64,000 nt of DNA, from the sequence record OR062947.1. One strand, 5' to 3'. This DNA comes from Escherichia phage 348Ecol098PP. The notes beneath the pieces were generated by a model. The model saw nothing but the letters and a program-made list of their open reading frames with translations. It was not told where the DNA came from and ran no database searches. Every line of letters starts with the position of its first letter. Position 1 is the stretch's first letter. This document shows, piece after piece, positions 1 through 64,000 of the stretch. Position numbers and translations under genes: made by a program.

Positions 1-182
1 GCTAAAAGGTCACACAATACGTTTAAGCGTGAACCTTCAAAATCATAATCAAGAAATTCATTCTGTCCATTGAGCCATTCGATAATGTTCTGTTTGATTT
101 CGGCAAATGTGCCCCCGATAAAAATCTCGGGAATAGCATTCGCTGTTCGGGTTAATTGATAATTTACAGGAGTGTTTGCCAT
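1..182 (-). CDS. 6: baseplate wedge subunit gp6, N-terminal fragment (continues beyond window)
   Basis: Reverse complement from 182 reads MANTPVNYQLTRTANAIPEIFIGGTFAEIKQN..., recalled T4 gp6 N-terminus; follows 5.4 as in T4. Confidence 0.85.
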   Translation of the reverse strand, partial: MANTPVNYQLTRTANAIPEIFIGGTFAEIKQNIIEWLNGQNEFLDYDFEGSRLNVLCDLL

Positions 183-190
183 TTTAATTC

Positions 191-484
191 CTATTTTATA
201 AAGACTTTTGACGAGGCCTGAGAAACAGTATCCCCGCATGAAATTGGGTCAGCCATTTGAACGGCCTTTTTACCTGTGACGTATACTTTAGATGTACGAG
301 GTTCAGTAACACCTCCATGAGTCTCGTATGGTTTTTTAATTTCTGTATGAGGTGTTATTTGGTCTCCTGCCACAAGAACAGGAATACCGCCGGTGAACAC
401 TTTAGATTGGGAAGCATTTATTACAGTAGGAGGCCATGCTTCATGACCTGCTGTAACGCACTTGTCGTAACTTAAGCCAGACAT
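191..484 (-). CDS. 5.4: PAAR-repeat baseplate spike tip protein gp5.4
   Basis: 97 aa from internal ATG ([19 protein letters not shown]...); size and position between 5.1 and 6 as in T4. Confidence 0.8.
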
Positions 485-486
485 TT

Positions 487-1002
487 TCACGGCCTCACAT
501 AAACATAGTTTCGTAATTGATGGGCCCATTTGCTCCAATTTCCTACTATAGTTTTTGTATAAACCTTAGTAAGAGTTTTTTGTACTGGAGCTGGTGGAGG
601 TTCTGTACCAGAGTCACTTCTAGAACCGCCTGATGAACTTTCTTCTTGGTAGTTATAAATCATTTCAACCGTATAACTAAACACTTTACGAAGATTCTGA
701 GGAGCTCTCCACAAATATAACTGTGTGGATTCATCTTTTGGTAAATCATCCCATGAAGATGCGGTTTCAAAATCATCATTTAATCGGTATTTCAATGCAT
801 CCGAAGAAAAGCTAAACACACTTTCATATATTCCATATAAACGATTGCCATCTACCGTAATGCCTTGTGTCGGTTCATAATCTGTTATATTTATTGACAC
901 TAAAGTTTCGGTTGTTTCTAACTGTGGAGTAAAAAGGACGTCAATAGACGCCCCTTCCATGTCTTCTCCTAAGTCGGTATTTAAAGGAAGTATTTGTGCC
1001 AT
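487..1002 (-). CDS. 5.1: gp5.1-like hypothetical protein
   Basis: 171-aa ORF immediately downstream of gene 5 on - strand; syntenic with T4 5.1. Confidence 0.6.
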
Positions 1003-1005
1003 ATA

Positions 1006-2739
1006 TTACCCAATATCAATACGAGATCCGTCAACAGTGTATTGTCCTGAAGCTACTGAGCTCATTGTAGACATTGTTTCTGCCCAATCCCCGGCAACAG
1101 TCATATCAACATTACCATTAACGGTCCATTTAACGTTTCCGTTGACAGTGTAATCATGATTCCCTTCGACCTGAGTTTTAGCATCACCTTTAACAAGAAT
1201 ATCTGCATTTCCGTCAACAACTATTTTGATATTACCCTTAACGTAAAGAGTTCCATCGCCTTCAACAGTTTTAGTTTGGTTACCACGAATAAAGATTGTG
1301 TCATTGCCGTCTATTTGATGGAGGCGGTCTGCCATGTTATAATATATTTCATTAGCACCAACGTTAACAAGCTTATCGCCAGAAATCAAGAAGTTCCCAT
1401 CGCCATTAGTGATGTCAAAAAGGTCTTCTACAGTTTTACGAGTACGACGCCCAGACGGAGAAACTTCCTCATATGACCCTGTTGGATGAACTAAGCGATA
1501 ACGTTCATTACCTGGAGTATCGTCAAATTCTTGGATATGACCACTTTCTGTTTCCATAGCATGAACGTATGGATACTCACCACGATAACTTGATTCCGGT
1601 TCTTTAAAAAGGATACGTGAATCTAATGGAACAGGAGGACCAGCCGGGTCTTCTGGATCGGTATTTCTAGTAACTAAATCAGCACCAACTCCTGGTGAAG
1701 GCGGTGTTTTAACAGGAACACCGTATGATTCCATGTTACCAGTTAAAATAATTGTTGTTACACGTGAAGCACGCCCTTTAGTCTGTTGGAACCATAATGA
1801 ATCGCGTCCAGATTTGTATGCAGTTTTCCAATCACCTGTGGCCATTGCTTTAAGCATAGTATTGAATTTTGCTACACCACCAACACCCATTTGGAAGCAC
1901 ATGTTTTCTAATGCCATTTGACGAGACCTGTTCATTTTAGCATAAACAGGACCTACTTTAGAATTAGAACGAATGTCTTTCTGCATCTTAGCAAGGTCTT
2001 TCTCAAATAACGCTGTTGCTTCTTCTAATGTAATAGTTCCGGGATTTCCTGTTACTTCACGCCCTACTTGATCGGATAACAATTTATTAATTCGAGACAT
2101 ATCTCGGGTCTTTTCCATTACGATAAGGTGTCCAATACCTACTGTAGGATATCCGAGATGGTCCCAATACACTTTATCACGAAGACCTTCGTCACGACGT
2201 AACATTTCTGTTATTGTAAAATTAGGGTCATCATCTTCTGGAATATTTGCTAAATCTGTATCATCTGGGTTTATACCATAATCCAAGTTGTTGTCTTGAA
2301 TTACGTTAGAGTTCGAATAATAACCAGCTTCACCACCTTGGTTTAATACGTTCGTATCATTACCTAAACGTCGTGGATACTGGCCTGTCGGGTCCGAAAA
2401 ACCTTCAAGTCTATTAGGCTTTTCACGTACGATTCCGCCGTATGTACCAAGTACGATCCCGTTTGTTTTCCATTTGTCTAAGAAATGACCATATACTCGA
2501 GTTCCTTCAACAGGACCTGTAACAGAACCACCAATACCTGACATTGATGCAGACGTAATAGGTTGAATAACAGTCATCCATGGAAGTTTTTCTGTAGGAA
2601 TACCCTGCACATCGCCTTGTACTCTCTGTGCGGGATGAAGTCCAACTACTCGCACTCGAACTCGCCCTTGTTTTAATGGGTCCATTCTGTCTTCGACAAC
2701 ACCCACGAACCAATTAAGGCTACTGCTAATCATTTCCAT
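1006..2739 (-). CDS. 5: baseplate hub / tail lysozyme gp5
   Basis: 577 aa; internal lysozyme domain (DEGLRDKVYWDHLGYPTVGIGHL) and C-terminal VxG beta-helix repeats. Confidence 0.95.
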   Translation of the reverse strand: MEMISSSLNWFVGVVEDRMDPLKQGRVRVRVVGLHPAQRVQGDVQGIPTEKLPWMTVIQPITSASMSGIGGSVTGPVEGTRVYGHFLDKWKTNGIVLGTYGGIVREKPNRLEGFSDPTGQYPRRLGNDTNVLNQGGEAGYYSNSNVIQDNNLDYGINPDDTDLANIPEDDDPNFTITEMLRRDEGLRDKVYWDHLGYPTVGIGHLIVMEKTRDMSRINKLLSDQVGREVTGNPGTITLEEATALFEKDLAKMQKDIRSNSKVGPVYAKMNRSRQMALENMCFQMGVGGVAKFNTMLKAMATGDWKTAYKSGRDSLWFQQTKGRASRVTTIILTGNMESYGVPVKTPPSPGVGADLVTRNTDPEDPAGPPVPLDSRILFKEPESSYRGEYPYVHAMETESGHIQEFDDTPGNERYRLVHPTGSYEEVSPSGRRTRKTVEDLFDITNGDGNFLISGDKLVNVGANEIYYNMADRLHQIDGNDTIFIRGNQTKTVEGDGTLYVKGNIKIVVDGNADILVKGDAKTQVEGNHDYTVNGNVKWTVNGNVDMTVAGDWAETMSTMSSVASGQYTVDGSRIDIG

Positions 2740-3314
2740 TATGCAATCTCCATCTCACGAATCAAATCTGTGATAAACGAGTTTATATCTTCTTTTGCAA
2801 CAATTTTTATTTTACGAAGTTTTTCATTATCTAATACTGCCGCTTCATAAGTATCTACTGCAGCTAAAGGTCCTTTATATTGCGGATACTTACGAGCTTC
2901 ATCACCTTTATCGTACCACACTAAAGGCTCGTCCGGATATGAAACCAAATTGTAAAATTTCTCACGATTTTCATTAATATGATAAAGAACTTGGTCGCCG
3001 CCCGCATTAGCATATTTCTGAATAGAAGCTTGATAAGCTGCTTCCTGAGATGTAATCCAACCATAATACGGATCATAGTTATCATTACACATCAAAAGGA
3101 CCCAGTATAATTGAGGGTTGCCATAAATTATGTTTGCTAGTTCTTCAGGACGCGGAGAGCCTTTAATATAATAAGAACGTAATCTATAATTGGCAGCAAC
3201 ACGTTTAAAGTACTCTTTATAGTTACGAAATATGTCTGTCATAGGAATAGTAGGTGCATTCTTATTAACTGTTTTAGCACTATATCCTATTGGGTCGAAG
3301 AATGTAAATAACAA
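2739..3314 (-). CDS. 53: baseplate wedge subunit gp53
   Basis: 191 aa; position upstream of gene 5, divergent from gene 4, as in T4. Confidence 0.8.
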   Translation of the reverse strand: MLFTFFDPIGYSAKTVNKNAPTIPMTDIFRNYKEYFKRVAANYRLRSYYIKGSPRPEELANIIYGNPQLYWVLLMCNDNYDPYYGWITSQEAAYQASIQKYANAGGDQVLYHINENREKFYNLVSYPDEPLVWYDKGDEARKYPQYKGPLAAVDTYEAAVLDNEKLRKIKIVAKEDINSFITDLIREMEIA

Positions 3315-3341
3315 GATAGTCTCCTTCCAATATGAAATTGG

Positions 3342-3349
3342 TATAAATA
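3342..3349 (+). promoter_or_regulatory. late promoter TATAAATA for gene 4
   Basis: Exact T4 late -10 consensus TATAAATA 27 nt upstream of gene 4 ATG. Confidence 0.55.
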
Positions 3350-3356
3350 ATAATAC

Positions 3357-3364
3357 TATTTATA
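3357..3364 (-). promoter_or_regulatory. late promoter TATAAATA (minus strand) for gene 53 operon
   Basis: tatttata on + strand = TATAAATA on - strand, about 43 nt upstream of gene 53 start. Confidence 0.45.
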
Positions 3365-3375
3365 AGGAGGACAAC

Positions 3376-3825
3376 ATGGCCTACTCTGGTAAATGGGTCC
3401 CAAAAAATTTAAAAAAATACCGTGGAGACCATACCAAAATAACGTATCGTTCAAACTGGGAAAAATTCTTTTTCGAATGGTTGGATAAAAATCCAGAAAT
3501 TATTGCATGGGGTAGTGAAACAGCAGTAATTCCATATTTTTGTAATGCTGAAGGTAAGAAACGTCGATACTATATGGACATATGGATGAAAGATGCATCA
3601 GGTCAAGAGTTTTTTGTAGAAATAAAACCAAAGAAAGAAACTCAACCACCTATTAAACCGGTGAATCTTACAACTGCGGCTAAGAAACGTTATATGAATG
3701 AAATATATACCTGGTCTGTGAACTGTGACAAATGGAAAGCTGCCTCAGCTGTTGCTGAAAAGAGAAATATAAAATTTCGAGTTCTAACCGAAGATGGTCT
3801 TAGAAAACTCGGATACAAGGGGTAA
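3376..3825 (+). CDS. 4: head completion protein gp4
   Basis: [42 protein letters not shown]...; SD AAGGAGG upstream; track ORF trimmed to this ATG. Confidence 0.85.
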
Positions 3826-3827
3826 TT

Positions 3828-4649
3828 ATGAGCATATTCCAAATTATATCTGAAGGCGTACAAGCCCCTAAGATTGCTCAGTCTATGAATGAAAGAAAAT
3901 GGATTGAGATAGGATTAGAATACAAGAAAGCTAAAGAGAAAGGAATCACTGCAAAAGCATTTGCAGAATCAAAAGGAATAAAATACTCGTCGTTTACATC
4001 TGCAATGTCTAGATATGCATCATCTATTAAGACTGCACAGAAAATTGAAACGCTTGAATCTAAACCTAAAAATAAACTCAATAAGCAAGAACGTCAACTT
4101 CTGATGATAAACTCGTTTCGCAGTTCAATACGAGAAAAGATTAGAAATGAAGGCGCAGCAGTAAACAACAAATCATCTAAGTGGTTTGTTGAAACAATTA
4201 AGAAAAGTGTAAAAGGTCATAAAGTAGTCAAGCCTACGCCAGGCAAAATTTATACTTACGTGTATGATGCTAAACATAAAGATACTCTACCGTATTGGGA
4301 CAGATATCCTTTGATTATTTATTTAGGATTAGGTAAACATAATTTGATGTACGGGTTAAACTTGCACTATATCCCACCTAAAGCACGTCAACAGTTTCTT
4401 GAAGAATTGCTGAAGCAATATGCTAGCACAACTACTATTACTAATAACACAAAGTTGAAGATAGACTGGAGCAAGGTGAAAGGATTTCAAGGTGCTGACA
4501 AAATGATTAAAGCATACCTGCCAGGCCACATTAGAGGAACAATAACAGAAATCGCTCCTAAAGACTGGGCCAACATAATCATGTTACCTACTCAGCAGTT
4601 TATGTCAAAAGGAAAACGTTTCTCTGCGAATACTGTTTGGAAATCTTAA
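3828..4649 (+). CDS. 2: DNA end protector protein gp2
   Basis: 273 aa; size and synteny (4-2-3-1). Confidence 0.8.
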
Positions 4650-4751
4650 TTCTATTCTCTTCCGTTCTTCTGATATTCTGTTGAACCAGATTAATGGAAG
4701 AGACCTAAAACCATTATACTGCATTTTTATTAAAGCGTTTTTGAGGTGCTT

Positions 4752-5336
4752 ATGACTCGTCCAGCGAGACAGATTTTTAACCAAACAAATATAACAAACT
4801 TTGTTGTGGATATCCCAGATAGTACACGAACTTCAGGTTTTGTGCTCAATGCCCAAACGGCTCCATTGCCAGGTGTGAGAATTCCTGTTGTTGAAACTGT
4901 GACAGGCACAATGGGGCTAGGACGTGCAATGCGTGCAGGCACCACATTTGAATATGACCCTTTTATTGTACGATTTATAGTTGATGAAGACATGACGTCC
5001 TGGATGAACATGTATAAATGGATGCTCAGCACTAATAATTATATAACCGGCCATAATACGGCCCACTCTGATGGTCCTGAGTTTGTTACTTTGCACATTT
5101 TAAACAACAATAAGACCGAAGTAGTTTTGACGGCAAATTTCTATAAACCATGGATTTCCGATTTGAGTGAAATTGAATTTAGTTACACTGAAGACTCTGA
5201 CCCTGCCGTTACTTGCGTAGCAACTATTCATTACGCGTATATGACGATAGAAAAAGATGGCGAAGTCATTGTATCTCAACAACCACGTCAAGCGGTCGAA
5301 TCTAAATCCATTTCTAGACACCCTTCCTTGCGTTAA
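4752..5336 (+). CDS. 3: tail completion / sheath stabilizer gp3
   Basis: Synteny between 2 and 1; first ATG (MTRPARQ...). Confidence 0.75.
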   Translation: MTRPARQIFNQTNITNFVVDIPDSTRTSGFVLNAQTAPLPGVRIPVVETVTGTMGLGRAMRAGTTFEYDPFIVRFIVDEDMTSWMNMYKWMLSTNNYITGHNTAHSDGPEFVTLHILNNNKTEVVLTANFYKPWISDLSEIEFSYTEDSDPAVTCVATIHYAYMTIEKDGEVIVSQQPRQAVESKSISRHPSLR

Positions 5337-5389
5337 TCGCTTCTAGCTCCGTATGTTATAATCACTCATAAATTATATGAGGAAAACCT

Positions 5390-6124
5390 ATGGAGCTAAT
5401 CTTTTTAAGTGGCATCAAACGTAGTGGTAAAGACACTACTGCTGATTACATCAATTCAAACTTTAAATCCGTAAAATACCAATTGGCATATCCGATTAAA
5501 GACGCTCTAGCAATAGCCTGGGGACGTAGGCATGCTGAAAACCCTGATGTATTCACAGAGTTGAAATACGAATACTTTGAAGGCATTGGATACGACCGTG
5601 AAACACCATTAAATCTCAATAAGTTGGATGTTATTGAATTATTGGAAGAAGCGCTAATTTATTTGCAAAGTCAATATTTACCAATTAATAATGTTAAAGT
5701 ATTATCATCGTTAGAAGGTGGATATTCGTATCTAGATATTAAACCATATGAAGCCCTGCGTGAAGCTATAAATAATATCAACGACACATGGTCAATCCGC
5801 CGTCTTATGCAAGCCCTCGGTACGGATGTTGTCGTTAATTTATTTGACCGTATGTATTGGGTTAAACTTTTTGCATTAAACTATATGGATTATATTGGAA
5901 GTGATTTCGATTACTATGTCGTAACCGATACACGTCAAGTCCATGAAATGGAAACCGCTAGAGCGATGGGTGCTACAGTTATTCATGTGGTTCGCTCTGG
6001 TACGGAATCCACCGATAAACATATTACAGAAGCTGGGTTGCCTATTGAAGAAGGCGATTTAGTTATTACAAACGACGGCTCTTTAGAAGAGCTTTATTCT
6101 AAAATTGAAACAATCTTAAGGTAA
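5390..6124 (+). CDS. 1: deoxynucleoside monophosphate kinase gp1
   Basis: 244 aa, N-terminal P-loop-like GIKRSGKDT; synteny. Confidence 0.8.
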   Translation: MELIFLSGIKRSGKDTTADYINSNFKSVKYQLAYPIKDALAIAWGRRHAENPDVFTELKYEYFEGIGYDRETPLNLNKLDVIELLEEALIYLQSQYLPINNVKVLSSLEGGYSYLDIKPYEALREAINNINDTWSIRRLMQALGTDVVVNLFDRMYWVKLFALNYMDYIGSDFDYYVVTDTRQVHEMETARAMGATVIHVVRSGTESTDKHITEAGLPIEEGDLVITNDGSLEELYSKIETILR

Positions 6125-6128
6125 TAAA

Positions 6129-6814
<686 letters not shown>

Positions 6815-6825
6815 TTTTCACAAAA

Positions 6826-6860
6826 CAGTTTACATAAAGATGATGGTGTGTTACTATCAT
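6826..6860 (+). promoter_or_regulatory. early sigma70-type promoter (GTTTAC ... tactat)
   Basis: GTTTACA -35-like box, about 18 nt spacer, -10-like tactat, partial inverted repeat; precedes ORF 6892. Confidence 0.5.
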
Positions 6861-6891
6861 CCTATCAAATAAACAGCCTCAAGGAAATAAA

Positions 6892-7203
6892 ATGAAAACT
6901 TATCAAGAGTTTATCGCTGAAGCTACTAAAGCCGATAAAAATTTTATTATTAACACCACCGGTCCGTTAGATGATGAATACGCTAATGCTATTATTAAGT
7001 CAATTTCTAATCAAGGCGTTGAAGTAACAAATTTCGAATATAAGAAAAATGATACTTATATGATAATTAGTATCAAAAAAGGTTCAAAGGCTAAAATTAA
7101 ATCTGCATTTGGTGTTATGCGAGTCGACCAAATCGATAACCACGATTTTTCACAAACAGGGGCCAAACGCCAAAACACCATTTCTTCTAAAGGCATAAAA
7201 TAA
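6892..7203 (+). CDS. internal-protein-like protein with capsid targeting sequence
   Basis: N-terminus MKTYQEFIAE = T4 internal protein capsid targeting sequence (CTS). Confidence 0.75.
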   Translation: MKTYQEFIAEATKADKNFIINTTGPLDDEYANAIIKSISNQGVEVTNFEYKKNDTYMIISIKKGSKAKIKSAFGVMRVDQIDNHDFSQTGAKRQNTISSKGIK

Positions 7204-7242
7204 TTTACAACTTGATAGGACTACTATATCATAGTCCTATCA
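7204..7242 (+). promoter_or_regulatory. early promoter inside perfect inverted repeat (PeSL-like)
   Basis: ATTTACA then 9-bp inverted repeat ataggacta/tagtcctat flanking the -10 region. Confidence 0.55.
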
Positions 7243-7264
7243 AAATAACCAAATGGAACCTAAA

Positions 7265-7528
7265 ATGAAAACTTTCAACGAATTCATCTCAGAATCGTCT
7301 GGTGTGAAAATTAACAAAGCGGTCAATCAGGTTATTGCTGATATTCTTAATTTGTATAACATTGACTTAACTCCGCATATCACGCTTGGTAACAAACGAA
7401 ACTTTTTCATATTTGACACATCCGAACTTGATGAAAATCAGTTCAATAACATTCAACGTTTTGCGAATGATAAAGGTCTTCGACACGAGCCTGGTGGCTA
7501 TAAAAAATACGCAATATATTTGAAATAA
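7265..7528 (+). CDS. internal-protein-like protein with CTS
   Basis: Starts MKTFNEFISE (CTS pattern); SD upstream. Confidence 0.7.
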   Translation: MKTFNEFISESSGVKINKAVNQVIADILNLYNIDLTPHITLGNKRNFFIFDTSELDENQFNNIQRFANDKGLRHEPGGYKKYAIYLK

Positions 7529-7529
7529 A

Positions 7530-7572
7530 GGTATACAAGCCTATAGGGATATGTTATAGTAGTCCTATCAAA
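7530..7572 (+). promoter_or_regulatory. early promoter / PeSL-like cassette
   Basis: gtatacaa ... tgttatagtagtcctatc, same cassette family. Confidence 0.45.
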
Positions 7573-7597
7573 ACAAATGAGTAAATGGAGAAATAAA

Positions 7598-7783
7598 ATG
7601 AAACGCGCTGAACTGATTCGTAATGTTGCTGTAGTAATTGCTTCAATGGCTTTTAGTTTTTCGATGTTTGTAGGATTCATTTGTGGACTACTGACAACAA
7701 CTGAAAACTCTATCTCATTGGTAGTAGCATTTCTAATCGGCTTAATCGCTATCGTTATGGATAAAATTGCAAAAGGTGAGTAA
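7598..7783 (+). CDS. small hydrophobic (membrane) protein
   Basis: 61 aa, one predicted TM segment; SD aaatggag before ATG. Confidence 0.55.
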   Translation: MKRAELIRNVAVVIASMAFSFSMFVGFICGLLTTTENSISLVVAFLIGLIAIVMDKIAKGE

Positions 7784-7784
7784 A

Positions 7785-8147
7785 ATGAAATATCACGTAT
7801 ATGCGGATTTTGAAGCAAATCCTTCTAAAGACCCCGATTGTCGTTTGATACGCAGACCATTTGATTCAGCAGCTCAAGCCTGGGCCTGGATTAAAACTTG
7901 TACTCCTTCTTACACTTTCTTTGAAGTGGTAGATGATAACGGTGTTCTGCATCCAGAACCTACAGAAACTATTAATTTCCTTCTGTTTGCAGGTTATGAC
8001 TGTTATCCTCTTGGCGGTATTGATGATCTTGTTGCTACAGGAAAAACTGTTGAGGCTCTTCGCGAAATCTACAAAAATGCTGAAGAAAATTTTGACTGGT
8101 ATCATATTGTTGATGCTCATACCTTTGAAATGGTGGAACATTCATGA
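7785..8147 (+). CDS. hypothetical protein
   Basis: 120-aa ORF with SD, packed between neighbours. Confidence 0.6.
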   Translation: MKYHVYADFEANPSKDPDCRLIRRPFDSAAQAWAWIKTCTPSYTFFEVVDDNGVLHPEPTETINFLLFAGYDCYPLGGIDDLVATGKTVEALREIYKNAEENFDWYHIVDAHTFEMVEHS

Positions 8148-8434
8148 TTCTTTACGCTAAAATAAAATCTGTCGAGAACGGATATGAAAGCGACCGTCGA
8201 GCGGCTAAAGCATTAGTCGATGACTACGGTATTTTGACTATTTTTGAGGTTGAAAAGGTTTACATCGACCGTTCGTCTTCACAGGTCAAATTACTATGGG
8301 AAGACCGTAAATTTAATACAGTGAACTTTGATTTCTTTATTGAAACCGAATCAGGTCCTGTTGAATATGATATTTTCAAGAATCCTTTGAAATTACGTTG
8401 CATTGAATATAATTACATTAATATGGTACGGTGA
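8144..8434 (+). CDS. hypothetical protein
   Basis: 96-aa ORF, ATGA overlap with upstream gene. Confidence 0.6.
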   Translation: MILYAKIKSVENGYESDRRAAKALVDDYGILTIFEVEKVYIDRSSSQVKLLWEDRKFNTVNFDFFIETESGPVEYDIFKNPLKLRCIEYNYINMVR

Positions 8435-8438
8435 GTAA

Positions 8439-8954
8439 ATGAATATTTGTTTAGGCAGTACAATTCCTAAGGGTTACGTAATTGATGTCACTACTTGGGA
8501 AAATGACGGCGACAACTATAAAACCAAAACATTATTTGGTGTAGAAGAGCATGAGCTCCAACAGTTTAAATATCTCTTGAAGAAATTTAAGAGTCGTCAT
8601 TCTAGCACTAAAGCTGAACGTTACTGTGGTAATACACCATTCAGTGATTGCTCGCTTTTAATCTATGAATACTTGGTTGAAGGACTGTTCTCAGACCAGC
8701 TTTATCCAGAATTCATTAAAAAGGTCTTTGGTATTGAAGTCGACCTTGGTGATAAATCTGAAGAAGACGAAGCCCGCGTATTCGACCTGTTCTTTGTGAA
8801 AGGCGATGAGGTATCTCAAGGACTTATTGATATTCTTGGCTATGCTTCTGAATACTACGACTATGATTTCTTGCGTGTAGTTGAACGTGTTGAATTCGCT
8901 TATATTGAAGAAGAAATTGTTTTGCCGACTGTTAAAATGATTGATTTGCTTTAA
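8439..8954 (+). CDS. hypothetical acidic protein
   Basis: 171-aa ORF. Confidence 0.6.
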   Translation: MNICLGSTIPKGYVIDVTTWENDGDNYKTKTLFGVEEHELQQFKYLLKKFKSRHSSTKAERYCGNTPFSDCSLLIYEYLVEGLFSDQLYPEFIKKVFGIEVDLGDKSEEDEARVFDLFFVKGDEVSQGLIDILGYASEYYDYDFLRVVERVEFAYIEEEIVLPTVKMIDLL

Positions 8955-9033
8955 GAATTATGTGTTATTATTAATTCATACCCTCTATTACCAAAGGTGC
9001 TCTAAAGTGCCTTTCATAATAGAAAGTTATTTA

Positions 9034-9107
9034 GGCCCTGTAGCTCAACGGTTAGCAGCAGTCCCCTCATAAGGGAAAGGTTACCAGTTCGAATCTGGTC
9101 TGGGTCA
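9034..9107 (+). tRNA. tRNA with CAU anticodon (Ile2 or Met)
   Basis: Hand-folded cloverleaf: acceptor GGCCCTG/CTGGGTC (one mismatch), D-loop with GG, anticodon loop CTCATAA, T-arm ACCAG-TTCGAAT-CTGGT; no encoded CCA. Confidence 0.6.
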
Positions 9108-9113
9108 TATATT

Positions 9114-9189
9114 CGAGGCATAGCTCAGAAGGAAGAGCAAGGACCTTCTAAGTCCTAGGTCGTAGGTTCGATCCCTACTGTCTCGACCA
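9114..9189 (+). tRNA. tRNA-Arg (anticodon UCU)
   Basis: Hand-folded: acceptor CGAGGCA/TGTCTCG, D-arm GCTC-AGAAGGAA-GAGC, anticodon loop CTTCTAA, T-arm GTAGG-TTCGATC-CCTAC, encoded CCA. Confidence 0.8.
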
Positions 9190-9207
9190 ACTTTAAGTGA
9201 GGAAAAT

Positions 9208-9552
9208 ATGAAAGGCAATATTTATCTGGTAGTTCATGATTTAACGTTTTATTTTAACGAATATGATACAGTTATTTCTCATCGATTGATTAATTCGCTG
9301 TATCAGCATGCCGATTACATTTATGTTCAAAATGAATTTGGACATTGGAAGTTCATTAAAAACCGTTCTGGGTTAACTAGTTTTGAATACTTTGATCGCA
9401 AAGACCTTTTAAACGAAATCCCATTGCAACATCGGTTCCAGAAACGCGAATCATTATATTATTGCCGTCATATACCAAACGCCGAATGTGTTAATGAAGC
9501 GATTAATCTATGGCGTCGGCGTCGAGAGCAAATTGATGATATGCCAAAATAA
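9208..9552 (+). CDS. hypothetical protein
   Basis: 114-aa ORF with SD GAGGA 7 nt before ATG. Confidence 0.6.
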   Translation: MKGNIYLVVHDLTFYFNEYDTVISHRLINSLYQHADYIYVQNEFGHWKFIKNRSGLTSFEYFDRKDLLNEIPLQHRFQKRESLYYCRHIPNAECVNEAINLWRRRREQIDDMPK

Positions 9553-9639
9553 GAAGCCGGGTCGCTACCGGTAAGTCGTCGGACTGATGTTCCCTGAGTA
9601 AGGACTGGTCTTAATAAATCTTTATGATTTGTTAATATC

Positions 9640-9815
9640 CCCTTACATCACAGCAGAAACGGCGCACAGAATTATCGATTCGAGGAAATATCTTTGCCGT
9701 AAGCCGAGTAGCGTTTTTGACGGAACGTTCGGATATGGTCGAGATATGGCCTTTTAAAAATATTGAGTAGCGTCAACTACTTAATAACCGGGTTCGAATC
9801 CCGGCGTTTCGTACA
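9640..9815 (+). ncRNA. possible small stable RNA with tRNA-like 3-prime T-arm
   Basis: Non-coding stretch with CCGGG-TTCGAAT-CCCGG T-arm-like hairpin at 9788-9804 but no canonical cloverleaf; terminator follows. Confidence 0.3.
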
Positions 9816-9854
9816 AACACTTACTTAGTAGGTGGAAACCCCGACAAGGTATAT

Positions 9855-9883
9855 AGCCCCTTCCGAAAGGTTGGGGCTTTTTT
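9855..9883 (+). terminator. rho-independent terminator
   Basis: agccccttccgaaaggttggggc hairpin followed by TTTTTT; same hairpin recurs at 25116. Confidence 0.7.
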
Positions 9884-9884
9884 G

Positions 9885-9892
9885 TATAAATA
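9885..9892 (+). promoter_or_regulatory. late promoter TATAAATA
   Basis: Exact TATAAATA about 35 nt upstream of CTS-protein gene 9928. Confidence 0.45.
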
Positions 9893-9927
9893 TAGTAAAC
9901 AATAAACCTACTTTCTAAGGACCGTCA

Positions 9928-10554
9928 ATGTATACTTTTAATGAATTTTTAGCCGAAACGGAAGTAATCACCGAAGCCGGTGTACGTATGACAAAAGAGA
10001 AATGGCAAGCTGCTTACGATGCTATTTCTGGTACAAAAACTAGTACAGAGTTTTTCAAAAACGTTCAAGCCATGTACGGTATCGACACTTCCAGCCAAAA
10101 AGAATATTACAGAGCTTCTAAAGCATTCAAAGATATTGTTAGTGGTGGTGTTTCTGCTAAATCGGGTTCGCCTAAAGTAAAACCTGCTCCTACCATTCCT
10201 AAACCTGCGACCCCTAAAGCAATAGCAAAACCTGAGCCTAAGCCGGAAGTAAAAGCAACTCCTAAAGCTCCTGCTCTTAAGTTTGATACTTCTAGCCTGG
10301 AAAAAAAATATAAACAACTATCTTCGCTTGTTCGCGATATTGAATCCGATACATCTTCACTCGTTCGTGAATTCAATAGTCTTCGTAATGGCCAACATAT
10401 CAACAACCTTGATACCCCGGACCTTTATCGTCTTTATTTGACTATCGAAGGTTTGAAGTACACTCAACCACTTCACGACGCGATTAAAGAAAAACTTCGT
10501 CAGGCAGGTCGTTTGGCTGCTGACGCTGCTCAGTATGCAAAAACTCGTAAGTAA
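9928..10554 (+). CDS. internal-protein-like protein with CTS and Pro/Lys-rich linker
   Basis: Starts MYTFNEFLAE (CTS pattern); central PKxxP low-complexity segment. Confidence 0.7.
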   Translation: MYTFNEFLAETEVITEAGVRMTKEKWQAAYDAISGTKTSTEFFKNVQAMYGIDTSSQKEYYRASKAFKDIVSGGVSAKSGSPKVKPAPTIPKPATPKAIAKPEPKPEVKATPKAPALKFDTSSLEKKYKQLSSLVRDIESDTSSLVREFNSLRNGQHINNLDTPDLYRLYLTIEGLKYTQPLHDAIKEKLRQAGRLAADAAQYAKTRK

Positions 10555-10559
10555 AGAAT

Positions 10560-10578
10560 GGGGACTTCGGTCCCCTTT
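10560..10578 (+). terminator. rho-independent terminator (TTCG tetraloop)
   Basis: ggggac-ttcg-gtcccc followed by TTT. Confidence 0.65.
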
Positions 10579-10604
10579 AGGGGGTCTATAACTTACTGAA
10601 AAAG

Positions 10605-10645
10605 TTGTTTACTTCTTCCCTAGATGTGTTACTATAGACCTATCA
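10605..10645 (+). promoter_or_regulatory. early promoter
   Basis: GTTTAC ... gtgttactat before ORF 10664. Confidence 0.5.
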
Positions 10646-10663
10646 AAACACGTGGAGAATATT

Positions 10664-10969
10664 ATGAGTCTTTACACTGAACTGAATAAAAAATCTGAAG
10701 AATCCGCTGAAACTATTTTTAAAAACGTGCAAAAGCGTATTTTAGAAAAGATGTATAACACTGCAGCTAAAGGTGAAAAATCTTGCCGGTTTCCGATTAG
10801 GTGTTCTTCAGATTTATGCGCAAATACTATTGAATGGCTGGAAAGTGAAGGTCTTACAGTAGAGAAAAACCCGGCGACTTCTATTGACGGCGAATCATAT
10901 ATTAGTATTTCTTGGGATAAACCACGTATGAATGAAGGACACTACAAGTTGTTAAGTTGGAAAAATTAA
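10664..10969 (+). CDS. hypothetical protein
   Basis: ORF with SD; ATG MSLYTELNKK. Confidence 0.6.
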   Translation: MSLYTELNKKSEESAETIFKNVQKRILEKMYNTAAKGEKSCRFPIRCSSDLCANTIEWLESEGLTVEKNPATSIDGESYISISWDKPRMNEGHYKLLSWKN

Positions 10970-10976
10970 AAATAAT

Positions 10977-11010
10977 GATGTACAAGCACCAAGGATGGTG
11001 ATACTATAGA
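10977..11010 (+). promoter_or_regulatory. early promoter (atgatgtaca subfamily)
   Basis: TGTACA -35-like, -10-like tactat; related cassettes at 29408, 31368, 32388, 63061. Confidence 0.45.
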
Positions 11011-11037
11011 CTTATCAACTACAGAGGAGTAAACAAA

Positions 11038-11202
11038 ATGACTACTTTAATTATTTGGTTCGATGAAAATGAAGAAACATACTGTGTGAATATTGGTGAA
11101 AGTCCAATGCCTGAATTTGAATCCTCAGATAAAAACTCTGTTGTATCTTGGGCTGAAGGTTATAAAGCAGCTAAAGGTGACGTTGAAATAATTTACATCT
11201 AA
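11038..11202 (+). CDS. small hypothetical protein (54 aa)
   Basis: ORF below track cutoff; SD agaggag before ATG; promoter upstream. Confidence 0.45.
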   Translation: MTTLIIWFDENEETYCVNIGESPMPEFESSDKNSVVSWAEGYKAAKGDVEIIYI

Positions 11203-11225
11203 GTAAGTTTATGTTATAGTAGTCC
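11188..11225 (+). promoter_or_regulatory. early promoter / PeSL-like cassette
   Basis: atttaca ... tgttatagtagtcctatc. Confidence 0.45.
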
Positions 11226-11248
11226 TATCAAATCAAGAGGAAAACAAA

Positions 11249-11476
11249 ATGGCTAAAGTTAGTATTGATGTCGTTGATTATGAATACACCGAAGAAGTTA
11301 TTCGCAACCGTCACCCTGAAGTTCGTATCGATTCAGCCCAAGATTCCAAGTTCTGGACAACTGAGCTTAATCTGAGTGGTCCTTATGAAGCTGTTAAGAA
11401 GTTCATGGTTGAAGAATACTGCGAAGGCATGCACCCGGAAGACGCCAAGTTTTATGTCAATTTGATTAAAAAATAA
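11249..11476 (+). CDS. hypothetical protein
   Basis: 75-aa ORF. Confidence 0.6.
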   Translation: MAKVSIDVVDYEYTEEVIRNRHPEVRIDSAQDSKFWTTELNLSGPYEAVKKFMVEEYCEGMHPEDAKFYVNLIKK

Positions 11477-11524
11477 TTTACAAACTCTTGAGAGCAGAGT
11501 ATAATGCTCTCATTGGATAATAAA
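11477..11524 (+). promoter_or_regulatory. early promoter TTTACA-17-TATAAT within inverted repeat; duplicated cassette
   Basis: Canonical -35/-10 spacing; inverted repeat gagagca/tgctctc around -10; 45-nt identical copy at 40957-41001. Confidence 0.65.
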
Positions 11525-11546
11525 CCACCAATTGAAAGGTAATAAT

Positions 11547-12140
11547 ATGAACACACTGAAGAAACTTGTCGAATTCATCCGCACTAAATTGGGTACTGCT
11601 ATGGCTAAAAATCTGACTGTCGAAGAACAGTATAACGCAGCTGCAGATAAGTTGATTACCCAAATCAAAGAACTAAAAACGGCTTCTGTTAAATCTATTA
11701 ATGAAGAAAAACGTATTCGCGAACTTGTTAATGAAAAGAACAAGCAAGCCGCTTCTAAGGAACGTGAAATTCGTAAGCTCCTGGCCGAAGGACAAGATGT
11801 TACCATGCATGCTAAGCTTGGTCTTCTGTATCGTCGAACTGCCGAACAACTTAATACAAAAGCTGACGGGTATGCCGCTATGCGAATTGAAATTGCTCGT
11901 AAGGTGGTTGAACTTGATGATGCTCGTCAGAACCTGGCAATCAAACTCGAATACATTCGTGAAACTCGAGCAGCCAATGCCCTTGGTATCTCTACGGCCG
12001 ATGATGTAATTGAAATCGCTGCACTGACTAAGGTTGATATCGAAGACACTCTGACTCGTGTTGAAACGTTCAATGGCACTCCAGCAGGTGTCGAAACCAC
12101 TTCTGCTGATGTACAAGAATATATTAACTCTTTGAAATAA
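11547..12140 (+). CDS. coiled-coil protein
   Basis: 197 aa, largely heptad-like charged sequence. Confidence 0.6.
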
Positions 12141-12148
12141 AATAATAC

Positions 12149-12170
12149 GGAGGACTCCGGTCCTCCTTTT
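12149..12170 (+). terminator. rho-independent terminator
   Basis: ggaggac-tccg-gtcctcc followed by TTTT. Confidence 0.7.
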
Positions 12171-12189
12171 GGATAATAAAGGAGTTAAC

Positions 12190-12792
12190 ATGCGAAACCA
12201 AAATAATGATATTGACTCAATGTTCGAAGAGTTCCGAGATAAGGTAAATCCACCTACGTCTTTAGTTGATTCATTACGATATGTTGCAACCGGACGTAAA
12301 TGGTACTGGTCGTCTTCTTATGAGACCACCGAGAAAACGGCTAGCCATAGCAGAAAATCTTTATTAGCCCCAGGTATTATGATTCATGATATCGGAGCTA
12401 TTGCTAAACTAGTTGCAGATCATGATATTAGATTCACCGATTTCGTTGCTCCTACATGGTCTGTTTGTTGTTTAAACACTGAATTGGAATATATCAGCGA
12501 ACGCTCTGAAGATTATTATGGTTTTAGAGATAAGCTTCTGAGGTCTAATATGTTTTATATCGATACAGAAGTTCTAGTCGATAATAAAAAATATTACTTT
12601 ACGTTAATCATCGATTCTGAAACTATGTATGAAGGCAAGCCTTTGCTTAAAAGAGTTGATGCTTTAAGTGCTATTGATGCGCTTTATGAAACCATGGTTG
12701 TTAGTCCTAATTTCACTAACAATTTAATCCTTGAGCAATTTATTATGGAATGTAGAGAATATGTCAAAGCCAACCCTGTACATGCCAAGTAA
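12190..12792 (+). CDS. hypothetical protein
   Basis: 200-aa ORF with SD aaggag. Confidence 0.6.
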   Translation: MRNQNNDIDSMFEEFRDKVNPPTSLVDSLRYVATGRKWYWSSSYETTEKTASHSRKSLLAPGIMIHDIGAIAKLVADHDIRFTDFVAPTWSVCCLNTELEYISERSEDYYGFRDKLLRSNMFYIDTEVLVDNKKYYFTLIIDSETMYEGKPLLKRVDALSAIDALYETMVVSPNFTNNLILEQFIMECREYVKANPVHAK

Positions 12793-13153
12793 GCCCTGGG
12801 CATACGAATACAAACGTAAATTAATCCCAAACGAAGTACTATTTGGCCCTATTTTAGCTTTAGCATTTTTAATCTTTATGATTATAGGAGCTGTTTTAGA
12901 TTCTAGTGAAGTTATATCGTCTGATGCAGTGTTTTTACTTATTATAGCTGGGTCGTTTATTGTGCCATTTTTATTAATGCCTATTAATTGGGTGGGATAT
13001 TGGTACCAAGGACGTCATCACAGAGCTAGAGTACGCGAATGGAAAATTCAATGTGCAAAAGCAAGAGCTCAATATGACGAGGCTGTTAAAAAATATGAAT
13101 ATGACGAAGCCATGGAATTCGTTAAGGAGATAAGATGCAAAAGCCTGAACTGA
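12782..13153 (+). CDS. membrane protein (2 predicted TM)
   Basis: Starts at ATG overlapping upstream stop; hydrophobic segments. Confidence 0.55.
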   Translation: MPSKPWAYEYKRKLIPNEVLFGPILALAFLIFMIIGAVLDSSEVISSDAVFLLIIAGSFIVPFLLMPINWVGYWYQGRHHRARVREWKIQCAKARAQYDEAVKKYEYDEAMEFVKEIRCKSLN

Positions 13154-13162
13154 ATTTATGCT

Positions 13163-13192
13163 GTTTACGCTTCTCAAATGATTAGTTATAAT
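13163..13192 (+). promoter_or_regulatory. early promoter GTTTAC-N18-TATAAT
   Basis: Direct read. Confidence 0.55.
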
Positions 13193-13251
13193 GAACTCCT
13201 AGCTAGACGTGAAAATGAAACAATCGAAAACTTTATTAAGGAATGTAGAAA

Positions 13252-13557
13252 ATGAGTAAGATTATTGAAATTAAAGTACCAGAGTTTAATGATGCCAAAT
13301 CCGCTTCAGATGCAATTTATAAACTTCTGAATCAAGCTGAACGTATCGAAGAAGAAGCAACAAAGATCGCAGACCAATATGCCGTATCATTTTCTGTAGG
13401 TGATTATGGTAGCGGTCGTACTTATTATCCTAAGGGTGAAATCGTATCCCAGTGGATGAAAAATGAAATTGAAAATAATGGTGGCGATGTTAAGCGTGAA
13501 GGTAATGGTTACGTTATTACTGAAGGTGCTTGGGTTTCGTCTTCTGCGTTGTGCTAA
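13252..13557 (+). CDS. small protein, paralog 1 of 3 (C-terminal WVSSSxxC motif)
   Basis: Ends ...GAWVSSSALC. Confidence 0.6.
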   Translation: MSKIIEIKVPEFNDAKSASDAIYKLLNQAERIEEEATKIADQYAVSFSVGDYGSGRTYYPKGEIVSQWMKNEIENNGGDVKREGNGYVITEGAWVSSSALC

Positions 13558-13566
13558 GGAATCATT

Positions 13567-13839
13567 ATGTCTAAAGAACAAACCGAACTGGCTGAAGCTG
13601 TAGCAAAAATCTATGCAGCTATTGAGGCTGCCAAAGAAATTGCTGATAAACAAAACACAACATTCGACTTGCACCCAGCTTATGGTATGGGTGGAACCTA
13701 TCATTCACCCGGACATCTTAAAGCCGATCTTGAACGTTGTACAAAAAACGGCTATGCTGAATGGGCTGACGTTTACCAATACGACTACAACCTGAGCCTC
13801 GAAACTGGTGGTTGGGTCGCATCTTCTCACACTTGCTAA
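13567..13839 (+). CDS. small protein, paralog 2 of 3
   Basis: Ends ...GGWVASSHTC. Confidence 0.6.
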   Translation: MSKEQTELAEAVAKIYAAIEAAKEIADKQNTTFDLHPAYGMGGTYHSPGHLKADLERCTKNGYAEWADVYQYDYNLSLETGGWVASSHTC

Positions 13840-13848
13840 GGAAACTAT

Positions 13849-14046
13849 ATGTCTCGTGAATTAGATTGTGCTGTACGTACCGCAGTAGCTGCCCTGGAAA
13901 ACCTGTTCCAAATTGCAACAGAAGAACGCGAAGAAGTTACATTGTGGATTGAAGATAACGCAGGTCTGAATCTCCAGGACGCGATCTCATTATCCCACAA
14001 TAGTATCACTGTTCAAGGCTGGGTATCATCTAGTTATTCTTGCTAA
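13849..14046 (+). CDS. small protein, paralog 3 of 3
   Basis: Ends ...QGWVSSSYSC. Confidence 0.6.
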   Translation: MSRELDCAVRTAVAALENLFQIATEEREEVTLWIEDNAGLNLQDAISLSHNSITVQGWVSSSYSC

Positions 14047-14049
14047 AAC

Positions 14050-14090
14050 AGTTTACAACAAGATAGGGCTATGTTATAGTAGTCCTATCA
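14050..14090 (+). promoter_or_regulatory. early promoter / PeSL
   Basis: GTTTACA ... atagggcta tgttatag tagtcctat. Confidence 0.5.
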
Positions 14091-14108
14091 AATTAAATGG
14101 AGTCCACA

Positions 14109-14348
14109 ATGATTTATTACGAAAGTATCGGAACCAAAGTGGTTGCTAAAACCATTACTCGTGAAAAGTTTGCAAAGATATTCGATATGCGTTATAAAAA
14201 ATCTGAACACAAAGGCATCCGATTCGAAGATGCGCACTGTACAATTTGCCCTTATAATGAAGACATAAACGGTACAATCGTTCCATTGGTAGAGGCTTCA
14301 CACGATGACCTCTGGGATGAATATGATATCGCATGTCGTGAAATTTAA
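14109..14348 (+). CDS. hypothetical protein
   Basis: SD GGAG before ATG (MIYYESIG). Confidence 0.55.
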   Translation: MIYYESIGTKVVAKTITREKFAKIFDMRYKKSEHKGIRFEDAHCTICPYNEDINGTIVPLVEASHDDLWDEYDIACREI

Positions 14349-14376
14349 GTTAATGAATTAATCCGAGGAAAATATT

Positions 14377-15333
14377 ATGATGTTAGTTATTGGTTCTCGT
14401 GCACTTCACTATCACGGTCTTATTGATTCTAGCGCTATCAAAAATAGTGATTGGGACTTTATTGCGGACCAAGGTTCTTGGAATGCATTCAAAAATCAAA
14501 TGATGGGTGTATATGTTCACCAAGATAACCCTAATGTTCAAGTTTTCAAATGCTTCCATAATGGACGCGAAACTCATTTTGAAGCATATATTGTTCCGGC
14601 AATCACTAATGTCCGTGAATTAGTCGGTGAACTCACTCCTGAAGATTTCACGTCTTCTTATGACCTTTTAAAATACGCCAAGAAAAATTTGACTAAAGAC
14701 CGTTTGAACGGGTTTTACTGGGCAACTCCTGAGATATGTCTTGCAATTAAGATGTCTCATCGTTTCAAGAAAAATAATCCATTCTTTTTAAAGACTATGA
14801 ACCATATTCAGTATCTTCGTGGTAAAGGTGTTACACTGAACGATGAACTTACTGAAATTATGCTGAAACGCCAGAAAGAAACCTTGAACTATGCTCACCC
14901 AGTTCTTGACACTTCTAAAAGTGCGTTCTTTAAAGATGACATCTATACATATGACCATGATACTATTCATGAAGCCATTGCACTAACAGACCGTCCAGCG
15001 TATACATTTTATATGAAAGATGGTTCTGAAGTCATGACCTCACGCGAGAAGTTCGAATCGTTACCCGAAATGATTAAACTGGCTGGTGTATACGAAGAAT
15101 CATGTGTACTAGCATTAGAACGTTCTCAAATTCCTAATGACTTTAAAATTAACCCTGAAGCCAGTTTTATGATGGCATTGGAAAAAGTCTGTACAAGCAT
15201 CACCTCCGGTTGGTTCCGTGAATACGCATACGAGAACTATTATGAAGTAGTGGCTATGTATCATAAGCTCGGCAAAAATGATTACGTCAAACGTTTCAAA
15301 CAAAATTTCCATATGGTAAAACCTTTCAAATAA
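14377..15333 (+). CDS. hypothetical protein, possible nucleotidyltransferase fold
   Basis: N-terminal GS-x17-DWD resembles a loosened pol-beta nucleotidyltransferase motif. Confidence 0.5.
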   Translation: MMLVIGSRALHYHGLIDSSAIKNSDWDFIADQGSWNAFKNQMMGVYVHQDNPNVQVFKCFHNGRETHFEAYIVPAITNVRELVGELTPEDFTSSYDLLKYAKKNLTKDRLNGFYWATPEICLAIKMSHRFKKNNPFFLKTMNHIQYLRGKGVTLNDELTEIMLKRQKETLNYAHPVLDTSKSAFFKDDIYTYDHDTIHEAIALTDRPAYTFYMKDGSEVMTSREKFESLPEMIKLAGVYEESCVLALERSQIPNDFKINPEASFMMALEKVCTSITSGWFREYAYENYYEVVAMYHKLGKNDYVKRFKQNFHMVKPFK

Positions 15334-15343
15334 CTTCACAAAA

Positions 15344-15385
15344 CTGTTTACGCAATTATAGGACTATGTTATAGTAGTCCTATTA
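15344..15385 (+). promoter_or_regulatory. early promoter inside perfect inverted repeat (PeSL)
   Basis: GTTTAC, inverted repeat ataggacta/tagtcctat flanking tgttatag. Confidence 0.55.
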
Positions 15386-15403
15386 AAACATGAGGAGAAT
15401 ATT

Positions 15404-15709
15404 ATGAAATTAGGCGAAACCAACCGAATTGGTCTTTTAACAATATTTGCATCACCTTTTTACGCAACTCTTTCTGTTGCAGTATTACAAAAGGCTTACA
15501 GTATGGATGGTGTTCCTGGTTTTGTATTCTTATCACCGTTTTTATTATTCGTCGGAGCTTTGTTATTATATGCCACGACTAGTTTCGACCATAATGTCTG
15601 GGTCAATTATAAATGTAAATTGTCCGAAGAAGAACACGCAGAAGCTCGTAAAAAAGCTATTGAATCTACCAATCTAGAAAATTTCATTAAAGAATGTCGA
15701 GGAAAATAA
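15404..15709 (+). CDS. membrane protein
   Basis: 101 aa, 2-3 hydrophobic segments. Confidence 0.6.
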   Translation: MKLGETNRIGLLTIFASPFYATLSVAVLQKAYSMDGVPGFVFLSPFLLFVGALLLYATTSFDHNVWVNYKCKLSEEEHAEARKKAIESTNLENFIKECRGK

Positions 15710-15710
15710 T

Positions 15711-16397
15711 ATGAATAGTTCTAAAGTGTTTAATAGTCAAGCTCGTGCAGTAGGTGGTTTTGCTCATGCGATTAAAAACGACCAGATTAAAAACGAGCCT
15801 ATGTTCTTTAACTGCGATTTGAATTTTGCTTTTGATAATGGTGGTCCAATTACTCGTAGCTTTATCATGAACTTGCCAGATGATTGGAACACCGACCAGG
15901 TTGTATTTGATTCACGAGTCCACATGCTGATGCCAGGTTGGTACCCTGCTATTCCTGGATATCACCATGACGATGTTCCACGCCCTGATATTCCAGTTGG
16001 TCAACACTTTATTACTGCAGGACAACCTGACTATGACAATCCTCGTTATTTGTCTGAACATATTCTTGGTCTTGTTAACGCTGATGTGTGTCCTACTCAT
16101 TTTGCAACAGGAACTGCAGAGTTCAGTCAGATTCCTGATGGCGAACTTATCTATCGCCAGTGGCACAAAGAAGTCCTCGAAAAAATTGAAAAAGGTGAAC
16201 TAGAGAAATGGGAAGCTCCAGATCGTACTCTTCTTCAGTTTGATTGGCAAACATGGCACACTGGTTCTCGTGCAATTAGTAACGGATGGCGTTGGTTCGG
16301 ACGTGTATCTCGTAATACAGACCGAGTTAAAAAGATTACCAATGAAATTCGTGTCAACGCTCAAGTTTATCTGGAATTCCCTATGGAAGGCTGGTAA
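15711..16397 (+). CDS. hypothetical protein
   Basis: 228-aa ORF. Confidence 0.6.
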   Translation: MNSSKVFNSQARAVGGFAHAIKNDQIKNEPMFFNCDLNFAFDNGGPITRSFIMNLPDDWNTDQVVFDSRVHMLMPGWYPAIPGYHHDDVPRPDIPVGQHFITAGQPDYDNPRYLSEHILGLVNADVCPTHFATGTAEFSQIPDGELIYRQWHKEVLEKIEKGELEKWEAPDRTLLQFDWQTWHTGSRAISNGWRWFGRVSRNTDRVKKITNEIRVNAQVYLEFPMEGW

Positions 16398-16876
16398 TGA
16401 TTAACAATAATATAGACGATGGCAATGAAGGTATTTCGTATTATTCAGTAGATTGGACAGGATGTCCATCCTACTTAGTGAAACATATTTGCCAAGAATT
16501 TAAAATCGACCAGCCAGCAGGTATTATCGTGAACAGATACATTAATGGATATCAACCTATCGATGAAGTAATACGAACAACTCAAGCTGAGCTTGAAAAG
16601 TTTTTCAATAAGTGCCAATGGATAACAGGATGGATTATATTTGTACCGTCGGTATGGTTTTTCGGTACTAAGGTGAGTTCTTTCGGTTTTGTTGATATTA
16701 TTGCTATCTTATTAGCATCTACTATCGTAAGTATTATTGGTGGTATTATTGGTGGAGGTACTGTAGGCATCATTATTAATCTTGTTAAAAGTAGTTTACA
16801 GGAACGTAAAGACAAGATAAAAGCCAAGAATAATGAAGTTGAACGTTTTATTACCGAATGCAGGAATTTGAGATGA
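16397..16876 (+). CDS. membrane protein with glycine-zipper segment
   Basis: IIGGIIGGGTVGIIINL hydrophobic Gly-zipper. Confidence 0.6.
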   Translation: MINNNIDDGNEGISYYSVDWTGCPSYLVKHICQEFKIDQPAGIIVNRYINGYQPIDEVIRTTQAELEKFFNKCQWITGWIIFVPSVWFFGTKVSSFGFVDIIAILLASTIVSIIGGIIGGGTVGIIINLVKSSLQERKDKIKAKNNEVERFITECRNLR

Positions 16877-17109
16877 GTATAGCAATTTACGTTAAATCAG
16901 AATCATGTGATAGTTATCTGTACACATACGATAAAGATGTGTCAGAAGAAAAAATCAAAGACGACCTTAATATGGACCTTGATATGTTCTGTCCTATTGC
17001 AGATTACAAACTTGCGGTCTCTAATAGTGAAAGTCCATCTAAAGAAACGCGCATTGAAGAATTTATGTCCGAATTAATGGCCAAATCATGGGACCGAGAT
17101 GATGAGTAA
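16873..17109 (+). CDS. hypothetical protein
   Basis: ATGA overlap start. Confidence 0.5.
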   Translation: MSIAIYVKSESCDSYLYTYDKDVSEEKIKDDLNMDLDMFCPIADYKLAVSNSESPSKETRIEEFMSELMAKSWDRDDE

Positions 17110-17557
17110 GAAAAATAAAGTGAAAGAACTATCAGCCGGTATTATTTTCCTTACCGAAGATAAAGAGTTATTCATGGGGCGTGTAACTGGTTCTCGTCCT
17201 AAAGGTGCATTAGCTCATCGGTGGGATATTCCTAAAGGCCGTGTCGAACCTGGCGAATCTCCTATTGAAGCCGCTATTCGTGAATGCGAAGAAGAAACTG
17301 GGTTTACACAATATGACCCTGCCTTCCTGAAAGACTTAGGTGAACGTCATTACTCAGACAATAAGAATATTCATCTGTTCCAATATACCATCCCTGTAGA
17401 GCACGAGCAATTCAGAAACAGTGTTTGTAATTCCTATCATACATTCCCAGACGGACGTCAGATTCCTGAATTTGATGCATTCGCTTTAATTAAACCTTCT
17501 CAATGGGAATATGTAATGGGCAAATCATTATATAAGGTGCTCACTACCCTCCTATAA
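17099..17557 (+). CDS. nudE: Nudix hydrolase NudE
   Basis: Nudix box GRVEPGESPIEAAIRECEEETG. Confidence 0.85.
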   Translation: MMSKKNKVKELSAGIIFLTEDKELFMGRVTGSRPKGALAHRWDIPKGRVEPGESPIEAAIRECEEETGFTQYDPAFLKDLGERHYSDNKNIHLFQYTIPVEHEQFRNSVCNSYHTFPDGRQIPEFDAFALIKPSQWEYVMGKSLYKVLTTLL

Positions 17558-17591
17558 GTAATAAATACCTCCTATAAACGTGGGAGGTATT

Positions 17592-18080
17592 ATGAATATA
17601 TTTGAAATGCTTCGTAATGACGAAGGTCTTAGACTGACTTTATATAAAGACACTGAAGGCTTTTGGACGATTGGCATAGGCCATTTAGTAACAAAGAACC
17701 CGTCTTTAGCCGTAGCTAAAGCTGAACTTGACAGAATGATCGGTCGTAAATGCAACGGTACAATTACCCTTGATGAGGCTGAAAAGCTATTTAATGAAGA
17801 CGTTGATAAAGCCGTTCGCGGAATCTTGGGTAATGCTAAACTTAAACCGGTATACGATTCTTTAGATGCAGTTCGTCGATGTGCATTGGTCAATATGGTC
17901 TTCCAAATGGGTGTAGCAGGCGTCGCCGGTTTTACTAATTCTCTTCGTATGCTTCAACAGAAACGTTGGGATGAAGCGGCAGTAAATCTAGCCCAATCTA
18001 AATGGTATCGTCAGACACCTAATCGCGCGAAACGCGTAATCTCAACATTTAAAACAGGAACTTGGAAAGCGTATATATGA
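17592..18080 (+). CDS. e: endolysin (T4 lysozyme e)
   Basis: [32 protein letters not shown]..., about 164 aa. Confidence 0.95.
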
Positions 18081-18358
18081 AAACATATAGTGAATTTTTA
18101 TCAGAATCTATTCTTAACGAAGCTACTGACACATTTGCAACTAAGCTAGGTGCAGCTTTGGTTGAAGCTGAAAGTCTATTAGCACGTATTTCTGAACTTG
18201 CTAGTAAGATAGATACTCGCAAATTTGAGCGCACCAGTGATATCGTTAAGCTTGAAGCCTTATTGCGTATGTGCGATAAACCGGAAGAAATCGCTAAGAA
18301 CGGCTCGCTGATGAAACAACGTCTTGAAAAATATATTTCAGGCGCTTCAGAAAAATAG
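18077..18358 (+). CDS. internal-protein-like protein with CTS
   Basis: Starts [10 protein letters not shown], overlaps e stop. Confidence 0.7.
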
Positions 18359-18359
18359 T

Positions 18360-18412
18360 GTTTACTTCCTCCAAGGGTTTTGATACTATACATTCATCAA
18401 CTACTTGGAGGA
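18360..18412 (+). promoter_or_regulatory. early promoter in stem-loop whose 3-prime arm carries the SD (PeSL)
   Basis: GTTTAC; inverted repeat tcctccaag/cttggagga; SD for denV inside 3-prime arm. Confidence 0.5.
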
Positions 18413-18416
18413 AATT

Positions 18417-18830
18417 ATGACTCGTATCAATTTAACACTTGTTTCTGAACTGACCGACCAACACCTTATGGCTGAGTATCGTGAATTACCACGCGTATTT
18501 GGTGCAGTCCGTAAACATGTTCAAAACGGTAAACGTGTAAAGGATTTTAAAATCTCTCCAACATTTATCTTAGGCACAGGTCACGTAACATTCTTTTACG
18601 ACAAACTCGAATTTTTACGTTTACGACAAATCGAGCTAATCGCTGAATGTTTGAAACGTGGTTTCAAAATCAAGGACACGACAGTCCAGGATATTTCCGA
18701 CATCCCTGCCGAATTTCGTAATAATTATGTCCCGTCCGAAGCGTCCATTGCGATAAGTCAAGCGCGCTTAGATGAAAAAATTGCTCAACGTCCGACTTGG
18801 TACAAATACTATGGTAAATCAATTTACTAA
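18417..18830 (+). CDS. denV: endonuclease V (pyrimidine dimer DNA glycosylase) DenV
   Basis: [34 protein letters not shown]..., recalled T4 endo V. Confidence 0.9.
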
Positions 18831-18836
18831 GGAAAA

Positions 18837-19097
18837 ATGAAAATGTATCAAGAATTTATCGTTGAAGCAGATGCCAAAGGTCCTAAATTTAAAGTTAAAG
18901 CTTTCATTGGTGATGCGGAAGACTTTGGCTCATTAAAACGTAATGGGTATTCTTTCTTAGGTGGCAATGGTAAAGAAATCAACACCTATGCAAAACGTAG
19001 TGAAATTGCTTATGTTGTAGCAAGTCCTAAAGTAGATGTTGACGATATTGGATATGATTTTAACAACTTCGGAATTATTTCTGGCGGTAAAGCTTAA
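18837..19097 (+). CDS. internal-protein-like protein with CTS (ipII position)
   Basis: Starts MKMYQEFIVE; follows denV as ipII does in T4. Confidence 0.7.
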   Translation: MKMYQEFIVEADAKGPKFKVKAFIGDAEDFGSLKRNGYSFLGGNGKEINTYAKRSEIAYVVASPKVDVDDIGYDFNNFGIISGGKA

Positions 19098-19100
19098 ACG

Positions 19101-19130
19101 GTTTACGCTTAAGTATTAATATGGTATAAT
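19101..19130 (+). promoter_or_regulatory. early promoter GTTTAC-N18-TATAAT
   Basis: Direct read. Confidence 0.55.
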
Positions 19131-19161
19131 TACTCTATCAAAACAAACAAGGAAACAAAAA

Positions 19162-19476
19162 ATGAAAACGTATAAAGAATTTATTGCAGAATCCGCCAAC
19201 CAACGCGTTGAAGGTGGTTATATTTGGATTGAACAAGTTGAGCCACCGAGCCGCACTTCTACAGGTAAATGGAAAATTACTGTTGACGGTCCTGGCGGTA
19301 AACGTAGGACTCTTAAAGAAATTAATGGGTACTATGAAGAAGCTCTTTCGGATGCAGGAACTTACATGATGCAAATCATGATTAAAAACCCTGAAAACCG
19401 TTTTGCAGCTAAAGTCTTCCGTCGTATTGGTAATAAACTTTATGATGCATACTCTAAAAACTTCCCTAAAGAATAA
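19162..19476 (+). CDS. internal-protein-like protein with CTS (ipIII-like)
   Basis: Starts MKTYKEFIAE. Confidence 0.7.
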   Translation: MKTYKEFIAESANQRVEGGYIWIEQVEPPSRTSTGKWKITVDGPGGKRRTLKEINGYYEEALSDAGTYMMQIMIKNPENRFAAKVFRRIGNKLYDAYSKNFPKE

Positions 19477-19501
19477 CATAAATTAAAACAATAGGAACAA
19501 A

Positions 19502-19831
19502 ATGAAAACATATCAGGAGTTTATCACTGAAGTTACATTATCTGCGGAACAGAAAGCTGCTATCGAAGAAGGTAAAAATCCCAAAGTAACATATAAAGTA
19601 AATAGTAAAGGCGTTTTTGATGGCTTGGTTCAAGACCCTGAATTGAAAAAAGTTCTTTCTAAAACTAATGCGTACTTTGCTCCTAAATTTAACACAGCCG
19701 GTGTACTTATTGGATTGGATGTATTCAACTCTAAAGGTGTTCTATCTAATGCCTTTGGTTATGCCGCTAACAAAATTACCAAAGCCGCATGGGAATCCAA
19801 TACTAAACAAGCTCAAAAGCCTAGAGTATAA
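19502..19831 (+). CDS. internal-protein-like protein with CTS (ipIII-like)
   Basis: Starts MKTYQEFITE. Confidence 0.7.
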   Translation: MKTYQEFITEVTLSAEQKAAIEEGKNPKVTYKVNSKGVFDGLVQDPELKKVLSKTNAYFAPKFNTAGVLIGLDVFNSKGVLSNAFGYAANKITKAAWESNTKQAQKPRV

Positions 19832-20003
19832 TTCTTGCCTAATAAAGGGAAACGCAACCTCTCCTTATGAACGTCGAGTCCTCTAAGTGATGTACCTTTT
19901 CCAACCTGTAATAAGGTCGAGCGCAATGCGGTAATGGGTTTACATAGCGAGTCGAAGGACCTAACATGTGCCATGGAATGGCCCAAACCTTAAGAGAAAT
20001 AAT

Positions 20004-20543
20004 ATGAGAACATTTTTAACTGGTCCTTATCTATCCCTGATGAATGCTTTTACACACCATTCTGATGCTAGAGTAGAAGAAATTTGTAAGAATGGTTATG
20101 TCCCACCATTTGAAGACGTACTCAAGCAGTACTGTACACTTCGTTTAGACGGTGGCAGACAATCAGGTAAATCAACCGCAATAACTAATTTTGCTGTTAA
20201 TTGGCTGTATGATGGTGGAACAGTTATTGTTCTTTCTAATACTTCAGCTTATGCTAAAATTTCTGCTGGCAACATTAAAAAAGAATTTTCTCGTTATTCT
20301 AGCGATGATATTCGATTCCGTTTATTTACTGATTCTGTTCGTAGTTTTATTGGCAATGAAGGTTCTAAATTCCGTGGATTAACGCTTTCTCGTATTCTGT
20401 ATATAATTGACGAGCCTATTAAAGCTCCTGATATGGATAAGATTTACAATGTCCACATTAAAACAGTACAGCACTGCTGCAAAAGCAAATATTGCATCGG
20501 CGGTAATGCTCGTCCTCAATTTTTTGTGATTGGAATGCAATGA
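20004..20543 (+). CDS. P-loop NTPase-like protein
   Basis: Walker A-like GGRQSGKST. Confidence 0.55.
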   Translation: MRTFLTGPYLSLMNAFTHHSDARVEEICKNGYVPPFEDVLKQYCTLRLDGGRQSGKSTAITNFAVNWLYDGGTVIVLSNTSAYAKISAGNIKKEFSRYSSDDIRFRLFTDSVRSFIGNEGSKFRGLTLSRILYIIDEPIKAPDMDKIYNVHIKTVQHCCKSKYCIGGNARPQFFVIGMQ

Positions 20544-20848
20544 TGACCACTATTGAAGTTTTTGAGTATTGTTATAACAGCCCAGTATGCAATAAAAGGG
20601 CTCTTGTAGAAAATTATGAGATTTACCATTTTAAACCTAAACGATATCGTTTGACTAAAGGTCCGTTCGCAGGGCAGCAGGTTCTTTGTACTGCTCCTAA
20701 TGCACGGTTGATGACTAGTATTCCGCATTTCAAAATGGAATTTATTGATGGGCCATTTAAGGGATTAATCACTCAAAGTTTAATGGCGTTTAATTCCGAC
20801 CCATTTTTGATTAAAGAACAATCTTGGATAAATTTATTTTCTAATTGA
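20540..20848 (+). CDS. hypothetical protein
   Basis: ATGA overlap. Confidence 0.55.
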   Translation: MMTTIEVFEYCYNSPVCNKRALVENYEIYHFKPKRYRLTKGPFAGQQVLCTAPNARLMTSIPHFKMEFIDGPFKGLITQSLMAFNSDPFLIKEQSWINLFSN

Positions 20849-20854
20849 GGTTAT

Positions 20855-21217
20855 ATGAAAGCATATCAAATTCTTGAAGGTGCACATAAAGGCACTATTT
20901 ATTTTGAAGACGGTACTCAAGCCCGGATTATTGTCTCTAAGACTTTTAAAGAAGACTCTATTGTAGACCCGGAAATTTTCTATGGTTTGAATGCCCGTGA
21001 AATTGAAATTGAACATCAACCTAAAGTTAAAATTGAAGGTGGTCAACATCTGAACGTTAACGTTCTGCGTCGTGAAACTCTAGAAGATGCAGTTAAGCAT
21101 CCGGAAAAATATCCGCAGCTGACCATCCGTGTATCCGGTTATGCAGTTCGCTTTAACTCTCTGACTCCAGAACAGCAGCGCGACGTTATCGCTCGTACCT
21201 TTACTGAGAGTCTATAA
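20855..21217 (+). CDS. autonomous glycyl radical cofactor (GrcA/YfiD-like)
   Basis: C-terminus [25 protein letters not shown] = glycyl-radical signature of the PFL C-terminus / GrcA. Confidence 0.8.
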
Positions 21218-21441
21218 TGGCTAAATTGATTATAGAAGGGTCTGAAGATGTTTTAAAATGTTTTGCCGCCTGGTTTAGTTGCTCAGGCGAGCAATCATTC
21301 ATTGAAGCATTTAGAACGGGTGATATTACTGGAAAATATCCGTCAACCGATATCACTGTACGCGGATATGGTATTAATGAGCCTATCCAATTGGTCGAAT
21401 ATGACCTTGCCACCGATGAGGAAATTCCTTATGTCGATTGA
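21217..21441 (+). CDS. hypothetical protein
   Basis: 74-aa ORF. Confidence 0.5.
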   Translation: MAKLIIEGSEDVLKCFAAWFSCSGEQSFIEAFRTGDITGKYPSTDITVRGYGINEPIQLVEYDLATDEEIPYVD

Positions 21442-21697
21442 AGACATCAAAGGCTACAAGCCGCATACCGATGATAAAATCAGTAAAGTGAACGCTATTA
21501 AAGACGCAGAAGTCCGTCTTGGATTGTTGTTTGATGCTCTGATTGAAGAAGCATATATCTTGAAAGAAAACGAAACAGAGCAACAAACCAAAGAAGATAT
21601 GGATGCAGTGCAGGCTCTTAAGTATGCTAAGCAACATCTAAAAGAAGCCAGCATGTGGGCATGTCGTGCGGTATTTCGACCTGAGGAAAAATACTAA
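21431..21697 (+). CDS. hypothetical protein
   Basis: Internal ATG (MSIEDIKGY) overlapping upstream stop. Confidence 0.5.
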   Translation: MSIEDIKGYKPHTDDKISKVNAIKDAEVRLGLLFDALIEEAYILKENETEQQTKEDMDAVQALKYAKQHLKEASMWACRAVFRPEEKY

Positions 21698-21912
21698 TGG
21701 CTTCTACTATTACTGGGTTATTGGACTTTCAAGAAAAGGTCAACAAAATTTGTAGTGAATACTTAAAGTATCTTGAAGAAGACCTTGAAGATTGTAAGGA
21801 AGAAGGCGAAGAAGACTATGCTGACCAGCGTCGTCGCCAAATCGAAGAGATGAGGCATTTCGCCAATATGGTATCTAAAGAATCTTGGGCTTTAACTCCA
21901 TTTTATCAATAA
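21697..21912 (+). CDS. hypothetical acidic protein
   Basis: 71-aa ORF. Confidence 0.5.
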   Translation: MASTITGLLDFQEKVNKICSEYLKYLEEDLEDCKEEGEEDYADQRRRQIEEMRHFANMVSKESWALTPFYQ

Positions 21913-21917
21913 AGTAG

Positions 21918-21965
21918 TTTACTTCTCCTCTAGTTGTGTTACTATAGACCTGTCAACTAGAGGAG
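21918..21965 (+). promoter_or_regulatory. early promoter in 12-bp perfect inverted repeat (PeSL)
   Basis: GTTTAC; ctcctctagttg / caactagaggag; 3-prime arm carries SD of regB. Confidence 0.55.
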
Positions 21966-21973
21966 AAATCAAA

Positions 21974-22432
21974 ATGACTATCAATTCAGACGTTTTTATC
22001 CGCCGTAATAAACTCCGTCGAATCTTTGAAACGGAGTTCCGCAAAATAAATGCCGGTATAAAAGATGCTGCAAAGTCTCTTGGACTACCAGGCTTTCATA
22101 TCAAGTATTCTCAACATCTCTTAGATCGTGCCATCCAGAGAGAAATAGATGAGAATTACGTTTTTGAATTATTTCATAAAGTAAAAAATCATGTTAAAGA
22201 AGTTGCAGAATTTTTATCAATGCCGGCACGTCCAGATGTTGATGAAGATTTTGTCGAAGGTGTCGAATATCGCCCAGGCCGTTTAGAAATAACTGATGGA
22301 AATCTTTGGTTAGGACTTACAGTTTGTCGCGAAAATCCAGCATTCAAAATGAAGACTCTTCAATGCAGAATGGCTATTATTAACAGTAAACGACTACCAG
22401 GAAAAGCTTCTAAAGCAGTGATTAAAATCTAG
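21974..22432 (+). CDS. regB: endoribonuclease RegB
   Basis: MTINSDVFIRRNKLRR...HLLDRAIQREIDENYVFELFHK...RLPGKASKAVIK, recalled T4 RegB. Confidence 0.8.
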   Translation: MTINSDVFIRRNKLRRIFETEFRKINAGIKDAAKSLGLPGFHIKYSQHLLDRAIQREIDENYVFELFHKVKNHVKEVAEFLSMPARPDVDEDFVEGVEYRPGRLEITDGNLWLGLTVCRENPAFKMKTLQCRMAIINSKRLPGKASKAVIKI

Positions 22433-22440
22433 AGGTAAAC

Positions 22441-22983
22441 ATGAGAAAAGCACTACTCGCTGGTCTATTTGCTCTTTCGTTATCAGCACATAGCTCCGAG
22501 CATACTTTTAGTAATGTCCAACTCGATAACTTGAATTATGCTTATCAGTTTGGGGAACAGTTTTCTAAGGACGGAAAATTTAAAACGCATGAAAATATGC
22601 ATAAGAAAGGACTTGGATACATAATGGCCGCAATACTATGGCAAGAATCATCTGCCGGTATTAATCTTAAAGATAAGAAAGGTCACCATGCGTATGGAAT
22701 GTTCCAAAACTATCTACCGTCAATGAGGGCAAGAATTAACCAGCTTGGTTATAATATGACTGATGCCCAAATTAAGAAAATGCTATCTAAGCGGTCTAAT
22801 TCAGCCAGATGGGCTTATATCGAATTTTCTTATTGGTTAAATATACATAATGGGGATATAAGAAAAGCTATATCCTCATATAATGCGGGATGGAAGACAA
22901 GTGCTGGAAGTAAATATGCTTCTGAAGTCCTAGAAAAGGCTAATTACCTTAAATCAAATAAACTACTGGAAATAAAAGAATGA
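22441..22983 (+). CDS. secreted lytic transglycosylase (SLT domain)
   Basis: Signal peptide; SLT motifs E-S (WQESS), G-hMQ (YGMFQ), AYNAG-like (SYNAGW). Confidence 0.65.
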   Translation: MRKALLAGLFALSLSAHSSEHTFSNVQLDNLNYAYQFGEQFSKDGKFKTHENMHKKGLGYIMAAILWQESSAGINLKDKKGHHAYGMFQNYLPSMRARINQLGYNMTDAQIKKMLSKRSNSARWAYIEFSYWLNIHNGDIRKAISSYNAGWKTSAGSKYASEVLEKANYLKSNKLLEIKE

Positions 22984-23327
22984 CCAAAATGTTGGCTTTA
23001 ATAGTTGGCTTGGTTTCATTTAACGCTCTTGCTAATACTACATATACTGATGTAACGGAGTATACAAACAGAACGGCGTCTGATTATTGTGGTAAAAGTC
23101 AAGAGTGTAAAGTAGATTTTTCACAAAAATTGTTATATGCGTATAAAGACGGAGAAAAAGATGGGGCGTCTAGTAGGTTCAAGGCGTCTACCTTAATTAA
23201 AAGATACTATAAAAAATGGCAAATATTAGAATGCTCGGTGGCGGAACCTAAAGATAAGGCAGCATGCAATTCTATGGTGGACCGTCTAGTTGACTCTTAT
23301 ACTAGAGGACTTGCAGCAAGTGATTAA
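22980..23327 (+). CDS. secreted/periplasmic hypothetical protein
   Basis: N-terminal signal peptide MTKMLALIVGLVSFNALA. Confidence 0.55.
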   Translation: MTKMLALIVGLVSFNALANTTYTDVTEYTNRTASDYCGKSQECKVDFSQKLLYAYKDGEKDGASSRFKASTLIKRYYKKWQILECSVAEPKDKAACNSMVDRLVDSYTRGLAASD

Positions 23328-23784
23328 AAACTATATCAAGGGCGATATTGTCGCCCTGTTTTCTAAAGGTAATAATATTGCTCATGGGTGTAATTGTTTT
23401 CATACAATGGGCGCTGGTGTGGCAGGACAATTAGCAAAGGCTTATCCAAAAATTCTGGAAGCCGATAAACTTCAAACCGAATTCGGAGACGAGTCTAAAC
23501 TCGGGACTTATTCGGTTTATGAAAAATATTTTAAGACCCATAAAGCTTATTGCTTTAATCTTTATACACAGTTTGAGCCGGGACCTAATTTTGAGTACTC
23601 TGCTTTAATGAATTGTATAATAGAATTAAATGAATTCGGAAAGAATAAGATAACAAAGCCTGTAATTTATATGCCAAGAATTGGTGCAGGTATTGGTGGT
23701 GGAAACTGGGACGTCATCGAAGAGATTTTAGATACGTATTCTACTAAACTAGAAATTGTGATTGTTGATTGGGAACCTAAATGA
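23320..23784 (+). CDS. macro-domain protein (ADP-ribose binding/processing)
   Basis: Macro-domain-like motifs NIAHGCN ... GAGVAGQL; no in-frame ATG, start placed at GTG 23320 after SD (uncertain). Confidence 0.6.
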   Translation: MIKNYIKGDIVALFSKGNNIAHGCNCFHTMGAGVAGQLAKAYPKILEADKLQTEFGDESKLGTYSVYEKYFKTHKAYCFNLYTQFEPGPNFEYSALMNCIIELNEFGKNKITKPVIYMPRIGAGIGGGNWDVIEEILDTYSTKLEIVIVDWEPK

Positions 23785-23963
23785 AATTAACTAAAGAAGA
23801 GAAAGCTAAACTGTTCGAACTTATCCATGACCTATTGGATGAGCAAGCAGCCACCAATGCGTACGATGAATATGCTCCTTTAACAGATGAAGAATATCAA
23901 GCATTGATGGAATCATTTGACAGGAAAGAACAAGAACTCATTGACTACGTGAATTCACTATAA
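23781..23963 (+). CDS. hypothetical acidic protein
   Basis: 60-aa ORF. Confidence 0.45.
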   Translation: MKLTKEEKAKLFELIHDLLDEQAATNAYDEYAPLTDEEYQALMESFDRKEQELIDYVNSL

Positions 23964-23972
23964 GGGACTCTT

Positions 23973-24554
23973 ATGGCTAGTTTAATTTTTACATATGCCG
24001 CTATGAACGCTGGTAAGTCTGCTTCATTACTTACTGCCGCACATAACTATAAAGAACGTGGCATGGGTGTATTAGTTCTTAAACCGGCTATTGATACTCG
24101 TGATTCAAAGGGTGAAATAGTCTCTCGTATTGGTATTCGTCAGGATGCCAATATAATTACAAAAGACATGGATATCTTTGAATTCTATAAATGGGCTGCA
24201 GCACAAAAGGATATTCACTGCGTATTTGTTGACGAAGCTCAGTTCTTAACTACTGAAAAGGTGTATCAACTTAGTCGTATTGTTGACGTATACAATGTGC
24301 CAGTAATGGCATATGGACTACGAACAGATTTTAAAGGTAATCTATTTGAAGGTTCTCAAGCATTAATGGCTATTGCCGATAAGCTTGTTGAACTTAAAGG
24401 TGTCTGTCATTGTGGTAAAAAGGCCACAATGGTAGCTAGAGTCACGGAAGATGGACTTCCAATTACAGATGGCAGTCAAATTGAAATTGGTGATACCGAT
24501 AGATATGTGTCATTATGCCGGAAGCATTGGAATGATTTGACAGGGTTGTTATAA
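23973..24554 (+). CDS. tk: thymidine kinase
   Basis: P-loop AAMNAGKS, TK zinc-ribbon CHCGKKAT...LCRKHW. Confidence 0.9.
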   Translation: MASLIFTYAAMNAGKSASLLTAAHNYKERGMGVLVLKPAIDTRDSKGEIVSRIGIRQDANIITKDMDIFEFYKWAAAQKDIHCVFVDEAQFLTTEKVYQLSRIVDVYNVPVMAYGLRTDFKGNLFEGSQALMAIADKLVELKGVCHCGKKATMVARVTEDGLPITDGSQIEIGDTDRYVSLCRKHWNDLTGLL

Positions 24555-24581
24555 ATACTAATATCTAACCAAGAGGTATAT

Positions 24582-24794
24582 ATGCAGCAATTAAACGAAA
24601 GACAACTTCGTAATCTTACTGTAACCCAATTGGATGAAATCCGAAGAGAATTAGGACATTCTATTTCTCATTTAAACGAGGATATCCGTCAAACTGGTTC
24701 TAAAGCTGATTATACACGCAAGCGCAAGCTGGAAAAATACCTCACAGATGTTAAGGCCGTCCAAAGGCGAAAAATAAATACTGGCCAAAATTAA
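24582..24794 (+). CDS. hypothetical protein
   Basis: 70-aa ORF with SD. Confidence 0.5.
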
Positions 24795-24806
24795 CAGGAG
24801 GCCTAT

Positions 24807-25109
24807 ATGGCCTTAAGAGCGATAGCTGTCATGGCGATGCTGGGGTTTTTTGCAGCAACAACTCCTATCGTTGGTACTGCATATATCGACCCATATTTTG
24901 ATAACTTTATGGAATCAGGGATTAAAAACGTATATACTTTGTTTGAAATTCAAAATGTCGAGAATTCTGAAAAATTCTATAAGTATATGGCAAAGCATTA
25001 CAAAAATAGCCCCTGTGATGATGCATTTGAATGTCATGAACAAGGCATAAAAACTGCCAGACAATTTGCCGAGTTCATGAAAATAAAATTAGAGCCTACA
25101 TCTATCTAA
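24807..25109 (+). CDS. secreted protein
   Basis: N-terminal signal peptide. Confidence 0.55.
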   Translation: MALRAIAVMAMLGFFAATTPIVGTAYIDPYFDNFMESGIKNVYTLFEIQNVENSEKFYKYMAKHYKNSPCDDAFECHEQGIKTARQFAEFMKIKLEPTSI

Positions 25110-25115
25110 TTTACT

Positions 25116-25143
25116 AGCCCCTTCCGAAAGGTTGGGGCTTTTT
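25116..25143 (+). terminator. rho-independent terminator (copy of 9855 hairpin)
   Basis: agccccttccgaaaggttggggc + T-run, identical to 9855-9883. Confidence 0.7.
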
Positions 25144-25154
25144 GGCATCTATCA

Positions 25155-25206
25155 GTTTACTTCTCCTCAGGTTGTGTTATAGTAAACCTTACTTACTAGA
25201 GGAGAA
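25155..25206 (+). promoter_or_regulatory. early promoter / PeSL with SD in 3-prime arm
   Basis: GTTTAC; inverted repeat ttctcctc/gaggagaa. Confidence 0.5.
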
Positions 25207-25210
25207 CGTT

Positions 25211-25390
25211 ATGTCACGTAAAGAAAAAATTTCTAAGTTAATGTTTTTGATTGAAGAGTACGCTAATGCGGTATCTGATTGGGAAAATGCTCATGGTTGC
25301 GAAGATGGAGACATCGACATTAACAGAGCTATGAAAAAGATGGCTGATACGCACACCGAATTGCAAATGTATGTTAACGAGATTATGTGA
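25211..25390 (+). CDS. small hypothetical protein
   Basis: Internal ATG with SD gaggag. Confidence 0.5.
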   Translation: MSRKEKISKLMFLIEEYANAVSDWENAHGCEDGDIDINRAMKKMADTHTELQMYVNEIM

Positions 25391-25397
25391 GGACATT

Positions 25398-25607
25398 ATG
25401 CTTTACGATTATACTGGAAAATCTGAAGACGGTGTACTTGAACTTTTACCTGAAAGTGCTGAAGATGATGATATGACGACGGTGATGTTTTGTAAAAATG
25501 GCCCTGGGGATAAGGGATGGATTTATCTTCGTCAAGAAAATGACTTAATTGTTTTGGACCCTAAACAAGTTGAAGAACTTTATCAACATTTAAAACACAA
25601 TCGGTAG
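25398..25607 (+). CDS. hypothetical acidic protein
   Basis: ORF with SD. Confidence 0.5.
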   Translation: MLYDYTGKSEDGVLELLPESAEDDDMTTVMFCKNGPGDKGWIYLRQENDLIVLDPKQVEELYQHLKHNR

Positions 25608-25645
25608 TTTACAACTTGGTAGGACTATGTTATAGTAGTCCTACC
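25607..25645 (+). promoter_or_regulatory. early promoter in 10-bp perfect inverted repeat (PeSL)
   Basis: GTTTACA; ggtaggacta/tagtcctacc flanking tgttatag. Confidence 0.55.
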
Positions 25646-25663
25646 AAAACAAATGGAGAACAA

Positions 25664-25774
25664 AATGAAACTTTTGCTTATCGCTTATGTTGTAGTACAA
25701 TACAATTATCCGATGTTTACGTATAACATGGTAAATGGTATAATGAATCTTATTGAAGCGAGTATGGTAAAATG
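25664..25774 (+). CDS. possible 36-aa micro-ORF
   Basis: Strong SD aaatggag; region also contains promoter-like GTTTAC-N18-TATAAT, so may be non-coding. Confidence 0.25.
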
Positions 25775-25887
25775 ACCTGTGAACAAGCTAATAAATTGAT
25801 AGATCTTATTTAATTTTTATAGAAATCAGGTTGATGCTCGTCAGAATTATTTGGTGAATTTTGTTGAAACTTTAATTGGTGAATAAT

Positions 25888-26418
25888 ATGAAAACTGTAA
25901 TTGAAACGACTGAGTTGTTTGGTGATTTATGTATCGAAAAACGTGGTTATGCGTACGTTCTGACGCAAGAAGATGATGTTGTTACTATTCTTCCTATGGA
26001 ACTAGACAAGATTTTGAAACTCAATCCACCTGGTCATGCATCTGTAATTAACATTGATGGAGACCTTCAAGTTCGTTTTTATCACGGACTTTATAGCGGG
26101 GTTAATATCGAAACCGAAGATGAATGTTTTTCTATTAATAATTGGAAAACATTTGTCACTAAGGTGAAAGAATTCATGGAATCTGAAACAGCCAAAAAGG
26201 CCAAACTTCAATGGGCTAAATGCCGTAATGCTTTTATTACAAATCAGGACCGCCCTGACTATACAACAGTCCTGGGAGTTAATCCTTCTTATGAAGATGG
26301 TGATGTCGTAGTTATTCGTCAAATTGATGACCTTCGTCAACATATCATTACATTAGACAAAGATGAAGCAGTTGCTCTTAAAGCTTATCTTGATTCTATT
26401 ATCCCGACTTTGAAATAA
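25888..26418 (+). CDS. hypothetical protein
   Basis: 176-aa ORF. Confidence 0.6.
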   Translation: MKTVIETTELFGDLCIEKRGYAYVLTQEDDVVTILPMELDKILKLNPPGHASVINIDGDLQVRFYHGLYSGVNIETEDECFSINNWKTFVTKVKEFMESETAKKAKLQWAKCRNAFITNQDRPDYTTVLGVNPSYEDGDVVVIRQIDDLRQHIITLDKDEAVALKAYLDSIIPTLK

Positions 26419-26427
26419 GGAATTATT

Positions 26428-26901
26428 ATGATTATCAATGAAAACTCTTGGCACTTTAAAATTTATGCAGCGTTCAATAGTACATGGAATCGTCCGAAAA
26501 CGTTGTGTGCTTATTTTTGGAAAACGTTAATCCCGGTATTGGCTGCTTCAATTATTGGATTTGCGATTTTAGCAGCAGTCACAATCATTGGCCAGGAAAT
26601 TTTAACTAAATTCTTTGTTTTTAGCAGTCTATGGACATTAGTTCCAGCCTCAATTGGTGTAGGCATTTTAATGGTAGCAGTCATGGCTTTTATTGCTACT
26701 GGGTTGGTAATTGGTCCGTCTTGGTTGTTAGACAAATATAACGACAGAAAATATTATAAAGAAATTGAGCTCATTGCACAAAACCAAGAACGAATTAAAA
26801 ATGGACTTGAGCCTATTGAACGTAAGAAATCATTAATAGGTGAATACCTTAAAGCTCGTAAAGAAAAAGTCTGTCCTACTCTTGAATATAAGGCTAAATG
26901 A
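26428..26901 (+). CDS. integral membrane protein
   Basis: Several hydrophobic TM segments. Confidence 0.6.
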   Translation: MIINENSWHFKIYAAFNSTWNRPKTLCAYFWKTLIPVLAASIIGFAILAAVTIIGQEILTKFFVFSSLWTLVPASIGVGILMVAVMAFIATGLVIGPSWLLDKYNDRKYYKEIELIAQNQERIKNGLEPIERKKSLIGEYLKARKEKVCPTLEYKAK

Positions 26902-27887
26902 TGAAAACAATTATGAAAGGCTACTTTGGTAGCCACCTTTATGGAACGTCTACTCCTGAATCTGACGTCGATTTTAAAGAAATTTATGTCCCTCATGCTC
27001 GTGATATCTTGACCGGTAACGTTAAAGAACACATGAGCAAGAACACGAATAACACATCTTCTAAGAACACAAAAGACGACGTGGACCATGAGTTGTATAG
27101 TCTCAAATATTTCTTTAAACTAGCTGCGGATGGTGAAACCGTCGCATTAGATATGCTTCACACTCCACCAAGTCTAGTAGTTAAATCTGATTTGCCTGAT
27201 GTATGGAAGTATATTCAAGATAACAGGTCTCGTTTCTATACCACTAACATGAAATCTTATTTAGGGTATGTCCGTAAGCAAGCTTCTAAATATGGTGTCA
27301 AGGGTTCTCGACTGGCTGTTCTTCGTCAAGCCCTTAAACGTTCTAATGAATGGGGACAATACTTTGATAATGGTGCAGTAATTCGTTTATCACATATGAA
27401 GAATGTTCTGCCTGTAGGTGAATTTGCTTCGTGGGTTGAAACCGAAAACGAGAAAACAGGTAAGCAAACATTCTATAATCTGTTAGACCGTAAATTCCAA
27501 GACACATTAACCAATAAAGAGTTCAATGCCATCCTGGTTAAACTGGAAGAGAACTATGGTGAACGTGCTCGTAAGGCAGAAGCTAACGAAGGTATTGACT
27601 GGAAAGCATTGAGTCATGCATGTCGTGGTGGACTTCAACTATTGGAAATTTACAAAACCGACGACCTGGTTTACCCACTTCAGGATGCTCCATTTATTCT
27701 CGATGTTAAGCTTGGTAAACATACATTTAAAACTGTACAAGAATTCCTAGAAGATATCGTTGACCAAGTTGAACAAGCATCAGAACAAGCCGCTAAGAAC
27801 GGTATGCAACAAAAAGTAGATATGAGTTTCTGGGATGATTTCCTTGAGCAAGTCTATCTCGAAAATCATAATTCTTACTATAAATAA
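26898..27887 (+). CDS. nucleotidyltransferase-fold protein
   Basis: N-terminal GS-x10-DVD (pol-beta superfamily NTase motif hG[GS]...DhD). Confidence 0.6.
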   Translation: MMKTIMKGYFGSHLYGTSTPESDVDFKEIYVPHARDILTGNVKEHMSKNTNNTSSKNTKDDVDHELYSLKYFFKLAADGETVALDMLHTPPSLVVKSDLPDVWKYIQDNRSRFYTTNMKSYLGYVRKQASKYGVKGSRLAVLRQALKRSNEWGQYFDNGAVIRLSHMKNVLPVGEFASWVETENEKTGKQTFYNLLDRKFQDTLTNKEFNAILVKLEENYGERARKAEANEGIDWKALSHACRGGLQLLEIYKTDDLVYPLQDAPFILDVKLGKHTFKTVQEFLEDIVDQVEQASEQAAKNGMQQKVDMSFWDDFLEQVYLENHNSYYK

Positions 27888-27918
27888 ATAGATAAATAAC
27901 CCTTAACTTGAGGTAAAT

Positions 27919-28200
27919 ATGAAAAAATTAGTAATTGGTTTATTCGCAGTAATGATGGCATTCTCTGTTGGTGCTACCACAGGTGCAGCCGGCGGTAGTG
28001 CAGGAGCTGGTGGTAACCAGTCTTCTGGGCCTTCCAACGGTTCGGTAAATGCATCACATTCTCAGGGTATTGAGAACATTAAATCAAGCTATATTAATAG
28101 CACGGCCGGACAAGCAACTGAAGCATGGTCAAAGGGCCGAGTAGTTACTCGCTCCGTATTCTGTGATATGCCTAATTATGTTGCTAAGTGCGATAAGTAA
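27919..28200 (+). CDS. secreted Gly-rich protein
   Basis: Signal peptide then GAAGGSAGAGG. Confidence 0.55.
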   Translation: MKKLVIGLFAVMMAFSVGATTGAAGGSAGAGGNQSSGPSNGSVNASHSQGIENIKSSYINSTAGQATEAWSKGRVVTRSVFCDMPNYVAKCDK

Positions 28201-28204
28201 ATGT

Positions 28205-28224
28205 GGGGACCTTCGGGTCCCTTT
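28205..28224 (+). terminator. rho-independent terminator
   Basis: gggacc-ttcg-ggtccc + TTT. Confidence 0.65.
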
Positions 28225-28249
28225 AGGGGGTTAAAATATTTAAAAAAGT

Positions 28250-28285
28250 AGTGTACATGCTTTTAGGATATGTTATTATAGACCT
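28250..28285 (+). promoter_or_regulatory. early promoter
   Basis: gtgtaca ... tgttattatagacctatc. Confidence 0.45.
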
Positions 28286-28317
28286 ATCGAAACGAAATGA
28301 GTAAATTGGAGAATAAA

Positions 28318-29298
28318 ATGTTCAACGTTCAAATCAAAAAAGGTATCTATCGTAATAACGAAATCTCTGGTTCTTATGTTGCCACAAAGACCTGGTTCCC
28401 GGCAAAGCTTAATCCTGAATGTTCCCACTTAGGTGATGGTAAAATTTTCGTTATTATTGATGGTTCTGAACGTGGAGTATGGGTCTTCAAATCAGACATC
28501 GTAATGGAAGGAGTTGAGACATCACCAGTTGCAGTTGTTGAAAGCACTGAAGATATGAAAACTCGTATCAACAAACGCTTTAAAGTAATGAACATGATGA
28601 CGAATGGCATTATCGATGGCAAAATTCGTTCACTCATTATTTCAGGTGCAGCCGGTATTGGTAAGACGTATTCTCTGGATAAAGCACTTAATAATGCTAA
28701 TGATAATGGTTTCATCAAATACAAAAGCATTAATGGTAAAATCTCTGGTATTGGCCTTTACGAACAACTTTGGCTCAACCGTGATGCAGACAGCGTTCTC
28801 TTAATCGACGACGTTGACGTATTCTCAGATATGGACATCTTGAACCTTCTTAAAGCAGCATTAGATACAGGCGATAAACGCAAAGTTTGTTGGAGCACTG
28901 CGTCATCTTATCTCGAGGATAAGGGTATTGATAAAGAATTTGAGTTTGAAGGTACTATCGTTTTCATTACAAACGTTGATATAGATAAAGAGTTAGAACG
29001 GGGTTCGAAACTTGCTCCACACCTTCAAGCTTTAGTATCTCGTTCAGTGTATCTCGACCTTGGAGTACACTCTAATGAAGAGATTATGGTTCGAGTTGAA
29101 GATGTAATATTATCTACTGACATGATGCAGAAACGTGGTCTGACGGATGCAGAAACGTATAAAGCATTGTCCTGGATGAAGGCTAATGTATCTCGTCTTC
29201 GCAATGTATCATTACGTACCGCTCTTTATGTAGCAGATTTTATTTCAACTGATAAAGATGGTTGGGAGGAAATCTCTGAAGTAACTTTACTGAAATAA
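28318..29298 (+). CDS. P-loop ATPase (Walker A/B) with N-terminal extra domain
   Basis: Walker A SGAAGIGKT, Walker B VLLIDDVD. Confidence 0.65.
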   Translation: MFNVQIKKGIYRNNEISGSYVATKTWFPAKLNPECSHLGDGKIFVIIDGSERGVWVFKSDIVMEGVETSPVAVVESTEDMKTRINKRFKVMNMMTNGIIDGKIRSLIISGAAGIGKTYSLDKALNNANDNGFIKYKSINGKISGIGLYEQLWLNRDADSVLLIDDVDVFSDMDILNLLKAALDTGDKRKVCWSTASSYLEDKGIDKEFEFEGTIVFITNVDIDKELERGSKLAPHLQALVSRSVYLDLGVHSNEEIMVRVEDVILSTDMMQKRGLTDAETYKALSWMKANVSRLRNVSLRTALYVADFISTDKDGWEEISEVTLLK

Positions 29299-29435
29299 GC
29301 TTATAGGAAGTTCTGAGGTAACAAAAGCCATAAAGATGAATAATCATATGGCTTACCTCAAAGAAGGACACCAGGAACCTACTGAGGGCATAGAAATATT
29401 TAAAATAATGATGTACAAATCAAAGAGGATATGTT

Positions 29436-29723
29436 ATGGATTTTATGCAAAAAATTAAAGCCGCAGTCGAACTGTATGCTCATCGTATGGTTAGTTCTAC
29501 GATGCAATATAGTGAGGAGGTTCGCCAGGACTCTTCCTTGAAAGGAAAAACTAAAGCCTTAATTACCTTAGATCGTTTGCAAAAGAATGCCATAGAGATG
29601 CTCCAGTACGACAAGGGTGTATATAAGAAAGAACAGGAAGAGAAACTTAAATCTGAAAAATTACAAAAAATCCCGAAGTCTGTTTGGTTCAGTGGAAAAA
29701 ATACCGAAAAAAGTTTCTTTTAG
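29436..29723 (+). CDS. hypothetical protein
   Basis: 95-aa ORF with SD agagga. Confidence 0.55.
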   Translation: MDFMQKIKAAVELYAHRMVSSTMQYSEEVRQDSSLKGKTKALITLDRLQKNAIEMLQYDKGVYKKEQEEKLKSEKLQKIPKSVWFSGKNTEKSFF

Positions 29724-29724
29724 T

Positions 29725-29762
29725 TGTTTACAAGGTCTATGGTTATGTTATTATAGACCTAT
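29725..29762 (+). promoter_or_regulatory. early promoter / PeSL
   Basis: GTTTACA; inverted repeat aggtctat/atagacct around tgttattat. Confidence 0.55.
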
Positions 29763-29781
29763 CAACTACTGGAGGTAAAAC

Positions 29782-30309
29782 ATGAACGCTAAAGATATTT
29801 TCAACCTGGTAAATTATAACGACGGTAAATTTAAATCTGAAGCACAAAGCAAGTTCTTTAATGACGTTGCTTATGGTAACGAGATTACCGTGGACGGAGG
29901 TCAGATTTTCAAATCTCGCTGGAATTGGATTGTTATCATCGATTCAGTTGGAATTGTGGAAGTCTACAAAAACACTAACAAAAAACGTACATTATTCTGG
30001 TCTCGTGAAACTAACGAGCAGTACAAAAAGGATAAAGCATCTCGTTTATCCAAAGTAACCCAGGAAGATATCGACTTCATCAAGAAAGATATCGAGATGT
30101 ACGAAAATTTAATTGCTGAAGACCAGGCAGTACTCGATAAGTTTGATGAAATTAAAGCTTCTCGTGAAATCCCTGACTTCATGAAAGAAACAGTAAACGA
30201 ACGATACGCTCTCACTTCAGAACGTATTGCAAACTATACAAAACAGAAAGCAGAACGTATTAGTACTCTTCGGAAATTTGAAGAACGTTTAAAGACGGTT
30301 CACGCATAA
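29782..30309 (+). CDS. hypothetical protein
   Basis: 175-aa ORF. Confidence 0.6.
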   Translation: MNAKDIFNLVNYNDGKFKSEAQSKFFNDVAYGNEITVDGGQIFKSRWNWIVIIDSVGIVEVYKNTNKKRTLFWSRETNEQYKKDKASRLSKVTQEDIDFIKKDIEMYENLIAEDQAVLDKFDEIKASREIPDFMKETVNERYALTSERIANYTKQKAERISTLRKFEERLKTVHA

Positions 30310-30311
30310 AC

Positions 30312-30336
30312 GCTTTACCCAAGGACGGGTTATAAT
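30312..30336 (+). promoter_or_regulatory. early promoter
   Basis: gctttac ... TATAAT. Confidence 0.45.
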
Positions 30337-30371
30337 GGTTTTGAGTTCCAATTCAATCTGAGGAAATAGTT

Positions 30372-31367
30372 ATGAGCATTACATCTGATGCGGTAAAACA
30401 TGAAATTAACGGTTTATGTGCTTCACAGATTAAAGTGTGGTTTAAAGACCATAACGATCGCAGAGCACTTAATTATGAACAAATTGCTATCCAAGTTCAT
30501 CAATTACTGGTTAGTAAATTTGATTTTCATATGCCGTCTGAAATCTATACTAATCTGCCGCGAGCACTTATTAAAGCGTGTAAAGGTTATGGAAAATCAA
30601 TGGCTGATGGAATCTTCAGCGCGCTGAATAAACTTAACGTTCTGTCGATGATTAACTCTAACAACATCCTGCGTAATCTAGGACGTACTGATTTGTTCGG
30701 CCGTGAACAGTGTAAAATGCCTTTGAAATGGATTGTTGCTCATCTTAACGAGAACCAAACACGTTTTATGGCCGTAACAGCACGCTTACAAATGGGCCTA
30801 GATCGTCAGATGAACTTTAAAACTCATCCACGTTATTCAGGTTCAACTGACTTTTATAAATGTGAGCTTCAAAAGGTTGCAGGTAAAACTGTCTTAGTAG
30901 TTCGTGTAACGTTTGAAGGACGACGTCAAGGATATTTTGACATAATCGGCTCCGGGCTTAAACATTGTGGATTTATCGACGAAGTTGATATCAAGCGAGA
31001 CGGCATTGGATACCGTATTGGATATGTTTGTACTCTTAAAGAAGAGATTTCAGGACCAGCACCAGGACTAAAAGACGTTAGATATAAAGACGAGCTCGTT
31101 GAAGAAATAAAAGAAGTTGAATATGATATCAACCAAGAAGATGCTCTTAAAGACCTTATTGATGAACCGAACCAAGACGTTATTCCTGTTCAGAAATTTG
31201 AATCAAAACATGCTGAGCAAATCAAATACTTTGAAGCTTTGATTAACGAACTTAATGTAACTATTCAACAGACTGACGATGAAATCTCACGATTAGCAGG
31301 TTTAAACGGTAAAAATAAAACAGAACGAGCTAATCTTATTCAGGTAGTAAAACTTCTTAAGGAATGA
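30372..31367 (+). CDS. hypothetical protein with C-terminal coiled coil (array member 1)
   Basis: 331 aa. Confidence 0.6.
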   Translation: MSITSDAVKHEINGLCASQIKVWFKDHNDRRALNYEQIAIQVHQLLVSKFDFHMPSEIYTNLPRALIKACKGYGKSMADGIFSALNKLNVLSMINSNNILRNLGRTDLFGREQCKMPLKWIVAHLNENQTRFMAVTARLQMGLDRQMNFKTHPRYSGSTDFYKCELQKVAGKTVLVVRVTFEGRRQGYFDIIGSGLKHCGFIDEVDIKRDGIGYRIGYVCTLKEEISGPAPGLKDVRYKDELVEEIKEVEYDINQEDALKDLIDEPNQDVIPVQKFESKHAEQIKYFEALINELNVTIQQTDDEISRLAGLNGKNKTERANLIQVVKLLKE

Positions 31368-31396
31368 TGTACAACCAAGGATGGTTGGAGTATAAT
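31368..31396 (+). promoter_or_regulatory. early promoter TGTACA-N17-TATAAT (duplicated cassette)
   Basis: 27-nt tacaaccaaggatggttggagtataat identical at 32390-32416. Confidence 0.6.
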
Positions 31397-31422
31397 AAAT
31401 TTTTCAACATGAGGAATATAAA

Positions 31423-32382
31423 ATGGCTTTTATTACACGTAGAGAACTTATCAAAGAATTTACCTCGAACGCATATACTCCAGGACCTAATCCTATCCGT
31501 ATGCCTGTAAAGACTCCTGAAGAGATTGAGGAAATCTGTTCATATTATGGGATTACTTCTCGTAAGTTTACTCAATTTGAATGCGTTACTAACACACCCG
31601 TTAAAGAGTTCATTAAAAATGGCGAGTTCAGCCGTTTATTGGCCAAACAGAAACTTCGTAATTTTTGTATTGGCGGTGAAGGACAATATTTCGCTAAGCA
31701 GTTCCGGAATAACCTTAACAATCTGATGGCCATTGCTTCTCGTATTCGTCCTCAAGCAATTAACATGAAACATTTGAAATATACTTACGATAAGTTGGAA
31801 ATCATGGTTATCAGTGAGAACGAGTTCACTCTCACGTATAAACCTAAGAATGATAACGTTGCTCGTGTATTCCACCAAGCGTTGGAAGTTTTAGGTGATA
31901 ATATTCACCAGATTAAAGCAATTTATTCTCGTGAGCTTAATATTATCGACCCTATCAAGAATAAGGGCCATATCGCTATCCAAGCTCGTGTATCTATTGG
32001 TAAAAAGGTTCCTGCGCCATGGTGGCACAAAGACTCTGAATACTATCAAAATCTTAAAAAGGAAAATGCATTGTTTGAAGGCAATATTACAGCAACACCA
32101 GTCGGTAATGCAGAGGTTCTAGGCGCATATTCTCCAGCACAATCTGGTATGTTTAAAGGTTTGCCAAATGTGTGCAAACTGTCGGCAGTAAAACTAAATG
32201 TTTCTAATGACCTTCTTCCGGCCGAAGATTATCATTACAACCAAATCAAGGCTACTGTAGACCAACTGTCCGTTGAACTTGACAAAGCACAAGCTAAGCT
32301 TCGTGATGCTCAACAGGTGGTGACCAATCTCCAGTTGCAGTACTCTAAACTTTTTAACGCAATGAATGCATTAAAATCATAA
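31423..32382 (+). CDS. hypothetical protein with C-terminal coiled coil (array member 2)
   Basis: 319 aa. Confidence 0.6.
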   Translation: MAFITRRELIKEFTSNAYTPGPNPIRMPVKTPEEIEEICSYYGITSRKFTQFECVTNTPVKEFIKNGEFSRLLAKQKLRNFCIGGEGQYFAKQFRNNLNNLMAIASRIRPQAINMKHLKYTYDKLEIMVISENEFTLTYKPKNDNVARVFHQALEVLGDNIHQIKAIYSRELNIIDPIKNKGHIAIQARVSIGKKVPAPWWHKDSEYYQNLKKENALFEGNITATPVGNAEVLGAYSPAQSGMFKGLPNVCKLSAVKLNVSNDLLPAEDYHYNQIKATVDQLSVELDKAQAKLRDAQQVVTNLQLQYSKLFNAMNALKS

Positions 32383-32387
32383 AATAG

Positions 32388-32416
32388 TTTACAACCAAGG
32401 ATGGTTGGAGTATAAT
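32388..32416 (+). promoter_or_regulatory. early promoter GTTTACA-N17-TATAAT (duplicated cassette)
   Basis: Near-identical to 31368-31396. Confidence 0.6.
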
Positions 32417-32444
32417 GAATCTATCTTAACGAGAGGAAAATATT

Positions 32445-33392
32445 ATGACACGTTCACATTACATTGAATACTTTGCAGGTCTTATCGCTAACGCTCACGC
32501 TCAACGTGCTACTGGTGCTTGGACTGATGTTCCACATAAAGGTGTGGTTTATAGTATTCTTCGTGATTTTCTTACATACACAGGCCAAGAAAATCATATC
32601 TGTAAAGATACTCAAAATGCATATTCTCATTCATTAGGGACACTGCTTCAATGGTTCAAACGTTCTCGTTTATTATCTTCTACTGTAGCTCGCGATAACA
32701 TTAAAAACTTTATGAAGCCGAGCTTTATTAAATCTGTGACATCTAAAACCGATTTGGTTGAATTCACTATTGTTAATGATGTTAAAAAGACTCATTTGGC
32801 TGATTGGTTATCTACCATTCCTGAAACTAAATTTGCTGATAAATTTGCTTGTGAATTCAATAACCAAGTGAATATGCTTTTTAAACATTCTCGTAAATTA
32901 TTCACAGGCGGCGATGATCGTACAAATACAGTTCATGCTAAAGATTGGGTTACTGCAGTGTTCAAACCAACCGGTAATGGTACCGCATCATTATCAATTG
33001 ATATTCAGGTTCCTTATTATTACTCACGTAATCTCGGCACCATGAAAGCTGAAGAAATTAAGAAGCACAATAAAACCATTCGTTCGTTGTCTTATAAACT
33101 TCGCATGATGTTAAGAATCATGGACGTGGTAGAAATGTATGATGAAACCGAAGATAACGGTTCAATGTTATACAGTTCTCGCATTCAAATTAAGTTGAAG
33201 AACCCTAACGAGTATAAGCCTAAGCCTATTAAAGAGCCTAAAGCAGAAAAAGTTGATAACTTAAGAGAAGAACGCGAATATCTCAAATCTCGTCTGAAAG
33301 AAGTCGAAGCCCAGATTGCAGAACAAACTAAATCGTTAAAAGCTCTGAATGCGAAAGCGGATGGTTTACGAAATGCCATTGAGGTGTTATAA
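32445..33392 (+). CDS. hypothetical protein with C-terminal coiled coil (array member 3)
   Basis: 315 aa. Confidence 0.6.
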   Translation: MTRSHYIEYFAGLIANAHAQRATGAWTDVPHKGVVYSILRDFLTYTGQENHICKDTQNAYSHSLGTLLQWFKRSRLLSSTVARDNIKNFMKPSFIKSVTSKTDLVEFTIVNDVKKTHLADWLSTIPETKFADKFACEFNNQVNMLFKHSRKLFTGGDDRTNTVHAKDWVTAVFKPTGNGTASLSIDIQVPYYYSRNLGTMKAEEIKKHNKTIRSLSYKLRMMLRIMDVVEMYDETEDNGSMLYSSRIQIKLKNPNEYKPKPIKEPKAEKVDNLREEREYLKSRLKEVEAQIAEQTKSLKALNAKADGLRNAIEVL

Positions 33393-33697
33393 TGAAACTA
33401 CGTCTTTTAGAGGATATTGATATGAACACTAATCACCGCTTGGTTAAGTTTATTGACGATAGTTCAAAGATTGAATTTGTTCAGCGAGATAAAATCCACG
33501 GTGAAGAAGAGTTCGTTCCTCCGGCATGGAACGAAATCATGAAAATGGTTGAACGACGTGAAAATGCTGCCAAATCGGCAGCAAAACATCCATGCCCGGA
33601 ATGTGGAACTATCCAAGTCCAACTGGTTAACTGGACCACTGATAACTTGAAATTGAAATGCCGTAAATGCTTCCACAAATTTGAGAGAACATTATAA
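33392..33697 (+). CDS. zinc-ribbon protein
   Basis: CPECG ... CRKCFHKF four-Cys motif. Confidence 0.55.
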   Translation: MKLRLLEDIDMNTNHRLVKFIDDSSKIEFVQRDKIHGEEEFVPPAWNEIMKMVERRENAAKSAAKHPCPECGTIQVQLVNWTTDNLKLKCRKCFHKFERTL

Positions 33698-34110
33698 TGA
33701 GATATAGCCTTCGTTGTTTTATTGCAGCTTTAGTTTTTGCCATCATTCCATTCATTTGGAACAGCCAGAATACTTACATGGAAACTAAAGTAATTCCTGT
33801 GGAGGTAGTGGAATTAATCTCAGGCCAATCTACAGGAAAATATTCTAAATTAGAATTTATTGCAGTCTATAAAGATGAGCAAGGACGAGTTTTTGACAGG
33901 CGTGTATCACCGTCGTTTTATACGCTTCTGAATAAAGGTGATACGATAGCTATAGAAATTCGTGAGATGGATATCAAACAAACTACTAAAGATAACCTGA
34001 TTTGGTTCTTTGGTACGGTGTTGTTGGTTTCTATCTGTATCACAGGTTTTATTACATGTATTGTATTTGGCGTTGCATATTTAATCGATGAAAGGAAAAA
34101 TAATGTTTAA
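33697..34110 (+). CDS. membrane protein
   Basis: N- and C-terminal hydrophobic segments. Confidence 0.55.
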   Translation: MRYSLRCFIAALVFAIIPFIWNSQNTYMETKVIPVEVVELISGQSTGKYSKLEFIAVYKDEQGRVFDRRVSPSFYTLLNKGDTIAIEIREMDIKQTTKDNLIWFFGTVLLVSICITGFITCIVFGVAYLIDERKNNV

Positions 34111-34366
34111 AGTGTACGGGTATGACTCTACTATTCATAAATGCATTTATTGTGATAATGCGAAACGATTGCTGACTGTTAAGAAACAGCCATTCGAATT
34201 CATTAATGTTATGCCAGAAAAAGGTGTGTTCGACGATGAGAAAATTACTGAGCTTCTTGTTAAGCTTGGACGCGAATCACAAGTTGGATTGACTATGCCT
34301 CAAGTGTTTGCTCCTGACGGAAGTCACATTGGTGGATTTGATCAACTGCGAGAATATTTTAAATGA
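34103..34366 (+). CDS. nrdC: glutaredoxin/thioredoxin NrdC
   Basis: MFKVYGYDSTIHKCIYCDNAKRLL... with CxxC. Confidence 0.85.
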   Translation: MFKVYGYDSTIHKCIYCDNAKRLLTVKKQPFEFINVMPEKGVFDDEKITELLVKLGRESQVGLTMPQVFAPDGSHIGGFDQLREYFK

Positions 34367-34578
34367 TGCTTGAAGGAACTGATTATATCCATGACTACCG
34401 TGGAAACGCGGTATATGTAGGTGATGAAGTTGCAGTTTACTATGGGTATGGAACTTTGATGACAGCCAAGGTTATTCAAATTAAAAATAATCGTGCTAAA
34501 CTCGAAGTTTATTATTCTAATGGCGAAAAGTCTATTTCTAAATGGAAATACGGCGATTGCATTGTTAAACTGGGGTAA
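34363..34578 (+). CDS. hypothetical protein
   Basis: 71-aa ORF. Confidence 0.5.
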   Translation: MMLEGTDYIHDYRGNAVYVGDEVAVYYGYGTLMTAKVIQIKNNRAKLEVYYSNGEKSISKWKYGDCIVKLG

Positions 34579-34580
34579 AT

Positions 34581-34751
34581 ATGATTTACGATATTAGTGC
34601 AGCAAGAGCTCCATCAATGGTTACTATTCCTGTTGAAGAATTAGATCGTCTTCAGAAAATTGAAGAGCTTCTTTGGGAAATTGAATCTGATTTGCCATCT
34701 GGGCTAGAATCCTGGGTTGATTATGAAGAGCTCAATAAGCTCCGCGGTTAA
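34581..34751 (+). CDS. small hypothetical protein (56 aa)
   Basis: ORF below track cutoff, starts 3 nt after upstream stop. Confidence 0.35.
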   Translation: MIYDISAARAPSMVTIPVEELDRLQKIEELLWEIESDLPSGLESWVDYEELNKLRG

Positions 34752-34800
34752 ACCATGGTATTCGGCTCGATGGGAGACGGTCGAGCCAGACGTCGAAACA

Positions 34801-34830
34801 GTTTACAACGACGAAGAAACGTGTTATGAT
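34801..34830 (+). promoter_or_regulatory. early promoter
   Basis: GTTTACA ... tgttatgat. Confidence 0.45.
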
Positions 34831-34879
34831 GAACCTTCAATAAATGAATTAATTGATATGGAAATGGGAAGAGATTATT

Positions 34880-35050
34880 ATGCAAGTTAAATTATTATAC
34901 CGTTTATTAAAAAATGGCAAGCATGATTGGTATTTGCTTATTAAAACCGATCCGAATTTTTTCTCTGGACAACCATTTACAGTTCGTCCTACTAAACGTC
35001 AGCTTCGCAAAGCTAAACGTTCTCATCGAGACTTTTATAACGTTTACTAA
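34880..35050 (+). CDS. small basic protein
   Basis: SD gggaagag before ATG. Confidence 0.45.
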   Translation: MQVKLLYRLLKNGKHDWYLLIKTDPNFFSGQPFTVRPTKRQLRKAKRSHRDFYNVY

Positions 35051-35052
35051 AT

Positions 35053-35060
35053 TATAAATA
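35053..35060 (+). promoter_or_regulatory. late promoter TATAAATA for gene 49
   Basis: Exact TATAAATA 30 nt before gene 49 ATG, next to a hairpin that can pair with the SD region. Confidence 0.55.
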
Positions 35061-35089
35061 CCCTTATCTATTTAAGGTAAGGGTTTATC

Positions 35090-35563
35090 ATGTTATTATC
35101 AGGCGCAAAATATAAAGAAGAAAAACAAAAATTTTATGATGCACAGAATGGTAAGTGTCCTATTTGCCACCGTGAATTAGACCCTGATGTTCAAGGTAAC
35201 CATCTTGACCACGACCATGAATTAAACGGGCCAAAAGCAGGTAGAGTTCGTGGGTTACTCTGTAATCTGTGCAATGCAGCAGAAGGTCAAATGAAGCATA
35301 AGTTCAACCGTTCCGGTCTTAAAAGACGTGATGTCGACTACCTCGAATGGCTTGAAGCTCTTCTTGCTTATTTGAAACAAGATTATTCTGATAATAATAT
35401 CCATCCTAATTTTGTTCCAGACAAAACTAAAGAGTTCTCAAGACTAGGTAAAGAGGAAATGATGTCCGAGATGCTTCAAAGAGGATTTGAATATAATGAA
35501 TCTGATACCAAAACACAATTAATAGCTTCATTCAAAAAGCAGCTTAGAAAGAGTTTAAAATGA
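35090..35563 (+). CDS. 49: endonuclease VII (Holliday junction resolvase) gp49
   Basis: 157 aa; CxxC...HLDHDHELNGPKAG...CNLCN zinc/H-N-H-like motifs; recalled T4 gp49. Confidence 0.9.
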   Translation: MLLSGAKYKEEKQKFYDAQNGKCPICHRELDPDVQGNHLDHDHELNGPKAGRVRGLLCNLCNAAEGQMKHKFNRSGLKRRDVDYLEWLEALLAYLKQDYSDNNIHPNFVPDKTKEFSRLGKEEMMSEMLQRGFEYNESDTKTQLIASFKKQLRKSLK

Positions 35564-36381
35564 ATGTAGTATATAAACTATCATTTATTAATAGAATTAA
35601 TGCTAAAACCCCACCATATTATTACATTGGAAGTAAAACCAATTGCACTTTTGATGGAACGAATATTATTGATAAAAATGGTAAATTTTATTATTCGTCT
35701 TCGTCATCTTCCGAATTTCAAAAAGCCTTATTGAAAGAAACGCCGAAAGTTGAAATATTATATTTTCAATTAGTCGGAGATGAACAAATAACTAGCATTG
35801 AAGCTGAATTTCAAAAGAATATAGAAAAAGATGTATGGAATAAAGAGTATTTTAATTTAGCATATGCTGATGGCAAATTTACGACATATGGTATTTCTCC
35901 TTCTAAAGAAACTAGAGAAAAACAATCAATAACCATGATTAAAAGAAATCGTAATAAAGGCAAAAATCATGGATTTTATGGAAAGCATCATACTAATTTA
36001 GCCAGAAAGAAAATATCAGAAGCTTCTAAAAAATACTGGAAAGAAAATCCGCATCGTGGATTTTCGCATACAAAGGAAGCTAAAATTAAAATTGGAATTT
36101 CATCTTCTATCAGGCATAAAGGAAGTGGAAATCCGATGTATGGTGTAAAACCTTGGAAAACTCCGAACGCAATTAAATCTGGTACTTGTATATTATGGTT
36201 AAAATACGCAGAAATTTTATATGATTATTTAGGTCCAGATTTTAAAAGTAAATCATCTATTTTTGCGGATTTAAACTTACCGAAATTTAGAATTGATAAT
36301 TTCATCAAAAGGTTTAAAATGGGTTGGAACCCATATTTAGACGAAGAATTTCAAAAGGATAAATTAGAATTATGTCTTTAG
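35560..36381 (+). CDS. GIY-YIG homing endonuclease (Seg / I-TevI-like) with NUMOD3-like repeats
   Basis: VYKLSFINRIN...YYYIGSKTN GIY-YIG motif; repeated GxxHxxExKxKIS motifs; strongly AT-rich. Confidence 0.75.
   Translation: MNVVYKLSFINRINAKTPPYYYIGSKTNCTFDGTNIIDKNGKFYYSSSSSSEFQKALLKETPKVEILYFQLVGDEQITSIEAEFQKNIEKDVWNKEYFNLAYADGKFTTYGISPSKETREKQSITMIKRNRNKGKNHGFYGKHHTNLARKKISEASKKYWKENPHRGFSHTKEAKIKIGISSSIRHKGSGNPMYGVKPWKTPNAIKSGTCILWLKYAEILYDYLGPDFKSKSSIFADLNLPKFRIDNFIKRFKMGWNPYLDEEFQKDKLELCL
35560..36381 (+). mobile_element. free-standing homing endonuclease gene between gene 49 and nrdD
   Basis: Same as CDS; composition differs from flanking genes. Confidence 0.6.
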
Positions 36382-38189
36382 AGAAAGATGTTTTAAATTT
36401 TATTTCAAATAAAGATAAAGAATTAAATACCGAAAACGCCAACAAAGATTCTCGTGTCTTTCCAACAAAAAGAGATTTAATGGCCGGTATTGTTTCTAAA
36501 CATATCGCTTGTCGTATTCTTCCAAGTCATATTGTAAATGCCCATAATGTTGGATTAATTCATTTTCATGATTTAGATTACAGTATATCATTGCCTTTTA
36601 CTAATTGCTGTTTAGTAGATTTAAAAGGAATGCTTGAGAATGGATTTAAATTAGGCAATGCTCAAATTGAAACGCCTAAATCGATTGGTGTTGCTACTGC
36701 AATTATGGCACAAATTACTGCACAAGTTGCTTCTCACCAGTATGGCGGAACTACATTTGCGAATGTAGATAAAGTACTTTCTCCTTATGTTAAACGCACA
36801 TATGCAAAACATATTGAGGATGCAGAAAAATGGCAAATCGCTGATGCGTTGAATTATGCTCAATCTAAAACAGAAAAAGATGTCTATGACGCATTTCAAG
36901 CTTATGAGTATGAAGTAAATACTCTCTTTAGTTCAAACGGACAAACGCCTTTTGTAACAATTACATTTGGTACGGGAACTGACTGGACTGAACGAATGAT
37001 TCAGAAAGCAATTTTGAAAAATCGTATTAAAGGTCTTGGTCGTGATGGGATAACTCCTATTTTCCCTAAGCTTGTTATGTTCGTTGAAGAAGGTGTTAAT
37101 CTTTATAAAGATGATCCGAACTATGATATTAAACAGCTTGCTCTAGAGTGCGCAAGCAAAAGAATGTATCCTGACATTATTTCGGTTAAGAATAATAAAG
37201 CTATTATCGGTTCTTCAGTTCCTGTTTCTCCAATGGGCTGCCGTAGTTTCTTGAGTGTATGGAAAGATTCGACTGGCAATGAAATTCTTGATGGACGTAA
37301 TAATCTTGGTGTTGTAACACTGAATCTTCCTCGTATCGCATTAGATTCTTATATTGGAACCCAGTTCAATGAACAGAAATTTGTTGAATTATTCAATGAA
37401 CGAATGGATTTATGTTTTGAAGCATTGATGTGCAGAATTAGTTCCTTAAAAGGAGTTAAAGCGACTGTTGCTCCTATTCTTTACCAAGAAGGTGCATTCG
37501 GGGTTCGTCTTAAACCTGATGACGATATAATTGAGTTATTTAAAAACGGTAGAAGTTCAGTGTCTTTGGGATACATTGGTATTCACGAATTGAATATTCT
37601 TGTCGGTCGTGATATTGGACAAGAAATTTTAACTAAAATGAATGCTCATCTTAAACAGTGGACTGAAAGAACCGGATTTGCTTTTAGTTTATATTCTACT
37701 CCTGCTGAAAACCTTTGTTATCGCTTCTGTAAACTTGATACAGAAAAATATGGAAGCGTAAAAGATGTTACCGATAAAGGTTGGTACACTAACAGTTTCC
37801 ACGTTTCAGTAGAAGAAAATATTACTCCGTTTGAAAAGATTTCTCGTGAAGCGCCGTATCATTTCATTGCGACAGGCGGTCACATTTCTTATGTTGAACT
37901 TCCAGATATGAAAAACAATTTAAAGGGACTTGAGGCTGTCTGGGATTATGCTGCACAACATTTAGATTATTTTGGTGTTAATATGCCAGTAGATAAATGT
38001 TTTACATGCGGAAGTACCCATGAAATGACTCCTACTGAAAACGGATTTGTTTGTTCAGTTTGCGGAGAAACTGATCCTAAAAAGATGAACACCATAAGAA
38101 GAACATGCGGTTATTTGGGAAATCCGAACGAACGCGGATTTAATCTCGGTAAAAATAAAGAAATCATGCATAGGGTTAAACACCAATGA
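36372..38189 (+). CDS. nrdD: anaerobic ribonucleoside-triphosphate reductase NrdD
   Basis: 605 aa; C-terminal glycyl radical motif RTCGYLG and Zn-Cys cluster; uninterrupted. Confidence 0.9.
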   Translation: MSLEKDVLNFISNKDKELNTENANKDSRVFPTKRDLMAGIVSKHIACRILPSHIVNAHNVGLIHFHDLDYSISLPFTNCCLVDLKGMLENGFKLGNAQIETPKSIGVATAIMAQITAQVASHQYGGTTFANVDKVLSPYVKRTYAKHIEDAEKWQIADALNYAQSKTEKDVYDAFQAYEYEVNTLFSSNGQTPFVTITFGTGTDWTERMIQKAILKNRIKGLGRDGITPIFPKLVMFVEEGVNLYKDDPNYDIKQLALECASKRMYPDIISVKNNKAIIGSSVPVSPMGCRSFLSVWKDSTGNEILDGRNNLGVVTLNLPRIALDSYIGTQFNEQKFVELFNERMDLCFEALMCRISSLKGVKATVAPILYQEGAFGVRLKPDDDIIELFKNGRSSVSLGYIGIHELNILVGRDIGQEILTKMNAHLKQWTERTGFAFSLYSTPAENLCYRFCKLDTEKYGSVKDVTDKGWYTNSFHVSVEENITPFEKISREAPYHFIATGGHISYVELPDMKNNLKGLEAVWDYAAQHLDYFGVNMPVDKCFTCGSTHEMTPTENGFVCSVCGETDPKKMNTIRRTCGYLGNPNERGFNLGKNKEIMHRVKHQ

Positions 38190-38656
38190 ATTATGATAGA
38201 TTTTATCCTTGCGATTTTGTGAATGGCCCTGGTTGCAGGGTCGTTCTTTTCGTTACAGGTTGTTTGCATAAATGCGAAGGGTGTTATAATAAATCAACAT
38301 GGAATGCTAGAAATGGTATTCCATTCACCGGAGAGACACTAGAACAATTAATTGAATGTTTGAATAATGATTATATAGAAGGATTGACTATAACCGGAGG
38401 TGACCCTCTCTATCCTGACAACCGAGATGTTGTTCATTGCATCGTTCAAACAGTAAAAAATCTTTATCCCAATAAAAGCATTTGGTTGTGGACAGGATAT
38501 AAGTTTGAAGATATTAAACAACTAGAAATGCTTAAATATGTTGATGTTATTATTGATGGGAAGTATGAGAAAAATCTTCCGACTAAAAAGCTGTGGCGAG
38601 GATCAGATAATCAGCGACTTTGGTCAAATACCGATGGGGTGTGGAAACATGATTAA
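38186..38656 (+). CDS. nrdG: anaerobic RNR activating enzyme NrdG (radical SAM)
   Basis: CLHKCEGCYN = CxxxCxxC. Confidence 0.85.
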   Translation: MNYDRFYPCDFVNGPGCRVVLFVTGCLHKCEGCYNKSTWNARNGIPFTGETLEQLIECLNNDYIEGLTITGGDPLYPDNRDVVHCIVQTVKNLYPNKSIWLWTGYKFEDIKQLEMLKYVDVIIDGKYEKNLPTKKLWRGSDNQRLWSNTDGVWKHD

Positions 38657-38770
38657 ATTGAATTACATTATGGATACTATAAATGATATGATTTTTCGTT
38701 TTGGCCCAGAATTTTATTCGCAGTATAGTTTGGTGTTTATCAATGTTTGGTTAATCAATTAAGGGTAAAT

Positions 38771-38986
38771 ATGTATAAATTTCGTAAAGGTTTAGCTGAT
38801 TTTCTTACAACTGTAACGTTCTTTTTGTTTATGGCAGTTGGAGCTATTTTTCTTATTCCTTTTACTGTTGTATTTTTCGTGATTAGTTTAATTTCTCCGG
38901 AAAAGGGATTATCCTCCAGCGAATTCAATGAACGTTTGGACAAAATTACTAATAAACTGAATTCTGTTCTTGATAAAAAGGCTTAA
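38771..38986 (+). CDS. small membrane protein
   Basis: Hydrophobic segment. Confidence 0.5.
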   Translation: MYKFRKGLADFLTTVTFFLFMAVGAIFLIPFTVVFFVISLISPEKGLSSSEFNERLDKITNKLNSVLDKKA

Positions 38987-38988
38987 TT

Positions 38989-39306
38989 ATGATTAGTTTT
39001 GAGCGGTATGTGGTAGAGAGTTGGAAAGGTTTTGATATGTTCGGTAATGACTATTATTTCTATGAATGTAGTCTAAATCCTAGTTTTTGGGCTGGACGTG
39101 AACGAGATTTCGAAGAAATTAATGCTCGTGCCGAATTGTTAGGTGAACTGCCTACGGTTTATTTTACCTTTGATGAATCTGGATTTGTTATCCAGGTTTA
39201 TTTTCCTGAAGAAAACTCCGGTGAGGATTCTGTTAATCCTCCTTATTGGGCTTACCAAGGAATTATTTCTCGTGGAACAAAACTCGAACTTAAAGAACAA
39301 GATTGA
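38989..39306 (+). CDS. hypothetical protein
   Basis: 105-aa ORF. Confidence 0.55.
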   Translation: MISFERYVVESWKGFDMFGNDYYFYECSLNPSFWAGRERDFEEINARAELLGELPTVYFTFDESGFVIQVYFPEENSGEDSVNPPYWAYQGIISRGTKLELKEQD

Positions 39307-39595
39307 AATTTATGGCATCCCTGAAGAAGTAGGACGTTGTCCGGGATGTTATACTGTTACAAAACTTTTAAAGGAGCTCAATGCTCCTTATACATTTTAT
39401 AAAGTCCTCACTAATAATGGTAAGATTGAATATGACCGTCCTTTAATCGTATCTCTTGCTAAACGTGCAGGATTCACTTCACTTAATATTCGTTATCCTG
39501 TCATATTTTTAAATGATAAGAAACAAAAGAATATTGCAGAGTTTAAAAAGTCCTTGATTTCATTAGGATATGACTCTGATATCATAGAAGATTGA
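39302..39595 (+). CDS. glutaredoxin-like protein (NrdH-like); start codon uncertain
   Basis: KIEIYGIPEEVGRCPGCYTVTKLL redox CPGC motif; no in-frame ATG after upstream stop, ATT at 39302. Confidence 0.5.
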   Translation: MEIYGIPEEVGRCPGCYTVTKLLKELNAPYTFYKVLTNNGKIEYDRPLIVSLAKRAGFTSLNIRYPVIFLNDKKQKNIAEFKKSLISLGYDSDIIED

Positions 39596-39619
39596 CCAGG
39601 CGGCGCCTGGTCAATCTTC
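39587..39619. repeat. 33-nt perfect palindrome
   Basis: gaagattgaccaggcg-g-cgcctggtcaatcttc; overlaps stop codon of glutaredoxin-like gene. Confidence 0.8.
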
Positions 39620-39704
39620 ATCTCATTTCTAATATAATCCATTGGAATCTTCACTTCACTATCTCCTTGTGCCCCTCTCAAATCGAAAATATTTTCATAA
39701 AACA

Positions 39705-39750
39705 GTTTACATCCTCAATAGATGTGTTAAGATTAAACCATCTACTATAG
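39705..39750 (+). promoter_or_regulatory. early promoter (approximate)
   Basis: GTTTACA with imperfect inverted repeat. Confidence 0.4.
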
Positions 39751-39761
39751 AGGAAAATAAA

Positions 39762-40010
39762 ATGATTAGTTTAGATTCAAAGAAAGTTGTTCTAACTCTT
39801 AATGTAAATAACGAACGTCTGATATTCATTACCATTTCCGATTTGAACGTTGAAATTGCTAATGGCGTCCGTACTTATCAAACGTCTAAAACACATTGGG
39901 ACTATATCCCAATGTTGACGCTTACTCAGCGTTTAGAATCAATCGGTCTTAAAGACCTTTCAGTAAGTGAAGTGAATTTTATCAAACGCATTGTATCAAT
40001 CAACCTCTGA
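39762..40010 (+). CDS. hypothetical protein
   Basis: SD gagga before ATG. Confidence 0.55.
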   Translation: MISLDSKKVVLTLNVNNERLIFITISDLNVEIANGVRTYQTSKTHWDYIPMLTLTQRLESIGLKDLSVSEVNFIKRIVSINL

Positions 40011-40017
40011 GGTACTT

Positions 40018-40311
40018 ATGGGTAAAACGTATCGTCGTAAAGATTTGAAAGTTCGTGATTACGACTATTTTGGTAAACGTAAAGCTCCTGACGGTGTTAG
40101 CCACAGAGACATGGTTGAAAACATTTTCCGCTCAGATAAATGGAAACGTATGAAAGGCGTTGATTCCGAAGTCAAGAATGAAATGAATCGACAACTTCGA
40201 AAAGAAGTTCGTAAGTTGAAAAAAGATGTTTACAGTAAAGAAGATTATGATTATAATACTTCTCATACTGAAGCCAAACGTAAAGCTAACGAATGTTATC
40301 GTTACAGTTGA
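40018..40311 (+). CDS. hypothetical basic protein
   Basis: SD gaggt before ATG. Confidence 0.55.
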   Translation: MGKTYRRKDLKVRDYDYFGKRKAPDGVSHRDMVENIFRSDKWKRMKGVDSEVKNEMNRQLRKEVRKLKKDVYSKEDYDYNTSHTEAKRKANECYRYS

Positions 40312-40318
40312 GGAAATT

Positions 40319-40453
40319 ATGAATATCAAACGAATGCTTTTTAAGCAGGGATTATATACTTTAAATGCTAATCTAAAGGGTGATACAACTAAATGGTCTG
40401 TAAATGACTGGATTAAGTTCATCGACGAAAACGCGGCGTGGAACACAAAATGA
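40319..40453 (+). CDS. small hypothetical protein (44 aa)
   Basis: SD gagga before ATG. Confidence 0.4.
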   Translation: MNIKRMLFKQGLYTLNANLKGDTTKWSVNDWIKFIDENAAWNTK

Positions 40454-40650
40454 ATCCTGAAAATATTGTGTCATGGCAACTTCGTGAAGAACGTGCCGAA
40501 TTCTTTGCCAATATGAAACTCAACGGTGTTGATGATGAAGACTTTTTACGTTGGTTCTGGATTTACAAATACAAAGAATGCCAGCACGCTGTACTACTGA
40601 CTTGCGCAGTTATGTACGAAGGCTGGAAAGGCGCTAAAAAGTTCGGTTAA
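40450..40650 (+). CDS. hypothetical protein
   Basis: ATGA overlap. Confidence 0.5.
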   Translation: MNPENIVSWQLREERAEFFANMKLNGVDDEDFLRWFWIYKYKECQHAVLLTCAVMYEGWKGAKKFG

Positions 40651-40652
40651 TA

Positions 40653-40692
40653 ATGTACAACGATAGGAAGACATGTTATTATCTTCCTATCG
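40653..40692 (+). promoter_or_regulatory. early promoter in 10-bp perfect inverted repeat (PeSL)
   Basis: atgtaca; gataggaaga/tcttcctatc. Confidence 0.55.
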
Positions 40693-40713
40693 TCTTAAAA
40701 TGAGGAAAATATC

Positions 40714-40953
40714 ATGGAACAAGAATTAGACATTACTACATCGAAAAAACGTCTTGAAGTCGTAGTGAATGGTTCAACTATTAAGTTTGTATATGACACT
40801 TTAACTGATGCTATTACCGTTAGTTGTGGTGGAAAGGCTTTTAGTCTAGATTCTACTGAAAACAAATACCCGTTCTATAAAGGTATCTTTGATATGGGTG
40901 TTGATATCAGTGTTCGTCAAGCAAACTATTTACATTATCTTATCACGAAATAA
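40714..40953 (+). CDS. hypothetical protein
   Basis: 79-aa ORF. Confidence 0.55.
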   Translation: MEQELDITTSKKRLEVVVNGSTIKFVYDTLTDAITVSCGGKAFSLDSTENKYPFYKGIFDMGVDISVRQANYLHYLITK

Positions 40954-41001
40954 TGCACAAACTCTTGAGAGCAGAGTATAATGCTCTCATTGGATAATAA
41001 A
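40954..41001 (+). promoter_or_regulatory. early promoter, second copy of the 11477 cassette
   Basis: 45-nt identity with 11480-11524. Confidence 0.65.
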
Positions 41002-41019
41002 ACAACCGAGGAAAATAAT

Positions 41020-41352
41020 ATGTCTACTAAAATCAAAAACGTAGTTAATTCTTTCGCTTTCGATAAAGTTGTTGCTCTTCTGGAATCCGGCAATATTGTT
41101 ACTCCTCAAGTTCTTGACGCGTGGGAATTCCGTCTTTATGAAATCATGCAAAAACACGACCAGAAAATTGGACGTAATTCTATTCGCGAAATTCTAGTAC
41201 AATATATTCTTTCTGAATTTGACGTTGCTGCATTTGGTGTTGAATCTAAAGCTTATCAGAAACATGAAATCTCTGAAAAAACTATCCGTCGTATGAAAAA
41301 TCAACGTAAGAAAAAATTCGTTGACCTGAAAATTGTTAAGGCGGTAAAATGA
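41020..41352 (+). CDS. hypothetical protein
   Basis: Start after promoter cassette; SD gagga. Confidence 0.6.
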   Translation: MSTKIKNVVNSFAFDKVVALLESGNIVTPQVLDAWEFRLYEIMQKHDQKIGRNSIREILVQYILSEFDVAAFGVESKAYQKHEISEKTIRRMKNQRKKKFVDLKIVKAVK

Positions 41353-41576
41353 GCGTATTAACAGAAACTTTGATTAATGACCTGCGTCTAGCTGGTTACG
41401 AAGTTGGTACAAATAGCCTAGGTCTTCCTCAGATTGAAGGGCCTGGATTTATTCTAGAATACGAATTCAAACAATGGTGGTTATATGCTACGGTTGACGA
41501 TGCGTTGAATATTGATTTCGTTGACCAATTTGATTCGTTGGATGCTGCCTTATTTGCAGCAAAGGAAATAGAATGA
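41349..41576 (+). CDS. hypothetical protein
   Basis: ATGA overlap. Confidence 0.55.
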   Translation: MSVLTETLINDLRLAGYEVGTNSLGLPQIEGPGFILEYEFKQWWLYATVDDALNIDFVDQFDSLDAALFAAKEIE

Positions 41577-41731
41577 AACTATCTTGAATCGCTATAACCG
41601 AAGAAAAGTTTGGTGAATTTTAAGTCGACAACTTTATGAAAGTTACGTATCTTTGATAGTATCTCGTGCTTTAAGATAGGTCTCTAAATATTATGATATA
41701 ATAGACCTATGAATTGAGCCAAGAGGTACTT

Positions 41732-42289
41732 ATGACTGAACAAAAACCTAAAAATAACTATGTGAATAATAAAGAGCTTCTCGCCGCTATAATCGAGTGG
41801 AAAAAGGAGCTCTTAAATAATAAAGACCCAAACAAAATTATTCGTCAGAATGATACCATCGGTTTAGCAATTATGCTTATCGCCGAAGGCCTGTCCAAAC
41901 GTTTCAACTTTTCAGGATATACCCAGTCTTGGAAGCAGGAGATGATTGCAGATGGGATTGAAGCCTCTATTAAGGGACTTCATAATTTCGACGAAACTAA
42001 GTACAATAACCCACATGCATACATAACTCGAGCTTGTTTTAATGCCTTTGTCCAACGTATCAAAAAAGAACGTAAGGAAGTTGCAAAGAAATATAGTTAC
42101 TTCGTTCATAATGTCTACGACAGTCATGACGATGATATGGTAGCGTTGGTAGATGAAACGTTTATTCAAGACATCTACGATAAAATGACGCATTATGAAG
42201 AATCCGCTTATAAAGCTCCTGGGGCTGAAAAGAAGGAAGTTGTTAGCGATTCGCCTAGTTTGGATTTTTTATATGAGGATGACAATTGA
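41732..42289 (+). CDS. 55: late-transcription sigma factor gp55
   Basis: [27 protein letters not shown]...[32 protein letters not shown], recalled T4 gp55. Confidence 0.9.
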
Positions 42290-42488
42290 CATCTCTAACT
42301 ACTTAGAAGAACCTTTTGACGAAGCAATCCCTTATTTGGTAAAACTGTTGGGTCGTGAATTTAAAATTAATTTTGACATCGACCCTTTGAACCCACATGA
42401 CGTGTCATTTTCGATAAATGGGACTCCGGTTGAGTATGAGTTCTGTATTGAAGAGGATGGACGTTTTTATTTTAATTTAATGAGATAA
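42273..42488 (+). CDS. hypothetical protein
   Basis: ORF overlapping end of 55. Confidence 0.45.
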
Positions 42489-42489
42489 T

Positions 42490-42813
42490 ATGACTACCGA
42501 GATTATTGAAAATAAAGAAGCAGAAGATGCAGTAGCTAAAATGCTACAAGAAATCCAAAAGAAAAATGAAGCTGAAGCACGTAAAAAATCCGAAAAGATT
42601 CTTAAAAAGAATCGTTTTGAACTAAACCGTCTTTATGCTCATGCTCAAGAAGCAGCAATTCAAAACAACTTCGAAGCTTACGAATATGCTATTAAGAAAT
42701 CTCGGGATATTCTACGACAACCATATAACGACAAGCTAATTAAAATCCAGTGGGTTACTACTCGTCAGGCTATTGAGGACATCATTAATGGCGCTAGTTC
42801 AAACAAAGTTTAA
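42490..42813 (+). CDS. hypothetical protein
   Basis: 107-aa ORF. Confidence 0.55.
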   Translation: MTTEIIENKEAEDAVAKMLQEIQKKNEAEARKKSEKILKKNRFELNRLYAHAQEAAIQNNFEAYEYAIKKSRDILRQPYNDKLIKIQWVTTRQAIEDIINGASSNKV

Positions 42814-42994
42814 ACGTCTGAAGCTGAACGCAGGGTTCACCCTTAAATTGGGAGGTCCTCTTTGTGTTAAAATCTCTGAAAAGGAATATCACGACTGTTC
42901 TATTACAGAAATTTGTCCGCCTATTGTAAAGGCAGACCCAAAACAACTCGTGTGGGTTGATTCATTTCAAGTTAAGAAATGGTGGAAACGATGA
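42788..42994 (+). CDS. hypothetical protein
   Basis: Overlapping ORF in different frame. Confidence 0.35.
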   Translation: MALVQTKFKRLKLNAGFTLKLGGPLCVKISEKEYHDCSITEICPPIVKADPKQLVWVDSFQVKKWWKR

Positions 42995-43033
42995 GAGAAA
43001 TCGATTTAGGTATTTTCTGAGAGGTGCTTATGC

Positions 43034-43207
43034 ATGACGAACATCCCGACTTCTGAAAATTTCGATAAAATCCGTAAAGGCAAAGCAGAAAGAATGAGAC
43101 GTTTTAAAGAGTCTTATGATAAAGCTAAAGCCGAAGGAACTATTACATACAAGCCCATTCGATTTAAAAGTTCAAATGAGCCTCTGTACGGTGTACTATG
43201 TGGATAG
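43034..43207 (+). CDS. small hypothetical protein (57 aa)
   Basis: ORF below track cutoff; SD gaggtg; terminator immediately after. Confidence 0.4.
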   Translation: MTNIPTSENFDKIRKGKAERMRRFKESYDKAKAEGTITYKPIRFKSSNEPLYGVLCG

Positions 43208-43230
43208 GAACTCTTCGGAGTTCCTTTTTT
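43206..43230 (+). terminator. rho-independent terminator
   Basis: aggaactc-ttcg-gagttcct + TTTTTT. Confidence 0.75.
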
Positions 43231-43276
43231 GCTTTATAAACGGATGATAGAATGAATTAACTAATGAGGAAATAAT

Positions 43277-44296
43277 ATGAAAATTTTGCACTTAGGCGAC
43301 TTCCATATCGGAGTCAAACAAGATGACCCATGGGTTCAAGATATTCAACGTGACGGTATTCGTCAAGCAATTGAATACTCTAAGAAACACGGGATTAAAA
43401 CTTGGATTCAGTACGGTGATTGGTTTGACGTCCGTAAAGCAATAACACATCGTACAATGGAATTCAATCGTGAAATCGTTGATATGATTTCTAAAGCAGG
43501 CATTCACGTTCATGTCACGATAGGAAACCATGACATGGCGTTTAAGAATACAATAACACCTAACACTGTTTCTGAATTGTTAACTCAATTTGAAAACTTT
43601 ACTATTTACGAGCATCCAACTACTGTAGATTTTGACGGATGTCTGATTGATATCGTTCCATGGATGTGTGAAGAAAATACAGGTGAAATCTTAGAGCACA
43701 TCAAGACTTCTTCTGCAGCGTATTGTGTTGGGCACTGGGAACTGAACGGCTTTTATTTCTATAAAGGAATGAAGTCTCATGGGCTTGAACCTGATTTCTT
43801 AAAGACCTATAAACAAGTCTGGTCCGGCCACTTCCACACAATCTCTGAAGCTGCTAACGTCAAATATATTGGGACACCATGGACCCTTACTGCAGGTGAT
43901 GAGAACGACCCGCGCGGATTCTGGGTATTTGACACTGATGTTGAACGTATGGAATTTATTCCTAATGAAACAACATGGCATCGACGAATCACTTATCCGT
44001 TTAAAGGCAAAATCAATTATTCTGATTATACTAATCTAGCAGTACGTGTTATAGTATCAGAAATTGATTCAGAGTTGACTAAGTTTGAATCTGAACTTGA
44101 AAAAGTAGTTCACTCTCTTCGTATGGTTTCTAAAGTTGATAACAGTGTTGAATCTGATGATGACCAGGAAATCGAGATTAAATCACTTCAAGATATCATT
44201 AAAGAATATATTGACGCGATTCCAGATATCTCAGACGAAGATAGAGAAGCGCTGGTCAAATATTCCAACGAACTTTATATTGAGGCAACACAATGA
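43277..44296 (+). CDS. 47: recombination endonuclease subunit gp47 (Mre11-like)
   Basis: 339 aa; phosphoesterase motifs LHLGDFH, GDWFD, GNHD. Confidence 0.9.
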   Translation: MKILHLGDFHIGVKQDDPWVQDIQRDGIRQAIEYSKKHGIKTWIQYGDWFDVRKAITHRTMEFNREIVDMISKAGIHVHVTIGNHDMAFKNTITPNTVSELLTQFENFTIYEHPTTVDFDGCLIDIVPWMCEENTGEILEHIKTSSAAYCVGHWELNGFYFYKGMKSHGLEPDFLKTYKQVWSGHFHTISEAANVKYIGTPWTLTAGDENDPRGFWVFDTDVERMEFIPNETTWHRRITYPFKGKINYSDYTNLAVRVIVSEIDSELTKFESELEKVVHSLRMVSKVDNSVESDDDQEIEIKSLQDIIKEYIDAIPDISDEDREALVKYSNELYIEATQ

Positions 44297-44550
44297 CTTT
44301 AGATGAATTTAACAATGCTGGTCTCAGGCTTGAAGTCGAAATGGACGTTAAAGATGATGATGGATTCGAGAACACTATCAAGTATTGGATTGAGCCATTA
44401 CGCGTTGAAGGCAATGAAGTTAAAGCAGTTCATGTCTGCACCGACTGGGCTATTGAATTTAGCTTTAATATAATGGACAACGATACTCCTGGCTCTATTC
44501 TTAAAATGGCTGAAGCGTGTATTGAGGACGCGTATAATGACGAAGACTGA
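44293..44550 (+). CDS. hypothetical protein (46.2-like position)
   Basis: 85-aa ORF. Confidence 0.5.
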   Translation: MTLDEFNNAGLRLEVEMDVKDDDGFENTIKYWIEPLRVEGNEVKAVHVCTDWAIEFSFNIMDNDTPGSILKMAEACIEDAYNDED

Positions 44551-44776
44551 TTACGAAATCCATCGTCATGAATTTAGTATTGGTGACGGTTATATTGGTG
44601 TCGTTGAATGGGCTGAGAATTACGAGGAATCAACTCCTCGTTTCTTTGGAACAATGTATGTTACCTGTGAGTACGCGCCAGGTGTTGTTATATATGCAGA
44701 ACTAGATGAATATTTTGCTGATAGAGATGACATGTTAAAATATGTAGAGGACTTCATTCGAAGAGAATACATATGA
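44537..44776 (+). CDS. hypothetical protein (46.1-like position)
   Basis: ORF. Confidence 0.5.
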   Translation: MTKTDYEIHRHEFSIGDGYIGVVEWAENYEESTPRFFGTMYVTCEYAPGVVIYAELDEYFADRDDMLKYVEDFIRREYI

Positions 44777-46461
44777 AATCATTTAAATTAAATCGTGTTC
44801 GTTATCAAAACATCATGTCGGTAGGTGGGAATCCTATTGACATCCAATTAGATAAAGTCCAAAAGACATTAATCACTGGTAAAAATGGTGGTGGTAAATC
44901 TACGATGTTAGAAGCCATTACTTTCGGACTTTTCGGTAAACCATTTCGTGATGTTAAGAAAGGGCAAATCATTAATAGCACGAACAAGAAAGAGCTCTTA
45001 GTTGAGCTTTGGATGGAATTCGATGGTAAAAAATACTTCATTAAACGTGGCCAAAAGCCCAATATTTTCGAAATCTCCGTTGACGGTGTTCGTCTCGATG
45101 AATCTGCCAGCAGTCGTGACTTCCAAGAAGAATTTGAACGTAGCATCGGAATGTCATACGCGTCTTTTAAACAAATCGTTGTGCTTGGGACGGCAGGGTA
45201 TACCCCTTTCATGGCTCTTAGCACCCCTGCTCGTAGAAAACTTGTCGAAGACCTTTTAGAAGTCGGCACACTCGCTGAAATGGATAAAATCAATAAGTCT
45301 CAAGTTCGAGAACTTAATTCCCAGGGACAAGTTCTCGATGCCAAGAAAGATGGTGTTATCCAACAAATTAAGATTTATAACGAGAATATCGAACGTCAAA
45401 AGAAATTATCTGGTGATAATGTAGCGCGTCTACAGAATATGTATGATGACCTAGCCAAAGAAGCTCGTTCATTAAAAGCAGAAATCGAAGAAGCTAATGA
45501 GCGACTACTTAATATCGTTCTTGATGAAGACCCTACTGAGGCATTCAACAAGATCGGACAAGAAGCATTCTTGATTAAATCTAAAATCGACTCATATAAC
45601 AAAGTTATTAAGATGTATCATGACGGTGGCACATGTCCTACTTGTGCGTCACAGTTGCACCAGGGTGACCCTATTGTCTCTAAGATTACCGATAAGCTTC
45701 ATGAATGTAATCACTCATTCGAGCAACTTACATGTCACAGAGATAATCTGAGTGTCCTAGTGGACGAATATAGAGCTAATGTTAAGACTAAACAGGACCT
45801 TGCATCTGATATTCGTACCAAGAAACAAGCAATGATTGCCACTATTGATAAAGCTAAGAAAGTTAAAGCTGCAATAGAACAAGCCTCGGCGGAATTTATC
45901 GACCATGCCGATGAGATAGCTTTGCTTCAAAAAGAACTTGATAAAATCATTAAAACAAAATCAGATATCGTTCTTGAAAAATACCATCGTGGTATTATCA
46001 CAGATATGTTAAAAGATTCTGGTATTAAAGGTGCTATCATTAAAAAATACGTGCCTCTGTTCAACAAGCAGATTAACCATTATCTTAAAATCATGGAAGC
46101 TGATTACGTGTTTTCTATTGACGAAGAATTCAATGAATCTATAAAATCACGTGGCCGCGAAGAGTTCAGTTATGCTTCATTTAGTCAAGGTGAAAAAGCA
46201 CGTATCGATATCGCGTTATTGTTTACATGGCGAGATATTGCTGAAAAGGTCTCTGGTGTTAGAATCAATACATTAATTATGGACGAAGTCATGGATTCCG
46301 CGACTGATTCTGAAGGTATTAAAGCTATTTCAACAATTCTTAACTCTCTAACCGATGCAAACGTGTTTATAATTAGTCACAGAGACCATGACCCACAAGC
46401 TTATGGACAGCATTTGCAAATGAGCAAAGTTGGACGATTTACTGTAATGAAAGCCTCTTAA
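44773..46461 (+). CDS. 46: recombination endonuclease subunit gp46 (Rad50-like ATPase)
   Basis: 562 aa; Walker A GKNGGGKST, zinc hook CPTC, signature and Walker B near C-terminus. Confidence 0.9.
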   Translation: MKSFKLNRVRYQNIMSVGGNPIDIQLDKVQKTLITGKNGGGKSTMLEAITFGLFGKPFRDVKKGQIINSTNKKELLVELWMEFDGKKYFIKRGQKPNIFEISVDGVRLDESASSRDFQEEFERSIGMSYASFKQIVVLGTAGYTPFMALSTPARRKLVEDLLEVGTLAEMDKINKSQVRELNSQGQVLDAKKDGVIQQIKIYNENIERQKKLSGDNVARLQNMYDDLAKEARSLKAEIEEANERLLNIVLDEDPTEAFNKIGQEAFLIKSKIDSYNKVIKMYHDGGTCPTCASQLHQGDPIVSKITDKLHECNHSFEQLTCHRDNLSVLVDEYRANVKTKQDLASDIRTKKQAMIATIDKAKKVKAAIEQASAEFIDHADEIALLQKELDKIIKTKSDIVLEKYHRGIITDMLKDSGIKGAIIKKYVPLFNKQINHYLKIMEADYVFSIDEEFNESIKSRGREEFSYASFSQGEKARIDIALLFTWRDIAEKVSGVRINTLIMDEVMDSATDSEGIKAISTILNSLTDANVFIISHRDHDPQAYGQHLQMSKVGRFTVMKAS

Positions 46462-47174
46462 TGAGGCTTATGTTTACAGTTATCAAAATGCCAACGACGC
46501 ATATTAGCAGGGATCCCTATTTTATCGCAATGAGGACATTTAATTTTCTTGTCCTCTTTTTTCTTTCTGTTAGGATTTGATTTACAGAATTTTATATGCG
46601 GCTTTAACGCCGATAACTTAGTAGTTAAGCCACAAAACGGACAAGAATCTTCTTTCCAAATTTTCGTGGCCATGGTTTTAATTATTTTATCTTTTGTTTC
46701 TTGATCAAGTTTTACTATTTTAGGCGTAGGGCCTTGTTTACAGTTATCAAAATGCCAACGTCTCATGTTTCCTTCAGTGCCGGTTAAACCGCAGTGTGGA
46801 CATGTAATCTTTGGTTTATTTTTTGCCGACTCAGACATTTTCTTACGAGTTTCAGCAGTGAATTCTTTGTTCTTTTGAACTTCTTGATTCTTACGTCGAA
46901 GCCATCCAAATAATTTGTTTTTGCTTCTATCTGCTTTAGGAGATGAGATAGTCATCATACGAGCAGCATATATTAAAGAGGCATTATCTGGATGGATTTT
47001 TACCAACAGTTGATGTGCCAAATAATGTTCTTCCGGTGTTAAGTCTACTAAGTTTAAAGCATCATCACTTCCACCTAAACATTGTGGTATAATGTGATGA
47101 CGTTCTGTATAACCATCTAAACTTCTTGATTTAGCATTGGTGATAAGCTTTTCGTATATTGAGTTATAATTCAT
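46458..47174 (-). CDS. HNH homing endonuclease with three C-terminal Cys-His repeats
   Basis: HNH motif ERHHIIPQCLGGSDDALNLVDLTPEEHYLAH; repeated CPHCG...MRRWHFDNCK; only minus-strand gene in an all-plus region. Confidence 0.75.
   Translation of the reverse strand: MNYNSIYEKLITNAKSRSLDGYTERHHIIPQCLGGSDDALNLVDLTPEEHYLAHQLLVKIHPDNASLIYAARMMTISSPKADRSKNKLFGWLRRKNQEVQKNKEFTAETRKKMSESAKNKPKITCPHCGLTGTEGNMRRWHFDNCKQGPTPKIVKLDQETKDKIIKTMATKIWKEDSCPFCGLTTKLSALKPHIKFCKSNPNRKKKEDKKIKCPHCDKIGIPANMRRWHFDNCKHKPH
46458..47174 (-). mobile_element. free-standing HNH homing endonuclease gene between 46 and 45.2
   Basis: Opposite orientation to neighbours; internal 30-nt direct repeats (46471 and 46737). Confidence 0.6.
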
Positions 47175-47227
47175 TTACTAAATCCTTATTTGATACAGCA
47201 ACAGATAAATTGATAAACCTATTTATA

Positions 47228-47253
47228 TTGCTTTAATCTCGGAGATTTATAAT
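47228..47253 (+). promoter_or_regulatory. candidate MotA-dependent middle promoter
   Basis: MotA-box-like TTGCTTTA, 12-nt spacer, -10 TATAAT. Confidence 0.45.
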
Positions 47254-47443
47254 GGCGGAGTATTCAACTGGCCAACATCTTCTCGTTGTCCCTGAAATTA
47301 AAAAATATGTTTTGACCAATACGTTTTCAGGTGAAGAACATATTGTTACTGAACAAATGCTCAAATCTGCTTTTAAAGATGAGTATAATAAAATAATGTC
47401 TAATCGCAATTCCGCATGGACAGTTACCGACTTCTACGAATAA
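47252..47443 (+). CDS. 45.2: gp45.2-like hypothetical protein
   Basis: 63 aa, position between 46 and rpbA. Confidence 0.55.
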   Translation: MAEYSTGQHLLVVPEIKKYVLTNTFSGEEHIVTEQMLKSAFKDEYNKIMSNRNSAWTVTDFYE

Positions 47444-47455
47444 GAGAGAAATAAT

Positions 47456-47872
47456 ATGTTTACTACTGCTAAAGGTTTCACTGCTGCTGATCTGAAAGTT
47501 ACTTCTATCCGTACTGACGCTAACCCACATAACCATAATCGTGTTCGTAAAGCATGGGTCCTGCATTGTGATGACGCAAGTGCTAAAAAACTCCAATCTT
47601 TGCCACAAGAAACTCGTTTTATGATTTATGGTTTTATTGATAACGATGTATCTGATATGTGGATTCATCTGATGCGTAAGCACTATAAAGATTCTATTGA
47701 AGCCGGCGGAAAAATCGTTCTTGATAAAGATGGTTCTGAGCGTCTGGAAGATTTCTACTGTGTTGATGCCGACGAACAACTAATTGCAGCTGGCGAAATT
47801 GTTGCTTCTAAAATTCCAGAATATATTGAATCACTGCCTGAAGCTATTAAAAAGCAGATGGTTGCTGCATAA
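47456..47872 (+). CDS. rpbA: RNA polymerase-binding protein RpbA
   Basis: 138 aa, immediately upstream of gene 45. Confidence 0.65.
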   Translation: MFTTAKGFTAADLKVTSIRTDANPHNHNRVRKAWVLHCDDASAKKLQSLPQETRFMIYGFIDNDVSDMWIHLMRKHYKDSIEAGGKIVLDKDGSERLEDFYCVDADEQLIAAGEIVASKIPEYIESLPEAIKKQMVAA

Positions 47873-47914
47873 TAAATTTGTTATAAACTTTGAATTGTCT
47901 TGAAAGGAAATAAA

Positions 47915-48601
47915 ATGAAACTGTCTAAAGATACTATCGCTATTCTGAAAAACTTTGCCTCTATTAACTCTGGCATTCTGCTGAGTCAAGGTAAATTTAT
48001 TATGACTCGTGCAGTTAATGGCACCACTTATGCGGAAGCAAATATCTCTGATGAAATTGATTTTGACGTAGCACTTTATGATTTGAATAGCTTCTTAAGC
48101 ATTTTGAGTCTAGTGTCTGATGATGCCGAAATTTCAATGCACACCGATGGCAATATTAAAATTGCAGATACACGTTCCACAGTTTATTGGCCTGCCGCTG
48201 ACAAGAGCACCATTGTTTTTCCTAATAAGCCAATTCAATTCCCAGTGGCTTCTGTGATTACTGAAATTAAAGCCGAAGACCTTCAACAATTGCTTCGAGT
48301 TTCACGTGGTCTTCAGATTGATACAATTGCTATTACAAATAAAGATGGTAAAATTGTTATCAATGGCTATAATAAAGTTGAAGATTCTGGACTAACTCGT
48401 CCTAAGTATTCTTTGACTCTTACCGATTATGATGGTTCTAACAATTTTAACTTCGTAATCAATATGGCTAATATGAAAATCCAGCCAGGTAACTATAAAG
48501 TAATGTTGTGGGGAGCTGGTGATAAAGTTGCAGCCAAGTTTGAAAGCCCTCAAGTAAGTTATGTTATTGCGATGGAAGCCGATTCTACTCACGACTTCTA
48601 A
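47915..48601 (+). CDS. 45: sliding clamp gp45
   Basis: MKLSKDTIAILKNFASINSGILL... Confidence 0.9.
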   Translation: MKLSKDTIAILKNFASINSGILLSQGKFIMTRAVNGTTYAEANISDEIDFDVALYDLNSFLSILSLVSDDAEISMHTDGNIKIADTRSTVYWPAADKSTIVFPNKPIQFPVASVITEIKAEDLQQLLRVSRGLQIDTIAITNKDGKIVINGYNKVEDSGLTRPKYSLTLTDYDGSNNFNFVINMANMKIQPGNYKVMLWGAGDKVAAKFESPQVSYVIAMEADSTHDF

Positions 48602-48676
48602 GTCAAAGCTTTACGTTTATTGTGATACGATTATGGAGGAGAAATCCTCCAGTTTAATGATAATGAGGAAAATTAC

Positions 48677-49639
48677 ATGATTACTATCAATTCCAAAGAA
48701 CACATTCTAGAACAGAAATATCGTCCTTCTTCCATTGACGAATGTATTCTGCCTGCGTATGACCATGAAACATTCAAGTCTTTAGTATCTAAAGGAAAAC
48801 TTCCTCATATTATTTTGCACTCTCCTTCTCCTGGTACAGGTAAAACAACCGTAGCAAAAGCATTATGTAACGATATCAACGCTGAAATGATGTTCGTCAA
48901 CGGTTCTGATTGTAAAATTGATTTTGTACGTGGACCGTTAACTGCATTTGCTCGTTCAGTCTCAATGGAAGGCAAGCCGAAAGTTATTGTTATCGATGAA
49001 TTTGACCGTAGTGGCCTCGCCGAATCACAACGTCACCTTCGTACATTCATGGAAGAATTCTCTAGTAACTGTTCTATTATTATTACTGCTAACAACATCG
49101 ATGGAATTATTGAACCATTACGTAGTCGTTGTCGAGTTATCGAATTCGGACGTCCAACCGAAGAAGATAAAATCTCGATGATGAAGAAAATGATTCATCG
49201 TATGGTTGAAATCTGTAAGAACGAAAATATCGAAATCGCTGATATGAAAGTTGTTGCAGCTCTGGTTAAAAAGAACTTCCCGGACTTTCGTCGTACAATT
49301 GGCCAATTAGACCAGTACTCGTCTAAAGGTGTTCTTGATGCGGGTATTTTGTCTATCGTAACTAATGACCGTGGCACAGTCTCTGATGTTATCGAAGCAA
49401 TGAAGAACAAAGATATCAAACAGCTTCGTGCATTAGCTCCAAAATATGCCGCAGATTATTCATGGTTCATCGATAAATTAGTTTCAGAATGTTATGACCA
49501 AGTTGCACCCGGTAAAAGTATTATTTCGCTTTATGAAATTGCAGGCGAAAATAATAAGTTTCATGGACTAGCTAGTAATATTGAATTACATGTTATGTAT
49601 ATGCTTCTTCAACTGACCTGCGAACTGACTTGGAAATAA
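48677..49639 (+). CDS. 44: clamp loader large subunit gp44
   Basis: AAA+ motifs [17 protein letters not shown]. Confidence 0.9.
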
Positions 49640-49640
49640 T

Positions 49641-50204
49641 ATGAACTTATTCGATGATGACGTCCGGCTTAACGAGCACCAAATTGCATGGAAGTCTAAT
49701 GACGCTGATGCGATTCAAAAATGTGCTGATATGTTTAAAGAAAAACCTGAGAATGGATTCTTTAAAATCATTAATGCTATTAATGAAAAGAAATCTATGT
49801 CAATTGCTCAGGTCGACTATTCAAAATTTATGGTTGAGAACTCATTATCCCAGTTCCCAGAATGTATGCCAGCTGTTTACATGATGAACTTAGTCGGTTC
49901 TGAATTAAGTGATGAAGCGCACTTCAACTATATGATGGCGGCAATTCCGCGTGGTCGTCGATTCTCTAAATGGGCTAAACTAGTCGAAGACACTTCAGAG
50001 TTACTAGTTATCAAACTGTTGATGAAACATTACACAATCAACATGAATGATGCTACTGAGTATAAGCGGCTCCTTGAAAAAAATAACAAGTTGCCAATAG
50101 TCCTTAAAGAACTGAAGGCCATGGTCACTGATGAGTTTCTCAAAGAAGTTACAAAAAATGTGAAAGAACAAAAACAATTTAAAAAATTAGCATTGGAATG
50201 GTAA
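49641..50204 (+). CDS. 62: clamp loader small subunit gp62
   Basis: 187 aa directly coupled to 44. Confidence 0.85.
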
Positions 50205-50206
50205 AA

Positions 50207-50575
50207 ATGATTGAAATTAAATTGAAGAACCCTGAAGATTTTCTGAAAGTCAAAGAGACTCTGACCCGTATGGGCATCGCTAATAACAAGGATAAAGTCC
50301 TTTACCAGTCTTGTCATATCCTCCAAAAGCAAGGTAAATACTATATCGTCCACTTTAAAGAAATGCTGCGTATGGACGGACGTCAGGTTGATATTGACGG
50401 TGAAGACTATCAGCGACGTGATTCGATTGCTCAGTTGCTTGAAGACTGGGGATTGATTGTTATTGAAGATTCTGCTCGTGAAGATCTATTTAGCCTGACT
50501 AATAACTTCCGAGTTATCTCTTTTAAACAGAAAGATGACTGGACTTTGAAAGCAAAATATACAATTGGTAATTAA
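50207..50575 (+). CDS. regA: translational repressor RegA
   Basis: MIEIKLKNPEDFLKVKETLTRMGIANNKDKVLYQSCHILQK... Confidence 0.9.
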   Translation: MIEIKLKNPEDFLKVKETLTRMGIANNKDKVLYQSCHILQKQGKYYIVHFKEMLRMDGRQVDIDGEDYQRRDSIAQLLEDWGLIVIEDSAREDLFSLTNNFRVISFKQKDDWTLKAKYTIGN

Positions 50576-50581
50576 AGCAAT

Positions 50582-50599
50582 GGGACTTCGGTCCCATTT
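50582..50599 (+). terminator. hairpin after regA (terminator and/or gene 43 translational operator)
   Basis: gggac-ttcg-gtccc followed by aTTT, 58 nt before gene 43. Confidence 0.45.
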
Positions 50600-50656
50600 G
50601 GAGTATAATAAGTTCATCAACAAACAAAAGACAATAACTCGTCTAAAGGAAATTAA

Positions 50657-53368
50657 ATGAAAGAATTTTACTTAACGGTTGAACAGATTGGTGATTCAAT
50701 TTTTGAACGTTACATCGATTCTAACGGCCGTGAACGTACTCGTGAAGTAGAATATAAACCATCACTGTTTGCTCATTGTCCAGAAAGTCAGGCTACGAAA
50801 TATTTCGATATCTACGGTAAGCCGTGTACTCGTAAGTTGTTCGCTAATATGCGTGATGCCTCCCAATGGATTAAACGCATGGAAGATATCGGTCTTGAAG
50901 CACTTGGCATGGACGATTTCAAATTGGCGTATTTGTCTGACACTTATAACTATGAAATCAAATACGACCATACAAAAATTCGTGTGGCTAACTTCGACAT
51001 CGAAGTAACATCTCCCGATGGGTTCCCTGAGCCATCACAAGCAAAACATCCGATTGATGCTATCACCCATTATGACTCAATTGACGACAGGTTCTACGTA
51101 TTTGATCTATTGAATTCTCCATATGGTAATGTAGAAGAATGGTCTATTGAAATCGCTGCTAAGCTTCAAGAACAAGGCGGTGATGAAGTTCCATCCGAAA
51201 TTATCGATAAAATCATTTATATGCCGTTCGATAACGAAAAAGAATTGTTGATGGAATATCTCAACTTCTGGCAACAGAAAACTCCTGTCATTTTGACTGG
51301 ATGGAACGTTGAGTCATTTGATATTCCATATGTGTATAACCGAATCAAGAATATTTTTGGCGAATCTACTGCGAAACGTTTATCACCACATCGTAAAACT
51401 CGTGTTAAAGTTATCGAAAACATGTATGGTTCTCGTGAAATCATTACATTGTTCGGTATCTCTGTTCTTGATTACATTGACCTTTACAAAAAATTCTCTT
51501 TTACCAATCAACCATCGTATTCTCTGGATTACATTTCAGAATTTGAATTGAACGTTGGTAAACTGAAATATGACGGCCCTATTTCTAAGCTTCGTGAAAG
51601 CAATCACCAACGATATATTTCTTATAACATTATCGACGTGTATCGTGTATTGCAAATTGATGCTAAGCGTCAGTTCATCAACTTGAGTTTGGACATGGGT
51701 TATTATGCTAAAATTCAGATTCAATCTGTGTTTAGCCCAATTAAAACATGGGATGCTATTATTTTTAATAGCCTTAAAGAGCAGAACAAGGTGATTCCAC
51801 AAGGTCGTTCTCACCCGGTTCAACCTTATCCTGGCGCTTTTGTTAAGGAACCTATTCCAAATCGATACAAATATGTAATGAGTTTCGACCTTACATCTCT
51901 GTATCCAAGTATTATTCGCCAAGTGAATATTAGCCCGGAAACAATAGCAGGAACGTTTAAAGTAGCTCCATTGCATGATTATATTAACGCAATCGCTGAA
52001 CGTCCTTCAGATGTGTACAGTTGTTCTCCTAACGGCATGATGTATTATAAAGACCGTGATGGTGTAGTTCCAACTGAAATCACTAAAGTCTTTAATCAAC
52101 GTAAAGAACATAAAGGTTATATGCTTGCGGCTCAACGTAATGGCGAAATAATTAAAGAGGCATTGCATAATCCTAATCTTTCTGTTGATGAACCATTAGA
52201 TGTTGATTATCGTTTCGACTTCAGTGATGAGATTAAAGAAAAGATTAAAAAGTTGTCTGCTAAATCTCTTAATGAAATGTTGTTTAGAGCTCAACGTACT
52301 GAAGTTGCAGGTATGACTGCCCAAATTAACCGTAAATTGCTTATCAACTCACTTTATGGTGCACTTGGAAACGTTTGGTTCCGTTATTATGATTTGCGTA
52401 ATGCTACTGCAATCACAACATTTGGTCAAATGGCTTTACAGTGGATTGAACGTAAAGTTAATGAATATCTGAATGAAGTTTGTGGTACAGAAGGTGAAGC
52501 TTTCGTTCTTTATGGTGATACAGACTCTATTTACGTATCTGCTGATAAAATTATCGATAAGGTTGGTGAATCTAAATTCCGTGATACCAACCATTGGGTA
52601 GACTTCTTAGATAAGTTTGCACGTGAACGTATGGAACCAGCTATTGATAGAGGTTTCCGTGAAATGTGTGAATACATGAACAATAAACAACACTTAATGT
52701 TCATGGACCGAGAAGCTATCGCTGGTCCTCCACTTGGTTCTAAAGGTATTGGTGGATTCTGGACTGGTAAGAAACGTTATGCATTAAACGTGTGGGATAT
52801 GGAAGGTACTCGTTACGCTGAGCCTAAACTCAAAATCATGGGTCTAGAGACTCAGAAATCTTCGACTCCTAAAGCAGTACAGAAAGCTCTTAAAGAATGT
52901 ATTCGTCGTATGCTTCAAGAAGGTGAAGAATCATTACAAGAATATTTTAAAGAGTTTGAAAAAGAATTCCGTCAATTGAATTATATTAGCATCGCGTCTG
53001 TATCTTCTGCGAATAACATTGCTAAATATGATGTTGGTGGATTCCCTGGCCCCAAATGCCCATTCCATATTCGTGGAATTCTGACGTATAACCGGGCTAT
53101 CAAAGGTAATATCGATGCACCGCAAGTTGTAGAAGGTGAAAAAGTATATGTTCTGCCTTTACGTGAAGGAAACCCATTCGGTGATAAATGTATCGCATGG
53201 CCTTCTGGTACTGAAATCACAGATTTAATTAAAGACGACGTACTTCATTGGATGGACTACACTGTTCTCCTTGAGAAGACATTTATTAAACCACTTGAAG
53301 GATTCACATCAGCAGCGAAACTCGATTACGAGAAGAAAGCATCTCTGTTCGATATGTTCGATTTTTGA
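50657..53368 (+). CDS. 43: DNA polymerase gp43 (family B)
   Basis: 903 aa; exo motifs FDIEV, YNIIDVYRV, pol motifs DxxSLYPS, YGDTDS; N-terminus MKEFYLTVEQIGDSIFERYIDSNGRERTREVEYKPSLFAH matches recalled RB69 gp43. Confidence 0.97.
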   Translation: MKEFYLTVEQIGDSIFERYIDSNGRERTREVEYKPSLFAHCPESQATKYFDIYGKPCTRKLFANMRDASQWIKRMEDIGLEALGMDDFKLAYLSDTYNYEIKYDHTKIRVANFDIEVTSPDGFPEPSQAKHPIDAITHYDSIDDRFYVFDLLNSPYGNVEEWSIEIAAKLQEQGGDEVPSEIIDKIIYMPFDNEKELLMEYLNFWQQKTPVILTGWNVESFDIPYVYNRIKNIFGESTAKRLSPHRKTRVKVIENMYGSREIITLFGISVLDYIDLYKKFSFTNQPSYSLDYISEFELNVGKLKYDGPISKLRESNHQRYISYNIIDVYRVLQIDAKRQFINLSLDMGYYAKIQIQSVFSPIKTWDAIIFNSLKEQNKVIPQGRSHPVQPYPGAFVKEPIPNRYKYVMSFDLTSLYPSIIRQVNISPETIAGTFKVAPLHDYINAIAERPSDVYSCSPNGMMYYKDRDGVVPTEITKVFNQRKEHKGYMLAAQRNGEIIKEALHNPNLSVDEPLDVDYRFDFSDEIKEKIKKLSAKSLNEMLFRAQRTEVAGMTAQINRKLLINSLYGALGNVWFRYYDLRNATAITTFGQMALQWIERKVNEYLNEVCGTEGEAFVLYGDTDSIYVSADKIIDKVGESKFRDTNHWVDFLDKFARERMEPAIDRGFREMCEYMNNKQHLMFMDREAIAGPPLGSKGIGGFWTGKKRYALNVWDMEGTRYAEPKLKIMGLETQKSSTPKAVQKALKECIRRMLQEGEESLQEYFKEFEKEFRQLNYISIASVSSANNIAKYDVGGFPGPKCPFHIRGILTYNRAIKGNIDAPQVVEGEKVYVLPLREGNPFGDKCIAWPSGTEITDLIKDDVLHWMDYTVLLEKTFIKPLEGFTSAAKLDYEKKASLFDMFDF

Positions 53369-53408
53369 TATAATGACATGGACGGTAAACTAATTAAACG
53401 AGAGAAAT

Positions 53409-54044
53409 ATGAAAACTACTCCTATTACTATCGCTATTGACGCAATCATAAAACAATCTTCTTCTTTGGCCGCTATGGCCAAAGTAATTAGTCAAAACCC
53501 TGCTCGTTATAATGCTATTCTAGAAACTCTTCGACGTCCGGGACTTAGTAATTATGAAAGTCGTGTAATTATTACAGGTGTTGGTAAGAATGCTAATATT
53601 GCAACTAAAGCTTCTGAGACATTTGCTTCACTCGGTATCCCGAGTATGTACTTGAACACTGGGCATTATTCTCACGGCGATGCAGGATTCATTGCGCCTA
53701 ATGATGTGTTGATTCATATTAGTCGTTCTGGTAAAACTGAAGAAATGATAGGCGTGGCTAAGCATCTTAAAATGATTCGACCGAACGTCAAACAGATTCT
53801 GTTGCATTGTAACCCAGACATTCCACAAGAAAATGAAGCCCTTTTTGATTACTCTTTCTGTACAGGCATCGCAGTAGAGGTTGATGAGAATTCTCTGGCT
53901 CCGACTATGTCCACTACATTGTTGTTAGCGCTTATCGATACGTTTGCTATCAACCTTTCGTCTGAACGTGGATTTACCTCTAATGATTTCCTTAAGTTCC
54001 ATCCAGGCGGTGCACTAGGTGCCATGTTACGAGGCGAGCAATGA
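53409..54044 (+). CDS. SIS-domain sugar-phosphate isomerase (KdsD/GutQ-like arabinose-5-phosphate isomerase core)
   Basis: ITGVGKNANIATKASETFASLGIPS...HGDAG...ISRSGKTEE...LAPTMSTT matches SIS/KdsD pattern. Confidence 0.8.
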   Translation: MKTTPITIAIDAIIKQSSSLAAMAKVISQNPARYNAILETLRRPGLSNYESRVIITGVGKNANIATKASETFASLGIPSMYLNTGHYSHGDAGFIAPNDVLIHISRSGKTEEMIGVAKHLKMIRPNVKQILLHCNPDIPQENEALFDYSFCTGIAVEVDENSLAPTMSTTLLLALIDTFAINLSSERGFTSNDFLKFHPGGALGAMLRGEQ

Positions 54045-54225
54045 AAGCAATAACAATAGGACTTTTACTATTGATGCTTGTCATGACTATCTACTGGAGC
54101 TTAACGGCTCCAGTAATGATTCCAACACTTGTAATTGGATGGATTATGATTGGACTACAAGCAAAGTATGAATGCTTTAACTAGAATAGTGTACAATACT
54201 CCTACTTACCAATGAGGACCACAAC

Positions 54226-55911
54226 ATGAAAAAAGCTGTTATTCTTGGTGCTGGACTAGCAACTCGTTTGTATCCAATAACGCATCATATTCCTAAGGTG
54301 CTTGTTAACTATAAACAAGACACTATTCTGAGCAATTTGTATACAATTTATTCTGACCTTGGCGCAGATGAAATTATTGTAGTAGTTCATTCAAAATTTG
54401 CTGGAACTGTTCGAGCTTATTGTGAGCAAGAAGGGTTCAATGTGACTATTCGTACAGTTGATGAAGCGTATGGTTCTGCTTATGCTCTTGCTAAATTGCA
54501 CAAAGATTTAGACGGCCATAATGTAATTGTTAACTGGTGTGATATTATTCCTGATTTTGGTTCATGGTCTTGGAATGTTAACGCAATCTATGTTAAGGGT
54601 GACGAATGTCGATATAATTTCGACGGTGAAAATATCACTAACGTAGGTTCAACAGGTGGTAATGTTGTAGGAATTTACCAGTTCAAAGACTGGGAATTCT
54701 ATATGGGTTCTACCGATGAGGAAATTCATGAATACTGCAAAGGACGTGATTTCGTAGAATTCCTTTACGGCAGTGCATTCAATAAATCAGAGCTTATGAA
54801 TCTAATTGATTTAGGTGATATGCCTAAACTTGAAAAGGCTCATGAAGTTCGTGAACTTAATCGTAGTTTTAATGCAGTTGAAATTGGTGAAGAAACTGTA
54901 ACTAAATTCGCATTAACCGAACAAGGCCGAGCTCTTCAGAAAGATGAGATTTCATGGTATCTTAAAGTGAAATCAGATTCAGTTCCTCAGTTAGTTTCTG
55001 TTAATGAAAATAACTTTGAAATGGAACGCATTAAAGGTAAGCCGGCATTTGAATATATTAAATCCAAATCGAGTCTCGCTCGTCCACAAATTGTTGATGC
55101 AATTTTAGATGCACTGAAATTCAGCACAGACACTTATTTTGTAAGTCCTGAAACTGTTCGTCGTGATTTCACTAAAGAATTCTATACGAAAGTTATTGAT
55201 CGTTGTGAAAGTATTCAACCATTGATTGATTCATTTGGTAAAATAACACATGTGAACTACACTAAGATTGGGCGTCTGAAGCCAATGTTGAAACAAGCTT
55301 TAGAACACCTTATTCGTTATCATAACCGTTCTCAGGGACAGTACTCTGTTATTCATGGTGACCCGAACTTCAGTAATACTATGATTACTGATAATGGCGA
55401 AGTCAAGTTTATCGACCCTCGTGGATATTTTGGTGAAACCAAGATTTACGGGCCAAAATTGTATGATGAAGCTAAAGTGCTTTACGCTGTTTCAGGATAT
55501 GATGAATTCAACGCTAATCCGACCTGGGGGCAGTTTACTATTGATGAAACAACTTGTAATGTGACTATTAACATCAATCCATTAGTTTACAAATATGGAA
55601 AGATGAGTTCGTTTAACGAGTATCATCATTTGGCGGTGGCAATTATCTGGATTGCATTAGGTGGTTATTTCAAGAATAATCCACTTAAAGCGGTAGCCGC
55701 ATATTATAAAGGTATGGAACTTCTGACTAAGCAATTACGTAACATGGGCCGTGTACTTCAGGACGGCACCATTAGTTATGACGTAGCAGAACCTGTAACG
55801 GCTACTCTGATTACAAAAAATCCTGGTAAATGGGTACTAACTGATAAAGAAACTGGTGTTTCCTATCGTCCAATCGGTGGCGATATCACTCATCAATGGG
55901 AACGAATCTAA
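54226..55911 (+). CDS. bifunctional sugar-1-phosphate nucleotidyltransferase / APH-like sugar kinase
   Basis: N-terminus AVILGAGLATRL (NDP-sugar pyrophosphorylase); C-terminal HGDPNFSN and FIDPRG (APH/choline-kinase fold). Confidence 0.8.
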   Translation: MKKAVILGAGLATRLYPITHHIPKVLVNYKQDTILSNLYTIYSDLGADEIIVVVHSKFAGTVRAYCEQEGFNVTIRTVDEAYGSAYALAKLHKDLDGHNVIVNWCDIIPDFGSWSWNVNAIYVKGDECRYNFDGENITNVGSTGGNVVGIYQFKDWEFYMGSTDEEIHEYCKGRDFVEFLYGSAFNKSELMNLIDLGDMPKLEKAHEVRELNRSFNAVEIGEETVTKFALTEQGRALQKDEISWYLKVKSDSVPQLVSVNENNFEMERIKGKPAFEYIKSKSSLARPQIVDAILDALKFSTDTYFVSPETVRRDFTKEFYTKVIDRCESIQPLIDSFGKITHVNYTKIGRLKPMLKQALEHLIRYHNRSQGQYSVIHGDPNFSNTMITDNGEVKFIDPRGYFGETKIYGPKLYDEAKVLYAVSGYDEFNANPTWGQFTIDETTCNVTININPLVYKYGKMSSFNEYHHLAVAIIWIALGGYFKNNPLKAVAAYYKGMELLTKQLRNMGRVLQDGTISYDVAEPVTATLITKNPGKWVLTDKETGVSYRPIGGDITHQWERI

Positions 55912-56297
55912 TGCACCGTGTAGAAAACATGCTTAATCTTTGTTTTGATGTCGATGATTGTATAACAGAGTGGAATAACAATCGTGATTACGTGAACTTC
56001 AAACCAGACGTCGAAATGGTGTCTGCCATTAATGCCCTATATGATGCAGGGCATACCATAACGCTTTACACTGCTCGCGGTATGAAGTCAGTAGGTCCTG
56101 GTCGTATAGCAATTGACATTCTCCCAAGTCTGATTCAGAACTTGGCAAACATTGGCTTGAAGTACCATAATTTGCTAACACATAAACCAGTATATGATTG
56201 GATTATCGACGACAAAGCTATGCGTCCTGACGAATTCAAAGCTCTTATGAATAAAGGCGAATTCGAAACATTTAAATCATATAAACCGAATCTATAA
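55911..56297 (+). CDS. HAD-superfamily phosphatase (KdsC-like)
   Basis: Motif I FDVDD, later T, K-P and DD motifs. Confidence 0.7.
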   Translation: MHRVENMLNLCFDVDDCITEWNNNRDYVNFKPDVEMVSAINALYDAGHTITLYTARGMKSVGPGRIAIDILPSLIQNLANIGLKYHNLLTHKPVYDWIIDDKAMRPDEFKALMNKGEFETFKSYKPNL

Positions 56298-56351
56298 TAA
56301 TTTAAGTAAGACCTGCAAAAACCATCGCAACAATTAACGCGAGATGCAAAA

Positions 56352-57512
56352 ATGAATACCTTTAAAATCGGAACGAATTTTGATTTAGCTCTTCTTGATA
56401 AAATCGTAGAGCTCAATAAAACTTATCCTAATAGCTTGATAAACGAAGTATACGGCTCTACAAGAGAAATGGCTTTTGTAGCAGCCAGACCTGATTTTAG
56501 GCTTCCTGACGTTGACAAAAAGATGTTAGAAGATTACGTTAAACGTTGTAACGAATTAGGTATTTGCTTTAACTATACACTCAACACGATAAATCCTGGT
56601 TCAAAAAGAGAACTAGTTGAGTGGAAGAAGAAAGCTATTCAGGATTATGTTCAGTATCTTTGGTCAATAGGCGTATGGCGTATTACTATCGCTAACCCTG
56701 TTGTTATGGAAATTGTTCGTGAAGTCAATAAAGACATTGAGATTGAAGTTTCAACAATTCTACATGTCGATGCTGTAACTCAAATCAAATACTTGCATGA
56801 CCAATATAATATCAAAAAGGTCTGCTGTGGAATTCATAAGAACCGTTCAGTTTCTTTCCTGAAGCGTGCAGCAGAGTTTTGCAATAAGAACAATATAATA
56901 TTTGAAGTTCTCGTAAATGAATTCTGCTCTAATGCTGGTAAAGGGTATACAACACATTGTAGTTATCGTGACTCTTGCTATATTTTCCATAGCACCGATG
57001 TTACAGTAGATGATGCCAAATCCTTAAATGGATATCCTATGCAGCACTGTATTAAAGCTCGTGATACAGACCCATTTAACTGGTTGAGAACTCGTTTTGT
57101 TCGTCCTCAAGATTTGAAACTTTATAATGATATTGGTATCACTCAATTCAAAGTTTCAGGACGTACAGGTAGCACCGACTACATTTTGAAAGTTCTTGAA
57201 GCTTATGCTTCTGAAAAGTTTGAAGGTAATTTGTTGGAATTGTGGAAGCCTTTAGAGACTATTTTCACTCTTGAAAATGAGACCGAGTTTTCACATACGG
57301 TAAATATTGAAACCTCTTTGTTAGATGGCTTTTTAGAAAAAAGGTGGTTCAAACATCCAGATTTCGATTGTGCTAATGAAATCTGCGGGACGACGTGTAC
57401 ATATTGTGAAAGATATTATAAACGTCAGTTATCTAAAAATGGGTTAGCAGAAAACTCTATATCTATTATTGATATAACTAACTCTGATGACGCTTTGAGG
57501 TACCCGGAATGA
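56352..57512 (+). CDS. Cys-rich enzyme of unknown function (possible metal / Fe-S binding)
   Basis: 386 aa; Cys clusters C-x10-C-x5-C and C-x5-C-x3-C-x2-C near C-terminus. Confidence 0.6.
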   Translation: MNTFKIGTNFDLALLDKIVELNKTYPNSLINEVYGSTREMAFVAARPDFRLPDVDKKMLEDYVKRCNELGICFNYTLNTINPGSKRELVEWKKKAIQDYVQYLWSIGVWRITIANPVVMEIVREVNKDIEIEVSTILHVDAVTQIKYLHDQYNIKKVCCGIHKNRSVSFLKRAAEFCNKNNIIFEVLVNEFCSNAGKGYTTHCSYRDSCYIFHSTDVTVDDAKSLNGYPMQHCIKARDTDPFNWLRTRFVRPQDLKLYNDIGITQFKVSGRTGSTDYILKVLEAYASEKFEGNLLELWKPLETIFTLENETEFSHTVNIETSLLDGFLEKRWFKHPDFDCANEICGTTCTYCERYYKRQLSKNGLAENSISIIDITNSDDALRYPE

Positions 57513-57670
57513 TTTCTAGAAAAACTTTTAACCACCAACTTAATGAAGAGATTTTGACTATGAAAATTAACAGCAACGAACAAATTCTTAAAAAGGCCCT
57601 TATGGGCCTGTTTGAAACTAAAGCGGCTAAAGTGATTAAAGAAACCTGTTCAACTAGAATACTACGCTGA
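57509..57670 (+). CDS. small hypothetical ORF (53 aa), possibly frameshifted gene
   Basis: ATG overlaps upstream stop; downstream frame continues protein-like to 57749. Confidence 0.3.
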   Translation: MISRKTFNHQLNEEILTMKINSNEQILKKALMGLFETKAAKVIKETCSTRILR

Positions 57671-57745
57671 TGCATTTCTTCATAGTGTTCTTGGAAGTAT
57701 CGATGCTGAAGCTTTACGTTATATCAACATCGCTAAGAAATTCAA

Positions 57746-57772
57746 ATAAGCTTTATGAATTGAGTATATAAT
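57746..57772 (+). promoter_or_regulatory. candidate MotA-dependent middle promoter for gene 42
   Basis: MotA-box-like AAGCTTTA, 11-nt spacer, TATAAT. Confidence 0.45.
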
Positions 57773-57790
57773 AACTGTATTGAGGTAAAC

Positions 57791-58507
57791 ATGGGAAAAC
57801 ATAACACAATGAAATATATTAAAGCCGCAGATTTTCAATCCGCATTTAAAGCTGTCAATCGTGAAATTTTAGAAAATCCACAGTTCGTTACTGACTCTCG
57901 TATTGGACGTTGTAATGAAATTGGGTCTATGACAGTAGTTGTTGATACCCCTTCATCATTCAAAATGACCGACCCACGTATTAATCGCATCTCTTATGAA
58001 TATGCTGAAGATTTCTGGAAATTTATGATTTCTGGTGGTACTGATGCAGAAGAAGCATTTAAGGCATATCCTAACGTTGCTAAATTTATTTCTAAACCTA
58101 AATCAGATGCTTTGCCTGCAAACTTCAACACTTTCTACGGTCCACGAATTGCGGCCCAGTTACCAGCTCTTCTCAAAGAACTTAAAGAGAAACCTAATTC
58201 ACGAAGAGTTGTGTTTCAAATTCTTGAAAGTTCAGATCAGGCTTTGCTTGATTCGGATGAAACACTTGAATATCCATGTACTGACTCAGTGACTTATTAT
58301 ATTCGTGATGGTAAGCTTTATACCCACTGTCATATGCGTTCTCAGAACTGTGCTGTTGTTATGCAGTTGGATTTTTATCTCCAAGGAAAATTACTTCATT
58401 ATATCGCTAACGAATGTGGTGTAGAAGTTGGTGATTATACTCATACCATGGTAAGTGCCCATGTGTTTGAACGTGATTTTGATTATGTTAAAGGATTCCT
58501 TGACTAA
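57791..58507 (+). CDS. 42: dCMP hydroxymethylase gp42-like (thymidylate synthase fold)
   Basis: TS-family motifs RRVVFQIL, PCTDSVTYYIRDGKLYTHCHMRSQN, AHVFE; position between 43 and uvsX. Confidence 0.75.
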   Translation: MGKHNTMKYIKAADFQSAFKAVNREILENPQFVTDSRIGRCNEIGSMTVVVDTPSSFKMTDPRINRISYEYAEDFWKFMISGGTDAEEAFKAYPNVAKFISKPKSDALPANFNTFYGPRIAAQLPALLKELKEKPNSRRVVFQILESSDQALLDSDETLEYPCTDSVTYYIRDGKLYTHCHMRSQNCAVVMQLDFYLQGKLLHYIANECGVEVGDYTHTMVSAHVFERDFDYVKGFLD

Positions 58508-59406
58508 TGGCTATTTTCCGCGTACCTATCTTGAGTATGCGGTCTTATGAAACTGGACAGTATGCTATCCTTAAGGATGGCAACTTCCAACTTCATTTGC
58601 ACCGTGCTAATCCGGGTGATGTGATTACATATCCACGTAATGCATCTGATATTAAAGAATGTGAACGTCTTTTCCCAGAATTTAAGTTTGTTCCATTATG
58701 GTATAAAGATAACGCATATAACACTCGTAAATATTTCTGGTCTGAAAATGAATTTGTGGTTGATTCATTAATTGATTATTATGATTGTGATTTTCTAATC
58801 ACAGATATCACTGGATATGACGGTACTTTTGACGTAGAATTCAATTTCAATATCACTGCAGACCCTAATAAACCACGTTTTTATATTGACGAATTCTTAA
58901 AAACCGATATGTTGTCGGTTAATCGTTCACTTCAAACTACTGTGTTGAATAAACGTCAAAAGGAAGTGCTGGTTAACGCTGGTGCCGATGGTAATAAGAT
59001 TATCGTAACCCAGAAAGTTATACGTCCTTCCATCATGCAGCGTCTTGTAGGTGATTTGGCTCCTATTCATCTAGATGGTATTTTTCATCCATTTCGAATT
59101 AGTGATCCGTGCTATCGTTTTGAACAAGTGGTTGAATGCGCGATTCAATTAGGTCAACCGCTTTATATAACCGATCCAAATAATAGCTTCGACAGAAATA
59201 AGTATCCTGAAGAAGCGTTGATTCGAATTTTTAAACCAACTAAAACTGAGTACTATCAAATTCTTAAAGGACGACCGAAGATTCAATATTTCGAAAATCC
59301 TGAAGAAGTATTTCATCCAGGTCTTGGTGAGTTCATCTACTTTAACGCTTTAATTTCTTCGCCGTATAATATACCTAAATATGAAGATGTCGTAATCGAG
59401 GAATAA
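58507..59406 (+). CDS. hypothetical protein in the beta-glucosyltransferase position
   Basis: 299 aa, no resemblance to recalled T4 beta-gt; ATGA coupling to gene 42. Confidence 0.6.
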   Translation: MAIFRVPILSMRSYETGQYAILKDGNFQLHLHRANPGDVITYPRNASDIKECERLFPEFKFVPLWYKDNAYNTRKYFWSENEFVVDSLIDYYDCDFLITDITGYDGTFDVEFNFNITADPNKPRFYIDEFLKTDMLSVNRSLQTTVLNKRQKEVLVNAGADGNKIIVTQKVIRPSIMQRLVGDLAPIHLDGIFHPFRISDPCYRFEQVVECAIQLGQPLYITDPNNSFDRNKYPEEALIRIFKPTKTEYYQILKGRPKIQYFENPEEVFHPGLGEFIYFNALISSPYNIPKYEDVVIEE

Positions 59407-59407
59407 A

Positions 59408-59956
59408 ATGGCTAAAATTATTTTAGTAGATGGCCCAGATAATGCTGGTAAAACAACTTTCATTAATGACATAATGGAAATTAGTGAAAGATATGTAAAG
59501 ATTGATTTCCCTAAACGAACAGTTGATGGACGTTTCGATGTTAAGTCTCGAAATGAAGTTGGCTGTTTCGAAACGATGTTGAATTATTTAGACCCTACTA
59601 AGATTTATCTGTTAGACCGTGGATATATTAGTAACTGGGTTTATGGACGTATTCGACAAGACGCGGACTCGGTTCTTGACGTTTATGAACAGGATTATGT
59701 TCGTCTTTGCCAAAACCATGATGTGTTCACAATTATTTTAACACGTAACGAAATGACTGAAAGTTTTGAAGACGACCTTATTACTTTGTCTTCATTCGGT
59801 TTTAATACAGTCATTTCACATTTTGAAGAGTTTGCAATTCATAACAAAATCCAAACGTATCAATTACTTAATCATGATGGTGCTAACAAAGTTATAGGAT
59901 TTAATGCAAGCGAACGTAATGATTTGATTACAGAAATCATCAAATGGGCTCGTTAA
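59408..59956 (+). CDS. thymidylate-kinase-like P-loop nucleotide kinase
   Basis: P-loop VDGPDNAGKTT and DRGYISNWVYG resembling the TMK DRY motif. Confidence 0.65.
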   Translation: MAKIILVDGPDNAGKTTFINDIMEISERYVKIDFPKRTVDGRFDVKSRNEVGCFETMLNYLDPTKIYLLDRGYISNWVYGRIRQDADSVLDVYEQDYVRLCQNHDVFTIILTRNEMTESFEDDLITLSSFGFNTVISHFEEFAIHNKIQTYQLLNHDGANKVIGFNASERNDLITEIIKWAR

Positions 59957-59974
59957 GAGCCATTTAAAGTTTTA

Positions 59975-60002
59975 AATGCTGTATAACCCTTAGTATATAA
60001 TC
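59975..60002 (+). promoter_or_regulatory. candidate middle promoter upstream of uvsX
   Basis: aTGCTGTA box, 13-nt spacer, TATAAT. Confidence 0.35.
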
Positions 60003-60054
60003 ATCTTATCTTTTAAACATGAGTAAAATATAATGATGCCTATGGAAAAATACA

Positions 60055-61227
60055 ATGTCTGATTTAAAATCTCGTCTGATTAAAGCTTCTACTTCTAAAA
60101 TGACTGCAGACTTGACTAAGTCTAAGCTGTTTAATAATCGTGATGAAGTCCCTACTCGTATTCCGATGTTGAATATTGCACTAGGTGGTGCTCTGAATGC
60201 AGGATTGCAATCAGGCTTGACTATTTTTGCTGCACCTTCTAAACATTTTAAAACATTGTTTGGACTGACCATGGTTGCAGCATATATGAAGAAATATAAA
60301 GATGCAATTTGTTTGTTCTATGATTCAGAATTTGGTGCTTCAGAATCTTATTTTCGTTCAATGGGTGTTGATTTAGACCGTGTAGTTCATACTCCGATTC
60401 AATCTGTCGAACAACTTAAAGTTGATATGACTAATCAGCTTGACGCGATTGAACGTGGTGATAAAGTTATTATCTTTATCGATTCAATCGGTAATACTGC
60501 ATCTAAGAAAGAAACCGAAGATGCGTTGAACGAGAAAGTTGTAGGTGATATGTCTCGTGCTAAGGCACTTAAATCTCTGTTCCGCATTGTGACTCCTTAT
60601 CTGACTATTAAAGATATTCCATGTGTTGCAATCAACCATACAGCAATGGAAATCGGCGGACTATATCCTAAAGAGATTATGGGCGGCGGTACAGGTATTC
60701 TTTACTCTGCTAACACTGTATTCTTTATCTCTAAACGTCAGGTTAAAGAAGGTACAGAATTGACCGGTTATGACTTCACGTTGAAAGCAGAAAAATCTCG
60801 CACAGTTAAAGAGAAATCTACTTTCCCGATCACGGTTAATTTTGATGGCGGTATTGACCCATTCAGTGGCTTGTTAGAAATGGCAACTGAAATTGGTTTT
60901 GTAGTTAAGCCTAAAGCCGGGTGGTATGCTCGTGAATTCCTTGACGAAGAAACAGGCGAAATGATTCGTGAAGAAAAATCATGGCGTGCTAAAGCTACTG
61001 ATTGTGTAGAATTTTGGGGGCCGTTGTTTAAACATAAGCCTTTCCGAGATGCAATTGAAACTAAATATAAACTAGGTGCTATCTCTTCTATTAAAGAAGT
61101 TGATGACGCTGTTAACGACCTTATTAATTGCAAAGCAACAACTAAAGTTCCGGTTAAAACTTCTGATGCTCCGTCTGCAGCAGATATAGAAAACGACCTT
61201 GACGAAATGGAAGATTTCGATGAATAA
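60055..61227 (+). CDS. uvsX: RecA-like recombinase UvsX
   Basis: MSDLKSRLIKASTSKMTADLTKSKLFNNRDEV...; RecA fold motifs. Confidence 0.95.
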   Translation: MSDLKSRLIKASTSKMTADLTKSKLFNNRDEVPTRIPMLNIALGGALNAGLQSGLTIFAAPSKHFKTLFGLTMVAAYMKKYKDAICLFYDSEFGASESYFRSMGVDLDRVVHTPIQSVEQLKVDMTNQLDAIERGDKVIIFIDSIGNTASKKETEDALNEKVVGDMSRAKALKSLFRIVTPYLTIKDIPCVAINHTAMEIGGLYPKEIMGGGTGILYSANTVFFISKRQVKEGTELTGYDFTLKAEKSRTVKEKSTFPITVNFDGGIDPFSGLLEMATEIGFVVKPKAGWYAREFLDEETGEMIREEKSWRAKATDCVEFWGPLFKHKPFRDAIETKYKLGAISSIKEVDDAVNDLINCKATTKVPVKTSDAPSAADIENDLDEMEDFDE

Positions 61228-61561
61228 TCTCGATGATTTAAATCTAGAAATCGTTGATGAATCCCCTTCTTCGGAAGGGGAAGACATTCGCAAAGAACGA
61301 GTGTTTAATGAATCTCTTAAAATTGTCCGTTCAGCAATGGAAAATGTCATTCAAGAGATTCTGATTACACTTGAAGACGGTTCCCATCATATAGTCTATA
61401 TTACAAAACTAGACTGGGTTGATGGTAAAATCGTAATGGACTTTGCAGTTCTTGACCAGGACAGAAAAGCAGAACTTGCACCACATGTTGAAAAATGTGT
61501 TACAATGCAAGTACAACAAGCTTTTAATGAACGAACCAAGAAAAAATTTAAATTCTTTTAA
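61220..61561 (+). CDS. 40: head vertex assembly chaperone gp40
   Basis: 113 aa overlapping uvsX stop; position between uvsX and 41. Confidence 0.7.
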   Translation: MNNLDDLNLEIVDESPSSEGEDIRKERVFNESLKIVRSAMENVIQEILITLEDGSHHIVYITKLDWVDGKIVMDFAVLDQDRKAELAPHVEKCVTMQVQQAFNERTKKKFKFF

Positions 61562-61570
61562 GGAGTTATC

Positions 61571-63013
61571 GTGGTAGAAATTATTTTGTCTCATCTAGTA
61601 TACGACCAGGCTTATTTTTCTAAGGTCTGGCCTTATATGGATTCTGAGTATTTTGAGCGTGGACCGGCAAAAAATGTCTTTAAAATTATAAAGAGCCACG
61701 TTAACGAATATAATGCAATGCCATCTATCAATGCGTTAAAGGTGGCTTTAGATAACAGTTCTTTAACTGAAGCCGAATATAAAGGAACTTCAGACCTAAT
61801 TGAAAAATTGGCTGATACTCCTGAAGACCACGAATGGTTGGTTAAAGAAACTGAGAAATATGTCCAGCAAAAAGCGATGTATAACGCTACATCCAAAATC
61901 ATTGAGATTCAGTCTAATGCTGAACTACCTCCAGAACAACGTAACAAGAAAATGCCTGACGTAGGAGCTATTCCTGATATTATGCGTCAAGCACTTTCAA
62001 TTTCGTTTGATAGTTATGTTGGGCATGACTGGATGGAAGACTACGAAGCACGCTGGCTTTCTTATCTGAACAAAGCACGTAAGGTCCCGTTCAAATTAAA
62101 CATTTTGAATAAAATCACTAAAGGTGGTGCTGAAACCGGTACACTAAACGTTTTAATGGCTGGTGTTAACGTCGGTAAATCTTTAGGCCTTTGTTCACTT
62201 GCTGCAGATTATCTTCAAACAGGTCATAATGTTCTTTATATTTCCATGGAAATGGCTGAAGAAGTTTGTGCTAAGCGTATAGATGCAAACATGCTTGACG
62301 TATCACTTGATGATATTGATGATGGTAACGTATCTTATGCTGAATATAAAGCCAAGATGGAAAAATGGCGTTCAAAAACAACATTAGGACGTTTAGTAGT
62401 TAAACAGTATCCTACTGGTGGAGCTAATGCTAATACATTCCGTGCATTGCTTAATGAATTGAAACTCAAGAAGAACTTTGTGCCATCTGTAATCATGGTT
62501 GATTACTTAGGTATTTGTGGGTCTTGTCGTATCAGAGTTTACACTGAAAATAGCTACACATTAGTTAAAGCTATCGCAGAAGAACTTCGTGCATTAGCAG
62601 TAGAATCTGAAACAGTTCTATGGACTGCAGCTCAAGTAGGACGTGCAGCATGGGATGCTTCAGACATGAACATGAGTGATATTGCAGAATCAGCAGGTTT
62701 ACCAGCAACGGCAGATTTCATGTTGGCCGTAATTGAAACCGAAGAACTTGCACAAGCTGAACAACAACTTATCAAACAAATCAAATCACGATACGGTGAT
62801 AAGAATAAGTGGAATAAATTCCTGATGGGTGTACGTAAAGGCAACCAGAAATGGATTGAGATTGAGCAAGAAGGCATGAACACACCTAACACAGTAAATG
62901 AAAACGCAGGTGCTCAGATGCGTCAGGCAGAGATGAATCGTACGGAACGCGTAGGTAAAGCCAAAGCAACACGTGCTGACCTAGATAGCTTAGCCAATGA
63001 GTTAAAATTTTAA
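61571..63013 (+). CDS. 41: replicative DNA helicase gp41 (DnaB-like)
   Basis: 480 aa; Walker A GVNVGKS, Walker B IMVDYLG. Confidence 0.9.
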   Translation: MVEIILSHLVYDQAYFSKVWPYMDSEYFERGPAKNVFKIIKSHVNEYNAMPSINALKVALDNSSLTEAEYKGTSDLIEKLADTPEDHEWLVKETEKYVQQKAMYNATSKIIEIQSNAELPPEQRNKKMPDVGAIPDIMRQALSISFDSYVGHDWMEDYEARWLSYLNKARKVPFKLNILNKITKGGAETGTLNVLMAGVNVGKSLGLCSLAADYLQTGHNVLYISMEMAEEVCAKRIDANMLDVSLDDIDDGNVSYAEYKAKMEKWRSKTTLGRLVVKQYPTGGANANTFRALLNELKLKKNFVPSVIMVDYLGICGSCRIRVYTENSYTLVKAIAEELRALAVESETVLWTAAQVGRAAWDASDMNMSDIAESAGLPATADFMLAVIETEELAQAEQQLIKQIKSRYGDKNKWNKFLMGVRKGNQKWIEIEQEGMNTPNTVNENAGAQMRQAEMNRTERVGKAKATRADLDSLANELKF

Positions 63014-63019
63014 TAAAAA

Positions 63020-63038
63020 GGAGACTTCGGTCTCCTTT
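63020..63038 (+). terminator. rho-independent terminator
   Basis: ggagac-ttcg-gtctcc + TTT. Confidence 0.65.
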
Positions 63039-63101
63039 CGGGGTTTACATCTTCCTCTAGGCATGATATGATGTACTTACACCAACCAAGAGGAGAACAA
63101 A

Positions 63102-63419
63102 ATGAAAACCATCGATTGTAAAGCAGAATTTAAGATTTTTTATCACGGTTCAAGTAGTTCAGCTAACATCGAAAACATGCTTTGTCCTCCTGAGGAAACA
63201 GGAGTTCTGTCTGAAACCGGACGTAAGAAAAACTTGGATCGTGTATTCTTTACTGAAGATATCGGTTTAGCAAAGATTTATGCAGGACGAGCAGCACGCT
63301 CTTATGGAGGTGAACCACGTCTCTATCGAGTAATTTCTCCGGTAGACGTAGTTCAAATGAATAATACTAAAGGTGCTACAGTTTATCACGCTGAATGGGC
63401 ATTTTGTGAGGAAATATGA
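63102..63419 (+). CDS. hypothetical protein
   Basis: 105-aa ORF with SD agaggag. Confidence 0.55.
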   Translation: MKTIDCKAEFKIFYHGSSSSANIENMLCPPEETGVLSETGRKKNLDRVFFTEDIGLAKIYAGRAARSYGGEPRLYRVISPVDVVQMNNTKGATVYHAEWAFCEEI

Positions 63420-63604
63420 ACAAATTAACTAAAGTTACTTTTATCGGTTGGTTTAAAAGCGGTGAGATGTTCACTAAAGATATCATGTTATCAGGTGATC
63501 GCGAAGAAATCGAGTGGGTTACGGTACAACTTGCTGAAGTGAACAACGCATTAGTTAAAGCATTTGTTAATGACGAGAAAGTTTTCGAAGCAGATTTTCA
63601 ATAA
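63416..63604 (+). CDS. dmd: Dmd-like antitoxin (inhibitor of host RnlA/LsoA toxins)
   Basis: 62 aa; KVTFIGWFKSGEMFTKDI and NNALVKAFVND resemble recalled T4 Dmd; position after 41. Confidence 0.5.
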   Translation: MNKLTKVTFIGWFKSGEMFTKDIMLSGDREEIEWVTVQLAEVNNALVKAFVNDEKVFEADFQ

Positions 63605-63616
63605 TTTTAAATAACT

Positions 63617-63650
63617 GTTTACAAGCACCACATACTGTGTTACTATCTTT
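63617..63650 (+). promoter_or_regulatory. early promoter
   Basis: GTTTACA ... gtgttactat. Confidence 0.5.
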
Positions 63651-63674
63651 CTATCAACTACAGAGGAAATTGAA

Positions 63675-64000
63675 ATGAAAAAATTAATCGCTTTAGCAAT
63701 GGTATTTGGATTAACCGGATGTGGTGCCCACGGCTTTATCCCTAATAACGTTGGCCAACTGATTTACAATCCGAATGTTAAACAGTATGACCAACCTAAA
63801 GTTGAAGTGGAAGACCCGGTTACTGTAGGTAATCGAATGATTCAAGCTGATACCCATGCTCAACGTTATCGTGACTCTGATACTGTAGCATTGTCAAAAG
63901 AACAACGCGTTAAAGAACATTGTCTACAGGCTACTGAAATCGCATTCATTCGCTATGTTGAAACAACTGGTAAAGAGCCTACCCAGAAACAAATCGTGAA
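63675..64000 (+). CDS. lipoprotein, 5-prime partial (continues beyond window)
   Basis: MKKLIALAMVFGLTGC lipobox; open frame to window end. Confidence 0.6.
   Translation, partial: MKKLIALAMVFGLTGCGAHGFIPNNVGQLIYNPNVKQYDQPKVEVEDPVTVGNRMIQADTHAQRYRDSDTVALSKEQRVKEHCLQATEIAFIRYVETTGKEPTQKQIV

Follow-up and report, generated by a model that had tools for sequence, protein, structure and literature searches.

Which steps of DNA modification are carried out by the two genes that lie between the homologue of T4 gene 42 and uvsX in Escherichia phage 348Ecol098PP? The window that we analysed is a 64,000-nucleotide stretch of this phage (sequence record OR062947.1), a Mosigvirus with ~98–99% identity to RB69. 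The first-pass annotation of this DNA had described a 299-residue protein, coupled to gene 42 and without similarity to the T4 β-glucosyltransferase, followed by a thymidylate-kinase-like P-loop protein, and the layout is as it was described. A thymidylate-synthase homologue at the ‘gene 42’ position (57791–58507), the 299-residue ORF (58507–59406) and a 182-residue ORF (59408–59956) follow one another on the plus strand, with uvsX downstream at 60055–61227; the last three are taken from the ORF list, and the 299-residue and 182-residue ORFs both have ATG starts. The TAA stop codon of the synthase homologue (58505–58507) overlaps the ATG of the 299-residue ORF in a TAATG, an arrangement of translational coupling. 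The 299-residue ORF ends with TAA at 59404–59406 and the ATG of the 182-residue ORF follows one base on, preceded by GAGGA.

Homologues of the 299-residue protein fall into 137 clusters, with matches in 348 phage records, and those of the 182-residue protein into 27 clusters, so that both are genuine genes and not chance ORFs. Positions 58507–59956 are ~98–99% identical in DNA sequence to positions 24047–25497 of RB69, with a single one-nucleotide indel: in the RB69 reference one extra T splits the 299-residue ORF in two, whereas here the ORF is intact. Both RB69 half-ORFs were among the BFVD matches, with 97–99% identity to the 299-residue protein. The two genes are thus the same as RB69 gp46:47 (ORF047c+046c) and gp45, and roles for both are already in the literature. 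Lee et al. (Nucleic Acids Res 2026, PMC13326640) name RB69 gp46:47 ‘arabinosyltransferase 1’ and gp45 ‘nucleotide kinase’, with DLP3 gp79 and gp78 and RL38J1 gp215 and gp214 as counterparts; the synteny, the fold matches (PDB entry 6kih and thymidylate kinases, TMPKs) and the proposed roles are the same as those found here. In that work activity was demonstrated for neither gp46:47 nor gp45, arabinosyl transfer to 5-hydroxycytosine being a proposal, and the accessible literature reports no enzymatic activity of either protein. The inference made from gene position was correct, but the literature came first.

The identity of the upstream gene decides which base is modified. The ‘gene 42’ homologue matches the Pfam family Thymidylat_synt (E = 2.4e-15) and has 99.6% identity to the HY126 enzyme, the structure of which is solved (PDB entries 9iqc/9ir2). 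Enzymes of the HY126 type are flavin- and O2-dependent dCMP 5-hydroxylases, a function shown for the RB69 orthologue (PMC13326640). On sequence grounds the homologue is thus a 5hodCMP synthase, making 5-hydroxy-dCMP and not hydroxymethyl-dCMP; in a BLAST alignment with E. coli ThyA the D169 position is one residue off, and the assignment leans on the identity to 9iqc and on the published D169N signature. With a 5-hydroxylase in this position, the acceptor of the sugar would be 5-hydroxycytosine instead of 5-hydroxymethylcytosine (hmC), and the DNA would carry arabinosyl-5-hydroxycytosine. The earlier proposal that the 299-residue protein is a candidate DNA arabinosyltransferase is strengthened by its fold, by its orthology to gp46:47 and by the same proposal in PMC13326640, but hmC as the acceptor has to be replaced by 5-hydroxycytosine.

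Genes for an arabinose donor lie upstream, all on the plus strand. The first is an arabinose-5-phosphate isomerase at 53409–54044, the orthologue of RB69 gp55 and the first step towards the donor (NCBIfam KpsF/GutQ, E = 2e-32, and KdsD, E = 7e-31; Pfam SIS; PMC13326640). It is followed by a 561-residue bifunctional sugar kinase and nucleotidyltransferase at 54226–55911 (RB69 gp52:53, AfhE-like), which makes UDP-arabinofuranose (UDP-Araf; Pfam NTP_transferase with weak APH-type kinase matches; PMC13326640), and by a HAD-type phosphatase at 55896–56297 (RB69 gp51, AfhF-like; NCBIfam capsule biosynthesis phosphatase, E = 4e-13; PMC13326640). The C-terminal domain of the 561-residue protein is the sugar kinase of the pathway (PMC13326640), which makes the earlier suggestion that the 182-residue kinase handles a sugar intermediate unlikely.

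The fold prediction for the 299-residue protein, which had been suggested as a check, gave a confident model with a GT-B, GT4-like fold, and not a non-transferase fold; it consists of two Rossmann-like α/β domains with a cleft between them. All of the top structural neighbours are retaining GT4/GT5 enzymes, in agreement with the α linkage of the first arabinose that was reported from NMR (PMC13326640). The sequence identity to retaining GT4 enzymes is only 7–12% (sucrose-phosphate synthase, PDB entry 6kih; BshA, 6n1x; PimA, 2gej; WaaG, 8b5s). An assignment came from the fold search and not from sequence: Pfam has no family for the protein, none of 36 family members matched any glycosyltransferase family at E ≤ 1 (including Glycos_transf_1 and Glyco_trans_4), and searches of NCBIfam and of PDB profiles gave no match. 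By eye, the alignment of the family (A1) shows no evident EX7E motif, which is canonical in retaining GT4 enzymes; instead, it has an invariant His270-Pro271-Gly272 followed by Glu or Asp at position 275. Taken together, the model and the orthology suggest that the protein is a GT-B-fold candidate for the first, nucleobase-proximal arabinosyltransferase acting on 5-hydroxycytosine.

The T4 β- and α-glucosyltransferases (GT63 and GT72) are among the nearest known systems. The absence of similarity to the β-glucosyltransferase was borne out by tblastn across the window, in which an approximate T4 sequence as the query gave a best E value of 1.7. The T4 enzyme also differs in its acceptor, hmC in DNA, which is not made by this phage. 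As a rough indicator of DNA binding we compared pI and net charge, and the 299-residue family is acidic, with a median pI of 5.2. Homologues of one of the two DLP3-type glycosyltransferases shown to act on DNA are acidic as well (pI 5.3–5.5), and the pI is thus uninformative as to whether the acceptor is DNA or a nucleotide.

The 182-residue protein carries the motifs that had marked it as thymidylate-kinase-like, VDGPDNAGKTT and DRGYISNW, and across its family GPDNAGKTT, FPKRT and DRGYISNWVY are invariant. The fold search returned a nucleoside monophosphate (NMP) kinase-type fold with TMPK as the nearest. Alignment with approximate TMPK sequences agrees with this: hhalign against human TMPK covers the stretch from the P-loop to FPKR with 93% probability, and in MAFFT the DR..S motif aligns with that of the TMPKs, although the MAFFT alignment is unreliable for the helix after FPxR. 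Relative to TMPKs, the segment that joins the FPxR motif to the following helix is ~25 residues shorter, and residues 37–44 form a low-confidence loop in the model; the shortened stretch possibly opens the base pocket.

As previously noted, the phage also has a gp1-type dNMP kinase, its other nucleotide kinase, on the plus strand at 5390–6124 (Pfam DNMK, E = 1.4e-96; 63% identity to an approximate T4 gp1 sequence). This is the true gp1 orthologue. The 182-residue protein would likewise be a phage NMP kinase serving the synthesis of DNA with modified cytosine, but it belongs to an unrelated family and does not match the DNMK model (PF21448). In vitro, the RB69 gp1 homologue turns 5hodCMP into 5hodCDP, and it is enough for incorporation in E. 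coli (PMC13326640). A dedicated 5hodCMP kinase is thus not obviously needed, yet the kinase gene is strictly conserved. A role in handling a modified nucleotide is plausible for the 182-residue protein, and the gp1 activity weakens the version in which it is a 5hodCMP kinase.

Conservation was assessed in 59 IMG/VR loci that hold a relative of the 299-residue protein. The synthase gene directly adjoins the transferase gene in 48 of the 59, and synthase, transferase and kinase are contiguous in 27; the kinase lies elsewhere in the same cluster in a further 11, and contig ends cut five. Wherever the transferase is at least 33% identical and the locus is uncut, the kinase is present. The triad extends beyond T4-like phages, to metagenomic contigs with no arabinose genes within 6 kb (L028–L041), to a 355 kb jumbo contig (L061) and to a Rhizobium-phage-like genome (L058). 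The three genes are a portable core, and some of the phages that carry it probably use other sugars.

The reading that we favour, and regard as fairly probable as a whole, is that the 5-hydroxylase, the GT-B arabinosyltransferase and the TMPK-like kinase end the arabinosyl-5-hydroxycytosine cluster of RB69-like phages. Both folds, the orthology to RB69 gp45 and gp46:47, the coupling arrangement and the synteny are observed here, and beside them we infer the donor, the acceptor, the stereochemistry and the substrate of the kinase as follows. The synthase homologue would produce 5-hydroxy-dCMP, which, once phosphorylated, would replace C in the DNA, while the isomerase, the AfhE-like protein and the HAD phosphatase would supply UDP-Araf. 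With this donor the 299-residue retaining enzyme would attach D-arabinofuranose to cytosine at its 5-hydroxyl, leaving an α-linked, base-proximal sugar; following the T4 paradigm, the cytosine that is modified is most likely in DNA. A second arabinose would be added by another glycosyltransferase encoded elsewhere in the genome, of the RB69 gp3 type. The 182-residue kinase would act on a 5-substituted dCMP, most simply converting 5hodCMP to 5hodCDP, as the module's own kinase in parallel to the gp1 dNMP kinase.

The first sugar may instead be added before replication. The 299-residue enzyme would then act on free 5hodCMP, the TMPK-like kinase would handle arabinosyl-5hodCMP, the polymerase would use the glycosylated dCTP analogue and later sugars would be added on DNA. 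The order synthase–transferase–kinase would match the order of such a pathway, with close coupling of the three genes. Even phages that have a gp1-type kinase strictly keep this kinase together with the transferase, and with gp1 able to handle 5hodCMP the second kinase needs another job. The missing residues and the low-confidence loop, possibly an opened base pocket, also speak for this reading. The DLP3 glycosyltransferases gave a negative result on 5hoC-DNA in vitro, and the authors cannot tell whether the first arabinosylation takes place on the mononucleotide or on DNA (PMC13326640). Those negative results, however, come from DLP3 proteins and are given as ‘data not shown’, and the third arabinose of DLP3 is added on DNA (PMC13326640). 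If true, addition before replication would explain the conserved second kinase beside the transferase despite gp1, the gene order and the failure of the glycosyltransferases on 5hoC-DNA. Against it, every phage DNA glycosylation characterised to our knowledge is post-replicative, following the T4 paradigm, and we consider arabinosylation of the free nucleotide unlikely. Placing the first sugar on DNA would confirm that paradigm; placing it on the nucleotide would make this the first pre-replicative glycosylation of a phage DNA precursor.

The kinase may also have a plainer role, raising the nucleotide supply as a usual or reserve kinase for dTMP, or for dNMPs broadly, with no specific link to the modification. 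Databases label the 182-residue protein a thymidylate kinase, in keeping with its TMPK-nearest fold and its P-loop, FPxR and DRxxxS motifs, and a profile search against the PDB gave weak TMPK matches; a direct sequence search of the PDB returned P-loop noise only (RecA, thioredoxin). The protein nevertheless misses all of the curated cut-offs for thymidylate kinases (Pfam PF02223, TIGR00041), to which it has 8–19% identity (for example PDB entries 5x7j and, from vaccinia, 2v54). It scores 16.6 bits with TIGR00041 against a cut-off of 83, and does not match Pfam Thymidylate_kin at E ≤ 0.1; 12 of 19 relatives match the latter weakly (best E = 2e-4), all below the 27-bit cut-off. Unlike thymidylate kinases, it is also genomically tied to a dCMP 5-hydroxylase, and its position beside the hydroxylase and transferase pair is kept across very different phage lineages. 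T4 gp1 covers dTMP, and this phage already has gp1. A plain supply kinase is, in our judgement, quite improbable.

A last alternative comes from the Shewanella phage Thanatos-1, the genome of which encodes a homologue 47.5% identical to the 299-residue protein, presumably TH1_063. According to a report on purified TH1_063, the protein makes UDP-xylose, with UTP and xylose-1-phosphate as substrates, and does not transfer sugar in assays with unmodified C, dCMP and dCTP as acceptors (PMC12838424). The 5-hydroxyl is missing from these acceptors, which makes the failure to transfer sugar uninformative, and it is very improbable that the 299-residue protein is a sugar-1-phosphate uridylyltransferase making the UDP-pentose donor, as was claimed for the Thanatos homologue, given a GT-B and not a nucleotidyltransferase fold, a canonical NTP-transferase domain already present in the 561-residue protein and a triad that occurs without sugar-activation genes nearby.

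DNA containing arabinosyl-5-hydroxycytosine shields these phages from restriction enzymes, some CRISPR–Cas types and DNA glycosylases, a protection that is relevant to phage therapy and phage engineering. The two steps that have been characterised least in this pathway are those of the transferase, which would place the first sugar on the base, and of the kinase, for which there is no obvious need.

The cluster also contains a gene for a U32-family protein at 56352–57512 on the plus strand (RB69 gp50; Pfam Peptidase_U32, E = 6e-11, with a weak UbiU match), which is found in some related loci only. We considered it as a mark of phages of facultative anaerobes, but the correlation is imperfect: the loci of Acinetobacter and Pseudomonas phages lack the gene, and so do those of the E. 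coli Dhakaviruses (JS98 group). A scan of the region for σ70 promoters and terminators gave no excess over chance. A motif resembling a T4 middle promoter (MotA box and −10; GCTTTA-N11-TATAAT) lies at 57750–57772 on the plus strand, upstream of the synthase–transferase–kinase unit, where it may act as a promoter. A second, similar motif at 59347–59370 on the same strand, which lies inside the transferase gene at its 3′ end, 38 nucleotides ahead of the kinase ATG, may do likewise. Across the window there are eight occurrences of the pattern of MotA box and −10, where 0.36 would be expected.

The ORFs of the 299-aa protein (58507-59406) and the 182-aa protein (59408-59956) lie on the same (+) strand, 3' of a gene of the thymidylate synthase family, the 'gene 42' homologue (57791-58507, +; Pfam Thymidylat_synt), and 5' of uvsX (60055-61227). 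Reading the junctions showed that the synthase homologue ends in GAC TAA and that its stop codon is shared with the ATG of the 299-aa ORF as TAATG, which bears out the translational coupling proposed in the first-pass annotation. The stop codon of the 299-aa ORF (TAA, 59404-59406) is followed one base further on by the ATG of the kinase, which has GAGGA ahead of it, and both VDGPDNAGKTT and DRGYISNW are found in the 182-aa protein. The 299-aa protein had been described as dissimilar to T4 beta-gt; a T4 beta-gt query gave no match when searched against the whole window. All details of the observation made in the first-pass annotation hold.

The 1450-bp stretch is matched at 95-99% identity by 153 records of Mosigvirus phages of Escherichia and Shigella, and its alignment to RB69 (NC_004928, 24047-25497) gives about 98-99%. 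The RB69 reference has one extra T (alignment column 545; the 59050-59052 region of the window; near 24950 in NC_004928), because of which the RB69 ORF is split into RB69ORF047c and RB69ORF046c; in the window and in the remaining Mosigvirus records listed, unlike this reference, the match is single and full-length. An independent Foldseek search of BFVD recovered both RB69 half-proteins, at 97% and 99% identity. The DNA alignment and the BFVD matches thus identify the 299-aa protein as RB69 gp46:47 and the 182-aa one as gp45. Several public records label the 299-aa ORF 'RNA polymerase binding protein', which is probably a propagated annotation error. The 299-aa family is found only in phages (137 protein clusters; 348 phage records with a match), with hosts that include Escherichia, Acinetobacter, Klebsiella, Serratia, Yersinia, Proteus and Shewanella. 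Its alignment has many invariant residues, among them an N-terminal S10-M-R-S, K23-D-G-N, F193-x-P-F-R-x-x-D, T222-x-P-N, K246 and H270-P-G. Searches of the Pfam, NCBIfam and PDB sequence models with the family gave no match, and the protein is assigned to PHROG 3891, a PHROG of unknown function.

The 'gene 42' homologue shares 99.6% identity with the 238-aa 'thymidylate synthase' of PDB entries 9iqc and 9ir2; entry 9iqz of the same series is labelled 'phage HY126 glycosyltransferase'. Its RB69 orthologue, gp48, converts dCMP to 5-hydroxy-dCMP (5hodCMP) using O2 and flavin, and RB69 DNA carries beta-D-Araf-(1-3)-alpha-D-Araf ether-linked to C5 of 5-hydroxycytosine (5hoC; Lee et al., PMC13326640), which replaced the earlier view of this DNA as containing arabinosyl-hmC (PMC6024577). 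Since gp48 makes 5hodCMP and the sugars of RB69 DNA sit on 5hoC, the acceptor hydroxyl would be that of 5hoC; the hmC acceptor assumed in the first-pass annotation is wrong and out of date.

Genes for an arabinose-5-P isomerase (53409-54044), a 561-aa bifunctional kinase/nucleotidyltransferase (54226-55911) and a HAD phosphatase (55896-56297) lie 5' of the synthase homologue and correspond to the steps described for UDP-arabinofuranose synthesis (phage HY126 AfhE and AfhF; PMC13326640). We searched the ORFs of 59 IMG/VR loci encoding a relative of the 299-aa protein for all of the cluster genes. Synthase, transferase and kinase are contiguous in 27 of these loci; in a further 11 the synthase and transferase are contiguous and the kinase is a few genes upstream within the same cluster, and five are cut by contig ends. 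The kinase is present in every uncut locus with a transferase at least 33% identical. On a group of metagenomic contigs (L028-L041) the three genes have no arabinose genes within 6 kb; they are also found on a 355-kb jumbo contig (L061) and in a 156-kb Rhizobium-phage-like genome (L058). From this recurrence across unlike loci, hydroxylase, transferase and kinase form a portable core to which different sugar-supply genes are bolted on. Ahead of the three genes, the Rhizobium-phage-like block (3452-7593) has a 5'-deoxynucleotidase like YfbR, a small 150-aa ORF with no Pfam match and, two genes 5' of the synthase homologue, a P-loop protein with a weak likeness to gp1 (pairwise E 0.006), so both kinase types share one nucleotide-modification block there.

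In L033 (4790-5293) the gene immediately 5' of the hydroxylase encodes a flavodoxin-fold protein resembling NAD(P)H oxidoreductases; in L061 (1978-2523) a gene of this kind shares a cluster with the hydroxylase and lies about 6 kb upstream. Such phages may supply a flavin reductase of their own, as would suit a flavin-dependent hydroxylase. The window also encodes a U32-family protein (56352-57512, +; RB69 gp50), placed after the sugar genes and before the gene of the dCMP 5-hydroxylase. Published work ties the U32 proteins RlhA, TrhP and UbiU/V to hydroxylations that depend on prephenate and not on O2, among them the one giving 5-hydroxycytidine in rRNA (PMC5727448, PMC6599085, PMC10990095). 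Three DnaE-type phage contigs (L047, L050 and L054) have the order dUTPase_2-like protein, GT, TMPK-like kinase, 299-aa relative and U32 protein, with no thymidylate synthase homologue found within 6 kb. An alternative route to 5hoC, perhaps an anaerobic one, might run through the U32 protein; in the pathway paper RB69 gp50 is entered only as a 'sugar or heterocycle reductase' (PMC13326640).

As the first-pass annotation held, the phage already has a gp1-type dNMP kinase (5390-6124, +; Pfam DNMK 1.4e-96), which is 63% identical to T4 gp1 and unrelated to the 182-aa kinase. The RB69 homologue, gp159, phosphorylates 5hodCMP to 5hodCDP in vitro, and gp159 and gp48 suffice for 5hoC incorporation in E. 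coli (Lee et al., PMC13326640); the TMPK-like kinase has no obvious necessary role because of this activity. The best-supported scheme as a whole, which we consider reasonably probable, is hydroxylation, phosphorylation, incorporation and then arabinosylation, with the module having its own kinase. The hydroxylase would supply 5hodCMP, the kinases and host NDK would convert it to 5hodCTP and the polymerase would place this in DNA. The 299-aa protein, as a retaining GT-B enzyme, would use UDP-Araf as donor to place Araf on the 5-hydroxyl, most likely in DNA, a gp3-type GT would add the second sugar, and the TMPK-like protein would be the module's own kinase for a 5-substituted dCMP. Of this scheme, the analysis itself establishes the folds, the orthology, the coupling and the synteny, and the substrates are inferred. 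The main rival has the transferase acting on 5hodCMP and the kinase serving a glycosylated dNMP, which would explain the puzzling conservation of a second kinase. Lee et al. cannot tell a first arabinosylation on the mononucleotide from one after replication, and in their hands individual DLP3 GTs did not arabinosylate 5hoC-DNA (data not shown; PMC13326640); we regard the mononucleotide route as unlikely. Slightly less likely again is that the 182-aa protein is a plain dTMP kinase. It is TMPK-like but scores far under the curated dTMP-kinase thresholds, and it is missing about 25 residues found in TMPKs after the FPxR motif. A homologue 47.5% identical to the 299-aa protein is encoded in the Thanatos-1 genome, and from its presumed position we take it to be TH1_063. 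TH1_063 is reported to form UDP-xylose out of UTP and xylose-1-P, and the transfer assays in that work used acceptors without a 5-hydroxyl (PMC12838424); that the 299-aa protein is itself a uridylyltransferase is very improbable.

Naming the 299-aa protein by position as a candidate DNA arabinosyltransferase was a good inference, and the same role is proposed in the 2025-2026 literature, where the genes, folds and proposed roles already appear. The accessible literature gives no activity for the 299-aa or the 182-aa protein; He et al. (2026) and Mahler et al. (2025), outside our survey, may contain such biochemistry.

A generic scan of the region for sigma-70 promoters and terminators gave nothing above chance. 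The pattern GCTTNA-N10-13-TATAAT, like a MotA box plus -10, has eight copies in the window versus 0.36 expected by chance; one lies 5' of the synthase gene (57750-57772, +) and another (59347-59370, +) in the 3'-terminal part of the transferase gene, with 38 nt separating it from the start codon of the kinase. The motif resembles a T4 MotA-dependent middle promoter, and by this likeness may have a regulatory role. Elsewhere in the window, a 238-aa ORF (46458-47174, -) lies antisense between gp46-like (44773-46461) and gp45-like (47900-48601) genes; it has an HNH-like H-x-I-P...H motif and two copies of a zinc-ribbon-like segment, CPHCG...RRWHFDNCK, and resembles a homing-endonuclease insertion.
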